64,000 nt of DNA from the NCBI GenBank assembly GCA_013203185.1, contig JABMOS010000118.1, positions 23,006 through 87,005 on the forward strand. The letters run 5' to 3'. This stretch comes from Fidelibacterota bacterium (GTDB lineage Bacteria > Fidelibacterota > UBA8477 > JABMPR01). The notes under the pieces were generated by a model. That model worked only from the letters and a program-made list of their open reading frames with translations. It was not told where the DNA came from and made no database searches. How positions within the stretch are numbered: the stretch's first letter is position 1; every line of letters starts with the position of its first letter. Both the position numbers and the translations under genes were made by a program. This document shows, piece after piece, positions 1 through 64,000 of the stretch.

Positions 1-111
1 ATTGTCCCTGGCCCCATCCTCTGCAGCTTCCTCACAGGACACAAAAGGTGTGGCTAGCCCAAGCAGGAGCACCAGCAATTTTGAATGTAGCGAGTAATAA
101 TTGATCTTCAT
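1..111 (-). CDS. Putative lipoprotein, 5' end only (gene runs off the window start)
   Basis: Hand translation of the minus strand: ATG at 111-109 gives MKINYYSLHSKLLVLLLGLATPFVSCEEAAEDGARDN, open to base 1. Basic N-region, hydrophobic core and Cys look like a signal peptide/lipobox. Too short for the ORF track; product unknown. Confidence 0.4.
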   Translation of the reverse strand, partial: MKINYYSLHSKLLVLLLGLATPFVSCEEAAEDGARDN

Positions 112-217
112 TATTGAACTACCTATAGAATATTTTGATCTTGCTAATATAGGTACACGAATCTATTTCCAGTGTCTTTTCCCTTCTCCATCAGTGCATT
201 CACCTTATTTTGTTTCA

Positions 218-1063
218 ATGCAGATACCCTTTCCATCCGCACCCACCATACACCGCTGGGGAAATCCAGAAGGAGACCTTCTCTTTTTTCTCCATGCAAA
301 CAGTTTCTCCTCAAAAATGTATCAGCCATTTCTTGAGCCCTTGTTCAAGGATTATGATGTCTGGGCTCCCGATCTCCCTGGTCATGGTGATTCACGCTGG
401 AATGGTCGGATCGAGGCCTGGATGGATTTGGCCAACTATTATATAGCCCATCTTGAAATGAACCCACCGGGAAAACCCATGATTGCCATGGGACACTCAA
501 TCGGTGGCATTGTTATCATGCTCATGGCCATTCAAAAACCCCATTGGTTCAAAAAAATTATTCTTCTGGATCCAGTGATGCTTCCGAAGGGAATTCTGGC
601 TGTGATTAGAGTCCTCAAGTTTCTTTCCCTAACCCATACCATCCCATTGGCAAGGGCTGCCAAACGGCGTAAAAATAATTTCCAGGACAGGGCAACTGCG
701 CGCAACCACTACTCCAGGAAGAAAATTTTCTCGCGCTGGGAACCCAGATTTCTAGAAGCCTATGTTGAGACCTGTCTTCATGAAGATGGAAAGGGTGAAT
801 TCCAGCTATCTTGCGCCCCCCAACTTGAATCCAGTATCTATCAGTCTATCCCCTTAAATGTCTGGCGACTACCGAAAAAGCTACCCACGCCTGCCCTATT
901 CATAATTGGTAAGTTATCCGATACTGTGAATAAGCCTGGTCTTAGCCGGCTCAAACGGTCCAGTGGAAATCATATTGTGAAAACCGTCGTAGCAGGGCAT
1001 CTTTTCCCCTTTGAAAAACCAACTGAAAGTATGGCTATCATAAAGGATTATCTCACCACATGA
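218..1063 (+). CDS. Alpha/beta-fold hydrolase
   Basis: Nucleophile elbow GHSIGG, PGHGDS motif and a C-terminal His region (AGHLFPFEKP). The ORF-track start at 101 is a TTG that overlaps the divergent lipoprotein gene; the first ATG (218, MQIPFPS...) fits better. Confidence 0.8.
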   Translation: MQIPFPSAPTIHRWGNPEGDLLFFLHANSFSSKMYQPFLEPLFKDYDVWAPDLPGHGDSRWNGRIEAWMDLANYYIAHLEMNPPGKPMIAMGHSIGGIVIMLMAIQKPHWFKKIILLDPVMLPKGILAVIRVLKFLSLTHTIPLARAAKRRKNNFQDRATARNHYSRKKIFSRWEPRFLEAYVETCLHEDGKGEFQLSCAPQLESSIYQSIPLNVWRLPKKLPTPALFIIGKLSDTVNKPGLSRLKRSSGNHIVKTVVAGHLFPFEKPTESMAIIKDYLTT

Positions 1064-1674
1064 GAATTGAGATTCACGGAAATGGTATTAATCATCGAAT
1101 TGTCGAACAAGCAGTGGATGTTCTAAAAAATGGTGGTCTAATTATCTATCCCACTGACACCGTTTATGGACTGGGCTGTGATATCACCCAGAAAGCCAGC
1201 ATTGAAAGAATTTATCGAGTCAAAAGGATGGAAAAGCAAAAACCCCTGAGTTTTGTCTGCTCTGACATAAAAGATATTTCCAAATATGCAAAAATTTCTA
1301 CTGTGAGCTATCGCAATCTCCGCAAATACCTTCCTGGGCCTTATACATTTATCCTCCCAGGGACCAGAGAAGTCCCCAAAGCGCTGTTATCAAAACAGAA
1401 AACAGTAGGTGTAAGAATACCTGATCATCCTCTCACCCTGGCCATTGTGGAAGCTCTGGGCAATCCAATTATTTCAACCAGCGTTAATATGAGCGCAAAA
1501 AGTTTTGCAAGTGATCCTCAGGAATTTTCAGAGTATTATGAAGGCCAGGTAGATCTCATCCTGGATTCAGGTCCTACCTGGGCAGAGTTATCTTCTGTGA
1601 TTGATATGACTGATGATGATCAACCCATAGTGATCCGCGAAGGCCAGGGCGATGTCAGTTGGTGCCTGACATAA
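1060..1674 (+). CDS. tsaC: L-threonylcarbamoyladenylate synthase, short YrdC/TsaC type
   Basis: YrdC-domain signature IIYPTDTVYGLGCD; 204 aa with no Sua5 C-terminal domain. ATGA start/stop overlap with the upstream hydrolase. Confidence 0.85.
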   Translation: MRIEIHGNGINHRIVEQAVDVLKNGGLIIYPTDTVYGLGCDITQKASIERIYRVKRMEKQKPLSFVCSDIKDISKYAKISTVSYRNLRKYLPGPYTFILPGTREVPKALLSKQKTVGVRIPDHPLTLAIVEALGNPIISTSVNMSAKSFASDPQEFSEYYEGQVDLILDSGPTWAELSSVIDMTDDDQPIVIREGQGDVSWCLT

Positions 1675-1695
1675 TCATTTTGAAAGGAAGCTAGT

Positions 1696-2766
1696 ATGGC
1701 TCAAGTAACTCTCAAAAAATTAGATAAATTTTATGGCGAAACACAAATTCTTCATGGTATTGACCTTGAAATTCAGGATGGTGAATTTGCTGTTCTTGTG
1801 GGACCTTCCGGATGTGGAAAATCCACCACACTGAGAATCGTGGCAGGCCTGGAAGAGGCCAGCGGCGGCGACGTCTACATTGGTGATACCCGGGTAAATG
1901 ATGTTGAGCCAAAAAACCGAGATATCGCCATGGTTTTTCAAAATTATGCTCTCTATCCCCACATGAATGTTTATGAGAACATGGCTTTTGGTTTGCGTCT
2001 ACGGAAATATTCTGACAAGGAAATAAAAGAACGTGTTGATGAAGCTGCAGAAATTCTCAGTGTTGAAGATTATCTATATCGCCGCCCCAAAGAACTATCA
2101 GGAGGTCAACGACAGCGTGTTGCCGTAGGTCGAGCCATCGTCAGGAAACCTTCTGTCTTCCTCTTTGATGAACCCCTTTCCAATCTTGATGCAAAACTCA
2201 GGGTACAGATGCGAACGGAGATAAAAAAACTCCATGCCCGTCTCAAGACAACCATGATATATGTTACTCATGATCAGGTTGAGGCCATGACCATGGGAGA
2301 TCGCATCGTGGTTATGAAGGATGGCTATATCATGCAGGCCGATGAACCCCTGGAAATATACAAACGTCCACAAAACCATTTTGTGGGAAGCTTTATTGGT
2401 TCTCCATCAATGAATTTTTTCGATGTGGAGATTCAATCAGGTCAATTGGTGAATGAGAAGTTCTCTTTACCCATAGATGATGTACATCCAGATGCGCTCA
2501 AAGCCTTTGATGGTCGCAAGGTCAGATTAGGAATTCGCCCAGAACATTTTCAGCTAATCGACTCCCCCACGAGTATCAAGGCAAGCCTTGAAGTAAGCGA
2601 ACTCATGGGCAACGAGTCCTTTCTATATTGCTCTACTGGATTGGATACTTTTATTGCACGAGTTGCTGACAATGCTCCTCGCAAGATTGGAACTGCCCTT
2701 AGTCTATATGCTGCACCTGAGACCTATCAATTCTTTGATATGGATTCTGGGCTACGAATAGATTAG
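1696..2766 (+). CDS. ABC transporter ATP-binding protein, MalK/UgpC/MsmX type (carbohydrate importer ATPase)
   Basis: Walker A GPSGCGKST, signature LSGGQRQR, Walker B FLFDEPLSNLD, H-loop VTHD, and a C-terminal MalK-type regulatory domain. No permease or binding-protein genes adjacent. Confidence 0.9.
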   Translation: MAQVTLKKLDKFYGETQILHGIDLEIQDGEFAVLVGPSGCGKSTTLRIVAGLEEASGGDVYIGDTRVNDVEPKNRDIAMVFQNYALYPHMNVYENMAFGLRLRKYSDKEIKERVDEAAEILSVEDYLYRRPKELSGGQRQRVAVGRAIVRKPSVFLFDEPLSNLDAKLRVQMRTEIKKLHARLKTTMIYVTHDQVEAMTMGDRIVVMKDGYIMQADEPLEIYKRPQNHFVGSFIGSPSMNFFDVEIQSGQLVNEKFSLPIDDVHPDALKAFDGRKVRLGIRPEHFQLIDSPTSIKASLEVSELMGNESFLYCSTGLDTFIARVADNAPRKIGTALSLYAAPETYQFFDMDSGLRID

Positions 2767-2769
2767 CCC

Positions 2770-3408
2770 TTAGTTAAAAGTAAGTGTCAATATTCTTTCT
2801 GTAATTGTTGAGACGGGTAGACAGGCTGGAGTAATTGCAACATCAGTACCCAGATAATTCACATTGGAAATCGTACGCGCATCATTGCTTAGCGTGGACT
2901 CATAAAAGACTTCTAGATGATCTGCTGAAATGCTAAAGGATCCATCGATATCCAATGCATCAACAACCAAATCCAGGGTAAATACACCTGTGGTGGTATC
3001 TGCGGACCAGGTACCATCTGATGTTAGTCCCGAGATGAGGACGCTGGGAGAGCACCCTGTTCCCCAGTTAACAGGTAAGTTGCCAGAGAGAGTCCCACTG
3101 AGATCATTTCTCAAGCTCACCGTGCCCTCGATGGGGTCAATTGAGTCTGCGCTAGTGTACCAATCATTTTCAATTAGAATCAGCGTCCCAGCAGGTATGC
3201 TAACTGAGTCTACACCATTTTGAGGTGTGCTAAATGCCAAGGTTGTGTCGCGCAGGGTGGTTGATTCAACATTAATGGTCATTTCCGTTAAAGTATATTC
3301 CCCAGTCAGAGGATGGATGTTTTCAGGAGTAACTTCATCATCCTCACAGCCAATCAACAATCCTCCAAAGATTGAAATGATTAATCCAGCTCTAATGATA
3401 TTTAACAT
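2770..3408 (-). CDS. Hypothetical lipoprotein
   Basis: MLNIIRAGLIISIFGGLLIGCEDDE is a signal peptide with lipobox LIGC. The start is moved to the internal ATG (3408) because the track start at 3429 lies inside the upstream terminator hairpin flank. Confidence 0.55.
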   Translation of the reverse strand: MLNIIRAGLIISIFGGLLIGCEDDEVTPENIHPLTGEYTLTEMTINVESTTLRDTTLAFSTPQNGVDSVSIPAGTLILIENDWYTSADSIDPIEGTVSLRNDLSGTLSGNLPVNWGTGCSPSVLISGLTSDGTWSADTTTGVFTLDLVVDALDIDGSFSISADHLEVFYESTLSNDARTISNVNYLGTDVAITPACLPVSTITERILTLTFN

Positions 3409-3427
3409 GATTGTACTCCTTAAGAGC

Positions 3428-3453
3428 AAAAAGGCCGCAGGAGCGGCCTTTTT
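3428..3453 (-). terminator. Rho-independent terminator after the FadL-like OMP gene
   Basis: AAAAA-GGCCGC-AGGA-GCGGCC-TTTTT: a perfect 6-bp GC stem, 4-nt loop and T-run on the minus-strand reading. It lies 22 nt downstream of the stop at 3475. Symmetric A/T flanks. Confidence 0.75.
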
Positions 3454-3474
3454 ACAGATATTATAACGTGTTAC

Positions 3475-5025
3475 TTAAAAGCTTTTCTGAAGACCTAATG
3501 CAAAAATAGTTGCTGTTTTTGCGTAAGTCTCATTGCCTGTTCCAGCAGCCACAGAAGGATTCTGACCTTCTTCATATGTGGTGTTGGAGAATCCAAGAGA
3601 AATAGCCATACCAGGATTAAGCTGATACTTTGCTCCCAGACCAATTGTTGAAGAATTCAGGCTATAGCTGAGATCTGTTTGGTATGTATCCATTGCACCT
3701 GAGGTGGCCATATTGTAACCAGCACTAAGAATAAGTGCATCAGTCAGTGAATATTCAGCACCAAAAGCGATTTCAGAACCGTTGTCAGCAAATGCTTCTC
3801 TACCATCCCAATTTGCATCTTCATTGAAATACATATTGTAATCAAATGCGATATTTAAGGAAGGCATAGCAAGATAGGAAAGACCAACACCTAACATGGC
3901 AGGCATATCAGCATTACTCTCAGCGTCATTAGGAAACATTCCTGATCCATCTACTTCAGTTTCATTTGTCAATACCAGAGGAGCCAGCATTTCATAGCGA
4001 ACACCAATATTCAACTTGTCCATAAGACTGATATTCAAACCTACGATAGGTGCAAAACCAGAACCTGTTTGAACAACATCAACTTCCATATCTGCAGTTG
4101 CAGCGTCCAGGCCTAAACCTTGAGCAGTGTAACCAGCTGCTGTAGCTGTTGCGCTAGCGGCAGCACCGGTATAGGCGGCAATAGCATTATCAACACTGTA
4201 ACCTGCTGGATCAATTCCAAAAGCAACAAGTCCAGCAGCAATAGCACCGTCAGAATCAATTGCAGATAGTGGAGTAGTACCCAAGAATTGGCCCGCAGTA
4301 ATTCCAGCCGTCATACCAGTAGCAGCACCAGTAGCACCTGCAGCAGCACTGGTATACTGTGCAGCAACACCACGCATGACATTACCAGGAATCATATCGC
4401 CAGCTGCGGTTTCAACCATGATATCTTTGAGATGTCCTGTGTAGCTATTTGAAGCTGAAAAATATCGAACACCAGCAGAAACTGAAATCATATCATTGAT
4501 TGCATAAGAAACTGAAGCCTGACCACCGAGATAGGTTGATGAACCATTAAATTCAACATCTAGATTATATCCAGTTACACCAGCTGCTGCCATCATTGGC
4601 ACCAATGCTGAGACAGGAGCTTCGAATGAAGGTAGGCCATCTTCAAATGCTGCAGTTCCGCCACCACCAACGGGTACAAATCCAGCCGAGAAGACAAGTT
4701 TGTCCATTTTGTATGCGAAATAAAAGTTGGGGAATACAGGCGCAAAGGTTGTGCCCTCAAAGGTATCACTATTGAGTGAAGCAATATCACTTGTAATGGT
4801 TCTGCCCTGTGTAATCGTTTGGCTACTCAGATACAGATGCATTCCGTTATCCAGTTTGGTCAACCCTGCTGGATTAAAGAATACGGCGTCTAGATCTGTT
4901 GAAGCGTTGCGAGCCAACATGCGGACAAAGTCAGCACTCTGGTTCGTGTTTTCTACCATACCGCCACCAAATGCGATGCTGATCATCAGCAGAAGGGGTA
5001 ATACGCGCAAAAGCTTACTCATCAT
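3475..5025 (-). CDS. Outer-membrane beta-barrel protein, FadL/OMPP1-like (hydrophobic-compound channel family)
   Basis: Signal peptide MMSKLLRVLPLLLMISIAFG, N-terminal FFNPAGL (the NPA hatch motif of the FadL family), alternating beta-strand pattern and a C-terminal ...GLQKSF aromatic terminus. Contains an Ala/Gly/Thr-rich insert. Confidence 0.6.
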   Translation of the reverse strand: MMSKLLRVLPLLLMISIAFGGGMVENTNQSADFVRMLARNASTDLDAVFFNPAGLTKLDNGMHLYLSSQTITQGRTITSDIASLNSDTFEGTTFAPVFPNFYFAYKMDKLVFSAGFVPVGGGGTAAFEDGLPSFEAPVSALVPMMAAAGVTGYNLDVEFNGSSTYLGGQASVSYAINDMISVSAGVRYFSASNSYTGHLKDIMVETAAGDMIPGNVMRGVAAQYTSAAAGATGAATGMTAGITAGQFLGTTPLSAIDSDGAIAAGLVAFGIDPAGYSVDNAIAAYTGAAASATATAAGYTAQGLGLDAATADMEVDVVQTGSGFAPIVGLNISLMDKLNIGVRYEMLAPLVLTNETEVDGSGMFPNDAESNADMPAMLGVGLSYLAMPSLNIAFDYNMYFNEDANWDGREAFADNGSEIAFGAEYSLTDALILSAGYNMATSGAMDTYQTDLSYSLNSSTIGLGAKYQLNPGMAISLGFSNTTYEEGQNPSVAAGTGNETYAKTATIFALGLQKSF

Positions 5026-5161
5026 TTTCTCTCCTTGTTATTGTCTTATTACAGATATCGACTTGAATATCCGTATCTGTGTAAAGTGATCACGTAAAAT
5101 AGAAGTGCTTTTCAACGAAGCAAATTAAAATGTGCTTATGTAAAATGCCTCAGGTTGTAGA

Positions 5162-5620
5162 TTAAAACTGAACATACCAGTCAGTCTGTTCGTTTATTTG
5201 TTTTTCTCGGATTACAATCCCCCGTGGTGCAGAGTTTTCAGGAATAACAATATAGTTTTGTATTTCCTGAAATAATTCTTCATTGGCCAGCAATTGAGCA
5301 GGGTCTAAGAGCAAGCCTATGACCATGAGTTGATACTCTCCTGCTTCCAATTGGACAAAATAATCCAAACTGGATGTACCTGGATTTATGGGGTCACCAT
5401 AGGTAATAAAATGGTCAATGACTTTATAGCCTGGTTCGTCTATTCGAGTAAAATCCAGGCTGTCATCAAATACAACAACCACCCCACCTTCAAGTGAGTC
5501 TGACCAACTGTTGAAGATCACTGTTCCCTCAACACCGGCGATGGCTTCCAGGCTTGCCGGTTTTTCACATGCAGTCATCGTCATGAGCGAAACAATGATA
5601 AAGGTTAAGCCAATACGCAT
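5162..5620 (-). CDS. Hypothetical lipoprotein, translationally coupled to the TonB-dependent receptor
   Basis: MRIGLTFIIVSLMTMTACEKP has a lipobox MTAC. Its start overlaps the receptor stop (TAATG at 5620). Confidence 0.55.
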   Translation of the reverse strand: MRIGLTFIIVSLMTMTACEKPASLEAIAGVEGTVIFNSWSDSLEGGVVVVFDDSLDFTRIDEPGYKVIDHFITYGDPINPGTSSLDYFVQLEAGEYQLMVIGLLLDPAQLLANEELFQEIQNYIVIPENSAPRGIVIREKQINEQTDWYVQF

Positions 5621-7836
5621 TAGAACCGCCTCTCAACAGTAAAAGTAGCTATACGCTCTTCTTCAATATTCCGCTCCAGTTGGGTATAGTAGTATTGAAA
5701 GACATTTTCCACTCGCACCAATAAATGCCAATCTCCCATTGATCTTCCAATTCCAACATTCCACACATGAATGGGCACCCGTGCATCGGCACCCGTGAGG
5801 GGCTTCTCCTGAAAAAGTTCGACGCTTTCCATGCGGCTAAGATATCTATATTCAATGGAGGCATCCATCCCCCAGTAATGTATACCCATGGTACTGATCC
5901 AGTGGTAACGATGCCGATAGGACAGGGTGTCCAGGATTTCACCCTTAGAATCTGTTTCCATGGGGTCAATCACCGTTAGTGCTGACTTATAGTCTATCAA
6001 ATTGTTGAAGGCACTCAAGCCCAAGCCTATTTCCAGACCCATGATGCGGGCATCTGCAATATTCTGAAAATGAATAACCGCATTCTCGTCGGGAATGGGC
6101 TCAATAAAACGTTCAAACCTGTTGTGAAAAATGGCTGCATCCAGCTTAAATAAATCCACCACACCTATCTGCCCCGCCAGTAGAGTCAATCCAAACTCAC
6201 GATTAATACTGGTTTCTGAAATCAAATCTGGATTTGGTTCAACAGTAAAAATACTTCGCCGTGCAGACGTAAACATTTCTGCCACTGTGGGAACCCTGAA
6301 ACCCTTCCCCGTAGAAATTCGTAACCCCAGCCAGGGAGATGGCTTCCAATTCAAAGCCAGTTGAGGCGTAACCACCTCATCCTGACGCTTACCATCTACC
6401 TGATATGCTTCCCAACGACTTCCTGCAGAAAGCGTGAATTGGTGTAGTCTCTTTTCAATAAGTAGAAAGGTAGCCAAGGATGAACTGGTGTGAGCGCCAA
6501 AAATTTCTGCATTAACCTTGTTCTGCTGCATGGTTAATCCCACGAGCGTAGTAAGATTCGTGGTCCAACTTTTACTTGCCTGTACCTCTTCATAAAAGCG
6601 ATTTTCGTTTGAGTAATTAGGATCTACACCAAAGTTGGTCCATTCATTCCAATAAGCGCTTCCCTTGGTTTTTATAACCAGATCCTGAGAGTACACATAA
6701 TTATAGTGACCATTGAGGACAATCTTTTGTCCTTGAGTGCCATCATTTTTTGATCCCTTTGGTGCACTAAAGGGGTTCGCAGGGCTCTCCCAAATCGATG
6801 TTAATCCTGACTTGTCATCAAGCACATTCATAAAAACTGCAGCTGAGTGAGCATTGCCAAAGTTCAATTTAAGTTTAGCAGAAATATTGATAGCTTCTTC
6901 CCAATTCAATTCCATGAACCCATCGTCGCTACGTTTTTGAACCCGTAACCAGGCTGAATGATTTCCAATTCTCCGAGAATGGGATATTTCTGTATTATAC
7001 AATAGTCCACGATCTTCTCGCCAGCGCCACTCATCAACACGGGGATGACTATATACGCCAAGTTTTGTTGAAATGCGGGTTTCTGGCTGTACTGGGGCGT
7101 TTCGAGTGATAATATTAACGACGCCACCCATGGCACTTGAACCATACAATGCAGATCCACCTGATTTGACAATCTCGACCCGGTCAACTTCTGAAGTGGG
7201 GATAGTCGCCCAGGTAACGTTTCCAGCAGCACTCCCCAGCATGGGGATACCATCTAACAAGAGCAGGGAGCGCGTACCGGCACCCATGGTATATCCCGAT
7301 GTACCTCTGATATTCAATTGTCCCTTAATTGTAGACACGCCTGATTCGTAGGATAGGATATCTATCATACTCACCACAGCCTTTGCCTGTATCTCTCGCG
7401 GGCCTATAGCTGAAACTGAAAAAGGAGATTCAAGAATATCCTGTTCCTTGCGGCTGGAGGTGACAACCACCTGTGGCGATGCGAGGACATTAGATTTTAA
7501 TTGCACCGACAGCTGAGTTGGAGCATCAAGGATAACAGCCACACCTCTCTCATTCAGGGGTGCATAGCCCATCATGGAGAATGAAATTGTGTACTCCCCC
7601 GGGCTTAAACCTTCAAGCTTGTAATAGCCCTCCAGATCCGTCGTCGTGCCAAAGGAGCTGCCCTGAATTTGAATATTTACACCCGGGAGTCCTTCGCCAG
7701 AGCGGCCATCAATGACCCTTCCAGTTACTGAGCCTGCAGATTGTCCAAACCCTGAGGCAGATAGAAATATGAGCAGCAGAAACAGACACTGACCTAGCCT
7801 CAAGGGGTTCATTCTTTGATAAAATTGTCTTTTCAT
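5620..7836 (-). CDS. TonB-dependent receptor with N-terminal carboxypeptidase-regulatory-like domain
   Basis: GSVTGRVIDGRSGEGLPGVNIQIQGS...GEYTISFSMMGYAP (CarboxypepD_reg-like), then a plug (VEIVKSGGSALYGSSAMGGVVNIITR) and a barrel ending ...TFTVERRF. The track start at 7875 is TTG; ATG at 7836 (MKRQFYQRMNPLRLGQCLFLLLIFLSASGFGQ) gives a normal signal peptide. Confidence 0.85.
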   Translation of the reverse strand: MKRQFYQRMNPLRLGQCLFLLLIFLSASGFGQSAGSVTGRVIDGRSGEGLPGVNIQIQGSSFGTTTDLEGYYKLEGLSPGEYTISFSMMGYAPLNERGVAVILDAPTQLSVQLKSNVLASPQVVVTSSRKEQDILESPFSVSAIGPREIQAKAVVSMIDILSYESGVSTIKGQLNIRGTSGYTMGAGTRSLLLLDGIPMLGSAAGNVTWATIPTSEVDRVEIVKSGGSALYGSSAMGGVVNIITRNAPVQPETRISTKLGVYSHPRVDEWRWREDRGLLYNTEISHSRRIGNHSAWLRVQKRSDDGFMELNWEEAINISAKLKLNFGNAHSAAVFMNVLDDKSGLTSIWESPANPFSAPKGSKNDGTQGQKIVLNGHYNYVYSQDLVIKTKGSAYWNEWTNFGVDPNYSNENRFYEEVQASKSWTTNLTTLVGLTMQQNKVNAEIFGAHTSSSLATFLLIEKRLHQFTLSAGSRWEAYQVDGKRQDEVVTPQLALNWKPSPWLGLRISTGKGFRVPTVAEMFTSARRSIFTVEPNPDLISETSINREFGLTLLAGQIGVVDLFKLDAAIFHNRFERFIEPIPDENAVIHFQNIADARIMGLEIGLGLSAFNNLIDYKSALTVIDPMETDSKGEILDTLSYRHRYHWISTMGIHYWGMDASIEYRYLSRMESVELFQEKPLTGADARVPIHVWNVGIGRSMGDWHLLVRVENVFQYYYTQLERNIEEERIATFTVERRF

Positions 7837-7890
7837 GAAGTTGGTGAATATAGAAGTGTTGCCAAAGTCAGACAACGTGAAAAGCAGGGT

Positions 7891-8787
7891 TTAACGAACA
7901 GAATGCCTCTTGTTCAAATATGCCAGCAGTGCCACATCAAGAGATTGATCAGTGGTTAATGGGACATAATCAACATGCTGTTCACGACTCCGTGCACCAA
8001 GCTTGGTTCTGAACTCATCCACGGCGTTCTGATAGTCCTTCTGAATATGCCAGGGTTCCGTCGCCATGACCTCACCTGATTCCATATCCTTAAATTTCGC
8101 CTGGGCATCAAAGGCAAAATCGACCTCCCTGGGGTCCAGAATGTGGAATACCAGAACCTCATGCCTGTCATGCCTGAAATGTTTGAGACCATTCAGGATA
8201 TTGTCCAGATCATCCAGCATATCTGAGATGATAATTACCAGACCACGGCGATTGATGCGATCAGCAAGATGATGAAGGCTATGTCCTATGGCGGTTTCTT
8301 CACCAGGGGTTACATGTTCCAAATGGCTCAAAATATTATTCAACATGGAGGGACGTGAAGAAGGTCGGATATGGGTACGAATTTCAGTATCGAAGAGGGT
8401 TAGACCAACTGCATCCTGCTGACGGAGCAAGAGGTAGGTAAGCGCTGCAGCGAGATAACTGCCATATTGTAATTTACTGATATCTCCAGAAGCATAGGCC
8501 ATGGATTTGGACATATCCAACATGAGATGGGCTTTGAGATTGGTTTCTTCTTCAAATTGTTTGACATAAAAGCGATCTGTCTTGCCATATAGACGCCAAT
8601 CCAGATAGCGCAGGTTGTCGCCAGGGCCATAGGCTCGGTGTTCAGCAAATTCAACGGAAAATCCATGATATGGGCTTTTATGAAGACCCACAATAAATCC
8701 TTCAACCACCATACGAGCCCTGAGCTGCATGTTTGCCAGAGTCGCCAGGGTGCGGGGATTTAAATATTTCCGTTTGTCAGTCGCCAC
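7891..8787 (-). CDS. DUF58 domain protein (MoxR-associated, vWA-like fold)
   Basis: Typical DUF58 N-terminal core: GxH.S..G.S.EF.E.R.Y..GD (here GLHKSPYHGFSVEFAEHRAYGPGDNLRYLDWR). GTG start. Confidence 0.8.
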   Translation of the reverse strand: MATDKRKYLNPRTLATLANMQLRARMVVEGFIVGLHKSPYHGFSVEFAEHRAYGPGDNLRYLDWRLYGKTDRFYVKQFEEETNLKAHLMLDMSKSMAYASGDISKLQYGSYLAAALTYLLLRQQDAVGLTLFDTEIRTHIRPSSRPSMLNNILSHLEHVTPGEETAIGHSLHHLADRINRRGLVIIISDMLDDLDNILNGLKHFRHDRHEVLVFHILDPREVDFAFDAQAKFKDMESGEVMATEPWHIQKDYQNAVDEFRTKLGARSREQHVDYVPLTTDQSLDVALLAYLNKRHSVR

Positions 8788-8822
8788 TTTTTATTTCCAG
8801 TCCATTTTCTGCTTCATACGTT

Positions 8823-9458
8823 TCAGTCTTCGATCAGCTCCAGTATACTATCTATTCTCCATGTGGGCTGAACAGGTAAAGTTTCAGGGGCCGCATGGCT
8901 CCAGTTAACGAAAACTGTATCTATCCCAGCAGCATTGCCACTAGAGATATCATACTGAGCATCACCCACAAAAACAGCATTCGCTTTTCCGGCGTCAAGC
9001 CTTGACAAAGCCAACAAGACAGGAGCTGCATCAGGTTTATGGAAGGTCGTGTCTTCCGGGTTAACAATGACATCAAAATATTTTGCTGTATCTGTAATTT
9101 CAAGAATTCGACCCGTACTATAGCGCTTACGTGAGGTGACTATCGCTAGTTTTTTTCCATTCTTTCTCAATGTTTCTAGTGTGGCCACTACACCTGGAAA
9201 GGGCTGAATATTATCTTCAAGAATACGCATCTGGTAGTCAATGAAATCATCTAAAACAACATCAATATCCAGATTATCACCTAACTGTTTGAGCAGTTGG
9301 CCTTTCAGGGGAAGTCCATAACCTGACAGTATTGCATCCCTGGATAAAGACATGGCACAATACTTTTGGGCAACATACTGAAAACAGTGACAGACAAGGT
9401 CCGCTGTATCAAACAGGGTTCCATCTGCATCAAAGAGATAGTAAGAATATTTTTTCAT
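8823..9458 (-). CDS. HAD-superfamily hydrolase (phosphoglycolate phosphatase/PpaX-like subfamily)
   Basis: HAD motif I FDADGTLFDT, motif II VTSR, motif IV VGDAQYDISSG. Confidence 0.8.
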   Translation of the reverse strand: MKKYSYYLFDADGTLFDTADLVCHCFQYVAQKYCAMSLSRDAILSGYGLPLKGQLLKQLGDNLDIDVVLDDFIDYQMRILEDNIQPFPGVVATLETLRKNGKKLAIVTSRKRYSTGRILEITDTAKYFDVIVNPEDTTFHKPDAAPVLLALSRLDAGKANAVFVGDAQYDISSGNAAGIDTVFVNWSHAAPETLPVQPTWRIDSILELIED

Positions 9459-9494
9459 TTTCTTTCTACTCTTCTCATATCGAACTCAGATAAC

Positions 9495-12365
9495 TCAAAA
9501 CGGATTCACCAGAGCCATTCTCAGATATGATCGGGCTAAAAAATCCTCATTTCTGAGATCATCCTCCCCAGCCCAATAATCAGCATCTCCTCCCCAGCCC
9601 CAGGCAAGGGTAACCAATGGAACCGTCGCCAGTGTTACATCAAATTTTAACTCAGCACCAAATGTTTCTATATGCGCTTCTGATTCAGGGATAAAACCAA
9701 AATCATAAAAAAGAGCTGAGGTCACATTTCCTATACCCAGGCTTAGAATATTAATAGGAGCCTTGTCAAGAATGGGCAAACGCAATTCAGCCGATGAAAA
9801 GATTAACTCGCTTCCAGCATATTGGCCATTTTGCCCCCTTAGGCTAAAGGATTCAGGGGCCGTAATTATTCCGGTGCTTTCAATGAACCTCAAATACTGC
9901 GTTGAAAAATACAGCGGGGCGGATTCTGAAAAACCCAACTTATCTTGCTCAAGGATATCTCCAGTTTGTCCCACATATTTCATGCGACCATATAAGACAA
10001 GAGGTACCCTGGGAATATCAAAGTTAAAGAACCCATCTAGCCAGTATTGGGAATAGTCGAGGTCTCCCCAGATTACTGAAGTAGCGCGCTCCACGTATGC
10101 CTGAATTCCAAGTCCATCATGTGGAAGACTATAGATATCTACATGAGGCCTTTGAGATTTCCAGGTGTAAGTGAGCCCGGTTTTAAACTCTTTTGGGGGT
10201 GAGTTGGTCGTCACTGCACCACCATCCATCATGACCACATTTCGGTTTGAGAATTGCAGTTTTGCCGTAAGGGTATGATTAGAAGAAAGCGATTCTCCAC
10301 TATTCCCAGGGAGGGATATCATTAGGTCAATTTCATCTCTTTGCTCCAGGAAGGAATGCATCGATGTGTTGGTAAAGTGATAAGCCACATTCTTGAATCC
10401 CATGACATGAATTGCAGGTCTAAACTGCAGGTTTGTATATCCGATATATGCACCTGGCATGGAACCATCCCACGGTATTTCAGCACCAGCCTGTAACAAA
10501 TGTTTCCCAAGAGCATCTTCTCCGGCCCCCAGTAGGAGCAAAGCATCACCCACAGGCCAGATAAACTTAAACAGAGGCCGCATTGTCTTTAGTGATTGAT
10601 ATGAGTGAGATTTTTGTGTTAGCAGTTCAGCGTTATAGTCAATTGGGGGCAGCTGAATTTCTGGTGCCTTTGTCCGCCATGCATTGAAAGGTTCTCTGAT
10701 CTGGAGGCCAAGAGAAGGAGCCACCCGAGAGTCTTCAACCACCATGATCCTTACTGTATCCACATCGGCCAGCGTAGATGAAATGATCCTGTTCGAATTG
10801 GGAAGTCTTTGTCTGGAATAAATCCCTTCTGCCACGTCTGTCATCTGGGTTACCTGAAGACTATCCATATCTACACGAAACAGATTGGGGGTTGAATTTC
10901 GATACGAGGTATACACAATGGCTGATCCATCACTTGACCAGACGGGATAGACATCTTCCTCTGGATCGTTGGTGACCTTTTGGAATTGAGTACCATCTAC
11001 ATTCATGATGGCGATATCCACATCACCTTTGATATCCTGAATCATAAACGCCAGCCTTTTTCCATCTGGTGCTAAATCGAGATCTTGAATCTGAATATCA
11101 CCTTCAAAGTGACTCATTTGGATTCGCTTCCCTGATTCAGTATTTTGATAGTAAATCTGTGTGGTTTCAGAGGGGTGAGCCACAAAAAAGACACCCTGTC
11201 CATCGTGAGAAAAAATTGGATGAAGCGCTCTGAAGTTTTGAGTGATCCAGCGACTCTTGCTTGTCTCTACATCAATGAGACGCAGATCATTCAGCAGTGA
11301 GCCATGGCTCCCACGATGATATTCGGCGACAACGAGTTGCTTTGAATCTGGAGACCAAGCGGGATCTCCATTGAACCGCCCGTAGTGAATTTCCTTTACC
11401 TGGTGAGTGGAGTCAGTGCTTTGCAAATACAGCCCATAGTCCCGCATTTTTCTGTCACGGCGACCGACAACTGCTATGGTTTCTACATCTGGTGATATTG
11501 ACGCGCTTTGCACGCTAGTGAAACCTGTGAGGGGAAGCACTTCTCCCACTTCCCCAATGGTCTCCTTTTGGGCTTTGTAACCGTAATAATATGTGTTCAT
11601 CGCGCGACGCCACTCTTCATTAAAAGCTTCAACCGTTTGCCCTGTAACCTCCTTGAAAGCAGCTTTGAAGTCATACCAGTATGGATATTTCTCTTTTTCT
11701 TTTAACAGATAAAGTCGGTGATGCGAGATTTTGACCAGGGTAGAATCACCATATTTCCATGCGAGATAGAGAACTTTTGCATAGCCATCATCGTGGGCAT
11801 CCAGCTCATTCATGCTGTTTCGATAGGTATGGATCTTCATCCGTGAATCGCTGCGACCAACGCGCCAAACTTCTGTCATGTATTCAGCCATGCCTTCAAT
11901 CCACCAGGCTGGGATGGAGAGGCCACCGAAAATCCCGGCCCAGGTTCGGTGAGCCTGGAATTGGACGATATGCTGAAATTCGTGGGTGACCACCAGCTTT
12001 AACCATTTGTCCGAACCCCCAAAATGTCCAGCCACATCATTCTGACTGACCCAGATAAATATTTGATTGCTGGGCATGGCAAAACCATTCATTATTTCAT
12101 CTTCAGCAGAAAAAACGATATCGGTTTTACCAAAATCTTTAACCTGGAGTTGATCCATAATGGGCTGATACGTCTGCTCGGCGATGAGAGCACCTTTTTC
12201 AGCCATGGTTTCCAGTCCCTGATGATAGTGGAGATTAAAATGCTCTGTTTCCAGGGTTTGCCATTTTAATTCTGGATGGGTACGTTGATTCCACATCCAC
12301 ATATTTTGGGCTGACAGGGACTGAGCCATGACAACTAGAGATATTATTATCAGCCTGATATTCAT
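9495..12365 (-). CDS. Secreted multidomain protein: HExxH peptidase-MA-like domain + TolB-like PD40 beta-propeller + C-terminal beta-barrel-like region
   Basis: Signal peptide MNIRLIIISLVVMAQSLSAQ (ATG at 12365). Zinc motif VTHEFQHIVQF with downstream WWIEGMAEY. PD40-type repeats (AWSPDSKQLVV, PIFSHDGQGVFFV, LAPDGKRLAF, PVWSSDGSAIVYTS). The last ~400 aa are strand-like and end ...LRMALVNPF. Confidence 0.6.
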   Translation of the reverse strand: MNIRLIIISLVVMAQSLSAQNMWMWNQRTHPELKWQTLETEHFNLHYHQGLETMAEKGALIAEQTYQPIMDQLQVKDFGKTDIVFSAEDEIMNGFAMPSNQIFIWVSQNDVAGHFGGSDKWLKLVVTHEFQHIVQFQAHRTWAGIFGGLSIPAWWIEGMAEYMTEVWRVGRSDSRMKIHTYRNSMNELDAHDDGYAKVLYLAWKYGDSTLVKISHHRLYLLKEKEKYPYWYDFKAAFKEVTGQTVEAFNEEWRRAMNTYYYGYKAQKETIGEVGEVLPLTGFTSVQSASISPDVETIAVVGRRDRKMRDYGLYLQSTDSTHQVKEIHYGRFNGDPAWSPDSKQLVVAEYHRGSHGSLLNDLRLIDVETSKSRWITQNFRALHPIFSHDGQGVFFVAHPSETTQIYYQNTESGKRIQMSHFEGDIQIQDLDLAPDGKRLAFMIQDIKGDVDIAIMNVDGTQFQKVTNDPEEDVYPVWSSDGSAIVYTSYRNSTPNLFRVDMDSLQVTQMTDVAEGIYSRQRLPNSNRIISSTLADVDTVRIMVVEDSRVAPSLGLQIREPFNAWRTKAPEIQLPPIDYNAELLTQKSHSYQSLKTMRPLFKFIWPVGDALLLLGAGEDALGKHLLQAGAEIPWDGSMPGAYIGYTNLQFRPAIHVMGFKNVAYHFTNTSMHSFLEQRDEIDLMISLPGNSGESLSSNHTLTAKLQFSNRNVVMMDGGAVTTNSPPKEFKTGLTYTWKSQRPHVDIYSLPHDGLGIQAYVERATSVIWGDLDYSQYWLDGFFNFDIPRVPLVLYGRMKYVGQTGDILEQDKLGFSESAPLYFSTQYLRFIESTGIITAPESFSLRGQNGQYAGSELIFSSAELRLPILDKAPINILSLGIGNVTSALFYDFGFIPESEAHIETFGAELKFDVTLATVPLVTLAWGWGGDADYWAGEDDLRNEDFLARSYLRMALVNPF

Positions 12366-12433
12366 TTTTTGTGTTGTGTTTTTGTAGAGATGCAATGCAT
12401 TGGGTTTCTACAAGCAATAATTTCGTATTCTGT

Positions 12434-13405
12434 TTAGAACAATTTCTTTATGATTTCATCCACCGAAACGCCATCAGCTTCAGCATTAAAATTGGTGAGA
12501 ACGCGGTGTCTTAGCACTGGGAGAGCCACCGCTTTGACATCATCAATTGATGGGGTTGGATTGCCCATCATAGCAGCTCGGGCTTTTGCCCCCAGTATGA
12601 GATATTGTGAAGCCCTGGGTCCCGCTCCCCAACCAACCCACTTTTGAATGAAATCAGGAGCATCATCTGAATCAGGTCGTGTTTTACCCACCAAGTCAAC
12701 AGCATAATCAATGACGTTGTCAGCAACCGGGACTCGACGAATGAGGTCCTGGTATTCCATGATAGCCTTTCTATCAAGAATTTTCTTCAATTGGACAGAG
12801 GCACCAGACGTGGTTTGATCCACAATCTGCCGTTCTTCGTCACGACTTGGATATTCGACTCGTAAGTTGAACATAAAACGATCAAGTTGGGCTTCAGGTA
12901 AGGGGTAGGTCCCTTCCTGCTCGATGGGGTTTTGCGTCGCCAGAACGAAAAAGGGTTCATCCAGGACATAGCTTTCCACGCCAGCAGTTACTCTATGCTC
13001 CTGCATGGCTTCCAACAGGGCTGCCTGAGTTTTGGGTGGCGTTCTGTTGATTTCATCAGCAAGAACGATATTGGCAAACACTGGCCCCTTTACAAAGCGA
13101 AACTCACGTTTACCGGTGGTGTGATCTTCTTCGATGATATCAGTACCGGTAATATCCGAAGGCATCAAATCGGGTGTAAACTGAATACGTGAGAAGGAGA
13201 GATCCAATACTTCGGCTAAACTTTTGATCAGTAAGGTTTTTGCGAGGCCAGGTACACCAACCAGAAGAGCGTGTCCCCTTGAAAGCATGGCTATGACCAA
13301 CTGCTCAATGACTTTGTTTTGCCCAACAATTGCCTTTGATAATTCATTTTTCAAGCGGTCAAAAGCATCAACCATTTCATTTAATTTTTTTACATCATCA
13401 GTCAT
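12434..13405 (-). CDS. moxR: MoxR-family AAA+ ATPase
   Basis: Walker A GVPGLAKT, Walker B/MoxR core VLADEINRTPPKTQAALLEAMQE, ATQNPIEQEGTYPLPEAQLDRF. The track start at 13414 is TTG; ATG at 13405 is preferred. Confidence 0.9.
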   Translation of the reverse strand: MTDDVKKLNEMVDAFDRLKNELSKAIVGQNKVIEQLVIAMLSRGHALLVGVPGLAKTLLIKSLAEVLDLSFSRIQFTPDLMPSDITGTDIIEEDHTTGKREFRFVKGPVFANIVLADEINRTPPKTQAALLEAMQEHRVTAGVESYVLDEPFFVLATQNPIEQEGTYPLPEAQLDRFMFNLRVEYPSRDEERQIVDQTTSGASVQLKKILDRKAIMEYQDLIRRVPVADNVIDYAVDLVGKTRPDSDDAPDFIQKWVGWGAGPRASQYLILGAKARAAMMGNPTPSIDDVKAVALPVLRHRVLTNFNAEADGVSVDEIIKKLF

Positions 13406-13607
13406 ATTTATCAATCACCTTCCGGAGCGGTTTAGAAATATATCCTTTAAAAAACCATCGTCATCAAACCCTTCGACAGGCTCAGGGAGACAAGTGTGTG
13501 TAGTGGATTTACAGATTGTCTTGCTGAGGCTCTCGAAGCATAGTATTTCGATTAATGATCAGAACCTATGCTTAGTTTTTTAATCACAAGGAAGTTATTT
13601 GTTCATA

Positions 13608-13650
13608 AGTTCAATAAAATAAAAATCCCCCGATTGCTCGAGGGATTTTG
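13608..13650 (-). terminator. Rho-independent terminator of rplU-rpmA
   Basis: Minus-strand reading: AAAAUCCCUCGA-GCAA-UCGGGGGAUUUU. This is a 12-bp stem with one G-U pair and a GNRA tetraloop, followed by UUUUUAUUUUAUU, about 22 nt after the rpmA stop. Confidence 0.85.
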
Positions 13651-13671
13651 AGGTTTGTACTGGAAAACAGA

Positions 13672-13929
13672 TTAAGCTTCTGGGTAGACGCTTACCTGTT
13701 TTCTCGTGCGGTCTTTACGTTCAAAGGTCACAAAACCATCGATCTTTGCGAAAAGGGTATCATCCCCACCGATGCCAACATTCTGGCCGGGGTGAATGGC
13801 GGTTCCGCGCTGACGGACTATGATACTTCCAGCAGAAACGAATTCTCCACCATAACGTTTTGTACCCAGTCGCTTGGAATGACTCTCGCGACCATTTTTG
13901 GAGCTACCAACACCTTTTTTATGAGCCAT
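13672..13929 (-). CDS. rpmA: 50S ribosomal protein L27
   Basis: [22 protein letters not shown]...VRQRGT is a near-universal bL27 sequence. Confidence 0.97.
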
Positions 13930-13931
13930 TG

Positions 13932-14417
13932 CTATTCTCCTTTTTCAGCGGCCGGTTTAGCTGCAGCCTTTTTAACGGCTGGTTTCTTAGCAGCTGGAGC
14001 TTTCTTAGCTGCTGGCTTTTTGGCGGCTGTTGCCTTTTTTGCTGCTGGCTTTGCTGCTTTTACTTCAGCATCGGCCTTGGCGGCGGTTTTCTTGGCAGCA
14101 GGTTTTGCAGGTGCAATACCTTCTACCTTAATCTGTGTAAAACCCTGGCGGTGTCCTTGTTTCTTCTGGTAACCCTTGCGGCGTTTCTTCTTGAAGACGA
14201 TGATTTTCTTAGCGCGACCATGAGCCACAACCGTTCCGTCGATGTCAACATTGGTTAGCTCAGGTGTGCCAACCTCAAGACTTTTACCGTCAGAGTAAGC
14301 CAGTACTCTCTCGACTTTGACCTTATTACCAGGTTCAGCATCGAGAGTCGGAACGTTCAGGACCATACCAGGTTTCACCTTGAACTGTTTCCCTGCAATT
14401 TGGATAATTGCGTACAT
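13932..14417 (-). CDS. rplU: 50S ribosomal protein L21 with Ala/Lys/Pro-rich C-terminal extension
   Basis: [14 protein letters not shown]... is the canonical bL21 N-terminus. AGGAG lies 8 nt upstream of the ATG at 14417. The track start at 14465 lies inside the promoter. The C-terminal ~60 aa are AAKK/AKP repeats. Confidence 0.93.
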
Positions 14418-14447
14418 AACTTTATCTCCTTTATTAAAAAGCCAGCG

Positions 14448-14476
14448 AATATAGACGGCACCCAAGCATGTGTCAA
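14448..14476 (-). promoter_or_regulatory. Sigma70-type promoter of rplU-rpmA
   Basis: Minus strand reads TTGACA - 17 nt (catgcttgggtgccgtc) - TATATT, about 30 nt upstream of the rplU ATG. Consensus -35, near-consensus -10, optimal spacing. Confidence 0.65.
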
Positions 14477-14538
14477 CGGTATATCACCATTTATTCTATA
14501 TGGAATGCGGGTCTAGCTTGTGCTTTTTGGCTATGTAG

Positions 14539-16527
14539 CTATTTAAGCAACTCTCTGGCTGCCTGAGTTACAGCATCCACGGTCATCCCAAACTTTTCAG
14601 CCAAGACCCCTGCTGGTGCTGAAGCGCCGTAATGATTTATCCCAAGAATTCGGCCTTCTATTCCAACATACTTTTCCCAACCAGTGGGATATCCAGCCTC
14701 AACAGCTAGACGTGTTCGACATTCTGAGGGGAGAACCGAGGCTTTATATTCCGCATCCTGGGCCTCGAACAACTCCCAACTGGGAAAGCTGATGACCCGA
14801 ACCTTGTGTCCCTGCTCAGCTAGTTTTTTACCGGCATCAATGGACATGCTTACCTCTGATCCGCTGGCCATGATCAGAATGTCATGATCACTTCCTGCAT
14901 TCTCCCAGATGGTGTAGGCTCCTTTTTTGAGGTTGGCTGCTGATGGCAGCTCATTCCGGTCCAGAATTGGCAGATTTTGACGGGTGAGTAGAAGCGCAGT
15001 GGGTCCCGACTGGTTTTCCAACGCAGCCACCCAGGCATATCTGGTTTCCGTAGCGTCTGAAGGCCGGATGACGGTGACGTTGGGCGTGATGCGCAAACTC
15101 ATTGTAGTTTCAATTGGTTGATGGGTTGGTCCATCTTCACCCACATAAAAACTGTCATGGGTATACACATAAATGACAGGCAGATTCATCAGAGCTGCCA
15201 GACGCGTGGCTGGCCGAACATAATCAGCAAAAACCAGGAATGTTGCACCGAACACCCGGAAGCCACCATGGAGTTGCATACCATTAATGATGGCACCCAT
15301 TCCTAGTTCACGTACACCAAAGTGCAAATTCCTGCCATTAAAAGCGCCTGCAGCAATATCACCATAACCTTTGAGATTGGTGTTGTTTGATGGAGCAAGA
15401 TCTGCAGAACCTCCCACCAGATAAGGAATGGCTTTCGCCAGGTCCTGTAAAATTTTGCCCGATGCTGATCGGGTGGCGATGGCTCCATCTGGTTCGAAAT
15501 CGCCAATCAGTTCGTCTAGATTTGCAGGCAATTTACCATCCATACACTGAATCCATTCAGCAGCCTTATCAGGCAGATTCATCTGGTAAACATTGAACAT
15601 ATCTTTCCAGACATTCTCTTTTTTTTCATTGGCTCCCACCACCTTTGTGAACAGTTCACGGACTTCGTCTGGAACATGGAATTTTTCTTCAGGTATCCCG
15701 AGAGCCGCTTTGGTCAGCAGAATTTCCTCTTCACCTAAAGGAGCACCATGGGCTTCATGAGAACCAGCCTTGTTTGGTGAACCATAAGCGATGGTTGTTT
15801 TACAGATAATAACAGAGGGTCGATGGGATTCAAGTTGCGCTAGTTTGGTCGCATTGCTGATCTGATCATAATCATGACCATTGATACGCTGTACATGCCA
15901 GCCATATGCTGACATGCGTTTTTCCACATCATCGGAATAGGTGATGCGAGTATCGCCCTCAATACTGATAAAATTCTCATCATAGAACACGATCAACTTG
16001 CCAAGTTTGTGATTCCCTGCAAAGGAAAACGCTTCGTGAGATACGCCCTCCATAAATTCGCCTTCTGAGGCAATGACATAGGTATGATGATCAACCAGTT
16101 TGTGGTCAGGTGTGTTGAAGCGAGAGGCCAGCATTTGCTCAACCAGGGCCATGCCCACTGCATTTCCACATCCTTGCCCCAGTGGACCGGTTGTGGCTTC
16201 CACACCAACGGTGTGTCCCTTTTCAGGATGTCCTGGGGTCAGGCTCCCCCATTGCCGAAAATTCTTGAGCTCATCCAGAGGGAGGTCGTAGCCTGACAAG
16301 TGCAGTAAGCTATAGATAAGCATAGATCCATGCCCTGCCGAAAGGATAAAGCGATCGCGGTCCACCCATTCAGGATTTCGAGGATTATATTTTAAAAATT
16401 TGGTCCAGAGAACTGTGGCCACGTCTGCCATCCCCAGAGGAAGTCCGGGGTGGCCTGAGTTAGCCGCCTGGATTCCATCCATTGACAACCCTCTGATCGT
16501 ATTCGCAATAATTTTATAATCCATCAT
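14539..16527 (-). CDS. tkt: Transketolase
   Basis: [15 protein letters not shown] (ThDP-binding N-terminus), GEGEFMEG-like region and [20 protein letters not shown]. Length 662 aa. Confidence 0.97.
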
Positions 16528-16545
16528 ATATAATTCCTCTATTCG

Positions 16546-17460
16546 TTATTCAGTCGAAGATGCAGAACCCCAGGCGTTCCACAAAAGAGCAGATATGTCC
16601 CGCAACAAGGCAAAACCTGCATTGTTCTCTTCCCAGGATTCGTCTTCTTGATTATTGGTAATCACACAAAACACATAGTCATCCCCAGGAGCATTTACCA
16701 GGAGCACTTCAGAGCGTGAGGCATTTACGGCTCCCTGCTTGGAGGCAACCTGAACCGTCCTGGGAACAGATGACAATGCTTCATCATCCCAATAAATCCT
16801 GGTCAGGTATCGGTACATCTCTTCGCTGGCCCACGGTGACACAGCTTTCTGCTCATGAATTAATTGGAGCAGCCCTGCCATTTCTCTGGGTGTGGTTTGT
16901 CCCCATCCATAAATCTCCCAATCATCCTGGCGATCTGGGGTTCTGGAATTCATCCGAGTCTGCGGAAAACCATTGGCATCCAGCCACCTATTTATCTCAA
17001 GCCCACCGCCTGATAATTGCTGGCACCATAGACTGGCCAGATTGTCACTGTAGGTGATCATGAGGGATATAATTTTTGAAAGTGATATGCTGGAACTATC
17101 CTTAAAACAACTCAATATGCCATCATCGGTGTAATTCACCAAATCAGAGGACCAGATGAAGGTTGAATCGTAATCAATATCCCCGTTCTGAATTTTTTGG
17201 AAGAGGGTAAGCAGGATTGGCACCTTGACCATACTGGCCGTGGGGAAAAGATCATCGGCGTTGATCTCAACCTCCTCACCAGTCCTCAGGTTTTTAGCAT
17301 AAACCCCGACATCCCCTTTGAATGCTGAGACCAGAGTATCAAGCTCAGGTTTTACTGCATGCTCGCTTTCAACCAGAACTGTCCTGGAAGCTGAGCACCC
17401 CCCAACTATCAAAAGTAAACTTAAGATGATGATTACGCGGCCATAGCTTAGGGATCGCAT
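16546..17460 (-). CDS. Class A beta-lactamase-related serine hydrolase, lipoprotein
   Basis: SxxK (SMVK) and SDN (YSDN) motifs are present; the third motif reads KQG rather than KTG/KSG. The signal peptide MRSLSYGRVIIILSLLLIVGGC has a lipobox, with ATG at 17460. Substrate unknown. Confidence 0.6.
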   Translation of the reverse strand: MRSLSYGRVIIILSLLLIVGGCSASRTVLVESEHAVKPELDTLVSAFKGDVGVYAKNLRTGEEVEINADDLFPTASMVKVPILLTLFQKIQNGDIDYDSTFIWSSDLVNYTDDGILSCFKDSSSISLSKIISLMITYSDNLASLWCQQLSGGGLEINRWLDANGFPQTRMNSRTPDRQDDWEIYGWGQTTPREMAGLLQLIHEQKAVSPWASEEMYRYLTRIYWDDEALSSVPRTVQVASKQGAVNASRSEVLLVNAPGDDYVFCVITNNQEDESWEENNAGFALLRDISALLWNAWGSASSTE

Positions 17461-17493
17461 GTTTGAAACCTCTCTCGCCTCTAGCATTAGGAA

Positions 17494-17922
17494 TTAGTCT
17501 TTTAGATGAATGAGCTCGATCTGAGCTTCTTTGGCGTGGATTTTAATCCTTTCATCTCGATACAATTCACCATAAAAAATGCGTTTGATACCAGAATTGG
17601 CAATAAGTTTAAAACAGTTGTAGCAGGGACTGGCGGTTACATAAATATCTGACCCGTCAATACTGACACCATTTCTAGCGGCCTGCACAATGGCATTTGC
17701 TTCAGCATGTACCGTTCGTACACAGTGTCCGTTATCCATTTCATGGCCAACTTCCTCACAGTGGGGTAACCCTCTGATGGAGCCATTGTATCCAGTAGAT
17801 AGAATCATTTTGTCACGGACGATAACAGCGCCAACAAATTTTCGATCACAAGTAGAGCGTGTGGAAACATCAAGCGCAATCTGCATAAAATAATTGTCCC
17901 AGGAGGTTCTTTCCTTCGTCAT
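17494..17922 (-). CDS. Deoxycytidylate (dCMP) deaminase
   Basis: Zinc-deaminase motifs HAEANAI and PCYNCFKL. Size and N-terminus (WDNYFMQIA) are typical of dCMP deaminase/ComEB. Confidence 0.85.
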   Translation of the reverse strand: MTKERTSWDNYFMQIALDVSTRSTCDRKFVGAVIVRDKMILSTGYNGSIRGLPHCEEVGHEMDNGHCVRTVHAEANAIVQAARNGVSIDGSDIYVTASPCYNCFKLIANSGIKRIFYGELYRDERIKIHAKEAQIELIHLKD

Positions 17923-17939
17923 GTCTCCAAATTCCTTAT

Positions 17940-18923
17940 TTATTCAACAATCAACGTTTTGGTTGTACCGATGATACGCTTTGCATGATTTTTTAATTCT
18001 GGCTGCCACCATTTCATCAGCTTTTCGGACAAAGGTTCTTTTACAAAGCCAATGTCTTCCAACATCTTCAACACCATCTGGCCAATGGCACGATAATTAC
18101 CATCAAGCACTTTCACAGCCAGTCCATAGACTTGACCGTCAGGCATGATAAATCCTGCAGCTGAAACAGCTTCAGCACCCCCCTTTGACATAAGTCTTTC
18201 TGGATAACTTTCCATAAGCGCCGTATCAAAGCGACCTTCACCTCCAACCAGATGGGGATCTCCATTCATGGCCTGAAAAATCTGGCGACTTTCCTGATTC
18301 TCTTGTTGGCTTATTCGGGCAAAAGCCCTGGCCACTTTTTGGAGCGACAGGTGGAATACTGGAGCCGAACAACCGTCCACCCCTCGATGAATTTGATCAG
18401 AAGAGGTGTACTCTTTCACAATGGAGTAGATGTATTGTTGTACAGGATGGTCTGGGTTCAAATAGTCCTGTGGATCATGCCCCAGTTGAACACAGGTGGC
18501 CAACATTCCAGAATGTTTCCCAGAGCAGTTGTTATGAATTTGCTGAGGAGCTATTCCTGCATTTTGCAGGGCCTGAGCGCTTTCCCTGTGGATGGGTGGA
18601 TGAATGCCACAGGCCAGGAGATCTGGACTAATTCCTGCTTTAGAGAATATCTGGGATACTGTTTCAGTATGAACTGGTTCACCACTATGAGAAGAGCAGA
18701 TGACCGCTAACTCTTGTGGGGTAAAGCTGAAATTATCATATGCGCCTGAGCGTAAAACTGCCATTCCCTGGAGGGGTTTGGCCGATGACCGAACATAGGT
18801 GAGATATTCTGTATCCCCATAAGCTCTGACAATGTTACCAGCTGGGTCAACAATGACGCCATATCCTACATGAAAGCTTTCAACGTGACCCGATCTTGTA
18901 ACCTGGGTGATCAGTGATTTCAT
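17940..18923 (-). CDS. Asparaginase family protein (L-asparaginase II / Rhizobium-type family)
   Basis: VESFHVGYGVIVD...YVRSSAKPLQ and NCSGKHSGML match the Asparaginase_II family pattern as I recall it. Confidence 0.65.
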   Translation of the reverse strand: MKSLITQVTRSGHVESFHVGYGVIVDPAGNIVRAYGDTEYLTYVRSSAKPLQGMAVLRSGAYDNFSFTPQELAVICSSHSGEPVHTETVSQIFSKAGISPDLLACGIHPPIHRESAQALQNAGIAPQQIHNNCSGKHSGMLATCVQLGHDPQDYLNPDHPVQQYIYSIVKEYTSSDQIHRGVDGCSAPVFHLSLQKVARAFARISQQENQESRQIFQAMNGDPHLVGGEGRFDTALMESYPERLMSKGGAEAVSAAGFIMPDGQVYGLAVKVLDGNYRAIGQMVLKMLEDIGFVKEPLSEKLMKWWQPELKNHAKRIIGTTKTLIVE

Positions 18924-19606
18924 TGAACCTGAGCTTTGAAATCCCGGATAGCCGTTTCCAATCCAACAAAGATTGACCGACCAATAATTGCCCGCCCAAC
19001 AACGATATTCTCTACAGCTTCAATGCTTACCAGGGGCAACACATTTTGGAATGAGATACCACCATTGACAGCAACACCCAGACCATTTTTTTCAGCAGTT
19101 CGTGCCATGAGGGCAATTTGTTCCTGGGCTTCAGCCTGACCCGCCATGCTAATGTTTTCAGAATAGTGGTTTACACTAAGTTCAACCAGGTCAGCCTGTT
19201 GACGATACGCCTTTTTTAGCAGTCCCAATTCAGGGGCCAGACAGAAAGAAATTAGCTTGCCTGTATCCTTCAATTGTGGGACAAAAGTCTCCAGGTCAGC
19301 ACCGAAATCTTCAAAAATATTCTCCCCGGTAAAAGTAACCTGATTAATTGGGAGATTAAGTGCAAGCTGGAGAAGGTCGGCCCTTGGTGTTATCCTCAGG
19401 GCGAACCGTGTATCCATGGCAGCTGCAATAGTCAATTCCAGGTCTTTCTCATTGAAATACGGAGAACGTCCATCAAAAGTCAAACTAAAGCCATCTACTC
19501 CTGATAGTCCGGCAATGGTCACCACGCCAGGTATGCTGAGACCATCTACTTTGAGTTGCTGTTGGGCATTAATAAAGCCGTCCAGATTGAGTTCCATTTG
19601 CGCCAT
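18920..19606 (-). CDS. PdxJ-like (pyridoxine 5'-phosphate synthase fold) protein with degenerate active site
   Basis: Collinear with E. coli PdxJ along its full length (for example GVAVNGGISF..VENIVVGRAIIGRSIFVGLETAIRDF versus [36 protein letters not shown]). The catalytic His/Arg/Glu positions are substituted. ATGA overlap with the asparaginase gene. Confidence 0.55.
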   Translation of the reverse strand: MAQMELNLDGFINAQQQLKVDGLSIPGVVTIAGLSGVDGFSLTFDGRSPYFNEKDLELTIAAAMDTRFALRITPRADLLQLALNLPINQVTFTGENIFEDFGADLETFVPQLKDTGKLISFCLAPELGLLKKAYRQQADLVELSVNHYSENISMAGQAEAQEQIALMARTAEKNGLGVAVNGGISFQNVLPLVSIEAVENIVVGRAIIGRSIFVGLETAIRDFKAQVQ

Positions 19607-19634
19607 AATATCCTCGATTTATTTCTTTAGGTGA

Positions 19635-20804
19635 TCATTTTGCCAGTTTTGAAACTGGAACCAGATCAAATCCTGCTTCAGCCAGCGCAGGTAAATATTT
19701 TTTTAATGTTTTCAACGTATTCGGTCTGCAATGTCCAATTCCTATGGCTTCCCCTTGCTCCTTAGCAATACGAGCCAAGCGAAAGAGTTCGTCAGCGATG
19801 GCTTCCTGATCATCAACTTCATCCAGGAAAACATCCCTGCTGTTGGTGGGAACATAACGTTCCCTCGCTACGGTTTCTCCTACTGAAGCAGCTATGGTCC
19901 TGCTATCAATGAAGAACATTTTCTGCTCAGTTAAAAAATCTGTCACACCTGTCATGACTTTACGGCTCTGGGAGCCCCCACTCCCTTGGTGGTTATTCAT
20001 TCCAACTGCCTTGGGAACATCTTTGCGGGCTTTTTTCAACCGCCTGGAAATTTCTCCATCACTCAGGTCTTCCGACAGAGCATAGTCAGGCTCACTGGTT
20101 GCGTTGGTGACGGTAACCATGGGCATATGAATCAAGGTCTGTATAGATCTGCTATTTAAACGCTCATCCACTTGCGTTGAATAGGGTCGACCTGGAATGA
20201 CAGCTGCTGTGTAAGGTTCTTTGAGCGAGATAAACCCTGTGATGGTTTCATTCATGGAATAACCAAAATCATCTATGATAACAGCCAGCTTTGGTCTTTT
20301 TGAGACCTTGGCAATATCTGCGGGTAAAATTGATGTAGGGGCAGACTTTTCTTCGGGATACTCAAATCTGTACACCGACCATACTGTAGAATCGCTGCCA
20401 ACCTGGAATTCCCAATAATCAGCATTTGCAGTCTGCTCAACCTGGAAGCCGAAGCCACCTAATGTGCTTTCCAGTAATTTTTCGATATCTGAGGATCGAA
20501 TTTTTTTCTGATCAGTTATCTTGAATACACGTGTACCCAGACCATCGTCACTCAATCGGCCCTCAACAAACTCCAGGCTAGGGAAACGACGGGTCAAGGT
20601 CTGGTCCATCCTCGTATTGAGCGTGAAGTATCCTTCATAAAACCCCTGCTCAGACATGAGTTCAGGTTCGTAAGTGTTGGCCTGGTTCCACATGATAACC
20701 CCCACAACTACCACAACCAGAATCAAGGCCATGAGGAATATTTTAAGAAAATTACCGCTATGGGGATTTGCCTTTATTCGCTCTTTATAATACTGATATC
20801 TCAT
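19635..20804 (-). CDS. Divergent polysaccharide deacetylase family protein (YibQ-like), N-terminal membrane anchor
   Basis: TM segment FLKIFLMALILVVVVVGVIMW. C-terminal domain with PKLAVIIDDFGYS and GMNNHQGS, typical of the YibQ family. Confidence 0.75.
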   Translation of the reverse strand: MRYQYYKERIKANPHSGNFLKIFLMALILVVVVVGVIMWNQANTYEPELMSEQGFYEGYFTLNTRMDQTLTRRFPSLEFVEGRLSDDGLGTRVFKITDQKKIRSSDIEKLLESTLGGFGFQVEQTANADYWEFQVGSDSTVWSVYRFEYPEEKSAPTSILPADIAKVSKRPKLAVIIDDFGYSMNETITGFISLKEPYTAAVIPGRPYSTQVDERLNSRSIQTLIHMPMVTVTNATSEPDYALSEDLSDGEISRRLKKARKDVPKAVGMNNHQGSGGSQSRKVMTGVTDFLTEQKMFFIDSRTIAASVGETVARERYVPTNSRDVFLDEVDDQEAIADELFRLARIAKEQGEAIGIGHCRPNTLKTLKKYLPALAEAGFDLVPVSKLAK

Positions 20805-20896
20805 GATGACTTATTATAGTTTTCTACTGGCTTGAGTCCACCGAAAAACATTGTTTCCAGCAGATAATTCCGCACGATTCGCAGGTCTCTCCACAC

Positions 20897-21349
20897 CTAT
20901 CTAAATTCCAGCTTCATGATGACTTCTCCCTCTTCCATGATGCCAGTATCTATAAATCCAAGCTTCTCATAAAACCCCTTTGGATTGCCTGCTCCTGGAA
21001 CATAGCTGAGAAGAAATTCAGTGCTGCCAGGGAGGGCTTTTACATATTCAATTACCAACTCCAAAGCTTTCAAGCCATACCCCTGGCCCTGAAATTTTTC
21101 GTCGATCATATAGCGCCATAAATAGTATTCCGGTTTGTCCATATCAAGATCAAGCATGACAAAACCGATTGCAATATCCCCATCATAAATTCCCCGATAC
21201 CACGCTTGAGAGTGGAAAAGTGCCTGGGCTAGCGAAATAGCATTACTGGCAACAAAACCAGTCTGATGGTCCGCCACTTTTAGTTTGAGAATGTCCCGAT
21301 AATTGGACTTGCTCAGTTCGCGCAGTGCTATTTGTGATTCAGCCATCAT
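20897..21349 (-). CDS. GNAT-family N-acetyltransferase
   Basis: Acetyl-CoA-binding motif A: FQGQGYGLKALELVIEYV. 150 aa. Overlaps the udk 3' end by 11 nt. Confidence 0.7.
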   Translation of the reverse strand: MMAESQIALRELSKSNYRDILKLKVADHQTGFVASNAISLAQALFHSQAWYRGIYDGDIAIGFVMLDLDMDKPEYYLWRYMIDEKFQGQGYGLKALELVIEYVKALPGSTEFLLSYVPGAGNPKGFYEKLGFIDTGIMEEGEVIMKLEFR

Positions 21350-21968
21350 GCTTTTCCTTGAGCACTGCGTCGATCTTGGTGCGAATTAAATCTACTGCAA
21401 CATGATTCAACCCGCCTTCAGGGATGATTACATCTGCATGGAACTTGTTGGGTTCAACAAATTGGGAGTGCATGGGTCTTACTGTTGATTTGTACTGATC
21501 AATGACTGAATCCACAGATCTTCCGCGCTCGACTATATCACGCTTGAGGCGTCGAATAAAGCGAATATCAGAAGGGGTATCCACGTAGAGTTTCACATCC
21601 ATCCTTGCCGTGAGTTCCGCAAAGTATAGTGCCATTATTCCCTCGATGATGATGACTTTGTGGGGCTCGACCTGGCGTGTGTCTTTCGACCGGTTATGAG
21701 TGGCAAAATTGTAAATTGGAATGTGAACCGTTTTTCCCTGACACAGCTCATCCACATGTCGAACAAGTAACTCAATCTCCAGAGAGGAGGGGTGATCAAA
21801 ATTTATCGCTGCCCGCTCTTCGACACTCAAATTAGACAAATCTCGGTAATATGAATCCAGATCCAGACGTAAAACCTCACCTGGTCCATACTCCTGGACA
21901 ATATTTTTGGCGATGGTCGTTTTCCCTGAACCAGTGCCACCAGCAATACCAATTATTATAGATTTCAT
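21339..21968 (-). CDS. udk: Uridine kinase
   Basis: P-loop IIGIAGGTGSGKTT, NFDHPSS, and IIIEGIMALY...KLYVDTPSDIRFIRRLKRD. Confidence 0.92.
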   Translation of the reverse strand: MKSIIIGIAGGTGSGKTTIAKNIVQEYGPGEVLRLDLDSYYRDLSNLSVEERAAINFDHPSSLEIELLVRHVDELCQGKTVHIPIYNFATHNRSKDTRQVEPHKVIIIEGIMALYFAELTARMDVKLYVDTPSDIRFIRRLKRDIVERGRSVDSVIDQYKSTVRPMHSQFVEPNKFHADVIIPEGGLNHVAVDLIRTKIDAVLKEKHDG

Positions 21969-22009
21969 GGCTTTTCCTTAAGCAAATATATGTCAGATCG
22001 TGCAATCAT

Positions 22010-23164
22010 TTAAAAAAGGAATGCCCTGAAAATATAAGCAAATCCAACACCCAGATAATTTCCGATGGCGTAGCCTATAATTCCAGTTGTCAAACCAGAT
22101 AAAATTATTTCTTTATTATTCAAAGCCTTAGCCACCACGGGCACAAAGGGTGGTGAGCAAACGGCTGAAACAGACGTGATGAGGAAGGTGTCCGTATCAA
22201 TATTGAAGATTTTACAGAAAACAGCATGGAGTAGCATGGTACCGAACACGATGAAGTTCACAAAAAACATCATGGACCAATTGATGTTCACCAGTTCTTT
22301 CAAGTTGGCCATGGACCCCACAATGAGACTAAAGACCAGAATGATGTACATCCCGAATTGAAAGGTCATGGGAATCTTTCTGATCTTTGGAATAAATGAA
22401 GAGCTAATACCGAATGTGGTAATCAGCAACATAATGGCAGCAGTTGAATATTCCTTTGGAATCAGTTGGGATAGCCCAAAACTCACACCCAGGATAACGA
22501 TTGAAATACCCAGGCCAGTCAAAAGGCCTAAAAGAATTCGTGGGTTGAATATGCCTTCGTATGAATGGATGTTCTCACTGGCTTCTGAAGTAGAGTATTT
22601 TGTGAGAACCGATTTGTATTTTGGCAGCACCTTATTGAAAACCTTCTGACCAAAACTCATCACAAAAATGAGGTAAATGATTCCGTTGACAGCGTCATAG
22701 GTATGCATCATGATGTATTGGGTCGAATCAACATCCAAGGCGGTTTTGATGGCAGCCAGGTTAGGGGTACCTCCAGTATATAGCCCAATAGCCATCCCAC
22801 CAAACTGCCAGGCATTATCAATATGTGCATGCACCAGCCAACTTCCCAGGCCAGCTACAAAAACAACCAGTACGGTAGCACCAAGCATGGATAGAATGGC
22901 CTTCCCTGCAGAGTGCAACCAGGAGGGCACATCCATGGAGAACAGGAGGAGCGGTAAGGCCAGGGCAACTGTGATACCGCTTAACTCATCCTGAACACCT
23001 GCTGCGCCCTCAGGTAAGAGACCACTATTCCCCAGCAAAATGCCAAAGACATAGGCCAGTATTACAGATCCGATTTTATCAATGAGAGTTGATTTGTAAC
23101 ACAACCAAAGAATCAGTGCTGGCATGAGCAGGTAGAAGGCAATGAGTGCAGGAGTTGGTATCAT
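22010..23164 (-). CDS. DUF819-like polytopic membrane protein
   Basis: About 10-12 predicted TM segments. The N-terminus (PALILWLCYKSTLIDKIGSVILAYVFGILLGNSG) resembles the DUF819/YjcL family. Function unknown. Confidence 0.5.
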   Translation of the reverse strand: MIPTPALIAFYLLMPALILWLCYKSTLIDKIGSVILAYVFGILLGNSGLLPEGAAGVQDELSGITVALALPLLLFSMDVPSWLHSAGKAILSMLGATVLVVFVAGLGSWLVHAHIDNAWQFGGMAIGLYTGGTPNLAAIKTALDVDSTQYIMMHTYDAVNGIIYLIFVMSFGQKVFNKVLPKYKSVLTKYSTSEASENIHSYEGIFNPRILLGLLTGLGISIVILGVSFGLSQLIPKEYSTAAIMLLITTFGISSSFIPKIRKIPMTFQFGMYIILVFSLIVGSMANLKELVNINWSMMFFVNFIVFGTMLLHAVFCKIFNIDTDTFLITSVSAVCSPPFVPVVAKALNNKEIILSGLTTGIIGYAIGNYLGVGFAYIFRAFLF

Positions 23165-23181
23165 GTGATTAACCCTTCAAA

Positions 23182-23541
23182 TTAAGTTGTGAGCCAAACT
23201 TCAGCATCTTCTCTATTGTCATAAAATCTAAAACTATTTGATCTGCTCATTTCATACATCAATTGTTTAAATCTTTGAGATTGCTCTGCATCAGATGATA
23301 GAAGGATGGCCACCCTGGCCTGATAGTTAGCAAATTTTTGCATGGCTGCGCCAGCCAGTCCACTTCGTAGATTAAAAAAATCCGACGAAAGATTCTTCTC
23401 ACTCAGCAATAGCAGATTTGAATTGTGGTAATAGCACAAACTCAGCAGATCATTCAAATCGCCTTCTTGATTGATACGTGAATCGCTTTCGGTGAGATCA
23501 ATGTAATTAATACCCCCAAAGGATTTTAAGGCACTATCCAT
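23182..23541 (-). CDS. DUF4180 domain protein
   Basis: LSSDFFNLRSGLAGAAMQKFANYQARVAILLS...RSNSFRFYDNREDAEVWL matches the DUF4180 pattern as I recall it. Confidence 0.5.
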   Translation of the reverse strand: MDSALKSFGGINYIDLTESDSRINQEGDLNDLLSLCYYHNSNLLLLSEKNLSSDFFNLRSGLAGAAMQKFANYQARVAILLSSDAEQSQRFKQLMYEMSRSNSFRFYDNREDAEVWLTT

Positions 23542-23651
23542 CCAGCATATTCTCCTGTTTTCGTAGGGATTTCAATATAGTCTAAATGTTGTTGCAACAA
23601 AATCATGAGCTATTTTAAGTAAGATGAATAGGCAAAGATATTTGGAAACCC

Positions 23652-24461
23652 ATGACACTTATTGATCCTGCAGCATTTGAAAAAGAAACAGTCGCCTTTC
23701 TTGAGCGATTCCAATTCAGTGGTGCAAAACCCTCCCTTGAGCATATCGCTGAAGTCTCCAGGTATTTCAGCAGGCTCCCCTACGAGAATATCAGTAAAAT
23801 ATTGAAAAGAGACCAAGCACTTGGGACAAACCGACTCAGGTTACCTGATGAAGTCACCCATGATCATATGGCCTGGCATCTTGGCGGGACTTGCTTTTCT
23901 CTGACTTATTTCCTCAGCGGGATATACACCATCTTGGGTTACAAGACACAACCCTTAATCTGCCATTTGAATTGGGGAGAAAACACACATTCAGCAGTGG
24001 TTATTCAATTTGGGGGTTCAAAATATCTTGTGGACCCAGGCTATATGATTTTCAGACCGCTCCCATTAAGGAAGTCCAATATGGAAGCACAGCTTTCTGC
24101 TGAAACTGGACTATCGTTGCGCTTCGATGGGGATAATGATGAGTACGCTGTCTATACCTATCGCCAGGGGCAGTTTGTCAGGCGCTATCGATTTATTGAT
24201 AAGCCCGTCACCTGGGAACAGTTTGCTACATTCTGGGAGAATTCTTTTCACCTTCCAGGCATGGACGATCTCACCCTCACACGGGTAGAAGGCAATGAGA
24301 TGATATTTGTTCAAGGAGATTTTATAAAGATAACGTCACCTCAATCTGTTCAGAAAATTCGTGAGGCGAATCTGGCTGAAAAAGTGATTAAGGAGCGATT
24401 CAAGATCCCTCTTGAGAAGCTTGAGGAAGCCAGACATGTATTAAAGCAGAGGCAAAAATGA
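23652..24461 (+). CDS. Arylamine N-acetyltransferase (NAT)-family protein
   Basis: LPYENISKIL, then a candidate Cys-His-Asp triad in NAT order and spacing: LGGTCFSL (Cys), THSAVVIQ (His), YLVDPGY (Asp). Confidence 0.5.
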   Translation: MTLIDPAAFEKETVAFLERFQFSGAKPSLEHIAEVSRYFSRLPYENISKILKRDQALGTNRLRLPDEVTHDHMAWHLGGTCFSLTYFLSGIYTILGYKTQPLICHLNWGENTHSAVVIQFGGSKYLVDPGYMIFRPLPLRKSNMEAQLSAETGLSLRFDGDNDEYAVYTYRQGQFVRRYRFIDKPVTWEQFATFWENSFHLPGMDDLTLTRVEGNEMIFVQGDFIKITSPQSVQKIREANLAEKVIKERFKIPLEKLEEARHVLKQRQK

Positions 24462-24979
24462 AAACCACAGAACCCCAACCTGTTAAATATTTTATTGGTG
24501 CCCTATACTCAGATGTTTACCTGCTAAGGCAAGGAATATCTCTTTGTGAACAGCGTATTGGGGAGATTGACCTGATATCAGAAGCTTTTCCCTTTGAGGT
24601 GACATCCTATTATGATGATGAAATGGGCAAAACTATCTCCAGAATCATCTACAGCTTTGATGCATTGTTATCTCCTGGTGAACTGCCACGCTTAAAAGTC
24701 CTTTGCAATCAAATTGAGGCTGAATTGATGGCAGGTGGATCCCGAAAGGTCAATCTTGATATTGGTTATCTGGATTTACACAAATTGGTCTTGGCTTCGG
24801 CCAAATATAATGGTCAAAAAATCTATTTAGAGCAGGGCGTTTACGCTGATCCCACACTCTATTTTGAGAAGGGACAGTTCCATGCTTTTGAGAACACCTT
24901 CCCAGACTTTAAATCAAACACTTATCATGAAGTCTTTTTGATCATGCGAAAGACCTACAAGGCTCAGCTCAAGACCTGA
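24458..24979 (+). CDS. DUF4416 family protein
   Basis: PVKYFIGALYSD...FPFEVTSYYDDEMG...LDIGYLDLHKLVLAS resembles DUF4416. ATGA overlap with the upstream NAT-like gene. Confidence 0.45.
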   Translation: MKTTEPQPVKYFIGALYSDVYLLRQGISLCEQRIGEIDLISEAFPFEVTSYYDDEMGKTISRIIYSFDALLSPGELPRLKVLCNQIEAELMAGGSRKVNLDIGYLDLHKLVLASAKYNGQKIYLEQGVYADPTLYFEKGQFHAFENTFPDFKSNTYHEVFLIMRKTYKAQLKT

Positions 24980-24988
24980 ACCACGATG

Positions 24989-27349
24989 CTAGGCTTGAGA
25001 TTCAGTGACTTTCTGTAGTTCTCTGGCTCTGGTATAGAATTCTTCCAATTCCATCTCTTTGAGATAGACCAGCCCATGAGCGGCTCGAACACGTGGATGT
25101 GCATTTTCATACCAAAAATCGCGTCCCATTACCCTTTTCATATCCTGATGTTGTTGGACCTGAATGGCCTGCGCCAAACCTGAAAACGGTCCATTAAATT
25201 CATGACTGGGAAATGGGGCATCCACTTGTGATTGAAAACAATACTTGAAAGTTTCCTTCATGATGGCCATTGAGTTTAGAGATACGGGCACAAAAATATT
25301 GGCATCCGTCGGCTGAAATTTGAACCAGACATTGCGGTAACCCCAGACCCTTAACGATGCGGAGGGATGCCTCTCTTTATAGAGACGAATGGCTTCAGCA
25401 ATAGCCTGCATCACTTTGTAGTGGGTATCAGGACCGCTGGCTTCAGGGTCAAGTGCCAGCGTCACCACGGTTGGCCTAATTTTCTCCATGTACTCGAGAA
25501 TGGGCTGGACATCACGATCTATGGTGGGATCTTCAGTGAATATATCACCCTTATAAAAACCCAGACGCAGATGGTGAACATTTTTTATGGGGGTTCCATA
25601 ATGACCCCAAACCAGGTCAGCCTCCCATTCTCTGATACGCCCTTTTAGCAATTGCATGACAGGGTCATCTTTTTGACCGGGATAGCATGTATCCAGGTAT
25701 TCAATGAGCTCACCCATTTTCACGTGAAGCGTATCAAGATTAAAATCTGGATATAGAATCAGGAGATTACGGATAAGTCTCCGGGATGAGCCATTGTTTC
25801 GCAGGGTTTTGCTATGGTGAGCCACACCATCCAGATAGGTGTAAATATCTCGCTGGGCACCTGCCGCATTGTCAGCATCATAATAATTTTCTGCCTTAAG
25901 ACGATTAAACTGATCAGTTTCCATATGCTCCATGGCATTGAGGATTTGGTCTTTCACAAAATCATTGGTCACTGCATTAAAACCACTGGTCATGTACGCG
26001 AAATGATGTTCGTTTCGAGGGGTTCGTACGAGATGAACAATATGGGCGAGATATCCCAACATGATGTCGTCATGATGGGGGGCTGTGTGGAAAAACACAT
26101 CGTCTTGTATTGGTGTCAGCCCTCGAGTGAGTTTTGCATGGAGATTCTTGAAGATCCTTGCCTTGATCTCTGGGAGGGTGGCCTTGCTCCGCTTGAGGGC
26201 CATGGCCGGGACTTGTTTTTCTGCTACCTGGGCCTCAGTAATATCCTTAATAGGTGTTTGTGACCGCATGGAGAGCGTAATCAGGTGCTGATCTACAAGT
26301 TCTTCAGATACTTCATCAGCACTTTCAATTTCATGGACCTGTCTTCTGTCCAAAAATACTGCAGCCCCAGAAGTGATATAAAATCGAGCATTTCCCATGT
26401 TATGCAGGGCGCCAGCTGGATACATATTGCTGGCAGGTTCCTGGATAGATCCGGCTACGATTTTTGCCTTGGCTTCTCCTGCAGCAAAAATCAAACAGGT
26501 TGCATCCGGGTTGTGGGTAATGGTCTGAAGGCCAACAGTAATAACCAGACGCTTCTTAGAGACTTCAATGCCACCTAAATCACCAGCTGCGGCAGCTTGT
26601 GTTTCAAAATTTGTTGGTGTTAGACGGGTTGTCGAAAAATAGTCAGATCCGCGAACATTGAAGGCAATGTGGCCATCTGGTCCAATACCACCCAGAAAGA
26701 ACCCGATACCCCCTTTTTCCCGTATACGTCTTTCATACTCTGTGCAAAACTCATCAACCCGTTCAATGGCTTCCTTTTGTAAACGACCTTTGGTTGAGTT
26801 GGGTTGACTAAATCGCAGACCAAGATCAACCACATCATCAGGAAAGATCTCGCGATAATTCTTGCCCTGGGGCAGAATAATCTGTGTTGCATCAATGAGT
26901 TGCGCACGTTCTGCACTAATCCCAAAGCCATTGATATAATATTTCATCACATAATCAAAAAAGCTGTTGTGCTGGGTGGGAGATATGGGAAAGAACTCAT
27001 CTATCTGAACAAACTGTAGATTCTGCAGGTGAGGTTTTCGTGAATGATCAAGACCCACTTCCTCCAGGAAGGCACTGGTTAACTTGTCCTCCCAATTTTT
27101 CAAATAATATTCGGCATAGCGGATAAAATATTCAGGCGTTTTACCCGTGGGTAGAGAGACTACGCCTTCTGGATTATTCTGGACCCATTCCAAAAAGCGC
27201 AGAGCTGTTAATTGACCAAGATTTGGAAAATTACCTACCTGGATGACTGGAATTTTTTCATCCGGACTATACCTAAAATCAAGCTTCGAACGGTTCAGGA
27301 AATAGCTTTCTACAGGTGTGGGTGGATTAAAAATATTCTTTTTATTCAT
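24989..27349 (-). CDS. Long glucosamine-6-phosphate deaminase/isomerase family protein with C-terminal LmbE/PIG-L-like domain
   Basis: N-terminal NagB/6-phosphogluconolactonase-fold motifs (VVSLPTGKTPEYF; GGIGPDGHIAFN). The C-terminal half has TAPHHDDIMLGY (like the LmbE AHPDD motif) and DPEASGPDTH. ATG at 27349 is preferred to the track start at 27388. Confidence 0.7.
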   Translation of the reverse strand: MNKKNIFNPPTPVESYFLNRSKLDFRYSPDEKIPVIQVGNFPNLGQLTALRFLEWVQNNPEGVVSLPTGKTPEYFIRYAEYYLKNWEDKLTSAFLEEVGLDHSRKPHLQNLQFVQIDEFFPISPTQHNSFFDYVMKYYINGFGISAERAQLIDATQIILPQGKNYREIFPDDVVDLGLRFSQPNSTKGRLQKEAIERVDEFCTEYERRIREKGGIGFFLGGIGPDGHIAFNVRGSDYFSTTRLTPTNFETQAAAAGDLGGIEVSKKRLVITVGLQTITHNPDATCLIFAAGEAKAKIVAGSIQEPASNMYPAGALHNMGNARFYITSGAAVFLDRRQVHEIESADEVSEELVDQHLITLSMRSQTPIKDITEAQVAEKQVPAMALKRSKATLPEIKARIFKNLHAKLTRGLTPIQDDVFFHTAPHHDDIMLGYLAHIVHLVRTPRNEHHFAYMTSGFNAVTNDFVKDQILNAMEHMETDQFNRLKAENYYDADNAAGAQRDIYTYLDGVAHHSKTLRNNGSSRRLIRNLLILYPDFNLDTLHVKMGELIEYLDTCYPGQKDDPVMQLLKGRIREWEADLVWGHYGTPIKNVHHLRLGFYKGDIFTEDPTIDRDVQPILEYMEKIRPTVVTLALDPEASGPDTHYKVMQAIAEAIRLYKERHPSASLRVWGYRNVWFKFQPTDANIFVPVSLNSMAIMKETFKYCFQSQVDAPFPSHEFNGPFSGLAQAIQVQQHQDMKRVMGRDFWYENAHPRVRAAHGLVYLKEMELEEFYTRARELQKVTESQA

Positions 27350-27531
27350 GGCGTCATTATGGTTGAGAAAAAAGCAAATTACAACCATTTATTATGGGGT
27401 TCTGTTTCTATAAAGATAATATTATCAATGATCGCCCCTTATTGTTTGTTAGCTTTATTTACTAACTTAAAATAAATATTTATTGGAGATTAAGACCAAT
27501 GAGAAAATTGTAATCTCCGGGATTCTTGGCT

Positions 27532-28212
27532 ATGTTAAACGATATGAGTGGAAAAATAAATACAGCTATCATTGTTGCAGCAGGGAGTGGCAGCAGATTG
27601 GCCAGCGACACGCCAAAACAATTTCTGAAATTGAAAGACGTGGAAATCCTGGCCTATTCTGTTCAGGCCTTCCTGGAGCATCCACAAATAGATGCAGTTA
27701 TTGTTGTCACTTCAGCGGATTATTTGGACCATGTGATCCGTCACTATCCAGACTGCAAAGTGGTGCCTGGAGGCGACACCCGACAAGATTCTGTCTTCAA
27801 TGGGCTGGAGGCCTGCTCGGCATCTACTGATAATGTATTGATTCATGATGCCGCCCGTCCCTTAATTCCTTCCTGGGTTATCGATTCATGTCTGTCCAGT
27901 CTGGAAACGTGTGATGGTGTTGCTCCTGCAATCACGCCTGCTGACTCAATGGTCCAGATTGAGGATTCGGGATTCAGAAACCTCAACCGAGACAGCCTGC
28001 GGATTGTCCAAACCCCACAATGCTTTCACTTGAATATTCTTAAAGCCGCCCATGCATCTGGAAAAGTTGATACTGATGAAATGGGCCTCGTAAAACAAAG
28101 TAATCCGCAAGCCCTCCTCGGTTTCATTGAAGGCGCACCAGAAACCATGAAAGTGACCAGACCCCTGGATCTGGAGATTATTAAGAATTATCTCGATGCA
28201 GCCGAGAAATAA
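27532..28212 (+). CDS. ispD: IspD/TarI-family cytidylyltransferase (2-C-methyl-D-erythritol 4-phosphate or polyol-phosphate cytidylyltransferase)
   Basis: AIIVAAGSGSRLASDTPKQFLKL, GGDTRQDSV, VLIHDAARP and VQTPQCF are IspD-family signatures. Possible starts are TTG 27526, ATG 27532 and ATG 27544. I cannot distinguish IspD from TarI by eye. Confidence 0.8.
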   Translation: MLNDMSGKINTAIIVAAGSGSRLASDTPKQFLKLKDVEILAYSVQAFLEHPQIDAVIVVTSADYLDHVIRHYPDCKVVPGGDTRQDSVFNGLEACSASTDNVLIHDAARPLIPSWVIDSCLSSLETCDGVAPAITPADSMVQIEDSGFRNLNRDSLRIVQTPQCFHLNILKAAHASGKVDTDEMGLVKQSNPQALLGFIEGAPETMKVTRPLDLEIIKNYLDAAEK

Positions 28213-28228
28213 GTAGCCAACACTCTTC

Positions 28229-29293
28229 ATGATGACACCGACCCTCGATTTAGTCTATTCAACGACCAAGGGATATGCCAGTCTACTCCCGCTTTTCTCA
28301 CACATGAAAACCCTGGGTTGGCAGGTGAGACTGGAGAAAGTCCATCGGAACTGTTTTCTGAATAGGCGACTGTTAAAATCGATCTCATCCATGATTGTTA
28401 TCGCATATGATAAACCCCTTGTCCGTCTGGAAAAATGTGGATGGGAAGGTGAGTTTATCTATATCGAGCATGGTCTCAGCCCCATGAAGTATTACACCTA
28501 CAAGTATGAATTCTTTCAGCGAGCTGCCCTCCTTTTTTATCCCGGCGAAGTCTTCAAACGCAAGATGGAAGCCATCAATCCTCAGTTTGTGCGTGGACTC
28601 CTGGGTGGCTATCCCAAGGTGGACGAACTGGTTAATTTGGAGATTAACAGAAATCAATTATGCTTGAGATACGGTTTAAATCCAGAAAAACCTGTCATTC
28701 TTTTTGCCCCCTCCTGGGGTGGCAAGAGGAACAAGAATTCTGGCATTCACAATGCCAAACACCTTTCCTCTCTGGAGAACCTGTTAATTGTTCCCCACTC
28801 CGCAGATTACTCCCTTGCCAAAAAATATGGAGCGGTAAAACCAGGAGATGGCAATATTAATCAGTTCCTCCATCTTGCCAATGTTGTGATTAGTGATATT
28901 TCCTCAGTACTTGCTGAAGCCTCTATTCTGGATAAGCCCGTAGTCCAACTCATCTTACCAGACTATCCAGGATGTTTTCCAGAGATCGAAAAACGGAAAT
29001 CAGGAACCTGGGTCTCTGAGGATGTCCTGGCTAAGGAGCAACGGACAGACCGTTCTAGCCGTCCGTTTAAAATCCCCTATATAGATGAAGACTGGATTAT
29101 GGGGCACACTGCTGAAGCTCAAGATCTGGAGGCAGCGATTCTGGATGCTCTTCAAAATCCTCACAAGTTCGCTGAGCAACGAAAATATTGGGCTGAGCAG
29201 AGCTGCTGGAAAGCTGATGGCAAATCATCAAGCCGGATCAGTCATATGATTGAGCAACTTTTAAAGGATGGTTCAATTACGCAGGTGGCGTAG
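28229..29293 (+). CDS. CDP-glycerol/ribitol glycerophosphotransferase-family protein (TagB/TagF-like)
   Basis: YIEHGLSPMKYY (cf. WHG...K), VILFAPSWGG (cf. ILYAPTWR), LIVPHS, and VISDISSVLAEASILDKPVV (cf. SDYSS...D...kPii). Starts 16 nt after ispD. Confidence 0.6.
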   Translation: MMTPTLDLVYSTTKGYASLLPLFSHMKTLGWQVRLEKVHRNCFLNRRLLKSISSMIVIAYDKPLVRLEKCGWEGEFIYIEHGLSPMKYYTYKYEFFQRAALLFYPGEVFKRKMEAINPQFVRGLLGGYPKVDELVNLEINRNQLCLRYGLNPEKPVILFAPSWGGKRNKNSGIHNAKHLSSLENLLIVPHSADYSLAKKYGAVKPGDGNINQFLHLANVVISDISSVLAEASILDKPVVQLILPDYPGCFPEIEKRKSGTWVSEDVLAKEQRTDRSSRPFKIPYIDEDWIMGHTAEAQDLEAAILDALQNPHKFAEQRKYWAEQSCWKADGKSSSRISHMIEQLLKDGSITQVA

Positions 29294-29420
29294 TAACCAC
29301 CAGTGAAACCTTGTCTTTACAATTTGCTTAATTATATAATCAGGTCCTGAAAATGTGTGATGGGAAATTCATATTGAGTGAAATTTAAATTTTAGGTTTA
29401 TGAAAAATTAAAGGTGTGAT

Positions 29421-30101
29421 GTGAGAGCAATAATTCTAGCAGCCGGTATAGGTTCCCGCCTTGGGAATCCTCGTCCCAAGCCTCTGACTAAACTTTCCAC
29501 AGGGGAAATGATTATGGGCAGACAGGTTGAATATCTGAAACAAGTTGTCTCGGTAGATGACATCTTTGTTGTGATTGGTTTTAAAAAAGACCTCATCATG
29601 GAAGAATTTTCAGAACTGACCTATGTGTTTAATAATGTCTATGACAGAACAAATACTTCAAAAAGCTTGCTGAAGGCCATGCGCAAAGTCAGGGCAGATG
29701 ATGTCATCTGGCTCAATGGTGATGTGGTATTTGATCCTGAAGTACTGGCTAGAGTAGTTGCTTCAAAAACGTCATGCATGGCAGTCAACACCTCGTCAGT
29801 GGCAGAAGAAGAGGTCAAATACACCCTGTCCACCGATGGTTCAATTAATGAAGTTTCAAAAACTGTACAAAATGCCCTTGGTGAGTCCGTAGGTATCAAT
29901 AAAATTATATCCAGTGATGTGCCACTCTTCATAGAGATGCTGGAACGTTGTGATGATAATGATTATTTTGAACGTGGCATCGAATTCGCCATCAATGCTG
30001 GTTTGAAAATTTATCCTGTTGATGTATCAGATGTCCTTTGCATTGAGGTTGACTTCACCGAAGACCTTGAAAAAGCCAACAATGAACTAGGAGAGGCGTG
30101 A
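29421..30101 (+). CDS. LicC-like sugar/alcohol-phosphate nucleotidyl(cytidylyl)transferase
   Basis: MRAIILAAGIGSRLG...PKPL is the N-terminal NTP-transferase signature. Overall collinearity with pneumococcal LicC as recalled. GTG start with AAGGTG upstream. Confidence 0.65.
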   Translation: MRAIILAAGIGSRLGNPRPKPLTKLSTGEMIMGRQVEYLKQVVSVDDIFVVIGFKKDLIMEEFSELTYVFNNVYDRTNTSKSLLKAMRKVRADDVIWLNGDVVFDPEVLARVVASKTSCMAVNTSSVAEEEVKYTLSTDGSINEVSKTVQNALGESVGINKIISSDVPLFIEMLERCDDNDYFERGIEFAINAGLKIYPVDVSDVLCIEVDFTEDLEKANNELGEA

Positions 30102-31183
30102 GCGATTCCTTTTCCAAAACGCTAAAGGTCTTCCAACAATCAAATTTACGCTATACGATGGGCGCTGAATCACTGGTTGGATTTGTGGAAGGTGATATAT
30201 ACAAGTACACCCACAACCTGCGCATCTACCTATTCCCCACTTCTGCCTTTCGACTTGTATTTCTGGCCCTTAAGCTATTAAAGTCAGGTGTTATTTTTAA
30301 ACCCAAATTTAGCCAGGGGCACCTTTATTATAAGCTGAGGTACAAACCGAGTCTCCTGGGTAAGGAATCGACTTTCATTTCCATCACGCCTCTGGAAGCC
30401 ACCAAGGGGGGGTTCGTTGCATTTTTAGGTGGGCATGACACGTTTTTTTCAATCGAAGACCTAAACGAATCCACCCTTAAGAAAATTGAGCTGAATGATC
30501 TCTCGATTATGGCTCCAGCAGCCTACACTAATTTTGAACAAAAATACCGCATGGAATTGATGTCCGGGTTTTACCAGAAACATGAGGTTCAGTTTGATTC
30601 TGAGTCTGAGAAAAAAGCTATCCGCTTCATGCATGAGAACGTGTCTGTAATGACTGAGGCTGGCATTGATTTTTGGATAGAAGGCGGCACCCTTCTCGGG
30701 GCCTTACGCGATAATAAACTAATTCCCTGGGATCATGATCTTGACTTTGGAATGAAGTACGAATCTGAAATCCAAATGAAGCGACTTATTCGAAAGTTAC
30801 GCCGCCATTTTAATGTGAGTGTGAGATCCTTTCCCAAGACCTCCAAAATCTGGCATCTGGGAAACTATCGAGTTCTAAAAATATTTCCACGCAAACACCT
30901 GTTCTTTAAGGAAGATTTGTGTCTAGATCTCTTTGTTTACTACAAGGGCACCCTGCCTGGCAAGGATGAGGTTGTCTACAAATATGTAGTCTGGGACAGA
31001 AATGCCTACCACCGCAAGGAATTCTTTGAAACCACAGATACTCTTAATTTTTATGGCGGTGAGGTGCCCATCCCTGCCAATGCAGAACAGTTTATCGAAG
31101 TCAAATATGGCAAGGATTGGCGAACACCTATTAAGGAATGGAATGTCGCCCTTGATGATGGATCCATTTACAAAGAAGATTAA
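30098..31183 (+). CDS. LicD/fukutin-family phosphotransferase (phosphocholine or polyol-phosphate transferase)
   Basis: FWIEGGTLLGALRDNKLIPWDHDLDFGM (LicD/FKRP core with DxD) and a C-terminal VPIPANAEQFIEVKYGKDWRTP. GTGA overlap with the LicC-like gene. The ~190-aa N-terminal region has no assignment. Confidence 0.75.
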   Translation: MSDSFSKTLKVFQQSNLRYTMGAESLVGFVEGDIYKYTHNLRIYLFPTSAFRLVFLALKLLKSGVIFKPKFSQGHLYYKLRYKPSLLGKESTFISITPLEATKGGFVAFLGGHDTFFSIEDLNESTLKKIELNDLSIMAPAAYTNFEQKYRMELMSGFYQKHEVQFDSESEKKAIRFMHENVSVMTEAGIDFWIEGGTLLGALRDNKLIPWDHDLDFGMKYESEIQMKRLIRKLRRHFNVSVRSFPKTSKIWHLGNYRVLKIFPRKHLFFKEDLCLDLFVYYKGTLPGKDEVVYKYVVWDRNAYHRKEFFETTDTLNFYGGEVPIPANAEQFIEVKYGKDWRTPIKEWNVALDDGSIYKED

Positions 31184-31186
31184 GAT

Positions 31187-31819
31187 ATGACTCATTTCAC
31201 TATTAAGGATCTTCCGCAAGAGTATCAGTTTCTAAAAGACTCCTCCATCCTCATCATTGGGAATGGACCCAGTGCCGCCAAGCATGAGATGGGCAGAGAG
31301 ATTGACAAGTTTGATCAGATCATCAGAATTAACAACTATGTCACCGATCACATGGAATCACGGGTTGGCTCGCGGACAGACATCTGGGTAAATGGTGCCA
31401 ATCAGGGCTTAAAAAAACGACTCACGTTACCCGAAAAGATATTGGTGATGATACCTCCTGTCGTGTTGAATCATAAGGGGGTAGCCATTCACCGCCGCAT
31501 TGAAAACCGACTTGGATCGAAAAATTATACGCTGCTGCCACTGGAAATCATGTCTGAGATGGAATCATCATGTGGGCTTGATCGACCAACAACAGGATTC
31601 TTTACCATATATTTCTTCTATTTATTAGGGCTTGATGTCACACTTCACGGTTTCGATTTCTTCGTCGGATCAACTGCTCACTATTTTGATAGTCCCCTCA
31701 AGCGGTGGCTCAAGGAGAAGGGAATTATCAAGAAGGCAGTCAAGCACGATGTGGTCGGTGAAAAAGTATTCATTGAGACCCTCATCCAGAAGGGAGGAGT
31801 AAAAGTTTTACATGCCTAG
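31187..31819 (+). CDS. GT29-like (eukaryote-type) sialyltransferase homologue
   Basis: Four motifs in GT29 order: L-like ILIIGNGPS...GREIDKFDQIIRINN...ESRVGSRTD; S-like PTTGFFTIYFFYLLGLDVTLHGFDFF; III-like HYFD; VS-like KHDVVGE (H-x4-E). Starts 3 nt after licD-like. No signal peptide or TM segment. Confidence 0.6.
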   Translation: MTHFTIKDLPQEYQFLKDSSILIIGNGPSAAKHEMGREIDKFDQIIRINNYVTDHMESRVGSRTDIWVNGANQGLKKRLTLPEKILVMIPPVVLNHKGVAIHRRIENRLGSKNYTLLPLEIMSEMESSCGLDRPTTGFFTIYFFYLLGLDVTLHGFDFFVGSTAHYFDSPLKRWLKEKGIIKKAVKHDVVGEKVFIETLIQKGGVKVLHA

Positions 31820-32701
31820 CTAACTTCGTTTCAAGGTGAGCAGTACCAGACCTGATAGCGTGATTGCTCCCCCGATTATCACATTCAATCCAACCAATTC
31901 ACCAAAGAATATATAGGCCAGAACCGAAGCCAGAACCGGTTCCCCAAAAGGCATAGAACCAACAATTGTTGGACGAAGATATTTGACGGCATAGCTCATA
32001 CTATTATGCCCAATGAGGGTTGGTAAAACAACCAGTCCAAACAGCCATTTTGTATCTGCCTGCTGAAAGCTTATGTCAATTCCCATACTGAAAATTATTA
32101 ACGCTAAGGTAAGGGCAGCGAATAAGTATAGCCAGCGTGTGTACATGATATTGGTAATTTCACTGCGCACACGTTGAGCAATGATAAGTACCACTGACAT
32201 GAAGGCAGAACTGGCCAGGGCATAGAAATTTCCTTTAGTAGCTTCTGAGCCCCATTCAAATCCAGTCCCCTGGACAATAACAGCACCTGCTATGGCCATC
32301 CAAAGGCCAAACAGTGCTCCCACAGGGAACTTGTGCTTCAACGCAAAGCGCTCATAGGCAAGGGTAAAGATGGGTGCCAGAGTGGCAAAGAGGGTGGCAC
32401 TTGCAATTGAGGTCGACTTGACAGCAGAATAGAAAAATGCAAAATGAAGGGCCAGGAAAATCCCGGCAACGATAATCGCAGGAAATTTGTTTTTTGCCAG
32501 TGGTGCCTGCCTCTTGATGGCCCCATGACTCCACAATAGAGTTGATGCTCCAGCCATGCGCCAAAATGCAATAGTTAGTGCAGCGAGCTCTGGAAGGAAC
32601 CGGGCAAGGGGAGCTCCAAAGCTGACCCCCAGAAGCCCAAATACAAGCATGACATAAATCCTGTTATTCATAGCTTTGAACATAATCGTGGTGAATGTCA
32701 T
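31820..32701 (-). CDS. EamA/DMT-superfamily transporter
   Basis: Ten hydrophobic segments in two EamA-like halves. The track start at 32809 is a TTG that would overlap the divergent neuA start; in-frame ATGs at 32701, 32683 and 32671 are more plausible. Confidence 0.75.
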   Translation of the reverse strand: MTFTTIMFKAMNNRIYVMLVFGLLGVSFGAPLARFLPELAALTIAFWRMAGASTLLWSHGAIKRQAPLAKNKFPAIIVAGIFLALHFAFFYSAVKSTSIASATLFATLAPIFTLAYERFALKHKFPVGALFGLWMAIAGAVIVQGTGFEWGSEATKGNFYALASSAFMSVVLIIAQRVRSEITNIMYTRWLYLFAALTLALIIFSMGIDISFQQADTKWLFGLVVLPTLIGHNSMSYAVKYLRPTIVGSMPFGEPVLASVLAYIFFGELVGLNVIIGGAITLSGLVLLTLKRS

Positions 32702-32802
32702 GGACACGTATTGATTAAGCTCCTGCCCTACAAATCTGATTCCACTGGGAGTGATTAAAAAATTGTGGGCTGTGATGGGCGTCTCTTCATATATATTGGG
32801 GG

Positions 32803-33486
32803 ATGTCAATTTTTTGTATTATTCCTGCTCGCGGTGGTTCCAAAGGGGTTCCACATAAAAACATAGCTCCATTTTTAGGACAGCCTTTGATCAGCCACAC
32901 CATCAAGTATGCTCTCGCATCCAAATTTGTTGATGGCGTCTTTGTTTCCACTGACGATGAGGAGATTTCTAAGATATCCACAAGTGATGGTGCACAGGTA
33001 ATTCCGAGACCAGCTGAGATCGCTGGTGATACTGCTACCACAGAGTCTGCTATTTCACATGCAATTGGATGGTGGCAAGAGCAGAACTTAACCCCGGATA
33101 TCATTGTTTTATTGCAGGCAACAAGTCCACTTCGGCCCACAGGCTCACTGGACGAGGCTCTGGATAAGTTTAAGGATGGGGGTTTCGACTCCTTACTTAG
33201 TATCTCGCCCACACATCGGTTTTTCTGGAGTGTAAATGGGAAAGTAGCACGCGCTGAATACGATTTTATGAACCGGCCTAGACGTCAGGATATGAACGAA
33301 GCTGACATCAGATATGTTGAGAATGGATCTGTTTACATTTTTTCATTGGACCATTTCCAGCGCACAGAGAATAGACTTGGTGGAAAGATCGGGTATACCA
33401 TTTTCCCCGAAGAATTCAGCCCGGAGATAGATATTCCAAGTGACTTTACTTTGCTGGAAGAGATTGCTGAAAATTTAATCAGGTAG
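32803..33486 (+). CDS. neuA: CMP-sialic acid (N-acylneuraminate/KDN) cytidylyltransferase
   Basis: IIPARGGSKGVPHKNI, LLQATSPLR, RPRRQD and VENGSVYIF. The last two strings also occur in animal CMAS as I recall it. Confidence 0.85.
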   Translation: MSIFCIIPARGGSKGVPHKNIAPFLGQPLISHTIKYALASKFVDGVFVSTDDEEISKISTSDGAQVIPRPAEIAGDTATTESAISHAIGWWQEQNLTPDIIVLLQATSPLRPTGSLDEALDKFKDGGFDSLLSISPTHRFFWSVNGKVARAEYDFMNRPRRQDMNEADIRYVENGSVYIFSLDHFQRTENRLGGKIGYTIFPEEFSPEIDIPSDFTLLEEIAENLIR

Positions 33487-33503
33487 ATCGCTTTACTTAA
33501 ATA

Positions 33504-34565
33504 TTGGAGGTTGCTTTGCCAACTTTACAACTAGGCTCACAAACCGTTGGTGAGAATGATCCAACCTACATTATCGCTGAGATAGGTATTAATCATCAGG
33601 GTGAAGTAGAGATTGCAAAAAAACTGATCAAAGAAGCTGCTCATGGTGGCGCAAATGCAGTAAAATTTCAAAAGCGCAGCATCAAGCGCATCTTGACCCA
33701 CGAAGGTCTTGAAATGCCCTACGATAATCGCAATTCATTTGGCAAGACCTACGGCGAACATAAAAAAGCCTTAGAGCTGTCTGAGTCCGATTATCAGGAA
33801 CTCATGAATTATGCCAGTGAGCATAATGTCGACTTTATTGCCTCAGGGTGGGATGAAGAGAGTATCGATTTTCTTGATGAATTGGGTGTACCATTTTTCA
33901 AAATGGCTTCAGCCGATCTAACCAACATACCCCTGCTTATTCATACTGCAAAAAAGAACAAGCCAATGATTCTTTCCACAGGGATGGCAAACATGGAAAT
34001 GGTAGAAACTGCTGTTAATGCTATCAAGCCATTTGACGTTCCCCTGTGTATTCTCCAATGCACATCAACATATCCATCAGTTTTTGAAGAGGTTAATCTC
34101 GGTGTTATTAACACTTTCAAGCAACATTTTCCACAAGCTGTTATTGGCTATTCAGGTCATGAATTAGGAATTGCCATCACTGAAGCAGCTGTGGCCCTTG
34201 GAGCAAAGATTGTGGAACGCCATTTCACATTAGATAGGACCATGAAGGGTGGGGACCATGCCGCATCTCTTGAACCAGGTGGTTTTTCAAAGCTGGTCCG
34301 AGATATAAGACATATCGAGGTCGCCATGGGTGGGCCGACTAAACAGATTCAAGCATCGGAAGCACCCATTTTCAAGAAGTTAGCTAAAAGCGTCGTTTCC
34401 CTGGTAGAGCTGTCTGCAGGCACTATTCTGACGAGGGATATGCTTACTACCAAGGGACCTGGAACCGGCATTTCACCTGCAAGAATGGATGAACTATTGG
34501 GAAAAATGGTGATTAATGATATTGCTGCCGATGTGGTACTCAAGGACGAAGACATCAACTGGTAA
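33504..34565 (+). CDS. neuB: Nonulosonic acid synthase of the NANS (9-phosphate) type: Neu5Ac-9-P/KDN-9-P synthase-like, with C-terminal SAF domain
   Basis: YIIAEIGINHQGE, FGKTYGEHKKALELS, PFFKMAS, LQCTSTYP, IGYSGHELGIAITEAAVALGAKIVERHFTLD and GGDHAASLEPG. Collinear with human NANS as recalled (GYSGHE rather than the GxSDH of NeuB). TTG start. Confidence 0.8.
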   Translation: MEVALPTLQLGSQTVGENDPTYIIAEIGINHQGEVEIAKKLIKEAAHGGANAVKFQKRSIKRILTHEGLEMPYDNRNSFGKTYGEHKKALELSESDYQELMNYASEHNVDFIASGWDEESIDFLDELGVPFFKMASADLTNIPLLIHTAKKNKPMILSTGMANMEMVETAVNAIKPFDVPLCILQCTSTYPSVFEEVNLGVINTFKQHFPQAVIGYSGHELGIAITEAAVALGAKIVERHFTLDRTMKGGDHAASLEPGGFSKLVRDIRHIEVAMGGPTKQIQASEAPIFKKLAKSVVSLVELSAGTILTRDMLTTKGPGTGISPARMDELLGKMVINDIAADVVLKDEDINW

Positions 34566-34577
34566 ACAGGAGAGCAA

Positions 34578-35075
34578 ATGATATCTGAAGAACTTCGGGC
34601 TAAAGCTCAAAAGATCAAATTGGTAATAACGGATATTGATGGTGTCTGGACAGATGCAAAAATCTATTACACAGAGCATGGCGAATTAATGAAAGCCTTC
34701 AGCTATTATGATGGCATGGGAACAGCCCTCTTAACCAAAGCCAACATTAGAACAGCCATCATAACCGGTGAAAATTCCAAGCCAGTGGCTCAACGAGCCA
34801 AGAAGCTGAAAATCGAAGATGTCTTCCTGGGGATAGATGATAAGCTGGAAGTTTTTGAGTCCCTTCTTGAGAAGTATCAGCTCTTACCCTCAGAAGTAGC
34901 CTACATTGGTGATGATTTGAATGACTACACCGTCATGCAGGTCGCAGGCCTTACTGCAGTCCCCTCAAGCACGCCAGCCTTTCACATTCTCAAACCCGAC
35001 ATTTTATTGAGCCGTGCAGGGGGTGATGGCGCCTTCCGCGAATTTGCCGATCTCATCATCGCATCGCAGCAATGA
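34578..35075 (+). CDS. HAD-IIIA C0-type phosphatase, KdsC family (KDO-8-P or KDN-9-P/Neu5Ac-9-P phosphatase)
   Basis: KLVITDIDGVWTD (motif I), ITGE, IGDDLND and GGDGAFREF. 165 aa with no cap domain. Starts 12 nt after the synthase; ATGA overlap with waaA. Confidence 0.8.
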   Translation: MISEELRAKAQKIKLVITDIDGVWTDAKIYYTEHGELMKAFSYYDGMGTALLTKANIRTAIITGENSKPVAQRAKKLKIEDVFLGIDDKLEVFESLLEKYQLLPSEVAYIGDDLNDYTVMQVAGLTAVPSSTPAFHILKPDILLSRAGGDGAFREFADLIIASQQ

Positions 35076-36343
35076 AAATACTTTTTTATTCTTTCTACAA
35101 TCTTCTTCTTTTAATAGCTATACCAGTCTTTTGGATCGGAGCTTTTTTTAATAGCAAACTTGGCGGCAGTTTTACTGGCCAGAAGGATATTACTTCAAGA
35201 GTTATACGTTTTAAGGATAAAGTTAATTCTAACCCCAAACCTATCATTTGGACTCATTCTGCCTCAGCAGGAGAGTTTGAGCAAATGCGTCCAGTTTTAT
35301 CACGGCTATCTAAAATGGATGTGTACATCTTCCAGACTTTCACTTCAGCTACAATCTATTACAAAGCCTCACAGAATAAGATTTTCCATGGTGTCTGCTT
35401 TTTACCCTGGGATCTATATTCTAGAGTGAATCGTTTCGTTACACTTCTCAAGCCCGACTTATTCATTAATACCAGACATGATATCTGGCCGAATCTCCAA
35501 CTTTCAGTCCAGCGCAATCAGATCAGAAATATTTTAATCAATGCAAACCTATATCAGGATTCGAAACGACTCCTCCCTCTCTTTCGTGGGATCAACTCGC
35601 TTGTATTTAATCAAATCAATCACATTTATACTGGATCATCTACTCTTGAATCCCTGCTCAAGCAAATCTATGCTGGTCCGATTGATGTGGTAGGTGACTC
35701 ACGGTTCGACCAAGTTCAGGAAAGAGCTCTCAGCAACACAGAAATGTTGATAACTGAGGATTTGCTTGCTGACCGACGGGTCGTTGTATATGGTTCCGTA
35801 GGTGATACAGATTTAAAAATTATCACAGCGGCTATTGCTCAGGCTAATACCAATAGGGCTTTCATGCATATTATCGTACCCCATGAAACTGCTGAACGGG
35901 ATCTCATTCCCTGGGAGGCTGAACTCTTTCGCCAAAAGGTAAAATCCATACGAAAATCTGAGATTGATCAGTTCAAAGATGAAACCGTCATGATTTGGGA
36001 TAGCGTGGGACAATTGGCCGACTTGTATAAATATGCTAATCTGGCATTTATTGGAGCAGGATTTGGTGCTGGAGTACACTCTGTTACAGAAGCAGCCATA
36101 TTCAATGTCCCCTGTTCACATGGCCCCAAATATGACATCCTCGCTGAAGCAATAGATTTGGTTAATGAAGGTCTCTCAACAGTGACAAATGAAGTTCCGG
36201 ACCTCATCAGCTTTTTAACCATGCCCGACACTAGCATCACCGAGCTCTCATTGAAAATTGAATCCTTTGTCAAGCATCGACTTGGAGCCACTGATAAAAT
36301 ATTTGAAAACGAACCCCTTCTGAGATCTTTTATTCCACGATAA
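35072..36343 (+). CDS. waaA: 3-deoxy-D-manno-octulosonic acid transferase family (GT30)
   Basis: N-terminal membrane-associated helix, PIIWTHSASAGEFEQMRPVLSRL (cf. WaaA SVSVGE), LPWDL, TRHDIWPNL and INANL, collinear with E. coli WaaA as recalled. Confidence 0.8.
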   Translation: MKILFYSFYNLLLLIAIPVFWIGAFFNSKLGGSFTGQKDITSRVIRFKDKVNSNPKPIIWTHSASAGEFEQMRPVLSRLSKMDVYIFQTFTSATIYYKASQNKIFHGVCFLPWDLYSRVNRFVTLLKPDLFINTRHDIWPNLQLSVQRNQIRNILINANLYQDSKRLLPLFRGINSLVFNQINHIYTGSSTLESLLKQIYAGPIDVVGDSRFDQVQERALSNTEMLITEDLLADRRVVVYGSVGDTDLKIITAAIAQANTNRAFMHIIVPHETAERDLIPWEAELFRQKVKSIRKSEIDQFKDETVMIWDSVGQLADLYKYANLAFIGAGFGAGVHSVTEAAIFNVPCSHGPKYDILAEAIDLVNEGLSTVTNEVPDLISFLTMPDTSITELSLKIESFVKHRLGATDKIFENEPLLRSFIPR

Positions 36344-37994
36344 AATCAAATAGTAACTCCTGGCCGAAATCTGGTGGGAAAGACAGCAGCGTATCTCCAG
36401 ACATCGATTCAAAGAGCACTAATCCATCCATCCCTACCTGGCTGGGTGCCGCGTTCCTGTTCCACCAATGTCGTGATATCCCATCTTCCATCTCATCACT
36501 GAATTTGAACTGATACATGCCCTTGGCTAAATCAACAGGTATTCTATAGTTTGTGCTGTCCTTAAAATCATCCATATAGTACCAGATCAACCCTGACATA
36601 TCACTAATATAGTATTTATTCTCTGCCGAACGCCCGAGGTTATTTGTTTGTATGGATAGAACAAACTTATGAGGAAAACTAACGGGCTTTTGAAAGTGTG
36701 AAGTTAAAGTATTGTTTTCAGGGTATTCATCAAGCATTGGTTTGGGAAGTACAAGATGCACCTGAAACCTTCCAGATTCCCTCATCTGTTTCCTACTCAA
36801 TGCTGGAAGAACGACTTCTTCGGATTCAAGGAACTCTAGATTGCCTTTCCAGTTAAATTTCTTCTTCCTATGTCCTGCAATTCCATAAGTAATATTCAAA
36901 TCCCTTATGGGATATGCTCCCTCATTTTTGATAATTATGATTGGATTACCACCACTGGGATTCATTCTTGAATATTGGTCTTTAGCGTTGGGTACAAGTA
37001 TCTGAACAACAGCAGCATTATAATTGAAATGTGGTGGGCCAAAGCTGAACAATTGGTGGCTCATCCTCAAGGTTCCATCCTTTTCCCCATTGTCCATAAA
37101 TGGTTCAATAGTATAGTCCAGAGTAATGGTGTCTCCAGGGGATACTTTTGGTGTCAGTTCAAACATGTATTCATCTACTTTTGTTCCTGGGCACCAACCA
37201 GCCCTATCAAATGCCCAGGTTCCACCTTGTGGATATATTGGATTATTCCCACAATCTTTCCATACATTCCATCTGTAGGTCTCCCAACTGTTTAAACGGT
37301 AGGTATGAGTCTTGCTATCCCATTCACAGCAATTGTATGGCCCTGCATGACCATGTCCTGATATAGTCGCTTTGAGACTGAAAGCTGCGGCCGCCTCAGA
37401 AAGTACAATCTGCCTTTCTTTTAATAAGCTATCTGTAGAAAGATATTCGTACTTATACTCCCCATAAGGATACACGTTTTCTACTGACAACACCTGTCTT
37501 GCAGGTGTTCCTCGAATAAACAGAAACTGCAGGTTTAGCAATTCTTGGTTATTGCCTGCAATTATATTACGAGCGCCCTTTAGGAGCGGCGCATACTCAG
37601 TTATATCATACACCCACTTCCAACCGCTCTCACCTCCAAGTTTTAATCGTTTCCCATATGGCGTGACAAAACTTCCAAGTGTGAATAGCTCTGTACTATC
37701 CCCCTGTGGAACTTCGATAAATATATTCCAAATGTAATCCCACTCACCACATGGGTATGCATCACCAGCAGTGGCAGTATCACATTTTAAGGTCTGAACC
37801 ATAAATATTTGCGACCACCTGCTATCATCATCAGGAAAGTTGACAACTGTTTTATACTGTGCATTCCACCCCAATGGGCTTGGTTCATCAAAAGTAATGG
37901 GGGTGAATTGTAAGGTGTCACCAGACCAGGATTGACTTAAGCAAACTGACAATGGTGACCCAGTAACTAGTATAAATAGCAATACTCGATACAT
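36330..37994 (-). CDS. Secreted PNGase F-like peptide-N-glycosidase (glycoamidase) with ~220-aa C-terminal extension
   Basis: Signal peptide MYRVLLFILVTGSPLSVCLSQ. Collinear with Elizabethkingia PNGase F as recalled: CGEWDY (CDEWDR), LGSFVTPYG (IGRFITPY), TISGHGHAG (TISGWGHA), CCEWD (CAEW) and AFDRAGWCPG (APDRAGWCPG). Confidence 0.7.
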   Translation of the reverse strand: MYRVLLFILVTGSPLSVCLSQSWSGDTLQFTPITFDEPSPLGWNAQYKTVVNFPDDDSRWSQIFMVQTLKCDTATAGDAYPCGEWDYIWNIFIEVPQGDSTELFTLGSFVTPYGKRLKLGGESGWKWVYDITEYAPLLKGARNIIAGNNQELLNLQFLFIRGTPARQVLSVENVYPYGEYKYEYLSTDSLLKERQIVLSEAAAAFSLKATISGHGHAGPYNCCEWDSKTHTYRLNSWETYRWNVWKDCGNNPIYPQGGTWAFDRAGWCPGTKVDEYMFELTPKVSPGDTITLDYTIEPFMDNGEKDGTLRMSHQLFSFGPPHFNYNAAVVQILVPNAKDQYSRMNPSGGNPIIIIKNEGAYPIRDLNITYGIAGHRKKKFNWKGNLEFLESEEVVLPALSRKQMRESGRFQVHLVLPKPMLDEYPENNTLTSHFQKPVSFPHKFVLSIQTNNLGRSAENKYYISDMSGLIWYYMDDFKDSTNYRIPVDLAKGMYQFKFSDEMEDGISRHWWNRNAAPSQVGMDGLVLFESMSGDTLLSFPPDFGQELLFDFIVE

Positions 37995-38063
37995 ATTATT
38001 CCAGCTCCCATATATAGGTTTTAGCGTAATGTTTTAAGTGATCTGTATATTAAATATAAATAT

Positions 38064-38102
38064 GCCCCCTATTACCAGTGATATATCTGGCAATAGAGGG
38101 GC
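38064..38102 (-). terminator. Probable rho-independent terminator after tpx
   Basis: Minus strand: GCCCCUCUAUUGCCAG-auauauca-CUGGUAAUAGGGGGC. About 15 bp with one bulge and one G-U pair, followed by AUAUUUAUAUUU. It lies 32 nt after the tpx stop. Confidence 0.6.
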
Positions 38103-38133
38103 AATTAATTAAATGACCTATAGATCAAGAGTT

Positions 38134-38634
38134 TTATCCCAGCTTGGCAACAACCTCATCATAGTTAGGTTCATCAGATAAAACTGGAACTTGCTGTGTG
38201 TACTCAATGATACCATTAGCATTTACTATAATGACCACTCTGGATAGGAACCCTTTCATAGGACCATCAATAAGTTGAAGTCCATAGTCCTTCCCAAATT
38301 GTCCGGTTTCGAAATCAGAAAGTGTGTGGACATTTTCAAGTCCCTCAGCACCACAAAACCGTGACTGTGCAAACGGAGTATCTCTGGAGATACACAAAAC
38401 CTTGGTGTCAGGTAGCTTCCCTGCCAACTCGTTAAAATACCTAACAGATGCGGCACATGTTCCAGTGTCAAGACTTGGGAAAATATTGAGTACCAGTCGT
38501 GAGCCACTAAAGTCTTCCATTGAAACGCGAGCAAGGTTTTTTGCCACAAGTTCAAAGTCCTGTGCCTGTGTCCCCACTTCTGGCAGTTCACCAATAGTAT
38601 GTATGGGATTATCCCTGAGTTTTATTGTAGCCAT
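38134..38634 (-). CDS. tpx: Thiol peroxidase (atypical 2-Cys peroxiredoxin)
   Basis: FPSLDTGTCAAS (peroxidatic Cys motif) and the resolving Cys in FAQSRFCGAEG. 166 aa. Confidence 0.92.
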   Translation of the reverse strand: MATIKLRDNPIHTIGELPEVGTQAQDFELVAKNLARVSMEDFSGSRLVLNIFPSLDTGTCAASVRYFNELAGKLPDTKVLCISRDTPFAQSRFCGAEGLENVHTLSDFETGQFGKDYGLQLIDGPMKGFLSRVVIIVNANGIIEYTQQVPVLSDEPNYDEVVAKLG

Positions 38635-38728
38635 ATTCTTTATCCCTTCTAGTAATATTATTATTGATATTGTGGATTATGACGGAGTATATCAATTCGT
38701 AGCCAAAACTTAAATTAATTTGATGCGT

Positions 38729-39658
38729 TTAATTTACCTGGTCCTGTGGGAGATCAAGCAATAAATCCCTGAGAGCTGCATTAAGTTCAGGATAAACAAA
38801 TTTATATCCTGATTCGATAATCTTTTCTGCAGACACCCTCGACCCCTCGAGGACAATTACAGCCATTTCACCGAGCAACATGCGCAAAATAGTGGCTGGA
38901 ACTTTTGGTAAAAAAAACGGCTTCTTTAATATGTTTGCTACAAGTCGCATGAACGATTCATTATTCGTTGATTCTGGAGCGACGGCATTGTAAGAACCAT
39001 TCATTCCTTCAGCTTCGATAGACTGAATCAATATTCCGACCAAATCATCAATATGAATCCAGGGGATATATTGTTTTCCATCACCCAGTGCCGAGCCCAC
39101 ACCATATTTTATGGGTAACATCATTTTTGGTAAAGCACCACCCTCCCGTGCCAGCACCACACCAATACGCAGGATGACTGACCTAATCCCCAGCTTCGAA
39201 ATTTCACCAGCCGGTTTCTCCCAGGTTTCACAGGTATTACCTAAAAAATCGGAGGCAGGAGAGTCGTTTTCGCTAAATACTTTTTCACTGGTTTCAGCGC
39301 CGTAATATCCCACAGCTGAAGCAGAGATAAATGCTTTTATCTTTTTATTGTTCTCACGGATGCTATTTGTTAAGAGTTGACCTGATTTGACACGGCTATC
39401 AGCAATTTCCTGCTTTCTGGTATTGGTCCATTTTTTTTCACTGATGTTTACACCAGCCAGGTTCACCACATAATCGGCTCTGGCAATCGCCTCATGGGCT
39501 ATCTCCTGTTCCTCAGGATTCCATGTGTATGTTGAATACTTCAAACTGGAAGCGTTCTTCCTGCTTAGTAACATGACTTCATAGCCTCTTTCAGATAACG
39601 CTGCTGAAAGTCGCTGGCCTACTAAACCAGTTCCACCGGAAATTAGAACAGTACTCAT
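38729..39658 (-). CDS. TIGR01777/YfcH-type SDR epimerase-family protein (with DUF1731 C-terminus)
   Basis: ISGGTGLVGQRL Rossmann motif; the length and C-terminal region are typical of the YfcH/SDR39U1 family. Confidence 0.8.
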   Translation of the reverse strand: MSTVLISGGTGLVGQRLSAALSERGYEVMLLSRKNASSLKYSTYTWNPEEQEIAHEAIARADYVVNLAGVNISEKKWTNTRKQEIADSRVKSGQLLTNSIRENNKKIKAFISASAVGYYGAETSEKVFSENDSPASDFLGNTCETWEKPAGEISKLGIRSVILRIGVVLAREGGALPKMMLPIKYGVGSALGDGKQYIPWIHIDDLVGILIQSIEAEGMNGSYNAVAPESTNNESFMRLVANILKKPFFLPKVPATILRMLLGEMAVIVLEGSRVSAEKIIESGYKFVYPELNAALRDLLLDLPQDQVN

Positions 39659-39696
39659 ATTTGTGATCTCATATTAATTGGCATTGAGTAAAACAC

Positions 39697-40128
39697 TCAC
39701 TTTTGAATTTCCCATGCTTCAACATCTCCGTCGATCAAATTGAATAGAGGATGGAGCTGCAATTCGATAGTCTCGCTCAGCTTGTGATATTTAGTCAGAT
39801 TCCTGACCCTTAATTTTCCCAAGAGATGATCATGTTCATAGAGAATCTGTCCTGTGGTCACCGGCATAAATTTTACATCCAGGGATGACCCTATTTTGCT
39901 CTCATCAAAATTGTACCCTCGTTGTTTGGCTTCTTCGAGAATAGCTGAAAGATATGCATTAATTTGGCGAAGTGGATGACTTGTGGCTTTAAATCGTTCA
40001 AGTTGGGGATGATTTGAATATCTCTTGGTTCTACCTTCAAGGACATTTTTTGCCAGCAAAGCCTCTCGCCAGAGAGCGACAAGCCCCTTACTATCTAAAT
40101 ACTTGGGATGAAGTGACCAGATTCTCAT
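39697..40128 (-). CDS. Pyrimidine dimer DNA glycosylase family protein (endonuclease V/DenV-like)
   Basis: MRIWSLHPKYLDSKGLVALWREALLAK is the characteristic N-terminus of this family. Confidence 0.75.
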   Translation of the reverse strand: MRIWSLHPKYLDSKGLVALWREALLAKNVLEGRTKRYSNHPQLERFKATSHPLRQINAYLSAILEEAKQRGYNFDESKIGSSLDVKFMPVTTGQILYEHDHLLGKLRVRNLTKYHKLSETIELQLHPLFNLIDGDVEAWEIQK

Positions 40129-40191
40129 TATTTCAACCTATAGCATATTAGGAATCAGGAAATAATATAAGTATAAACCTTGAATCTTTTG

Positions 40192-41463
40192 TTAGGCAGT
40201 TTTGCGGCCTGAGGAACGTCCTCGTTTAGGTCGACCACCTCCACCGGCGTTTGAAGGTTTGGATTTTTTCCGAAGCCCATAAGGCACTGCTGCATCTTTA
40301 GCTGTTACTTCTGGCTTATAATTCACAAAGGGATGTTCTGACACAATCTTAATTTTCTGTTTGATCAATTTTTCGATATCCCGGAGAAATGCCTTTTCCT
40401 CGTCATCGCAAAAGGATATGGCCATACCACTCAAGCCAGCTCTTCCTGTTCGTCCGATGCGGTGGACATAAGTCTCAGAAATATTGGGAAGGTCATAGTT
40501 AACCACATGAGACAATTCATCAATATCTATACCACGGGCGGCAATGTCAGTTGCAACCAGAACTTTTGTCGCCCCATTTTTAAAATTTCCCAATGCCCTT
40601 TGACGAGCGGTTTGTGATTTATTGCTGTGAATAGCTTCAGCTGAAATACCAGCTCGATCCAATAGTTTGACAATTTTATTGGCGCCATGTTTTGTTCGAG
40701 AAAACACCAGGACAGATTCCATGGGCATGGTTTGTAATAAATGAATGAGCAGTTTTGTTTTACCTGGTTTATTGACATAATAAACAGCTTGTTCAACTTT
40801 TTCCGCCGTTGTTTGATCTGGTGTTACAGAAACTTTCTCAGGATTCCCAAGAATCTTCCGTGATAAGGCCACAATATCTGGAGGCATCGTCGCGGAGAAA
40901 AATAAGGATTGGCGCTTTGGTGGCAATAGAGCTATGAGTTTTTTAATATCATGAATGAACCCCATATCCAACATTCTGTCTGCCTCGTCCAGAACTGAGT
41001 ATTCCACATCCTTCAAACTTATGAATCCCTGGCCGATGAGATCCAGGAGGCGTCCTGGCGTTGCAACCAAAACATCGATACCTCTTTCAAGGATTTTCGT
41101 CTGGGCGCCCTGTTTTACACCGCCAAAAATGACCGTATTTTTAATGCCAGTATGCTGTCCATAGACACTGAAACTTTCACCGATCTGTATGGCCAGCTCT
41201 CGAGTAGGGGTAACAATAAGGGCCTTAATTTTCCGTCGACCTCTTTGGTCTTGGCGATTTTGCAGCTTCAGATAAAGATGTTGCAGAATGGGGATGGCGA
41301 AGGCAGCTGTTTTTCCAGTGCCCGTCTGAGCGCAGCCCAGTAGATCCTTACCCTGCAAGAGAATAGGAATGGACTGCTCTTGGATGGGGGTTGGATTTGT
41401 ATAGCCCTCGGCACTCAATGCCCTGAGAATAGGGTCAATAACCCCAAGCTGTTGAAAGGTCAT
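40192..41463 (-). CDS. rhlE: DEAD-box ATP-dependent RNA helicase, RhlE-like
   Basis: Q-motif region, [21 protein letters not shown] and [10 protein letters not shown]. Basic Gly/Arg C-terminal tail. Confidence 0.9.
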
Positions 41464-41472
41464 ACTAGTCTA

Positions 41473-43305
41473 TCACTTCTTGTTACTTCGGCGCGGACTA
41501 ATTCCGCTCTTTTTACTTCTGCTACCACGTCTTCCACTCTTAGTGATTCCATATTCTTTTTGCTTGGAGAATTTTTTGTTCTTGGTTGGCAGCGGGGTAG
41601 GTTTATCGGTAGAAACCTCAAGTTGAACTTTGACGCCTTCATGTTCCCGACCATGTAATTTTTCAACCAGTGTGTTCACCACGCCCTGTTCAATATCGAA
41701 GAAGGCAAACTTCTTCATTATTTCTATAGCACCTACATCAGCTTCATTGGAGTTTAAAGTTTTATTTATTAATCCAATCAAACGAGTTGGCGTTAAATCA
41801 TTTTTCATACCCAGATTAATAAACAATCTGGTGAAAGTTTTATGGTGGGGACCTTGCTCTTTCCGACTATCCACCCTGTCGCCGCGTTTGTTACTATCTC
41901 GTCTGCTGGCTGGATTGTCGCCGTGCTTGTTTCTATCTCTTCGACCAGGACGTTCCCCACGTTCCGGTTTGTCGTCGGCCGAAACATTGATATCTGTAGC
42001 ATGCTTGTAGTAGGCCAGGAAGCGATTGAATTCTGCTGATACGAAATGCTTAATAAGTTCCTCTCGGCTCAACCATTCCAGCTTTTCATAGATGGCTGGC
42101 ATGAAGGGTCCAATCTGCTTTTCGTCAACATCAACTTTTTCAATTTTATCAATCAAAGAGTATAGCTGTTTGGTACAAATATCTTTTCCAGTGGGAACCA
42201 GTTCCTTTGTGAATTTTACCTTAAATTTACTTTCGATGGATCTGATTTTTCCAAACTCACGGGTATGAATGATGGCAATAGAAATACCACTCTTTCCAGC
42301 CCTGCCAGTTCTACCGCTTCGATGGATATACACTTCTGAATCATCAGGTAGATTGTAGTTTATCACATGGGTAAGATCGTTAATATCCAAGCCGCGGGCA
42401 GCAACATCAGTTGCTACTAAAATTTGGATTTTTTTGGTTCGGAATCTTTTCATCACTTCATCGCGTTGAGCCTGGGACAATTCACCATGCAAGGCATCTG
42501 CATTGTACCCATCATGCATAAACTTGTGCGCTGTATCTTTTGTCTCTTGTCTGGTGCGACAAAAGACCAGCCCATAAATGCTTGGATTTGAATCTGCGAT
42601 TCGCTTTAGAACTTCATATCTATTCTTGGCCTGAACCATATAGTAAATGTGCTTAACGTTTACAGCGCCAGTATTCATTTTTGAAGCAGCGATCTCAATG
42701 GGATTGTCCATGTAAGTTTTGGTCATTCGCTGTACTTCTTTTGACATGGTGGCTGAGAACAAAAGTGTTTGCTTGGTGGCTGAAGTTTCTGCCAAGATGG
42801 CATCCAGGTCTTCCTTGAAGCCCATATTAAGCATCTCATCAGCTTCATCTAAAATCACTCGTTCAACATTCCCAAGGAGCAATTTTCTTCGCTTAATTAA
42901 GTCTTTGGCTCGACCTGGTGTGGCCACTACGATTTGAGCAGCTTTTCTCAGTGCCTTCATCTGTGTATCAATAGGAGCACCACCATAAACTGGGACGACG
43001 CCTATTTCTTTGATGTATTTAGCATAATTATTCAGATCCTTGGAAATCTGGATACAGAGTTCCCTGGTCGGGCAAAGGATGAGTGTCTGTGTTCTTTTGT
43101 CTTCAGGTTTTGTGAGATGTACAGCCGGCAAACCAAAAGCTCCAGTTTTTCCTGTCCCCGTCTGGGCAAAAGCTACCAAATCCTGAGTTGAGGTTAACAA
43201 GTGTGGTATTGTCTGTTCCTGAATAGGGGTTGGTTCTTCAAAACCCAGTTCTTGAATGGCCTTAACAATATCATCATATAGGCCGAGTTGAGCGAAAGCA
43301 TTCAT
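41473..43305 (-). CDS. deaD: DEAD-box ATP-dependent RNA helicase, DeaD/CsdA-like with C-terminal DbpA-type RNA-binding domain and basic tail
   Basis: [21 protein letters not shown] and HRSGRTGRAG. The C-terminal FTRLFINLGMKNDLTPTRLIGLI is DbpA/DeaD-C-like. The track start at 43323 is TTG; ATG at 43305 is preferred. Confidence 0.88.
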   Translation of the reverse strand: MNAFAQLGLYDDIVKAIQELGFEEPTPIQEQTIPHLLTSTQDLVAFAQTGTGKTGAFGLPAVHLTKPEDKRTQTLILCPTRELCIQISKDLNNYAKYIKEIGVVPVYGGAPIDTQMKALRKAAQIVVATPGRAKDLIKRRKLLLGNVERVILDEADEMLNMGFKEDLDAILAETSATKQTLLFSATMSKEVQRMTKTYMDNPIEIAASKMNTGAVNVKHIYYMVQAKNRYEVLKRIADSNPSIYGLVFCRTRQETKDTAHKFMHDGYNADALHGELSQAQRDEVMKRFRTKKIQILVATDVAARGLDINDLTHVINYNLPDDSEVYIHRSGRTGRAGKSGISIAIIHTREFGKIRSIESKFKVKFTKELVPTGKDICTKQLYSLIDKIEKVDVDEKQIGPFMPAIYEKLEWLSREELIKHFVSAEFNRFLAYYKHATDINVSADDKPERGERPGRRDRNKHGDNPASRRDSNKRGDRVDSRKEQGPHHKTFTRLFINLGMKNDLTPTRLIGLINKTLNSNEADVGAIEIMKKFAFFDIEQGVVNTLVEKLHGREHEGVKVQLEVSTDKPTPLPTKNKKFSKQKEYGITKSGRRGSRSKKSGISPRRSNKK

Positions 43306-43577
43306 TTTAATAGTTTGATCCAATTAATATTTAGTATGTTGTTATTTTCATTTCGTTTAGTATAAACGAGTTCAACCCTTCAACTAACCATATCTGAAAA
43401 TGAGGCCAAATCAGCATTTTTGAACTTGAATGGCGACAGGTAAGGCATATAGCCAATCTACATACCCTAAAAAGCCCACAATGAACTCTAAATGATTGAA
43501 ATTTGGGGAAAGATGCTCAACCTCAATGATCAAAATCAGGGAGCGATACAGATTTAGAGGTCTTATTTTTCCACTAC

Positions 43578-44261
43578 TCAGGAGTTTTTACCCGCTTCCT
43601 TGAGTGCCTGCTTAAGAAGTTTGGACATTTTGATATAACCTGCCCTATTGGGATGCACCCCATCATAGGTGTACTTTTCCGTGAAACCATTTTTACTATC
43701 TGCCATAGGAGTGAAATAATCCAGATAGGTAATTCCACTTGTCTGGGCGAATTCCTTCAATAGTTCATTCAACTCTATGATCTGCCCTGCTGGCTGAACC
43801 CCTTTTTTCCAGGGATACTCATAAGCCGGCAATACAGATGATAGAACAACCTTTATGTTGTTGGCACGAGCCAACTCACACATGGATACGATGTGCCCAT
43901 GAATCTCATCCAGGGTCATGGGGCCAGTATTGCCTGCTATATCATTTGTCCCTGCCAGGATAACCACCACATCAGGTTCCAGATCCAGGACATCCTGCCT
44001 AAAGCGCAACAGCATTTGTGGTGTGGTCTGGCCACTGATACCCCGTGGTATGAAGGAGGAATTCTCAAAGAACTCAGGATAATATTTTGGCCATCCCTCA
44101 GTAATGGAATTTCCCATGAGTACCACGCGTGACTCTCCCTTTGAGGGGGGCTTCAGCTTCAGGTTTTCATCCTGGAAGCGTTTGAGATTTGCCCAATCCT
44201 GACCGAGCAGAAGCTGCAGGGAGCAAAAACCAATAAAAACGATCTTCACAAAAACTTTCAT
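43578..44261 (-). CDS. Secreted SGNH/GDSL-family hydrolase
   Basis: Signal peptide; block I VVLMGNSITEGW (Ser nucleophile), block III ILAGTNDI, block V DGVHPN. Confidence 0.8.
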   Translation of the reverse strand: MKVFVKIVFIGFCSLQLLLGQDWANLKRFQDENLKLKPPSKGESRVVLMGNSITEGWPKYYPEFFENSSFIPRGISGQTTPQMLLRFRQDVLDLEPDVVVILAGTNDIAGNTGPMTLDEIHGHIVSMCELARANNIKVVLSSVLPAYEYPWKKGVQPAGQIIELNELLKEFAQTSGITYLDYFTPMADSKNGFTEKYTYDGVHPNRAGYIKMSKLLKQALKEAGKNS

Positions 44262-44271
44262 TTCGGGACTC

Positions 44272-44745
44272 CTATTGGGGGCTGTTGGGACCGAATATTT
44301 CTATTAAAGCCTGATTCCTGTAATCGAAAATTCGCTTGAGTTGAGCTTGAATAAAAAATTTATTCGCCATAGCTCCAAGAATTCCAAAGGGGGGTTGATA
44401 ACTGATGATATCTCGCATAAAAATGCCTCCTGCCTGTGCTTCAAGATGATGCTCATGATGCCACATGGAGTAAGGCCCCACTCGTTGCTCATCAATAAAG
44501 AACTTCCCTTGCTGGATCTGGGTGATCTCAGTAACCCAGGTCGTGGGAATTCCCAGTATGGGGCTGACTCGATATCTGATTATCATACCTTGATACATCT
44601 TCTCTGGGAGTTCATCTGAAGTAATCTCAAACCCCATTGAGGGCGGGGTAATCTTCTGCAGGTTAGCTGGAGATGAGATAAAATCCCAGACTTCGTCAAG
44701 GCTGGCGGGAACCAGCTGGGCTCGTTTAAATTGGTAAAAGGCCAT
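44272..44745 (-). CDS. SRPBCC-superfamily protein (cyclase/dehydrase-like ligand-binding fold)
   Basis: Size and pattern (VWDFISSPANLQKITPP...GPYSMWHHEHHLE) are typical of the SRPBCC COG4276-like family. Confidence 0.6.
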   Translation of the reverse strand: MAFYQFKRAQLVPASLDEVWDFISSPANLQKITPPSMGFEITSDELPEKMYQGMIIRYRVSPILGIPTTWVTEITQIQQGKFFIDEQRVGPYSMWHHEHHLEAQAGGIFMRDIISYQPPFGILGAMANKFFIQAQLKRIFDYRNQALIEIFGPNSPQ

Positions 44746-44783
44746 GAATATTGTAATTCCTTTTCAAATCTTGGAAATCAACA

Positions 44784-47333
44784 TTATGCTGAATTCCTAC
44801 TTGCATTAATGTTTCCATATAGGGATCGCAGGACAATCTTTTCATAGCTACTTTTTTTGTCCCCACCAGCTTCAATTTTTTGCATGGCATACTGTTGAAT
44901 CAGAAGCAGGGGCAGCACGATTCGCTTCCTAACCTCAATGGATTCTCTGGAAACAGATTCCTCTTCCATGAGATGATTATAACCTGAGATGGATAGAAGC
45001 ATTTCAATTGATAGAAGGTATTCATCATTGAGAATGTTCCAGAATTTAGCATATTCCGGGTCGTTGGCTATATATCGGGTTAGATCAAAATCGCATTTGA
45101 AAAGCGACATCATACTGTTGAGCATAAGGGTCTTGAAGTAGGGAACATCTATAAACAGCCGCTTTAGCTCATCCAATCTTCCCTGGTCAACCAGGGTTTT
45201 TATGGCCGTACCCACACCAAAATAACCCGGTACATTTTGTTTCATCTGACTCCAGGATCCCACAAAGGGAATCGCACGCAAATCATCCAGTTCTAGTTTC
45301 TTTTGAGTTCCCCTTTTAACTGGACGACTTCCGATATTAGCTTCCGAATAATATTGTAAGGTGCTCTTATTTTCTAGATACGGAATAAACATCACATGAT
45401 TTTTTAGATTAAGATATTTATTGTGACTCAACTTTGCCAGATCTTCAAGAAGGTCTCGCTCCTCGCCTGAAATGGTGATCTCTTTATCGTAGATTACATT
45501 TGACAATCCAGCGGTTAGCAACTGCTCACAATTATGTGTGAAATGTTCTTTGGTTCCGTAGCGGCTGGTGATGGTCTGCCCTTGAATTGTCATTTGAATT
45601 TCATGCTTGGCAATCTGTTTGCTCTGGGACGCATAGAAACGATTTGTTTTCCCTCCACCACGAGCCGGTGGTCCTCCGCGACCATCAAAAAAGATTGCTT
45701 TAATATCATGGCGTTCACAGATGGCAGACAAGGATTCCTTTGTTTTAAAAATCGCCCAATTTGCCTGGAGATAGCCACCATCCTTTGTTCCATCCGAGAA
45801 GCCCAACATGACCGTTTGTTTATTGTGGCGTTGCACCAAGTGTTTTCTATATAAAACTGTATTAAAGAGTGCATCCATTATGGTCTTTGAATGTTCCATG
45901 CCTTTCATGGATTCAAAGAGTGGAACAATATCAAAAGGCAATTGATCCCCCTTCCACCCACACCATCTGAAAAGTGCAAAAACAAAAAGTACTGAGAAAA
46001 CATCTTCCGAGTTGCTGATGATATACCGATGACACCCTATCTCTCCATTTTTGGCCTGGATTTCTTTTAGAGAAGAAATGGTTTGCATGGTATCTCGAAT
46101 GAGTTCATCCTCGTATTGTGTAATATCCAGTAGCAATTCTTTCGTGGTGAGAATCTTAACCAGCTCATTGGAATCAAGTTCGTCTAAGCTATTGTCAACA
46201 AGCCCCTCTTTCACCAGGATGGCCTCTATAGTTTTGAGGTGGACGCGGTGATCCTGGCGAATATCCAATGACGCAAAATGCGACCTGAATATTTTCACCT
46301 TATCGATCACTCTGTCCAGATCTTCCAGATACAATCCATTGTTTTTTTTTCGAATAATGTCCCTCACCTGAAGTAGAGGATCGAGAAGATTTCTATAGGA
46401 GATAGCTTTTTCAGAATCATAAGTGGCAGTGTAGAGTTTGTTTCGCAAACTAGCGACGATTTCATCTACACCCTTAAAAGTCAGTTTTAATTCGAGGTCT
46501 TTTATATCCCAATAGTAGCACTTCATCAAACTCATTCTGAGATCATTGGCTACTTCCATAGTCGTTTTTGAAGTAACAAAAGGATTTCCGTCTCGATCTC
46601 CCCCTGGCCAAAACCCTAACTGAATAATATTATGATTGTCAAAGTCATCCGTACCAAGATTGTGCTTGATTTTCCAATAGAGATCTCCAATGGCATCATA
46701 GTATACGTATTTGAGGTAGTAGATCAGGTTTTTGGCTTCCTCAAGCGGCGTGGGTCGTTTTCTATTAAGTAGAGAGGTCATCCCCAACTGCTGAAGAACC
46801 TGGTCAATACGATTGACATCATTCTTTTTGATGAGCTTGCGCAAATCACTAATAATATTTAGAACAGCCTGGGGGTAAAATTGAGTGGGATGTGCTGTGA
46901 GTACCAAGCGCGCACTAAATACAGATAGCTTTTCTAAAATTTCTTTGGTCTTGTTCTTGGAGTTTAAGAGGGTGAAAAAATCATTTAGGGATAGATCGGA
47001 ATGATATTTTTGAAGCTGACCAAAAGAGGCATCTTCAACACTGTCAAACAATACCACCTGCCGCTCAACATATTGGATAACGTTGAACATAAATTCAATT
47101 TTTTCTGTCTCAGACTTAATCTCTGAGTGGGTAGTAAAGAATGCATCCAGAATTTCCAGCGGTTCTAGACCTTCTGCCAAACCCTTTTTTGCCACTTCGT
47201 GCAAAATAGGAATGAGGATTCCAACATTGCTTATGCTTTCTGAAGGAAGATTTAAAAACAGACTATTGTAGATATTGAATTTATTTTTGACCCATTTTTC
47301 ATAGGTTTCGATTCTTACAATTTGATTCTTCAA
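44784..47333 (-). CDS. ppc: Phosphoenolpyruvate carboxylase
   Basis: VLTAHPTQ, GFWPGGDRDGNP, FFDGRGGPPARGGG and MLGFSDGTKDGG. TTG start with no nearby ATG. Confidence 0.93.
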   Translation of the reverse strand: MKNQIVRIETYEKWVKNKFNIYNSLFLNLPSESISNVGILIPILHEVAKKGLAEGLEPLEILDAFFTTHSEIKSETEKIEFMFNVIQYVERQVVLFDSVEDASFGQLQKYHSDLSLNDFFTLLNSKNKTKEILEKLSVFSARLVLTAHPTQFYPQAVLNIISDLRKLIKKNDVNRIDQVLQQLGMTSLLNRKRPTPLEEAKNLIYYLKYVYYDAIGDLYWKIKHNLGTDDFDNHNIIQLGFWPGGDRDGNPFVTSKTTMEVANDLRMSLMKCYYWDIKDLELKLTFKGVDEIVASLRNKLYTATYDSEKAISYRNLLDPLLQVRDIIRKKNNGLYLEDLDRVIDKVKIFRSHFASLDIRQDHRVHLKTIEAILVKEGLVDNSLDELDSNELVKILTTKELLLDITQYEDELIRDTMQTISSLKEIQAKNGEIGCHRYIISNSEDVFSVLFVFALFRWCGWKGDQLPFDIVPLFESMKGMEHSKTIMDALFNTVLYRKHLVQRHNKQTVMLGFSDGTKDGGYLQANWAIFKTKESLSAICERHDIKAIFFDGRGGPPARGGGKTNRFYASQSKQIAKHEIQMTIQGQTITSRYGTKEHFTHNCEQLLTAGLSNVIYDKEITISGEERDLLEDLAKLSHNKYLNLKNHVMFIPYLENKSTLQYYSEANIGSRPVKRGTQKKLELDDLRAIPFVGSWSQMKQNVPGYFGVGTAIKTLVDQGRLDELKRLFIDVPYFKTLMLNSMMSLFKCDFDLTRYIANDPEYAKFWNILNDEYLLSIEMLLSISGYNHLMEEESVSRESIEVRKRIVLPLLLIQQYAMQKIEAGGDKKSSYEKIVLRSLYGNINASRNSA

Positions 47334-47421
47334 CTATCTATTTATCCTTATGGGCCAGCTTCTGCTCACCATGAGCATGAAACAACTTATCTTATTACTC
47401 GACGAGTGAAAGACAACAGTA

Positions 47422-48057
47422 TTATAACCACCCTAATCCCAGCCCAAAAATCAAAACAGCAAGCACATCAAACCCCCAGATGGCACCCACGGTGATAATT
47501 TTTTGTTTCATGGTCGGCATATCATAAACCCAGAAGGCTACTACAAAAAAGGTGAGATAGCCAAACAAGAAAATGAGCCAGGGGGTATTGGCATCCCAAA
47601 AGGTCCAATCCCAGGTAAGTGCACCTACAGAATTAAGAAGTATCTCGATAACCACACAAAAAACGGAACCTGCTATGGCTATGAACCACCTGTTGGGAAC
47701 ACCAAGAATTTTATCTTCTTTGCTGGGGAGTAAAAACTTTGTCCAGATAACACCTGACACAGCAAACATAAACATGATCTCAATGTTTAGTCCAATGAGA
47801 ATGAGATAGGCAGTCTCACCTGGTGCACACCAGAGTGGCGCCCAACCAGCAAGTTTAAAAATTACTGAGTTCATGATCTCATTGAACCAGTCCATGCCCC
47901 AAAAAGCCAGCCCTGCCAGCACTGCGGCGTAATTCTTCTTCTCCATCTCAATGGCATAGACATAAAATACAAATGCCAGTAATGGAATGATATACCATTG
48001 GAAGTTTGATCCATCACGCAGCTGTGTCAGCGCTTGTTGCGAAAAATCACTGGGCAT
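47422..48057 (-). CDS. Hypothetical integral membrane protein
   Basis: About 6 hydrophobic segments, Trp-rich. No family recognised. Confidence 0.5.
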   Translation of the reverse strand: MPSDFSQQALTQLRDGSNFQWYIIPLLAFVFYVYAIEMEKKNYAAVLAGLAFWGMDWFNEIMNSVIFKLAGWAPLWCAPGETAYLILIGLNIEIMFMFAVSGVIWTKFLLPSKEDKILGVPNRWFIAIAGSVFCVVIEILLNSVGALTWDWTFWDANTPWLIFLFGYLTFFVVAFWVYDMPTMKQKIITVGAIWGFDVLAVLIFGLGLGWL

Positions 48058-48160
48058 ATTGCCTCCCCTCGTCAGAATTTTGCCAACTATTTAGCAGTCC
48101 AACAATATAGTTATTGCTCTAAGTACTTGGGGCAAAACAATCCTTTTTCAGAAGGTCAAA

Positions 48161-49303
48161 TCAAGAGTGTCTACACTTTTTCCATTCAATAAAGATGAGG
48201 GCCATTAATCCTGTGGCAATAACTGTAAAAGCTATTGCTGGGGGCTGCCCCACAGATAAAGCGATTCCGATTACCGAAATCAATACAATGATCATCCTGG
48301 GGGCCAGAAACAAGCCACTCATTCGCCAGACAGAAGCAGCAGTAAATGACACAAAAAGTACATAACCACCACCCAGAGCCAAGGCTACTGGTACTGAGAG
48401 CACATCATGGGGATGTCCGATAATTTTCTCGAAGCCAATGGCTATTCCAATAATACCACAGATGAGAGGGAAGTGCATCACAGAGTAGGCGTCCCTTGCA
48501 GAGCGACCCCGTTCAACCTTCTTTGTTTTTGCGAAATGATTTTCCAGATGTTCATTAATCCATGAGAAATAGCTCCACCATAGCAAGCAAGTAACAATGA
48601 CTGCCAGCCCCCCATTGACTAGAAGTGCCTGTGTTCGTTCTTGAATATCGAAGGCACTGGCAGCTACAATGAGAGATTCCCCCAAAGCAATAATCACAAT
48701 CAGTCCATGACGCTCAGCAAAATGTTTGGGTCGCAAATTAAAACCCTCAGAGCGCCCTCCGATACCACTTGCCATTAAATCGAGTAGGATGGCTGCCAGC
48801 CACCATATAACTCGTTGACCCGGGGAGACCAGGGCACCGCCAATCACAGCCACCAGACCCGTGATTGAAAGAAGAGCGAACATGGTCGCTGCAGACTGTT
48901 GATCCTTATGATTGGATGTAACTCGAATATAAAGTCCAAGACCTAACACCCTGATAATGACATAAGGAATGGCGAACCACATCACTTTATCACTGAAGGC
49001 TTCGGTAATAGAAGCTGCCAGAACAAAGGCTACGGCCGTAGCGATTAACACGCCCATCCTGACTTCTGCAATCCTGGTATTGGCTGCATTTAAAGCCCAG
49101 GTAAATTGTGTCCAACCCCACCAAATTAGCCAGAAGATTAATACGGATTGAACCACACTTGTAACACTAAAATGTTCTGCTGCCAATCCGGTGATCCTGG
49201 TAATGGCAAAAACAAATACCAGATCAAAGAATAATTCAACAAAATCAGCTCCTTGTTCATCGGGTGAAACCAAATGTTCAACTGGGGTTAGTATTTTTTT
49301 CAT
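48161..49303 (-). CDS. Low-temperature-requirement A (LtrA)-family membrane protein
   Basis: N-terminal VELFFDLVFVFAITRIT is the LtrA family hallmark. Polytopic, 380 aa. Confidence 0.7.
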   Translation of the reverse strand: MKKILTPVEHLVSPDEQGADFVELFFDLVFVFAITRITGLAAEHFSVTSVVQSVLIFWLIWWGWTQFTWALNAANTRIAEVRMGVLIATAVAFVLAASITEAFSDKVMWFAIPYVIIRVLGLGLYIRVTSNHKDQQSAATMFALLSITGLVAVIGGALVSPGQRVIWWLAAILLDLMASGIGGRSEGFNLRPKHFAERHGLIVIIALGESLIVAASAFDIQERTQALLVNGGLAVIVTCLLWWSYFSWINEHLENHFAKTKKVERGRSARDAYSVMHFPLICGIIGIAIGFEKIIGHPHDVLSVPVALALGGGYVLFVSFTAASVWRMSGLFLAPRMIIVLISVIGIALSVGQPPAIAFTVIATGLMALIFIEWKKCRHS

Positions 49304-49364
49304 AAAAAATTTTCTTTCTGTTTGAGTGAAGGACTACCCTATAATAATCGAAAATCTATTTTTT

Positions 49365-50948
49365 CTAAATGACCTGTTCCAGGGGATCGTCATCTTTAGT
49401 TTCGGGTCTGTTGTTGATAAACACCAAAGCCATTAGCCCACCCAGGAATGTCAAAAATGAAGCTGAGTAAGCAACCCTATTAAATGCCAATATAAACGAA
49501 TCCTTAAAAAGTGCCTCAACGGCTGACTTCTGGTCATCTGGAAGTGATGGGGGTGCTTCAGCTCCAGCAAATTTTGAAGCCTCCAGCCTGATTTCATTTT
49601 TCATTGTCTCTGATAGTTGCATACTATCCAGTTTCTTGTCGATGGAGTTATTGAAGTAGAACAAGACAAGGGCACCAAACAGTGCAACTGCAAGCACCCC
49701 AGCTGCTCTTGCTACCGTGTTGTTAATCCCTGACGCAACTCCTGCATTATTGGGGGAAACAGCGCCCATTACTGCAGCAGTTAATGGTGCAACGGTGATA
49801 CCCATTCCAATACCCAGAAGGCAAAATGAGATAAAGTAGGTCTGCCAATAATCGACTGGACCCTGTGTAACCCCATAGGTAGAGAAGAGAAAAAATCCAG
49901 CGCTTGTGATCATAGGTCCTATAATGAGGGGTAATCGAACTCCCCTCCCGTCCACATATTTCCCCATAAGTGGAGAGATACTTGCAATAAAGAGGATCAT
50001 TGGAAGCATAGCCATGCCTGTATATATCTCACTATAGTTTTGAATCTGGATCAAATTCAAAGGCAAAAAGAACAGGGCGCCACCCAAGGCACCATAGACA
50101 AACAAAGTTAATAGATTTCCCCCACTAAAAGTAGACGACCTGAATAATTTCAGAGGCATCATGGGGTGTTTTGAGGTGTACTCTACCCTGATGAAGGCAA
50201 TAAGCGCCAGGACACCTACACTCAGGGAAACCATTATTATGGGATTCCCCAAGCCCTGTTTGTGAGATTCAATAAAACCATAAGTAAGTCCAGCAAGGCC
50301 AAGCGTCACCCACAAAGCACCCCACACATCTAATTTTCCCGCATCAGGATTGAGGGATTCAGGCACTTTTGTCAACATGGTAACGAGCACGATTAGTGAA
50401 AGTGGAAGATTAATTATGAATATAACTCTCCACCACCCCATTCCGGCCAACCAACCACCTAATATGGGCCCAAAGACGGCTGTCACAGCGCTAAAAGTAG
50501 ACCAAAGCCCGATTGCGCGTCCGCGACTTTCTGAGCCAAATTGAGAGCTTAGAATTGAAAGGCTGCCTGGGGTAAGTAGTGCTGCACCAACACCCTGAAA
50601 AGAACGGGCAACAATCAATTGAAGGGGCGTTTGGGAAATGCCACAAACCAGTGAAGAGAGGGAAAATAATCCCAGACCTAACAGAAATATTTTATTCCGA
50701 CCATAAAGATCTCCCAGGGAGCCACCTACCAGGAGTAGGGCAGAAAGGAATAACGCATAGCTATTGATTACCCACAATAATTGTGTACCGGAAATGCCCA
50801 GATCAGCCTGAAGAGCAGGAAGGGCAACATTCAGAGCCGTGCTATCAATAAACACCAGGCTGGAGGCTAAAATAGTTGCCAATAAAGTCCATTTTTGAGT
50901 CCCTGTAAAACGAGATGATTGAATCGATGACGGAGATTTTTCTGTCAT
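49365..50948 (-). CDS. MFS transporter, DHA2 (EmrB/QacA, 14-TMS) type
   Basis: 14 hydrophobic segments. MFS motif A-like GSLGDLYGRNK and motif C-like region. 527 aa. Confidence 0.8.
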   Translation of the reverse strand: MTEKSPSSIQSSRFTGTQKWTLLATILASSLVFIDSTALNVALPALQADLGISGTQLLWVINSYALFLSALLLVGGSLGDLYGRNKIFLLGLGLFSLSSLVCGISQTPLQLIVARSFQGVGAALLTPGSLSILSSQFGSESRGRAIGLWSTFSAVTAVFGPILGGWLAGMGWWRVIFIINLPLSLIVLVTMLTKVPESLNPDAGKLDVWGALWVTLGLAGLTYGFIESHKQGLGNPIIMVSLSVGVLALIAFIRVEYTSKHPMMPLKLFRSSTFSGGNLLTLFVYGALGGALFFLPLNLIQIQNYSEIYTGMAMLPMILFIASISPLMGKYVDGRGVRLPLIIGPMITSAGFFLFSTYGVTQGPVDYWQTYFISFCLLGIGMGITVAPLTAAVMGAVSPNNAGVASGINNTVARAAGVLAVALFGALVLFYFNNSIDKKLDSMQLSETMKNEIRLEASKFAGAEAPPSLPDDQKSAVEALFKDSFILAFNRVAYSASFLTFLGGLMALVFINNRPETKDDDPLEQVI

Positions 50949-51045
50949 AATTGATTGGTTCAGATTGTTGATAACCAGGCTTTCTGCTTGTCTATCCGGT
51001 TGGTTTAAATCTGTAGCCGTTTACCTCCAATTTCTTCGAATAATA

Positions 51046-51540
51046 TTAGTCCTGGGACCTTTCTGGTTTGGTTTTCAGGAATATGGCAACAATGGCGCTG
51101 GTTATTACCCCCATGACTGGAGCAAAGACCGTACTCTGAATGATATAGTTTTTGAGGTTGAAGTATGCCTCAGCTTCTTCTATCGTTGCAAGGCCATTTG
51201 CTACACCATGACTGATGGCATTTTCAAAATAATGAGGACTGATGACGTAAGCTGAAATTAGTTGACCCAAGGGCGTTAATACGCCAACTATAAGTGAGAT
51301 TACAAGACCACTCATGAGTCCTTCCCTATAGGTCATTTTGCCACCCAGATCAGTAGCTCGCTTATCCCGTAATGCGAATACATAAACTGCTATAGCTATG
51401 GGCGCGAAAAAGTTTGTGTAGATCGCATGCTTGTCGATGTGGGTACTATGTAGACCAGTGAGACGTTCCAGAAGCATCCAGGCCAGGGTTACTCCCATAA
51501 AGATGAGAGCCCATTTTATTTCAGTTTTAAATTTATTCAT
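51046..51540 (-). CDS. DUF4199-like small membrane protein
   Basis: Four hydrophobic segments; the N-terminus EIKWALIFMGVTLAWMLLERLTG resembles DUF4199. Confidence 0.5.
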   Translation of the reverse strand: MNKFKTEIKWALIFMGVTLAWMLLERLTGLHSTHIDKHAIYTNFFAPIAIAVYVFALRDKRATDLGGKMTYREGLMSGLVISLIVGVLTPLGQLISAYVISPHYFENAISHGVANGLATIEEAEAYFNLKNYIIQSTVFAPVMGVITSAIVAIFLKTKPERSQD

Positions 51541-51549
51541 GGCACCCTC

Positions 51550-51927
51550 CTATTGTCTTGAATGGATTCCGATTGCATTGCCCTCACTGTCTTCAAGGAT
51601 GGCAATAAATCCGTGTCCGCCAATAGCGTGTTTGGAGCTTAACACCTTGCCGCCAGCGGCACCTGCGCGACTCTCCTCGTTAGCACAATCAGCAGAGTTG
51701 AAGTAAACCATAGTTCCACCCCTTCCCGGCGCGTAACCATCACTCTTTGCCAATGCTCCTGCTGCATAAAGGCCGTTTTCAACCCAGGGAAACCCCATAA
51801 GCATTTCATTGGCAAAACTAAAGTCTTCGAACTCCCCACACTGTAATACGGCCCGATAAAAATTTACGGCTCTCTCCATATCATCAACATAAATTTCAAA
51901 CCAGCCAACGACATTTGCTTGACTCAT
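51550..51927 (-). CDS. VOC (glyoxalase/bleomycin-resistance) family protein
   Basis: VGWFEIYVDDMERAVNFY and a C-terminal GHGFIAILEDSEGNAIGIHS. ATG at 51927 is preceded by AAGGAGG; the track start at 51978 is rejected. Confidence 0.75.
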   Translation of the reverse strand: MSQANVVGWFEIYVDDMERAVNFYRAVLQCGEFEDFSFANEMLMGFPWVENGLYAAGALAKSDGYAPGRGGTMVYFNSADCANEESRAGAAGGKVLSSKHAIGGHGFIAILEDSEGNAIGIHSRQ

Positions 51928-52075
51928 AATTCCCTCCTTAATTTGAGTATATACATGACTACAGCGGTCACCTTTCAATATCCACTGCTTTCAGATAAAA
52001 TACAAGCCTGTTTAAAGATTTAGGTTTTAGAGGGGGTGTTTGTCTGATACCCCTACACCAGGAGGATCTTGGGTC

Positions 52076-53353
52076 TTAGCTATTTCGACGGCTTACCAGT
52101 TTATTCAGGAAAGTAGATTTCAGGGGCTCAATGGCCATGAGTGCCTTCACAGGTGGCGTTTTCTCCAGGACACTTAGAACACGGCCCAGTGTGCGATGGC
52201 TAAATCCATCGTAGTCATAGAAGATTAAATCAGAAAGCTTGCCTCGTTCTATGGCCATGGCAGCATATTTATCAAAACTGCTTTCTGGCGTATAAATTCT
52301 TTGTGGTCGAGCCTTCATGGCAGCTGAACCTGTAGTACAGTATGTGGGACAGACACCACAGCCCAGACAGACGTCCTCATCCCGAACAGCTTTCTGTTTC
52401 TTGCGACCATTCATCTCATACTTCACCATTTCAATGGCGTCAACTGGACAGGCAGATTCACATTTTGCGCAACCACTGCAGGTTTCTCCATCAATCTCAA
52501 CAATCCAGCTTGAAGACACAATGGCGTTATTCATATCGAAGGTTTTTATGGCTTCCATCATCCCACAGCAACATCCACAGCAATTGCAGATGTAGCTCAA
52601 GTCATTTTGAACATTATCTCCAGTTTGTGCCAGGCCTGCCTCTTTACTTGTCTCTAATAGGCGCATGGACTCAGAAACAGAGACATGTTGTGCCAGACCA
52701 TTGTACACGAGAACATCAGCTGCTCCGCCAAATGAAAGACAATTACTCTGCTCATGGTCACAAGCTTTGCCAAGATGTTCGGCCTTGTGTCGACAGGCAC
52801 ACAAAGAGACTGCATGGGAACTGGCGTTTTTAACCACATGAGATGCCCGGTCGTAATCCAGAATTTCGATATGATCACCCTGAGGTAGAGATTCCTCTCT
52901 GGGGAGTGAACGCCCCACCTGGGTTTGACCTTCAAACACAGCTCTGCTGAAGCGATCATTCTCCAGCATATATGTTTCGAATAATTGGGCAATTTCTTTC
53001 ATGGGGGCATCTGGTCTTGAGCGCATAAATGTGTATTCAAAAAAACCGATTACCACAGGAGGGAGTGCAACATATCGGCGGCCTTTTCGCTCCATATCCA
53101 CAACCAGACCACGGTGTGCTAAATCCTGAATCAGGTCATTGAGCTTGTCTTCATCCATATTGAGTTTTGTAGCCAATTTGGCTGTTCGAGTTGGAATTGT
53201 AGGGAAACGGCGCACGAGCCTGGCTTCATCAGGCGTAAACAGGAGTTCTAAAATTTTGGTGAAAGTTGGCGACGCTGGCGCGCCTGTTATATGTCGGTCA
53301 AAACGTTGCTGAAGCAGGCGGTACTCTCGGTGCTCACTGACAATATGTCCCAT
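52076..53353 (-). CDS. 4Fe-4S dicluster domain protein with N-terminal winged-helix-like region and Cys-rich CNCCGCCCG motif
   Basis: CSGCAKCESACP and CLGCGVCPTYC ferredoxin motifs, plus CACRHK and CNCCGCCCG clusters. ATG at 53353 with GAGGGA upstream. Confidence 0.7.
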   Translation of the reverse strand: MGHIVSEHREYRLLQQRFDRHITGAPASPTFTKILELLFTPDEARLVRRFPTIPTRTAKLATKLNMDEDKLNDLIQDLAHRGLVVDMERKGRRYVALPPVVIGFFEYTFMRSRPDAPMKEIAQLFETYMLENDRFSRAVFEGQTQVGRSLPREESLPQGDHIEILDYDRASHVVKNASSHAVSLCACRHKAEHLGKACDHEQSNCLSFGGAADVLVYNGLAQHVSVSESMRLLETSKEAGLAQTGDNVQNDLSYICNCCGCCCGMMEAIKTFDMNNAIVSSSWIVEIDGETCSGCAKCESACPVDAIEMVKYEMNGRKKQKAVRDEDVCLGCGVCPTYCTTGSAAMKARPQRIYTPESSFDKYAAMAIERGKLSDLIFYDYDGFSHRTLGRVLSVLEKTPPVKALMAIEPLKSTFLNKLVSRRNS

Positions 53354-53672
53354 AGATCCCTCAAATTGATTAGCGAATAATATAGCTGAGAGGAGCAACA
53401 ATATATGCTCTGTTTTTCATTGAAAGAGCTTGGCCTTGGGAGACCTTTTACTATATTGCTTCACATGAGAGCTGGCATTCATGTGACCCTAAGATTCCCC
53501 CTCATTTCCGGCCTCTCAAAAGCAACAACCCCAGCAAGTTATGATTTAAACCGATGGAAGCTTCACAAGCGTTAGACCATGCATATCGAGGTGGCCCATA
53601 TCAGTACCAACGCTTTCACACCGGCACTGGCACCACCAGGAAAACAAACGCTCCTGAACTTACAGCCACTAA

Positions 53673-55316
<1,644 letters not shown>

Positions 55317-55482
55317 CGCCATTTTCAAACCCTGCACGGGTTCAATCTTTTCTGATTCACAGGATTGAACTTCAAGCAATAATTATTAAATTTACCTCCT
55401 GATCAGCTAACCCAGTTTCAGTAGTTACAATCATTCGGTGTTACCAGCACCAAAATCCACTTATCTATATTGGGAGAATACC

Positions 55483-56166
55483 ATGAATGCAAAAGCTGTT
55501 TCAAGTTCAGGTCATCGAGAGAGATTGAGAGAACGTTTTTTTCAAAATGGAATCGAATCATTCCACGATTATGAGGTTCTGGAGCTCCTCCTAACCCTGG
55601 CAACCCCCCGAAAAGACATGAAACCCCAGGCCAAGGAATTGATTAGACGTTTTGGAAATCTGGCAGGAGCACTGGAGGCTCCCACTTCAGTGCTTCTGGA
55701 TATTAAGGGGATGGGACAAGCAAATGTTTTTGCCCTAAAACTTCCCCATGCCGTGGGCCGGAGGTATTTATTTGAAAAAACCCAGGGCAAAGATTATCTC
55801 AGATCCAGCAAAACGGTTAAGGATTACCTCACCCACAATTTGCGTGAAAGAAATCGCGAGGTGTTTATGGTTATTTTTCTAGACGGTCAAAATCAGATCA
55901 TCAAAATGGAAGAACTCTTTACTGGGTCGCTCACTACTTCAGCTATCTATCCCAGAGAGGTCATCCAGAAAGTTTTGAGTTATGATGCCGCCAGTGTCAT
56001 TCTGGTTCATAATCACCCATCTGGGTCGCTCACACCTTCAGGGAGTGATCGGGCTGTGACAAAAAAACTGAAAGTAGCCCTGGCTTCCATTGACGTGGAA
56101 ATTCTGGATCATCTGATTGTCGGTGGGAATGAATTTTTCTCATTCGCTGATCATCGGCTTTTATAG
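55483..56166 (+). CDS. radC: RadC-family JAB/JAMM domain protein (UPF0758)
   Basis: N-terminal GHRERLRERF...YEVLELLL (HhH region) and an intact JAMM motif VHNHPSGSLTPSGSD. ATG at 55483 with GGGAGA upstream. Confidence 0.88.
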   Translation: MNAKAVSSSGHRERLRERFFQNGIESFHDYEVLELLLTLATPRKDMKPQAKELIRRFGNLAGALEAPTSVLLDIKGMGQANVFALKLPHAVGRRYLFEKTQGKDYLRSSKTVKDYLTHNLRERNREVFMVIFLDGQNQIIKMEELFTGSLTTSAIYPREVIQKVLSYDAASVILVHNHPSGSLTPSGSDRAVTKKLKVALASIDVEILDHLIVGGNEFFSFADHRLL

Positions 56167-56347
56167 TACCCAGGATATAATTTCAGCCTTTTAATTAAAA
56201 ATTGAAGTATATCCGATGTGATGTTCGGTATTGCATCTTATTATTTTATAAATACCTACGACACTACAAAACAACAATTTATATTGATAATTATTATTTG
56301 TGATATATATTATCATATTAAACTTCAAAAACGAACGGGGAAATTGT

Positions 56348-56896
56348 TTGAGAAATATTTATTTAATGCTATTGGTGGTAGGTTTATCGTCCTGTGGTTT
56401 ATCCCCTAAGGCAGATCCTGATTCGCACCACGCTTCAAGGAGAGCTCACTCAAATAAATACATCGTCGAGGAAGCCCATGTTACGGGAAGCCGTAACCTC
56501 TTTATTCAACCAGATGGCATGAATTGTCTTAATTCCAGTAAAGCGGTGCTGGAATACATTAATTTGCATCACCATGAACGCAATCAGGATGCTGTTTTAA
56601 TTTTTCTTCTCGACGATTCAAACCTGATTTTAAATGTAGATGAATTGGGACCAAAAGTTCTTTCCATGCCATCAGTATACACATCCGAGGTGACACAAAA
56701 GGCCACGGAACATAAGGCCGCTTCAGTAATTTTAGTCCAATGTCTCCCCACACGAACATCCACACCTTATAAGAATGACCGTGAGATTTCAAAAAAATTA
56801 AAGCTAGCCCTGGAAACAATCAATGTTGACCTATTAGATCATATCATCATGGGTCGGAATCAGTGTTTTTCATTTGCAGACAATCAACTGCTATAA
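56348..56896 (+). CDS. RadC-like paralogue with degenerate JAMM site and lipoprotein-type signal peptide
   Basis: The C-terminal 100 aa align with the upstream RadC (ASVILV, KKLK.AL..I.V..LDH.I.G.N..FSFAD..LL), but HNHPSG..S..D reads QCLPTR..Y..D. The N-terminus (M)RNIYLMLLVVGLSSCG has a lipobox if TTG 56348 (or ATG 56366) is the start. Confidence 0.6.
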   Translation: MRNIYLMLLVVGLSSCGLSPKADPDSHHASRRAHSNKYIVEEAHVTGSRNLFIQPDGMNCLNSSKAVLEYINLHHHERNQDAVLIFLLDDSNLILNVDELGPKVLSMPSVYTSEVTQKATEHKAASVILVQCLPTRTSTPYKNDREISKKLKLALETINVDLLDHIIMGRNQCFSFADNQLL

Positions 56897-56909
56897 TTCG
56901 GAATAAATC

Positions 56910-57863
56910 ATGAAAGCTATTTTTGTGTTAGTTGTTGCATTTTCTTTAATCTCATGTGGCATATTTTTACCCATCAAAGTAGATAAGGCTCAAGATATTG
57001 TTGTTGAATTAACACCTGAACGTCTCGAACGAGGAGCCTACCTGGTTGAACATGTCTCCGGATGCGCTGACTGTCACAGTCAAAGAGATTGGTCAATTTT
57101 CATGGCACCGACCAAAGCTGGTACCAATGGTGCCGGGGGTGAGGTCTTCAATGAGGAAATGGGTACTCCAGGAACCATCTATGCTCCAAATATCACACCA
57201 GCTGCTCTAAGCTCCTGGACTGATGGTGAAGTTATTCGAGCCATCGTCAGTGGGGTCAGCAAGGACGGAACCCCACTTTTTCCAATCATGCCATATCCTA
57301 ATTATGCCCGCATGAGTCAGGAAGATATCTTTAGCATAGTAGCCTACATCAGAACCCTGGAACCCATTCCAAATGATGTCCCTCCTCGAAAACTAAACTT
57401 CCCCCTTAACTTCATTGTACGAACCATTCCAAGCCAGGCTGAGTTTGGGAGTCTCCCATATAAAACTGATGCCATTGCTTATGGAAAATACATGACTAAC
57501 GCAGCAGGATGCACTGACTGCCATACCCCCATGGAAAAAGGGAAGCCTGTAAGTGGAATGGAGTTCGCCGGCGGGTTCACCATGGGGATGGTATCAGGTG
57601 GAGCTGTGAATTCAGCCAACATCACCCCTCATAAAACAGGCATCAAGAGCTGGTCGAGAGAAGGCTTTATCCAGCGCTTTAAGGCCTTGGATAATCCTGC
57701 GGCGCGTGCAATCCCCCTTGCTGAGAATCAAATAAATACGCCCATGCCATGGACATATTATGCCAGCATGGAAGCTGAGGATCTAGGGGCGATCTACGAT
57801 TATTTGAGAAGCATTCCCGCAATAGAGAACCCCGTCATCAGATACCCAGAATTAAAGGAATGA
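56910..57863 (+). CDS. Dihaem c-type cytochrome, lipoprotein
   Basis: Two CxxCH sites (CADCH, CTDCH) and the signal/lipobox MKAIFVLVVAFSLISCG. Resembles the cytochrome c subunits of periplasmic dehydrogenases. Confidence 0.8.
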   Translation: MKAIFVLVVAFSLISCGIFLPIKVDKAQDIVVELTPERLERGAYLVEHVSGCADCHSQRDWSIFMAPTKAGTNGAGGEVFNEEMGTPGTIYAPNITPAALSSWTDGEVIRAIVSGVSKDGTPLFPIMPYPNYARMSQEDIFSIVAYIRTLEPIPNDVPPRKLNFPLNFIVRTIPSQAEFGSLPYKTDAIAYGKYMTNAAGCTDCHTPMEKGKPVSGMEFAGGFTMGMVSGGAVNSANITPHKTGIKSWSREGFIQRFKALDNPAARAIPLAENQINTPMPWTYYASMEAEDLGAIYDYLRSIPAIENPVIRYPELKE

Positions 57864-57865
57864 GT

Positions 57866-58462
57866 TTAGGCTTCCTGCTCTTCTCTCAAGATGATGTCTG
57901 ACTCAAGTTCGGGATGATCACCTCTGATGTCAGCATAAAATTCACGAATCAAACCCATATCCTTTTTGATATCTCCCGACAGGACTATTTGAGGTCCTGT
58001 CCCCACAGTTTTGTTGGGGAAATCTACATATCCCAGTAAAAGTGGTACTTGTGCCGTGTAGGCCATATGATAGAATCCAGATTTCCAGTGGTCGCGTTTT
58101 GCCCTCGTGCCTGAAGGAGCCAGTGCAATCATCAGATTCTCATGTGATGCAAAATGATCGGCAATCTGTTCAACCACACCATGGGTACTTCTACGATCAA
58201 TAGGAATTCCACCCAACCATCTCATCACAAATCCAAAGGGTTTTTTAAAGAGTGTGTGTTTACCCAACCAGGACACTTTAATACGATCCACAAACATTGC
58301 TGCCAGTAGAAAAATAAAATCCCAATTACTGGTGTGAGGTTCACAAATCAGAATGTACTTACCTGTGGTAGGTAGATTCCCTTCATATTTCCAACCTGTT
58401 AATTTTAACCAGGTTCTACCCAGTAATAATTTGGCTATTCCAGAGCGTTTGTTTTTAGTCAT
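57866..58462 (-). CDS. Lysophospholipid (1-acyl-sn-glycerol-3-phosphate) acyltransferase family protein
   Basis: H-x4-D acyltransferase motif (EPHTSNWD) and ALAPSGTR (cf. the EGTR block). Confidence 0.7.
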   Translation of the reverse strand: MTKNKRSGIAKLLLGRTWLKLTGWKYEGNLPTTGKYILICEPHTSNWDFIFLLAAMFVDRIKVSWLGKHTLFKKPFGFVMRWLGGIPIDRRSTHGVVEQIADHFASHENLMIALAPSGTRAKRDHWKSGFYHMAYTAQVPLLLGYVDFPNKTVGTGPQIVLSGDIKKDMGLIREFYADIRGDHPELESDIILREEQEA

Positions 58463-58465
58463 GAG

Positions 58466-59737
58466 TTACACTCCAAGATTCTTAATTCGCATCGATCGAC
58501 CTGCTAAATATCCTGTCGACCAGCTTGAGGTAAGATTATAGCCACCCGTTTCACCATTTACATCAATAACCTCACCTGCAAAATATAGATTCGGCATCAA
58601 CTTAGATTCCATGGTAGTTGGGTCGATTTCCTTTAAGGAAACCCCACCCGAAGTTACGATGGCATGATCATATGAATCATGACCAATAACCTCCATGGGA
58701 AATTCTTTAAGCAATAGTCTCAATCGTTTCCGCTCTTCTCCAGTCACTTGGTGCAATTTCTTTGCTGGATCCACTTGCAATAGGTCCATAAAAAGATCGA
58801 TCATTTTCAATGGTATAAGAGATTTCAGCAAGCTTTTAAAGTTTTGCTTGCTGTTATTTGTTAACTCCCTTTGCAGACGCTGATCCAGTTTTTTATGATC
58901 CAGAGCTGGTTTCAGATCAATTTTAATTTGAACTTCCTTCCGTGACTCCAACATGGTCACCAGGGTTTCACTTAGGGTCAATATTATGGGACCGGTCACC
59001 CCTTTTCTGGTGAACATCATTTCCCCAAACATTTCAGTGACTTTTTTACCCTCGTCCCAGATTGAAAGTGAAATATTTCTGAGGCTTAATCCCATCACAC
59101 GTTGTGAAATGTCACCGGCTGTAAGGACAGGTACCAGAGATGGAGCCGTATCCACAATAGTATGGCCAAAGGCTTTGGCCATGGCGTATCCCTCACCCGT
59201 AGATCCAGTGGCTGGATACCCCAATCCTCCAGAGCAAATACACACTTGATCTGCAAGCACCTGAGTCTCGTGTTGTCCCTCTTTTACCTGCAGTACAAAT
59301 TTGCCCTCATCATTTTTTTTAATTCTAGTCACATGGGTTTTCATGGCAATAGGGATATTTAATTCACTTAATTTCTTCTCAAATGCCACAACAATATCTG
59401 TCGCCCGATCACTCTCACAGAAATATCGGCCTCCCCGCTCCAGCTTTGTTGGAACACCCAGATCATTTATGTATTTGAGTAAATCATGATTGAAAAATTG
59501 TGAAAATGCATATTTGAGGAAGCGACCCTTTTTTCCGAACCGGTTCAGGAAGCTTTGCATACTCTCCTCATTGGTGATATTGCAGCGACCCTTGCCTGAA
59601 ATGCGCAACTTGATTCCTGTTTTGTGCATTTTCTCCAGGATGACAATGCGATAATCAGGATTGTATGCTTCAACACCTGCAATGAGACCAGCAGGACCAG
59701 CGCCAATGATTACTGTATTATAGTGAGGTTCTAGCAT
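58466..59737 (-). CDS. HI0933/BaiN-like NAD(P)/FAD-dependent flavoprotein
   Basis: VIIGAGPAGLIAG dinucleotide fold, SGKGRCNITN and a C-terminal GGYNLTSSWSTG. Confidence 0.85.
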   Translation of the reverse strand: MLEPHYNTVIIGAGPAGLIAGVEAYNPDYRIVILEKMHKTGIKLRISGKGRCNITNEESMQSFLNRFGKKGRFLKYAFSQFFNHDLLKYINDLGVPTKLERGGRYFCESDRATDIVVAFEKKLSELNIPIAMKTHVTRIKKNDEGKFVLQVKEGQHETQVLADQVCICSGGLGYPATGSTGEGYAMAKAFGHTIVDTAPSLVPVLTAGDISQRVMGLSLRNISLSIWDEGKKVTEMFGEMMFTRKGVTGPIILTLSETLVTMLESRKEVQIKIDLKPALDHKKLDQRLQRELTNNSKQNFKSLLKSLIPLKMIDLFMDLLQVDPAKKLHQVTGEERKRLRLLLKEFPMEVIGHDSYDHAIVTSGGVSLKEIDPTTMESKLMPNLYFAGEVIDVNGETGGYNLTSSWSTGYLAGRSMRIKNLGV

Positions 59738-59743
59738 ATCAAG

Positions 59744-60301
59744 TCAAAGCGTCTGTTGAGCCTGCCAGGTTGAGGATAATATTCCGTAAACAGCCAGATC
59801 AACGAACTGATCCCATTTGAGGGCGTGTTCCTTGAGGATACCCTCCTGTTCCATGCCAATTTTCTGCATGACCCGTCCAGAAGCAGGATTCCGCATCATG
59901 TGACTCGCATGAATCTTGTTCAGCTTTATTTTCTCAAAACCATATGCAAGTATTGCCTCTGAGGCTTCAGTGGCAAAGCCTTGTCCCCAAAAAGGTTTCC
60001 CAACCCAATAGCCCAGTTCGGCACGGTTAAATCGACGATTAACCTTAAGGCCAACGGCACCTACTAACTCATTCGATGTGAGATCAACCATGGCCAAAAC
60101 CACACCTTCACCTGATTCGAAATGCTTTTCATGGTTTTCCATCCAGGTCTCGGCCATGCCTTCAAGATATGGATGGGGGATGTTGAGGGTCATTTCAGCA
60201 ACCTCAAAATCACCAGCCAAATTCTGTATTTCTCGGGCATCAGAAAGTTGAAAGCCCCTTAGTAGGAGACGATCTGTATTAACCTTGGGATACTTTTTCA
60301 T
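59744..60301 (-). CDS. GNAT-family N-acetyltransferase (RimJ/RimL-like)
   Basis: TDRLLLRGFQLSDA...ELGYWVGKPFWGQGFATEA is typical of the RimJ/L subgroup. Confidence 0.75.
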   Translation of the reverse strand: MKKYPKVNTDRLLLRGFQLSDAREIQNLAGDFEVAEMTLNIPHPYLEGMAETWMENHEKHFESGEGVVLAMVDLTSNELVGAVGLKVNRRFNRAELGYWVGKPFWGQGFATEASEAILAYGFEKIKLNKIHASHMMRNPASGRVMQKIGMEQEGILKEHALKWDQFVDLAVYGILSSTWQAQQTL

Positions 60302-60351
60302 GGGATTCTTAAACCCATTCTGGATTTTGTCATCGTGATGGTTTTTTGTGG

Positions 60352-61719
60352 CTATAATAAATCCTGAATCTCCGTTTTAAACTCATTCACCAGTGAGGCC
60401 GCGATGGTCTGCGTCGATGCTTCAGCAAAGATGCGGACAATTGGCTCTGTATTTGAAGCTCGAAAGTGAACCCAACGGTCCTTCCAACTTATCTTTACTC
60501 CATCTTCGAGATTTGGAGCAAGACTGGCGTATTTTTCAGCCAGGGAATGAAGGATATCTGCAGGTTGGTAACCCTGGACATTGATTTTATCCTTTACCAT
60601 CTCATAGCGGGGAAGGTCGTCAGCAATTTCACGTATTGATTGCTTTGTCTCAGCCATGAGAGATAGAATGAGACCGGATGCTACAAGTGAGTCACGACCA
60701 AGGTGAGATTCGGCCAGAATTACACCCCCATTACCCTCACCGCCAATAAGGGTGTCTTGTTGCTGCATTTTGCGGGCGACATGGATTTCACCCACGGGCG
60801 TTCTCAATACTTGTCGCCCATATCGTTCAGCCAGATCATCCAGAGCTTTGGTAGAACTTAGATTTGTAACCAGAGGTCGACGATCATCCTCCCTGGCATG
60901 TCGGAGAGCATGGTAGGCAGCTAAAACAAGGGTGTATTCTTCAACCAGAGGATTCCCATTGGCATCGACGACGGCCAGCCTATCAGCATCTGGATCTGTG
61001 GCAATACCAATATCAGCACCAACCCGACTCACTGTACTCCTAAGTTCCATGAGATTTTCAGGCAAGGGCTCCGGGGTATGAACAAAATTCCCATCGTTGT
61101 TACAGTTGATGGAAATAACTTCACATCCTAACCGTTCCAGGAAGGCAGGCAAAATTTCTGATCCAGCACCATTTATAGCATCAATAACAACCTTAGGTTT
61201 CAAGGCCCGAATGGCGGGCACATTCATCAGGTCCAGTGCCATCACATTCTCAATATGCCGTTCAAGTCTATCATCAAGCTTGGTTACAGACCCACTCCGT
61301 TCAGCATTCAGCGGTCCAGCCTCCTTCACCTTAGCCAATTCAATTTGAAGTTGCCTGTGCTCATCTGAATCTAGAAAGAGACCCTCATCCCCAACAAATT
61401 TCAAAGCGTTCCACTCTATGGGGTTGTGACTGGCGGTGACAATGATTCCACCTCTGGCGTTCAGGTCCTTTACCATGAGCTGGGCTGTAGGAGTGGGACA
61501 TATTCCACAATCAATGATTTCACAACCTAAACGACTCAGGGTTTCTTCAACAACACCCTTGAACATTTCTCCTGAGGGTCGACTATCCTGGGCAATAACT
61601 ATACGCCCCTTATTCATGAGTTGAGCAAATGCTCGAGTGTATACTTTAACGACCTCTTCATCGAATCCGTCGTTAATGATTCCGCGGACTCCAGAGATTC
61701 CTGAAATTAGAATTGGCAT
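60352..61719 (-). CDS. Phosphohexomutase (phosphoglucosamine mutase / phosphomannomutase family)
   Basis: Active-site loop TASHNP, metal loop ATDPDADR and sugar loop GGEGNGG. Substrate (GlcN, Man or Glc phosphate) is not assignable by eye. Confidence 0.85.
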   Translation of the reverse strand: MPILISGISGVRGIINDGFDEEVVKVYTRAFAQLMNKGRIVIAQDSRPSGEMFKGVVEETLSRLGCEIIDCGICPTPTAQLMVKDLNARGGIIVTASHNPIEWNALKFVGDEGLFLDSDEHRQLQIELAKVKEAGPLNAERSGSVTKLDDRLERHIENVMALDLMNVPAIRALKPKVVIDAINGAGSEILPAFLERLGCEVISINCNNDGNFVHTPEPLPENLMELRSTVSRVGADIGIATDPDADRLAVVDANGNPLVEEYTLVLAAYHALRHAREDDRRPLVTNLSSTKALDDLAERYGRQVLRTPVGEIHVARKMQQQDTLIGGEGNGGVILAESHLGRDSLVASGLILSLMAETKQSIREIADDLPRYEMVKDKINVQGYQPADILHSLAEKYASLAPNLEDGVKISWKDRWVHFRASNTEPIVRIFAEASTQTIAASLVNEFKTEIQDLL

Positions 61720-61744
61720 GTTTCCTCCGTGGGGTATCTCTGAA

Positions 61745-62242
61745 TTAGATCAGCTTATACCCGTATAAATGTTGTATGGTCGTTTTTCCAATGGTAAAGG
61801 GTTTGCTATCCTCAAAGATAAATCCCTGACGATTATACCAGTCAATGGCTGGTAAGTTTTCAACCATGACACCCAGCCATACACGATCAGCGTTGTAGTT
61901 TGTTTTGGCAATATTGATTCCGTATTCCATCATGCGCTTTCCCAGCTTTAACTTTTGATATGATGGCAATACATACAGCGATGTAATAAAAAATTGGAGG
62001 TCCGGTTGATTCCAGTATGTTTTGCTATAACCAACAATGAGATCATCAACCAGAGCGACGCAACCATCTACTATTTTTGAATCATACAGATTCTGTAATT
62101 TCTGAAGATCATAATAAGAGTCGTGGAATTCTTTTCGGTCTTCCTCTGGGACGAAGGCCCCATATGCATCAGCCCAGGTATCCCAGGCAACCCTTTGGAT
62201 AGAGGGCAGGTCAGATCGACGCCAGGAACGAATTCCATTCAT
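61745..62242 (-). CDS. GNAT-family N-acetyltransferase
   Basis: Motif A-like YQKLKLGKRMMEYGINIA. 165 aa. Confidence 0.65.
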   Translation of the reverse strand: MNGIRSWRRSDLPSIQRVAWDTWADAYGAFVPEEDRKEFHDSYYDLQKLQNLYDSKIVDGCVALVDDLIVGYSKTYWNQPDLQFFITSLYVLPSYQKLKLGKRMMEYGINIAKTNYNADRVWLGVMVENLPAIDWYNRQGFIFEDSKPFTIGKTTIQHLYGYKLI

Positions 62243-62625
62243 GATCGAAACGTTGCCTTAAACAGGGAGACGGCTAACCATGACCACCCTATAATAAGTG
62301 CCACACCACCTACAGGAGTAATGGCGCCAAAATATTTCTTTCCACTAAGAGCCAAAATATAGAGGCTCCCTGAAAAGAGGATAACGCCTGCAACAATCAT
62401 ATACCCCGCTATGTTCATCGCTTTAGGCGATATAAAGCTTGATAGCGTAGGTAAAACGAGGAGAAGGAGAGCATGAATGGCCTGATATAAAACTGCCTTT
62501 TCCCAAATGCTTTGACCATAACCATCCAAAATGGTTTTTAAAGCATGTGCTCCAAAAGCACCCAGGACAACTGTGAGGATTCCAAACATGGCCCCAATGA
62601 ATGCAAAAAACGCTGCTGGCATCAT
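62239..62625 (-). CDS. DUF423 (YgdD-like) small membrane protein
   Basis: VVLGAFGAHALK and four TM segments. Both ends overlap the neighbouring genes by 4 nt. Confidence 0.8.
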   Translation of the reverse strand: MMPAAFFAFIGAMFGILTVVLGAFGAHALKTILDGYGQSIWEKAVLYQAIHALLLLVLPTLSSFISPKAMNIAGYMIVAGVILFSGSLYILALSGKKYFGAITPVGGVALIIGWSWLAVSLFKATFRS

Positions 62626-63674
62626 CCTTTTATATCCCTGGCTCGTTTTTGCCCACGTAAAAAGTATTGAAAGAAAATGGATCCGCCATACATCCTCCGC
62701 AGGGTGGCTGCCACAGCCCGAGGCTTACGCTTTTTACCCGCTTCTTGATGTTTCTTTATCAGGAGAAATGGATGGGAAAGGTTCCATCCAATAGACATGG
62801 TAATTGCTGCCATGCGTTTCCAGTCGCGAATTAAGGCTGAGAAAACAAAGGCCACACCTTCAAGAGCAATGCGGGCAGGCAATATGGCAGCAAGATAGGC
62901 GAAGGGGTAATTCTTGATAATCATCATAAGATTGTTACGGTGATTCAAATATTTTTTTTGGTAGCGATCTGGTGGTAAGGTCCAGCCAGAATGATGGAAT
63001 ATTCTGGATTTTGGAGCATTGACCACACGCCAACCTGCATTATGAAATCGCCAGCATAGATCAATTTCTTCCATGTGAGCAAAAAAGTCTTCATCGAAGA
63101 GCCCTACATCCTTTAGTGCTGCTCCCCTTAATAAGAGAGCTGTTCCGCTGGCCCAAAAGATATCCCTCGGCGTATCGTAATAGCCATCATCCTTCTCAGT
63201 CGTTGTGAATATTCTACCCAGGGCATAAGGAAAAGCCAAGATATCCATTAGCCCACCGACACCTCCGGCATAGTCAAAGACTTCGGGGTTTTGAGCGGAC
63301 ATAATTTTGGGTTGCACAGCGGCAATGTTCGAATCCATCTCCATTTGTTCAACCAATGGAGCAATCCAATCCGAGTCATGAGTTGTATCATTGTTTAGTA
63401 CAAGGTAGTACTCTGAATCTAATGCCTGTAATCCAACATTACAGCCACCTGCAAATCCCATATTTTCAGAATTCTGTATAACTTTTACATCAGGGAATTC
63501 TCTATGAACAAAGGCAACACTATCATCTGATGATGCGTTGTCAACTACAACGATTTCCAGATGATTGTAATCGGTGGCTTCCAATGAGCGCAGACAGGGC
63601 TCTAATACTTCAATTCCATTCCAGTGTGGAATAACAACCGTCACTTTAGGACCCTTTTTTTGGTGCGTTATCAT
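62622..63674 (-). CDS. Family 2 glycosyltransferase
   Basis: VVIPHWNG...VVDNASSDDS (nucleotide-binding), LNNDT, and FDEDFF plus EEIDLCWR, typical of rhamnosyl/GT2 enzymes. Confidence 0.85.
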   Translation of the reverse strand: MITHQKKGPKVTVVIPHWNGIEVLEPCLRSLEATDYNHLEIVVVDNASSDDSVAFVHREFPDVKVIQNSENMGFAGGCNVGLQALDSEYYLVLNNDTTHDSDWIAPLVEQMEMDSNIAAVQPKIMSAQNPEVFDYAGGVGGLMDILAFPYALGRIFTTTEKDDGYYDTPRDIFWASGTALLLRGAALKDVGLFDEDFFAHMEEIDLCWRFHNAGWRVVNAPKSRIFHHSGWTLPPDRYQKKYLNHRNNLMMIIKNYPFAYLAAILPARIALEGVAFVFSALIRDWKRMAAITMSIGWNLSHPFLLIKKHQEAGKKRKPRAVAATLRRMYGGSIFFQYFLRGQKRARDIKG

Positions 63675-63894
63675 AGCTTTAAAGATACACGAGAGGAATG
63701 ATGATTCAAATCATTGTGGATTCAAAAAGCACATTTTGCTGTAGTTTTTCAACAAGAATTCAAACAGATCATTATATCACACACATCAGAATGCATGTTC
63801 TAAGACAAGTATTTGATATTGTTGATTTATTTTGTAAATATGAGGCTCGAAAATAGAAGATGAGAAATGAATGAAAAGGAGGCGAGAAGCTTCA

Positions 63895-64000
63895 ATGGAT
63901 AAGATTAGCGTTCGTGATTTTATGACAAAAGAGCTGGTTGTCTTTACTCCTGAAACGGATATTTACGCAGCCATAGATGAACTGGTGAAATCTGAAATTT
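63895..64000 (+). CDS. CBS-domain protein, 5' end only (runs off window end)
   Basis: Hand translation: MDKISVRDFMTKELVVFTPETDIYAAIDELVKSEI is a typical CBS-domain opening. AAAGGAGG lies 12 nt upstream of the ATG at 63895. Confidence 0.6.
   Translation, partial: MDKISVRDFMTKELVVFTPETDIYAAIDELVKSEI

Follow-up and report, generated by a model that had tools for sequence, protein, structure and literature searches.

In the window, which is the whole 64,000-nt stretch of DNA analysed here, a gene related to that of PNGase F (product P0001) converges on the last gene of a nonulosonate/Kdo operon. The features of the locus are as follows.

35072 to 36343, plus strand: Kdo-transferase-family (GT30, waaA-like) gene, last of the nonulosonate/Kdo operon (PF04413, 101.5 bits).
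36330 to 36343, no strand: 14-nt overlap of the convergent 3' ends of the waaA-like and PNGase F-like genes (ORF coordinates).
36330 to 37994, minus strand: PNGase F-related gene (P0001), complete including the stop codon, 554 aa, ATG start.
37935 to 37994, minus strand: predicted Sec signal peptide, residues 1–20 (sequence read directly, homologue N-termini aligned).
37506 to 37919, minus strand: first jelly-roll domain, residues ~26–163 (1pnf alignment, AF2 and Foldseek).
37032 to 37505, minus strand: second jelly-roll domain (N-glycanase_C), residues ~164–321 (Pfam, 1pnf alignment).
36687 to 37031, minus strand: first extra beta-sandwich, Ig-like (CARDB/Calx-beta-like), residues 322–436 (AF2 and Foldseek).
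36333 to 36686, minus strand: second extra beta-sandwich, residues 437–554 (AF2, alignment).
38065 to 38100, minus strand: terminator-like hairpin after tpx, its 14-bp stem leading into a T-rich tail (sequence).

The 14-nt overlap with waaA described in the earlier note was found to be exact, with the PNGase F-like gene ending in a TAA at 36330–36332 (minus strand) and waaA in a TAA at 36341–36343 (plus strand), and no terminator-like site was found in the overlap. A second convergent pair at the locus abuts with zero spacing (31819/31820). The hairpin at 38065–38100 parts tpx from the PNGase F-like gene. Given this upstream hairpin and its convergent orientation relative to the operon, the gene is apparently transcribed as a separate unit.

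The N-terminus of P0001, MYRVLLFILVTGSPLSVCLS followed by QS, resembles a Sec signal peptide, with R3 in the n-region, a hydrophobic core VLLFILV and possible cleavage between CLS and QS; the LSVC of this leader is a poor lipobox. In the alignment of homologue N-termini, all had a variable hydrophobic leader followed by a conserved GDTL start, in agreement with the leader peptide proposed from the sequence.

Membership of the PNGase F superfamily (Pfam clan CL0612, comprising the models N-glycanase_N PF09112 and N-glycanase_C PF09113) was assessed by sequence and by predicted structure. Residues ~26–321 of P0001 were homologous to Elizabethkingia PNGase F, with a phmmer (HMMER) match to PDB 1pnf at E=1.3e-20 (query 65–305, chain 39–288). 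All five blocks on which collinearity with PNGase F had been claimed aligned, namely (P0001/1pnf) CGEWDY/CDEWDR, LGSFVTPYG/IGRFITPYW, TISGHGHAG/TISGWGHAK, CCEWD/CAEWC and FDRAGWCPG/PDRAGWCPG. The domain models bore out the resemblance for the C-terminal half only: N-glycanase_C scored 51.6 bits (cut-off 25; residues 192–315), whereas N-glycanase_N gave no match at E≤1 with the whole protein or at E≤10 with residues 21–170. Despite this, the phmmer alignment spanned chain residues 39–137 of the N-terminal domain of 1pnf.

The full-length AF2 model of P0001 (pLDDT 79) matched 1pnf in Foldseek with a target-normalized TM of 0.73 at ~25 % identity, so the predicted structure also agreed with the proposed relationship. 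The best PDB matches were 1pnf, 1png, 3pms and 1pgs (TMt 0.70–0.73, E ~1e-15), and the top matches were all PNGases, including zebrafish acid PNGase (9lwg), PNGF-II (4r4x), 3ks7 and 7zgn. By these matches the model has the double jelly-roll fold, in which two eight-stranded jelly-rolls lie side by side; pLDDT fell below 50 exactly at the conserved active-site loops and a conserved C-terminal loop. On the basis of its sequence, P0001 is a genuine member of the PNGase F superfamily.

Active-site conservation was examined in 36 homologues with 53–80 % identity to P0001. The first jelly-roll domain carries C71–C82, W85, the catalytic D86 (codon 37737–37739), Y87, Y113, N149 and E151, and the second carries H214, H216, C222–C223, the catalytic E224 (codon 37323–37325), W225, C248, R264 (codon 37203–37205), W267 and C268. 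The catalytic Asp/Glu/Arg set was found in place, D60, E206 and R248 of PNGase F corresponding to D86, E224 and R264 and being invariant in 36/36 homologues. Also invariant were the equivalents of W59, W207, W251 and Y85 (W85, W225, W267 and Y113). D60 and E206 are essential catalytic residues and are kept even in the distant active zebrafish Ngly2, in which other binding residues differ (PMC12753239; bioRxiv 10.1101/2025.07.17.665090).

The sugar-contact residues showed a different pattern. PNGase F in the strict sense is type I, specific for the chitobiose core and excludes core alpha1,3-fucose. Its contact set R61/E118/W120/W191 was not kept in P0001 in the alignment with the 36 homologues, being exchanged for Y87, N149, E151 and H214, replacements that are themselves invariant within the family. 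The PNGase F loop residues R125, S155 and I156 had no aligned counterpart, bringing the glycan-contact positions changed or deleted to seven. Glu118, the position of which is taken by Asn in P0001, is reported to be what keeps core alpha1,3-fucose out. Cysteines matching C51/C56, which are C71 and C82 in P0001, and C231/C252 were invariant, while Asp stands in place of C208 and C222 directly neighbours C223. With seven contact positions changed or deleted and the C204–C208 disulfide apparently lost, canonical chitobiose-core recognition is not assured. Four replaced contact residues and three missing loop residues suggest that the glycan-core specificity probably differs from that of PNGase F.

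The C-terminal extension had been described as ~220 aa of unknown fold; an extra region is indeed present, at ~230 aa, but a fold could be predicted for it. AF2 modelled residues 322–554 with pLDDT 84 as what are predicted to be two Ig-like beta-sandwiches, the first matching 2l0d (TMt 0.71), 3idu (CARDB, 0.51) and 3fso (Calx-beta, 0.53) in Foldseek. The second contains an invariant loop, D500-x3-D504-G505-x3-H509-W510-W511 (codons 36462–36497). No significant Pfam or NCBIfam family was found for this region, searched whole and in halves. The module was found in about 980 clusters at 50 % identity, and it lay downstream of the PNGase F core in 8/8 other scanned module proteins that have such a core.

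A T9SS sorting domain at the C-terminus was considered and rejected. Por_Secre_tail scored 13.4 bits (E 0.099, cut-off 27) on residues 439–554, below the cut-off, and paralogues have their genuine sorting domain after the module. No NCBIfam match to a T9SS sorting domain was found in P0001, and the gene was absent from the 95 matches in its genome, where about 82 proteins carry the domain. The absence of P0001 from these T9SS proteins makes the suggested secretion of the enzyme uncertain.

The earlier note gave PNGase F a narrow known distribution in bacteria, which was contradicted by the family found here. The full-length family comprises more than 915 clusters at 90 % identity and is very widespread in metagenomes, and a collection of species-representative genomes contained 160 relatives in Marinimicrobia and Bacteroidota. 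Some members are already named ‘peptide-N-glycosidase F-related’ by NCBI, and no paper on this marine PNGase F-like subfamily was found in literature searches. Conservation was strong along the full length and the protein tree sorted by phylum, suggesting an old, selected function. Recent horizontal acquisition beside waaA was rejected on the basis of uniform GC content and the placement of the gene inside a Marinimicrobia-wide clade. About 10 of 23 congeners lack the gene, which is therefore dispensable; its absence in some of them is better read as loss.

Paralogues in the FCB group, including the same genus (G018, G022), have the architecture Laminin_G_3, PNGase F core, two-domain module and Por_Secre_tail over about 640–1290 aa. 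As in P0001, the core is directly followed by the 230-aa module, with 28–39 % identity in the module. They also have two features not present in P0001, namely a T9SS sorting domain and, in many cases, a ConA-like lectin domain at the N-terminus, and are therefore presumably secreted or located at the cell surface.

Taken together, we consider it somewhat probable that P0001 is a Sec-exported PNGase-type amidase acting on exogenous N-glycans, with its own core specificity and unlinked to the neighbouring Kdn/Kdo operon. It would probably hydrolyse the amide linkage that joins Asn to the reducing-end sugar of N-linked glycans, setting the glycan free and converting Asn to Asp. Exogenous glycoproteins or glycopeptides, such as those of algae, animals or archaea, would serve as substrates. 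Both C-terminal Ig-like domains appear to be a fixed part of the subfamily and probably aid substrate binding or shape the active site. The site of action is probably the periplasm or outer membrane, where the enzyme would meet glycopeptides that are imported or bound at the surface; the sole basis for this placement is the lack of a T9SS sorting domain in a protein whose genome is rich in T9SS cargo.

A kit for foraging on high-mannose N-glycans was also looked for. No GH92 alpha-mannosidase was found in the 82 %-complete genome, which has one GH20, and GH92 presence did not track the PNGase F-like gene within the genus. How high-mannose N-glycans would be broken down further is therefore not apparent from the genome, which does not in itself refute such a kit.

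The absence of GH92 is also consistent with a PNGase F-fold amidase that has a non-canonical substrate, either an Asn-linked glycan of another core sugar or a glycosyl- or lipid-amide, with the C-terminal loop in the active site. This is a less likely explanation. The chitobiose contacts have given way to another set of residues that is no less invariant, the obligate 230-aa module carries the invariant acidic/His/Trp loop, and 21 of 80 loci have a gene for an AGMO-like FA_hydroxylase downstream in the same orientation, at a distance of no more than about 100 nt in 16 of them. However, proven PNGases also vary at the contact positions: Ngly2 has His at W59/R61, and Bifidobacterium PNGase A has Thr at E118 (PMC12753239; bioRxiv 10.1101/2025.07.17.665090), and all characterized superfamily members act on N-glycans (PMC10154615). 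An FA_hydroxylase homologue was not found in the genome or genus of P0001, so the hydroxylase was rejected as an obligate partner in this lineage. More speculatively still, the ~555-aa FCB-group family and the ~980 module clusters might constitute a distinct class of PNGase F-fold amidase for a non-canonical Asn- or amide-linked glycoconjugate, which would be recognized by the altered sugar-binding site (Y87, N149, E151, H214) together with the invariant C-terminal loop. Candidates could be algal or archaeal N-glycans without the standard chitobiose core, or a lipid-associated substrate, the latter hinted at by coupling to the AGMO-like hydroxylase in a sister clade.

Gene order was compared between loci. 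The order waaA, PNGase F-like gene, tpx was kept in 7/8 congeneric loci examined, with an identical 14-nt overlap in 5/8; in the exception (G018) no tpx was found, and the PNGase F-like gene lies about 1.8 kb away from waaA. In two congeners without the gene (G004, G006) the Kdn/Kdo cluster is intact and waaA converges directly on tpx, and the cluster was at least partly recovered in five more genomes without the gene, four of the genus (G019, G001, G002, G020) and one of another genus (G023). In sister Marinimicrobia clades the gene lies beside a DEAD-box helicase gene or between tatD and the AGMO-like hydroxylase gene, with no waaA or neuB nearby. Tight coupling to this di-iron membrane hydroxylase in another Marinimicrobia clade fits a glycoprotein role poorly. 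On Bacteroidota contigs the gene lies amid unrelated housekeeping genes. In the loci checked outside the genus, waaA, neuB or a CMP-synthetase gene was never a neighbour, and the loci clustered had no recurrent glycoside hydrolase or transporter family among the neighbours.

These patterns bear on a reading along the lines of the earlier note, in which the enzyme works with the products of the nonulosonate (sialic acid/Kdn) and Kdo genes next to it in scavenging or remodelling sialylated eukaryotic glycoproteins. Adjacency to waaA with overlapping ends, and the order conserved among congeners, are what speak for a partnership that we regard as improbable. The genes are convergent and apparently transcribed separately, and the cluster is biosynthetic, cytoplasmic or inner-membrane and without sialidase or lyase, while the PNGase-like protein is exported. 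Conserved co-occurrence or co-orientation of the gene with the operon was not found across lineages; the cluster remains intact without the gene and the gene occurs elsewhere without the operon, so a functional link is not supported. The 14-nt overlap and the position beside a sialic-acid-like operon are the outcome of compact gene order, and the adjacency looks like a genus-specific gene order, an accident rather than a functional tie.

It is also quite improbable that P0001 is a non-catalytic lectin-like glycan binder keeping only the PNGase F fold. The jelly-roll domains have carbohydrate-binding modules among their relatives (PMC8812541) and the glycan-contact residues are altered, but the catalytic Asp, Glu and Arg show no variation at all between phyla, nor do the Trp residues around them, an enzyme-like pattern. 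Most improbable is an action on the cell’s own N-glycoproteins, in quality control or remodelling of periplasmic or surface glycoproteins: a Sec-exported protein without a T9SS tag may stay in the cell envelope and the gene context is housekeeping-like in many lineages, but the gene is dispensable and no STT3/PglB-type oligosaccharyltransferase was found in the genome or 40 relatives (41 genomes, archaeal controls positive). This negative search led to the rejection of endogenous PglB-type N-glycosylation and makes the endogenous substrate offered as an alternative in the earlier note unlikely.

If active, P0001 would be the first described member of a very abundant marine PNGase F branch (Marinimicrobia, Bacteroidota) and a concrete enzyme by which Marinimicrobia gain nitrogen and carbon from glycoproteins. 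According to a review of bacterial N-glycan CAZymes (PMC10154615), the enzymes acting on N-glycans of algae, protists and invertebrates are yet to be discovered. A PNGase with another core specificity would be a useful glycomics reagent, and a distinct amidase class, if real, would represent a widespread and so far unrecognized step in marine organic matter turnover.

Among known systems, PNGase F of Elizabethkingia meningoseptica (1pnf/1png/1pgs/3pms; EC 3.5.1.52) shares with P0001 the double jelly-roll, the five collinear blocks, equivalents of D60/E206, R248, W59, W207, W251 and Y85, and a Sec leader without a T9SS domain. Two of its three disulfides appear to be matched by the invariant cysteines, while the third, C204–C208, seems to be replaced by the vicinal C222–C223 pair. 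P0001 differs in size (554 aa versus 314 aa for mature PNGase F), in its two extra C-terminal Ig-like domains and in the absence of the loops bearing R125 and S155/I156.

PNGase F-II (4r4x/4r4z), the Bacteroides BF0811-type enzymes (3ks7, 4qhb) and B035DRAFT_03341 (7zgn), a PNGase for plant and insect N-glycans, belong to the same superfamily at 15–18 % identity to P0001 (Foldseek E 1e-9 to 1e-10). In these enzymes the additional domain is at the N-terminus, whereas those of P0001 are C-terminal. The characterized gut Bacteroides PNGases are part of glycan-utilization systems, unlike the P0001 family, which sits among housekeeping genes. As this group demonstrates, accessory domains and a change in core-fucose specificity are both compatible with the core (PMC10154615). 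Zebrafish Ngly2 (9lwg) likewise keeps the Asp/Glu pair in a core of PNGase F type (phmmer E=1.6e-6) but, unlike P0001, is a lysosomal homodimer of a eukaryote, in which thioredoxin-like and protease-associated (PA) domains precede the core. In Ngly2, the Asp and Glu are essential by mutagenesis, chitobiose-binding positions are substituted and accessory domains are present (PMC12753239).

In a phmmer search of PDB sequences, the window's protein matched Elizabethkingia PNGase F (1pnf, E=1.3e-20), with 3pms, 1pgs and the zebrafish acid PNGase 9lwg (E=1.6e-6) also recovered. The alignment to 1pnf paired query residues 65-305 with chain residues 39-288, including both jelly-roll domains, and every block that the earlier note had named was paired with its PNGase F counterpart. 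The N- and C-terminal domain models that the note had proposed as a check behaved differently in Pfam scans: N-glycanase_C matched at 51.6 bits (cut-off 25), and N-glycanase_N was undetected in the protein and in its N-terminal part scanned separately. The top Foldseek matches for an AF2 model built with 36 homologues as input (mean pLDDT 79; active-site loops of low confidence) were 1pnf, 1png, 3pms and 1pgs (target-normalised TM 0.70-0.73, E about 1e-15), followed by 9lwg, PNGF-II (4r4x), 3ks7, 7zgn and 4qhb. As the phmmer alignment spans both domains, N-glycanase_C matches and Foldseek ranks PNGase F structures first, the likeness reaches well beyond a shared jelly-roll fold; the family assignment is supported at superfamily level.

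For the active site, the PNGase F segment from the phmmer match to 1pnf was added to the family alignment and states were scored over the 36 homologues.

PNGase F positions and their counterparts in the window's protein; each state is invariant in the 36 homologues.
D60: D86, retained
E206: E224, retained
R248: R264, retained
W59: W85, retained
W207: W225, retained
W251: W267, retained
Y85: Y113, retained
R61: Y87, replaced
E118: N149, replaced
W120: E151, replaced
W191: H214, replaced

In PNGase F, D60 and E206 have been demonstrated as essential, as have their equivalents in the distant zebrafish Ngly2; chitobiose is held by W59, R61 and W191, core alpha1,3-fucose is blocked by E118, and the chitobiose/fucose positions vary among proven PNGases, with His in Ngly2 and Thr in Bifidobacterium PNGase A (PMC12753239; bioRxiv 10.1101/2025.07.17.665090). 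The PNGase F loops with R125 and S155/I156 have no counterparts in the family alignment of 36 homologues. The position of C208 is Asp in the family, which suggests loss of the C204-C208 disulfide; C222 and C223 are neighbouring residues. The catalytic Asp, Glu and Arg, which the earlier note had singled out for checking, are thus all present (D86, E224 and R264). The retention of catalytic residues combined with replacement at the chitobiose and fucose positions suggests that the predicted catalytic machinery is intact and that glycan-core recognition probably differs from that of PNGase F.

The C-terminal extension (residues 322-554, hereafter the module) is present, at about 230 residues, and the fold that the earlier note called unknown is modelled as two Ig-like beta-sandwiches. 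These were predicted when the module was folded separately (19-sequence alignment, pLDDT 84); Pfam models gave no match to these residues and Foldseek returned generic tandem Ig-like matches only. Single-domain matches of the first sandwich were the Methanosarcina cell-surface domain 2l0d (TMt 0.71), CARDB 3idu and Calx-beta 3fso, and the second carries a family-invariant loop, D500-x3-D504-G505-x3-H509-W510-W511. Searched exhaustively against 1.84 billion representatives, the module was found in 982 clusters, 634 of them at E<=1e-10. Among the proteins listed it lies at about residues 320-550 (proteins of 550-690 aa), 430-650 (roughly 740 aa) or 820-1050 (roughly 1140 aa). In Pfam scans PF09113 was immediately N-terminal of the module in eight of nine module-bearing proteins, the ninth, P0191, having a partial match (query residues 29-180) without the PNGase F domain. 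The module is therefore a fixed extension of this superfamily branch among sampled proteins rather than a secretion tag in its own right. An N-terminal Laminin_G_3, a C-terminal Por_Secre_tail or both occur in several of the nine. Large paralogues of 1041-1288 aa combine Laminin_G_3, the PNGase F core, the two-domain module and a T9SS sorting domain (G018:C56:2890-4200 and G022:C44:2888-4087 in the same genus; also P0137, P0149 and others), and are presumably its counterparts, relative to the window's protein, on the cell surface or in the secreted fraction.

The window's own genome (G000) is a 3.07-Mb, 82%-complete MAG with a T9SS secretome that is very large for a Marinimicrobia genome. Scanning it for the T9SS sorting domain gave 95 matches (some 82 in open frames above cut-off), and the PNGase F-like gene contains none of them; an apparent Sec-type leader is conserved across homologues. 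From these features, the probable location of the protein is the periplasm or the outer membrane. An exported PNGase that acts on exogenous N-glycopeptides or N-glycoproteins, with a core specificity unlike that of PNGase F, is the most likely reading, with moderate confidence. The 82%-complete G000 has no GH92, and the presence of GH92 does not follow that of the gene, so the benefit may be access to peptide rather than glycan, or a non-canonical substrate may be involved; one GH20 was found in G000. The main rival, a non-canonical amide-linked substrate, is considered improbable. As for the earlier alternative of an endogenous N-glycoprotein, one of the PglB type is unlikely because no STT3/PglB-type oligosaccharyltransferase was detected in G000 and 40 relatives, with archaeal controls positive.

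The following features of the locus were read in the window.

31187-31819, plus strand: GT29-like ORF, 210 aa, matching eukaryote-type sialyltransferases (PF00777, 57.7 bits)
31820-32809, minus strand: EamA-type transporter ORF, convergent with the GT29-like ORF
32803-35075: 'sialic acid' genes (CMP-sugar synthetase, NeuB-family synthase, KdsC-like HAD phosphatase)
35072..36343, plus strand: Kdo-transferase-family ORF (waaA), 423 aa, PF04413 at 101.5 bits, TAA stop at 36341-36343
36330..37994, minus strand: PNGase F-like ORF, 554 aa, ATG start, TAA stop at 36330-36332
38100-38065: terminator-like hairpin with a 14-bp stem, after tpx

The coordinates of the PNGase F-like ORF and its 14-nt overlap with the 3' end of waaA (36330-36343) agree exactly with the previous description. 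Convergent neighbours are usually packed closely in this locus, as the GT29-like and EamA ORFs abut with zero spacing. With the hairpin after tpx and a GGGAG motif upstream of its ATG, the PNGase F-like gene looks monocistronic. No NeuC-type epimerase was seen near the 32803-35075 genes in the window, and the product of their pathway may be Kdn or some other nonulosonate instead of Neu5Ac. An unusually long ORF at 24989-27388 (minus strand, 799 aa), whose N-terminal part resembles glucosamine-6-phosphate deaminase, runs divergently from the glycan locus, at whose edge it is kept in congeners.

Convergence of Kdn-type neuB, HAD phosphatase and waaA on the PNGase F-like gene and tpx was kept in seven of eight genus loci; the exception is G018, which has about 1.8 kb between the PNGase F-like gene and waaA (L017, G018:C187, between 10819 and 12589) and yielded no tpx. 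The 14-nt overlap recurs in five of the eight, the ORFs being without overlap in G003, G007 and G018. The cluster is retained in congeners lacking the gene, with waaA converging directly on tpx in G006 and G004. In sister Marinimicrobia clades the gene adjoins a 616-aa DEAD-box helicase, also found nearby in the window, and no waaA, neuB or CMP-synthetase genes lie within 6 kb of it there. Elsewhere it is flanked by a divergent tatD and, downstream, by a gene of the FA_hydroxylase family (another large Marinimicrobia clade), or lies among unrelated housekeeping genes (two Bacteroidota contigs). The functional tie to the sialic-acid-like operon proposed in the earlier note is not borne out by this cluster retention, these other neighbours and the apparently monocistronic gene; the adjacency is best explained by a gene order peculiar to the lineage, in a compact genome.

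The FA_hydroxylase-family product is a 410-450-aa membrane protein (PF04116, 106 bits) with His-box motifs and alkylglycerol-monooxygenase-like length. Of 80 loci, 21 (L040-L092; e.g. L078:7647-8897, L040, L041, L047, L049) have its gene downstream of the PNGase F-like gene in the same orientation, with gaps of 2-101 nt in 16 and about 0.9-2.9 kb in five, which suggests an operon in the sister clade. Neither the window's genome nor its genus has this AGMO-like hydroxylase, which is thus not required here.

The narrow distribution previously stated for PNGase F does not extend to this subfamily: a word-indexed search found 915 clusters (90%-identity) and relatives are encoded in 160 stretches of species-representative genomes. 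The best 120 clusters are about 535-600 aa and 54-80% identical full-length, excepting a 445-aa fragment and a 970-aa fusion, under source names including 'Candidatus Marinimicrobia' and 'peptide-N-glycosidase F-related protein [Bacteroidales/Bacteroidota]'. Most of the best 80 stretches belong to Marinimicrobia ('Neomarinimicrobiota') or Bacteroidota MAGs; roughly one in four has no label beyond 'uncultured bacterium', a few are labelled Lentisphaeria or Chlorobiota, and the cultured carriers are two Bacteroidota, Rapidithrix thailandica and Splendidivirga corallicola. A FastTree phylogeny was largely sorted by phylum. Three records (L037, L038 and L040) have labels at odds with the tree and are probably mislabelled or mis-binned: two 'uncultured Lentisphaeria' records share synteny and tree position with the window's genus, and one 'Winogradskyella sp.' record clusters with a Marinimicrobia sequence (UBA2986) and has that clade's gene order. 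The copy in G011 (G011:C23:20115-21671; L010/L019) has three in-frame stops (one TAG, two TAA) and is a probable pseudogene, which fits dispensability in the genus. Placement of the window's protein within a Marinimicrobia-wide clade, even GC content throughout the locus, carriage by about 13 of 23 genus genomes and the G011 stops indicate that the gene is old in this lineage and dispensable.

Literature searches found no published work on this subfamily. The family assignment is not new, since members carry PNGase F-related labels in databases already. What is new is an architectural variant, uncharacterised yet very widespread, within a known enzyme family. Among the characterised PNGase F-type enzymes PNGase F, PNGase F-II, BF0811 and B035DRAFT_03341 (PMC10154615), none has the C-terminal tandem Ig-like domains or the set of binding-site substitutions that the window's protein carries.
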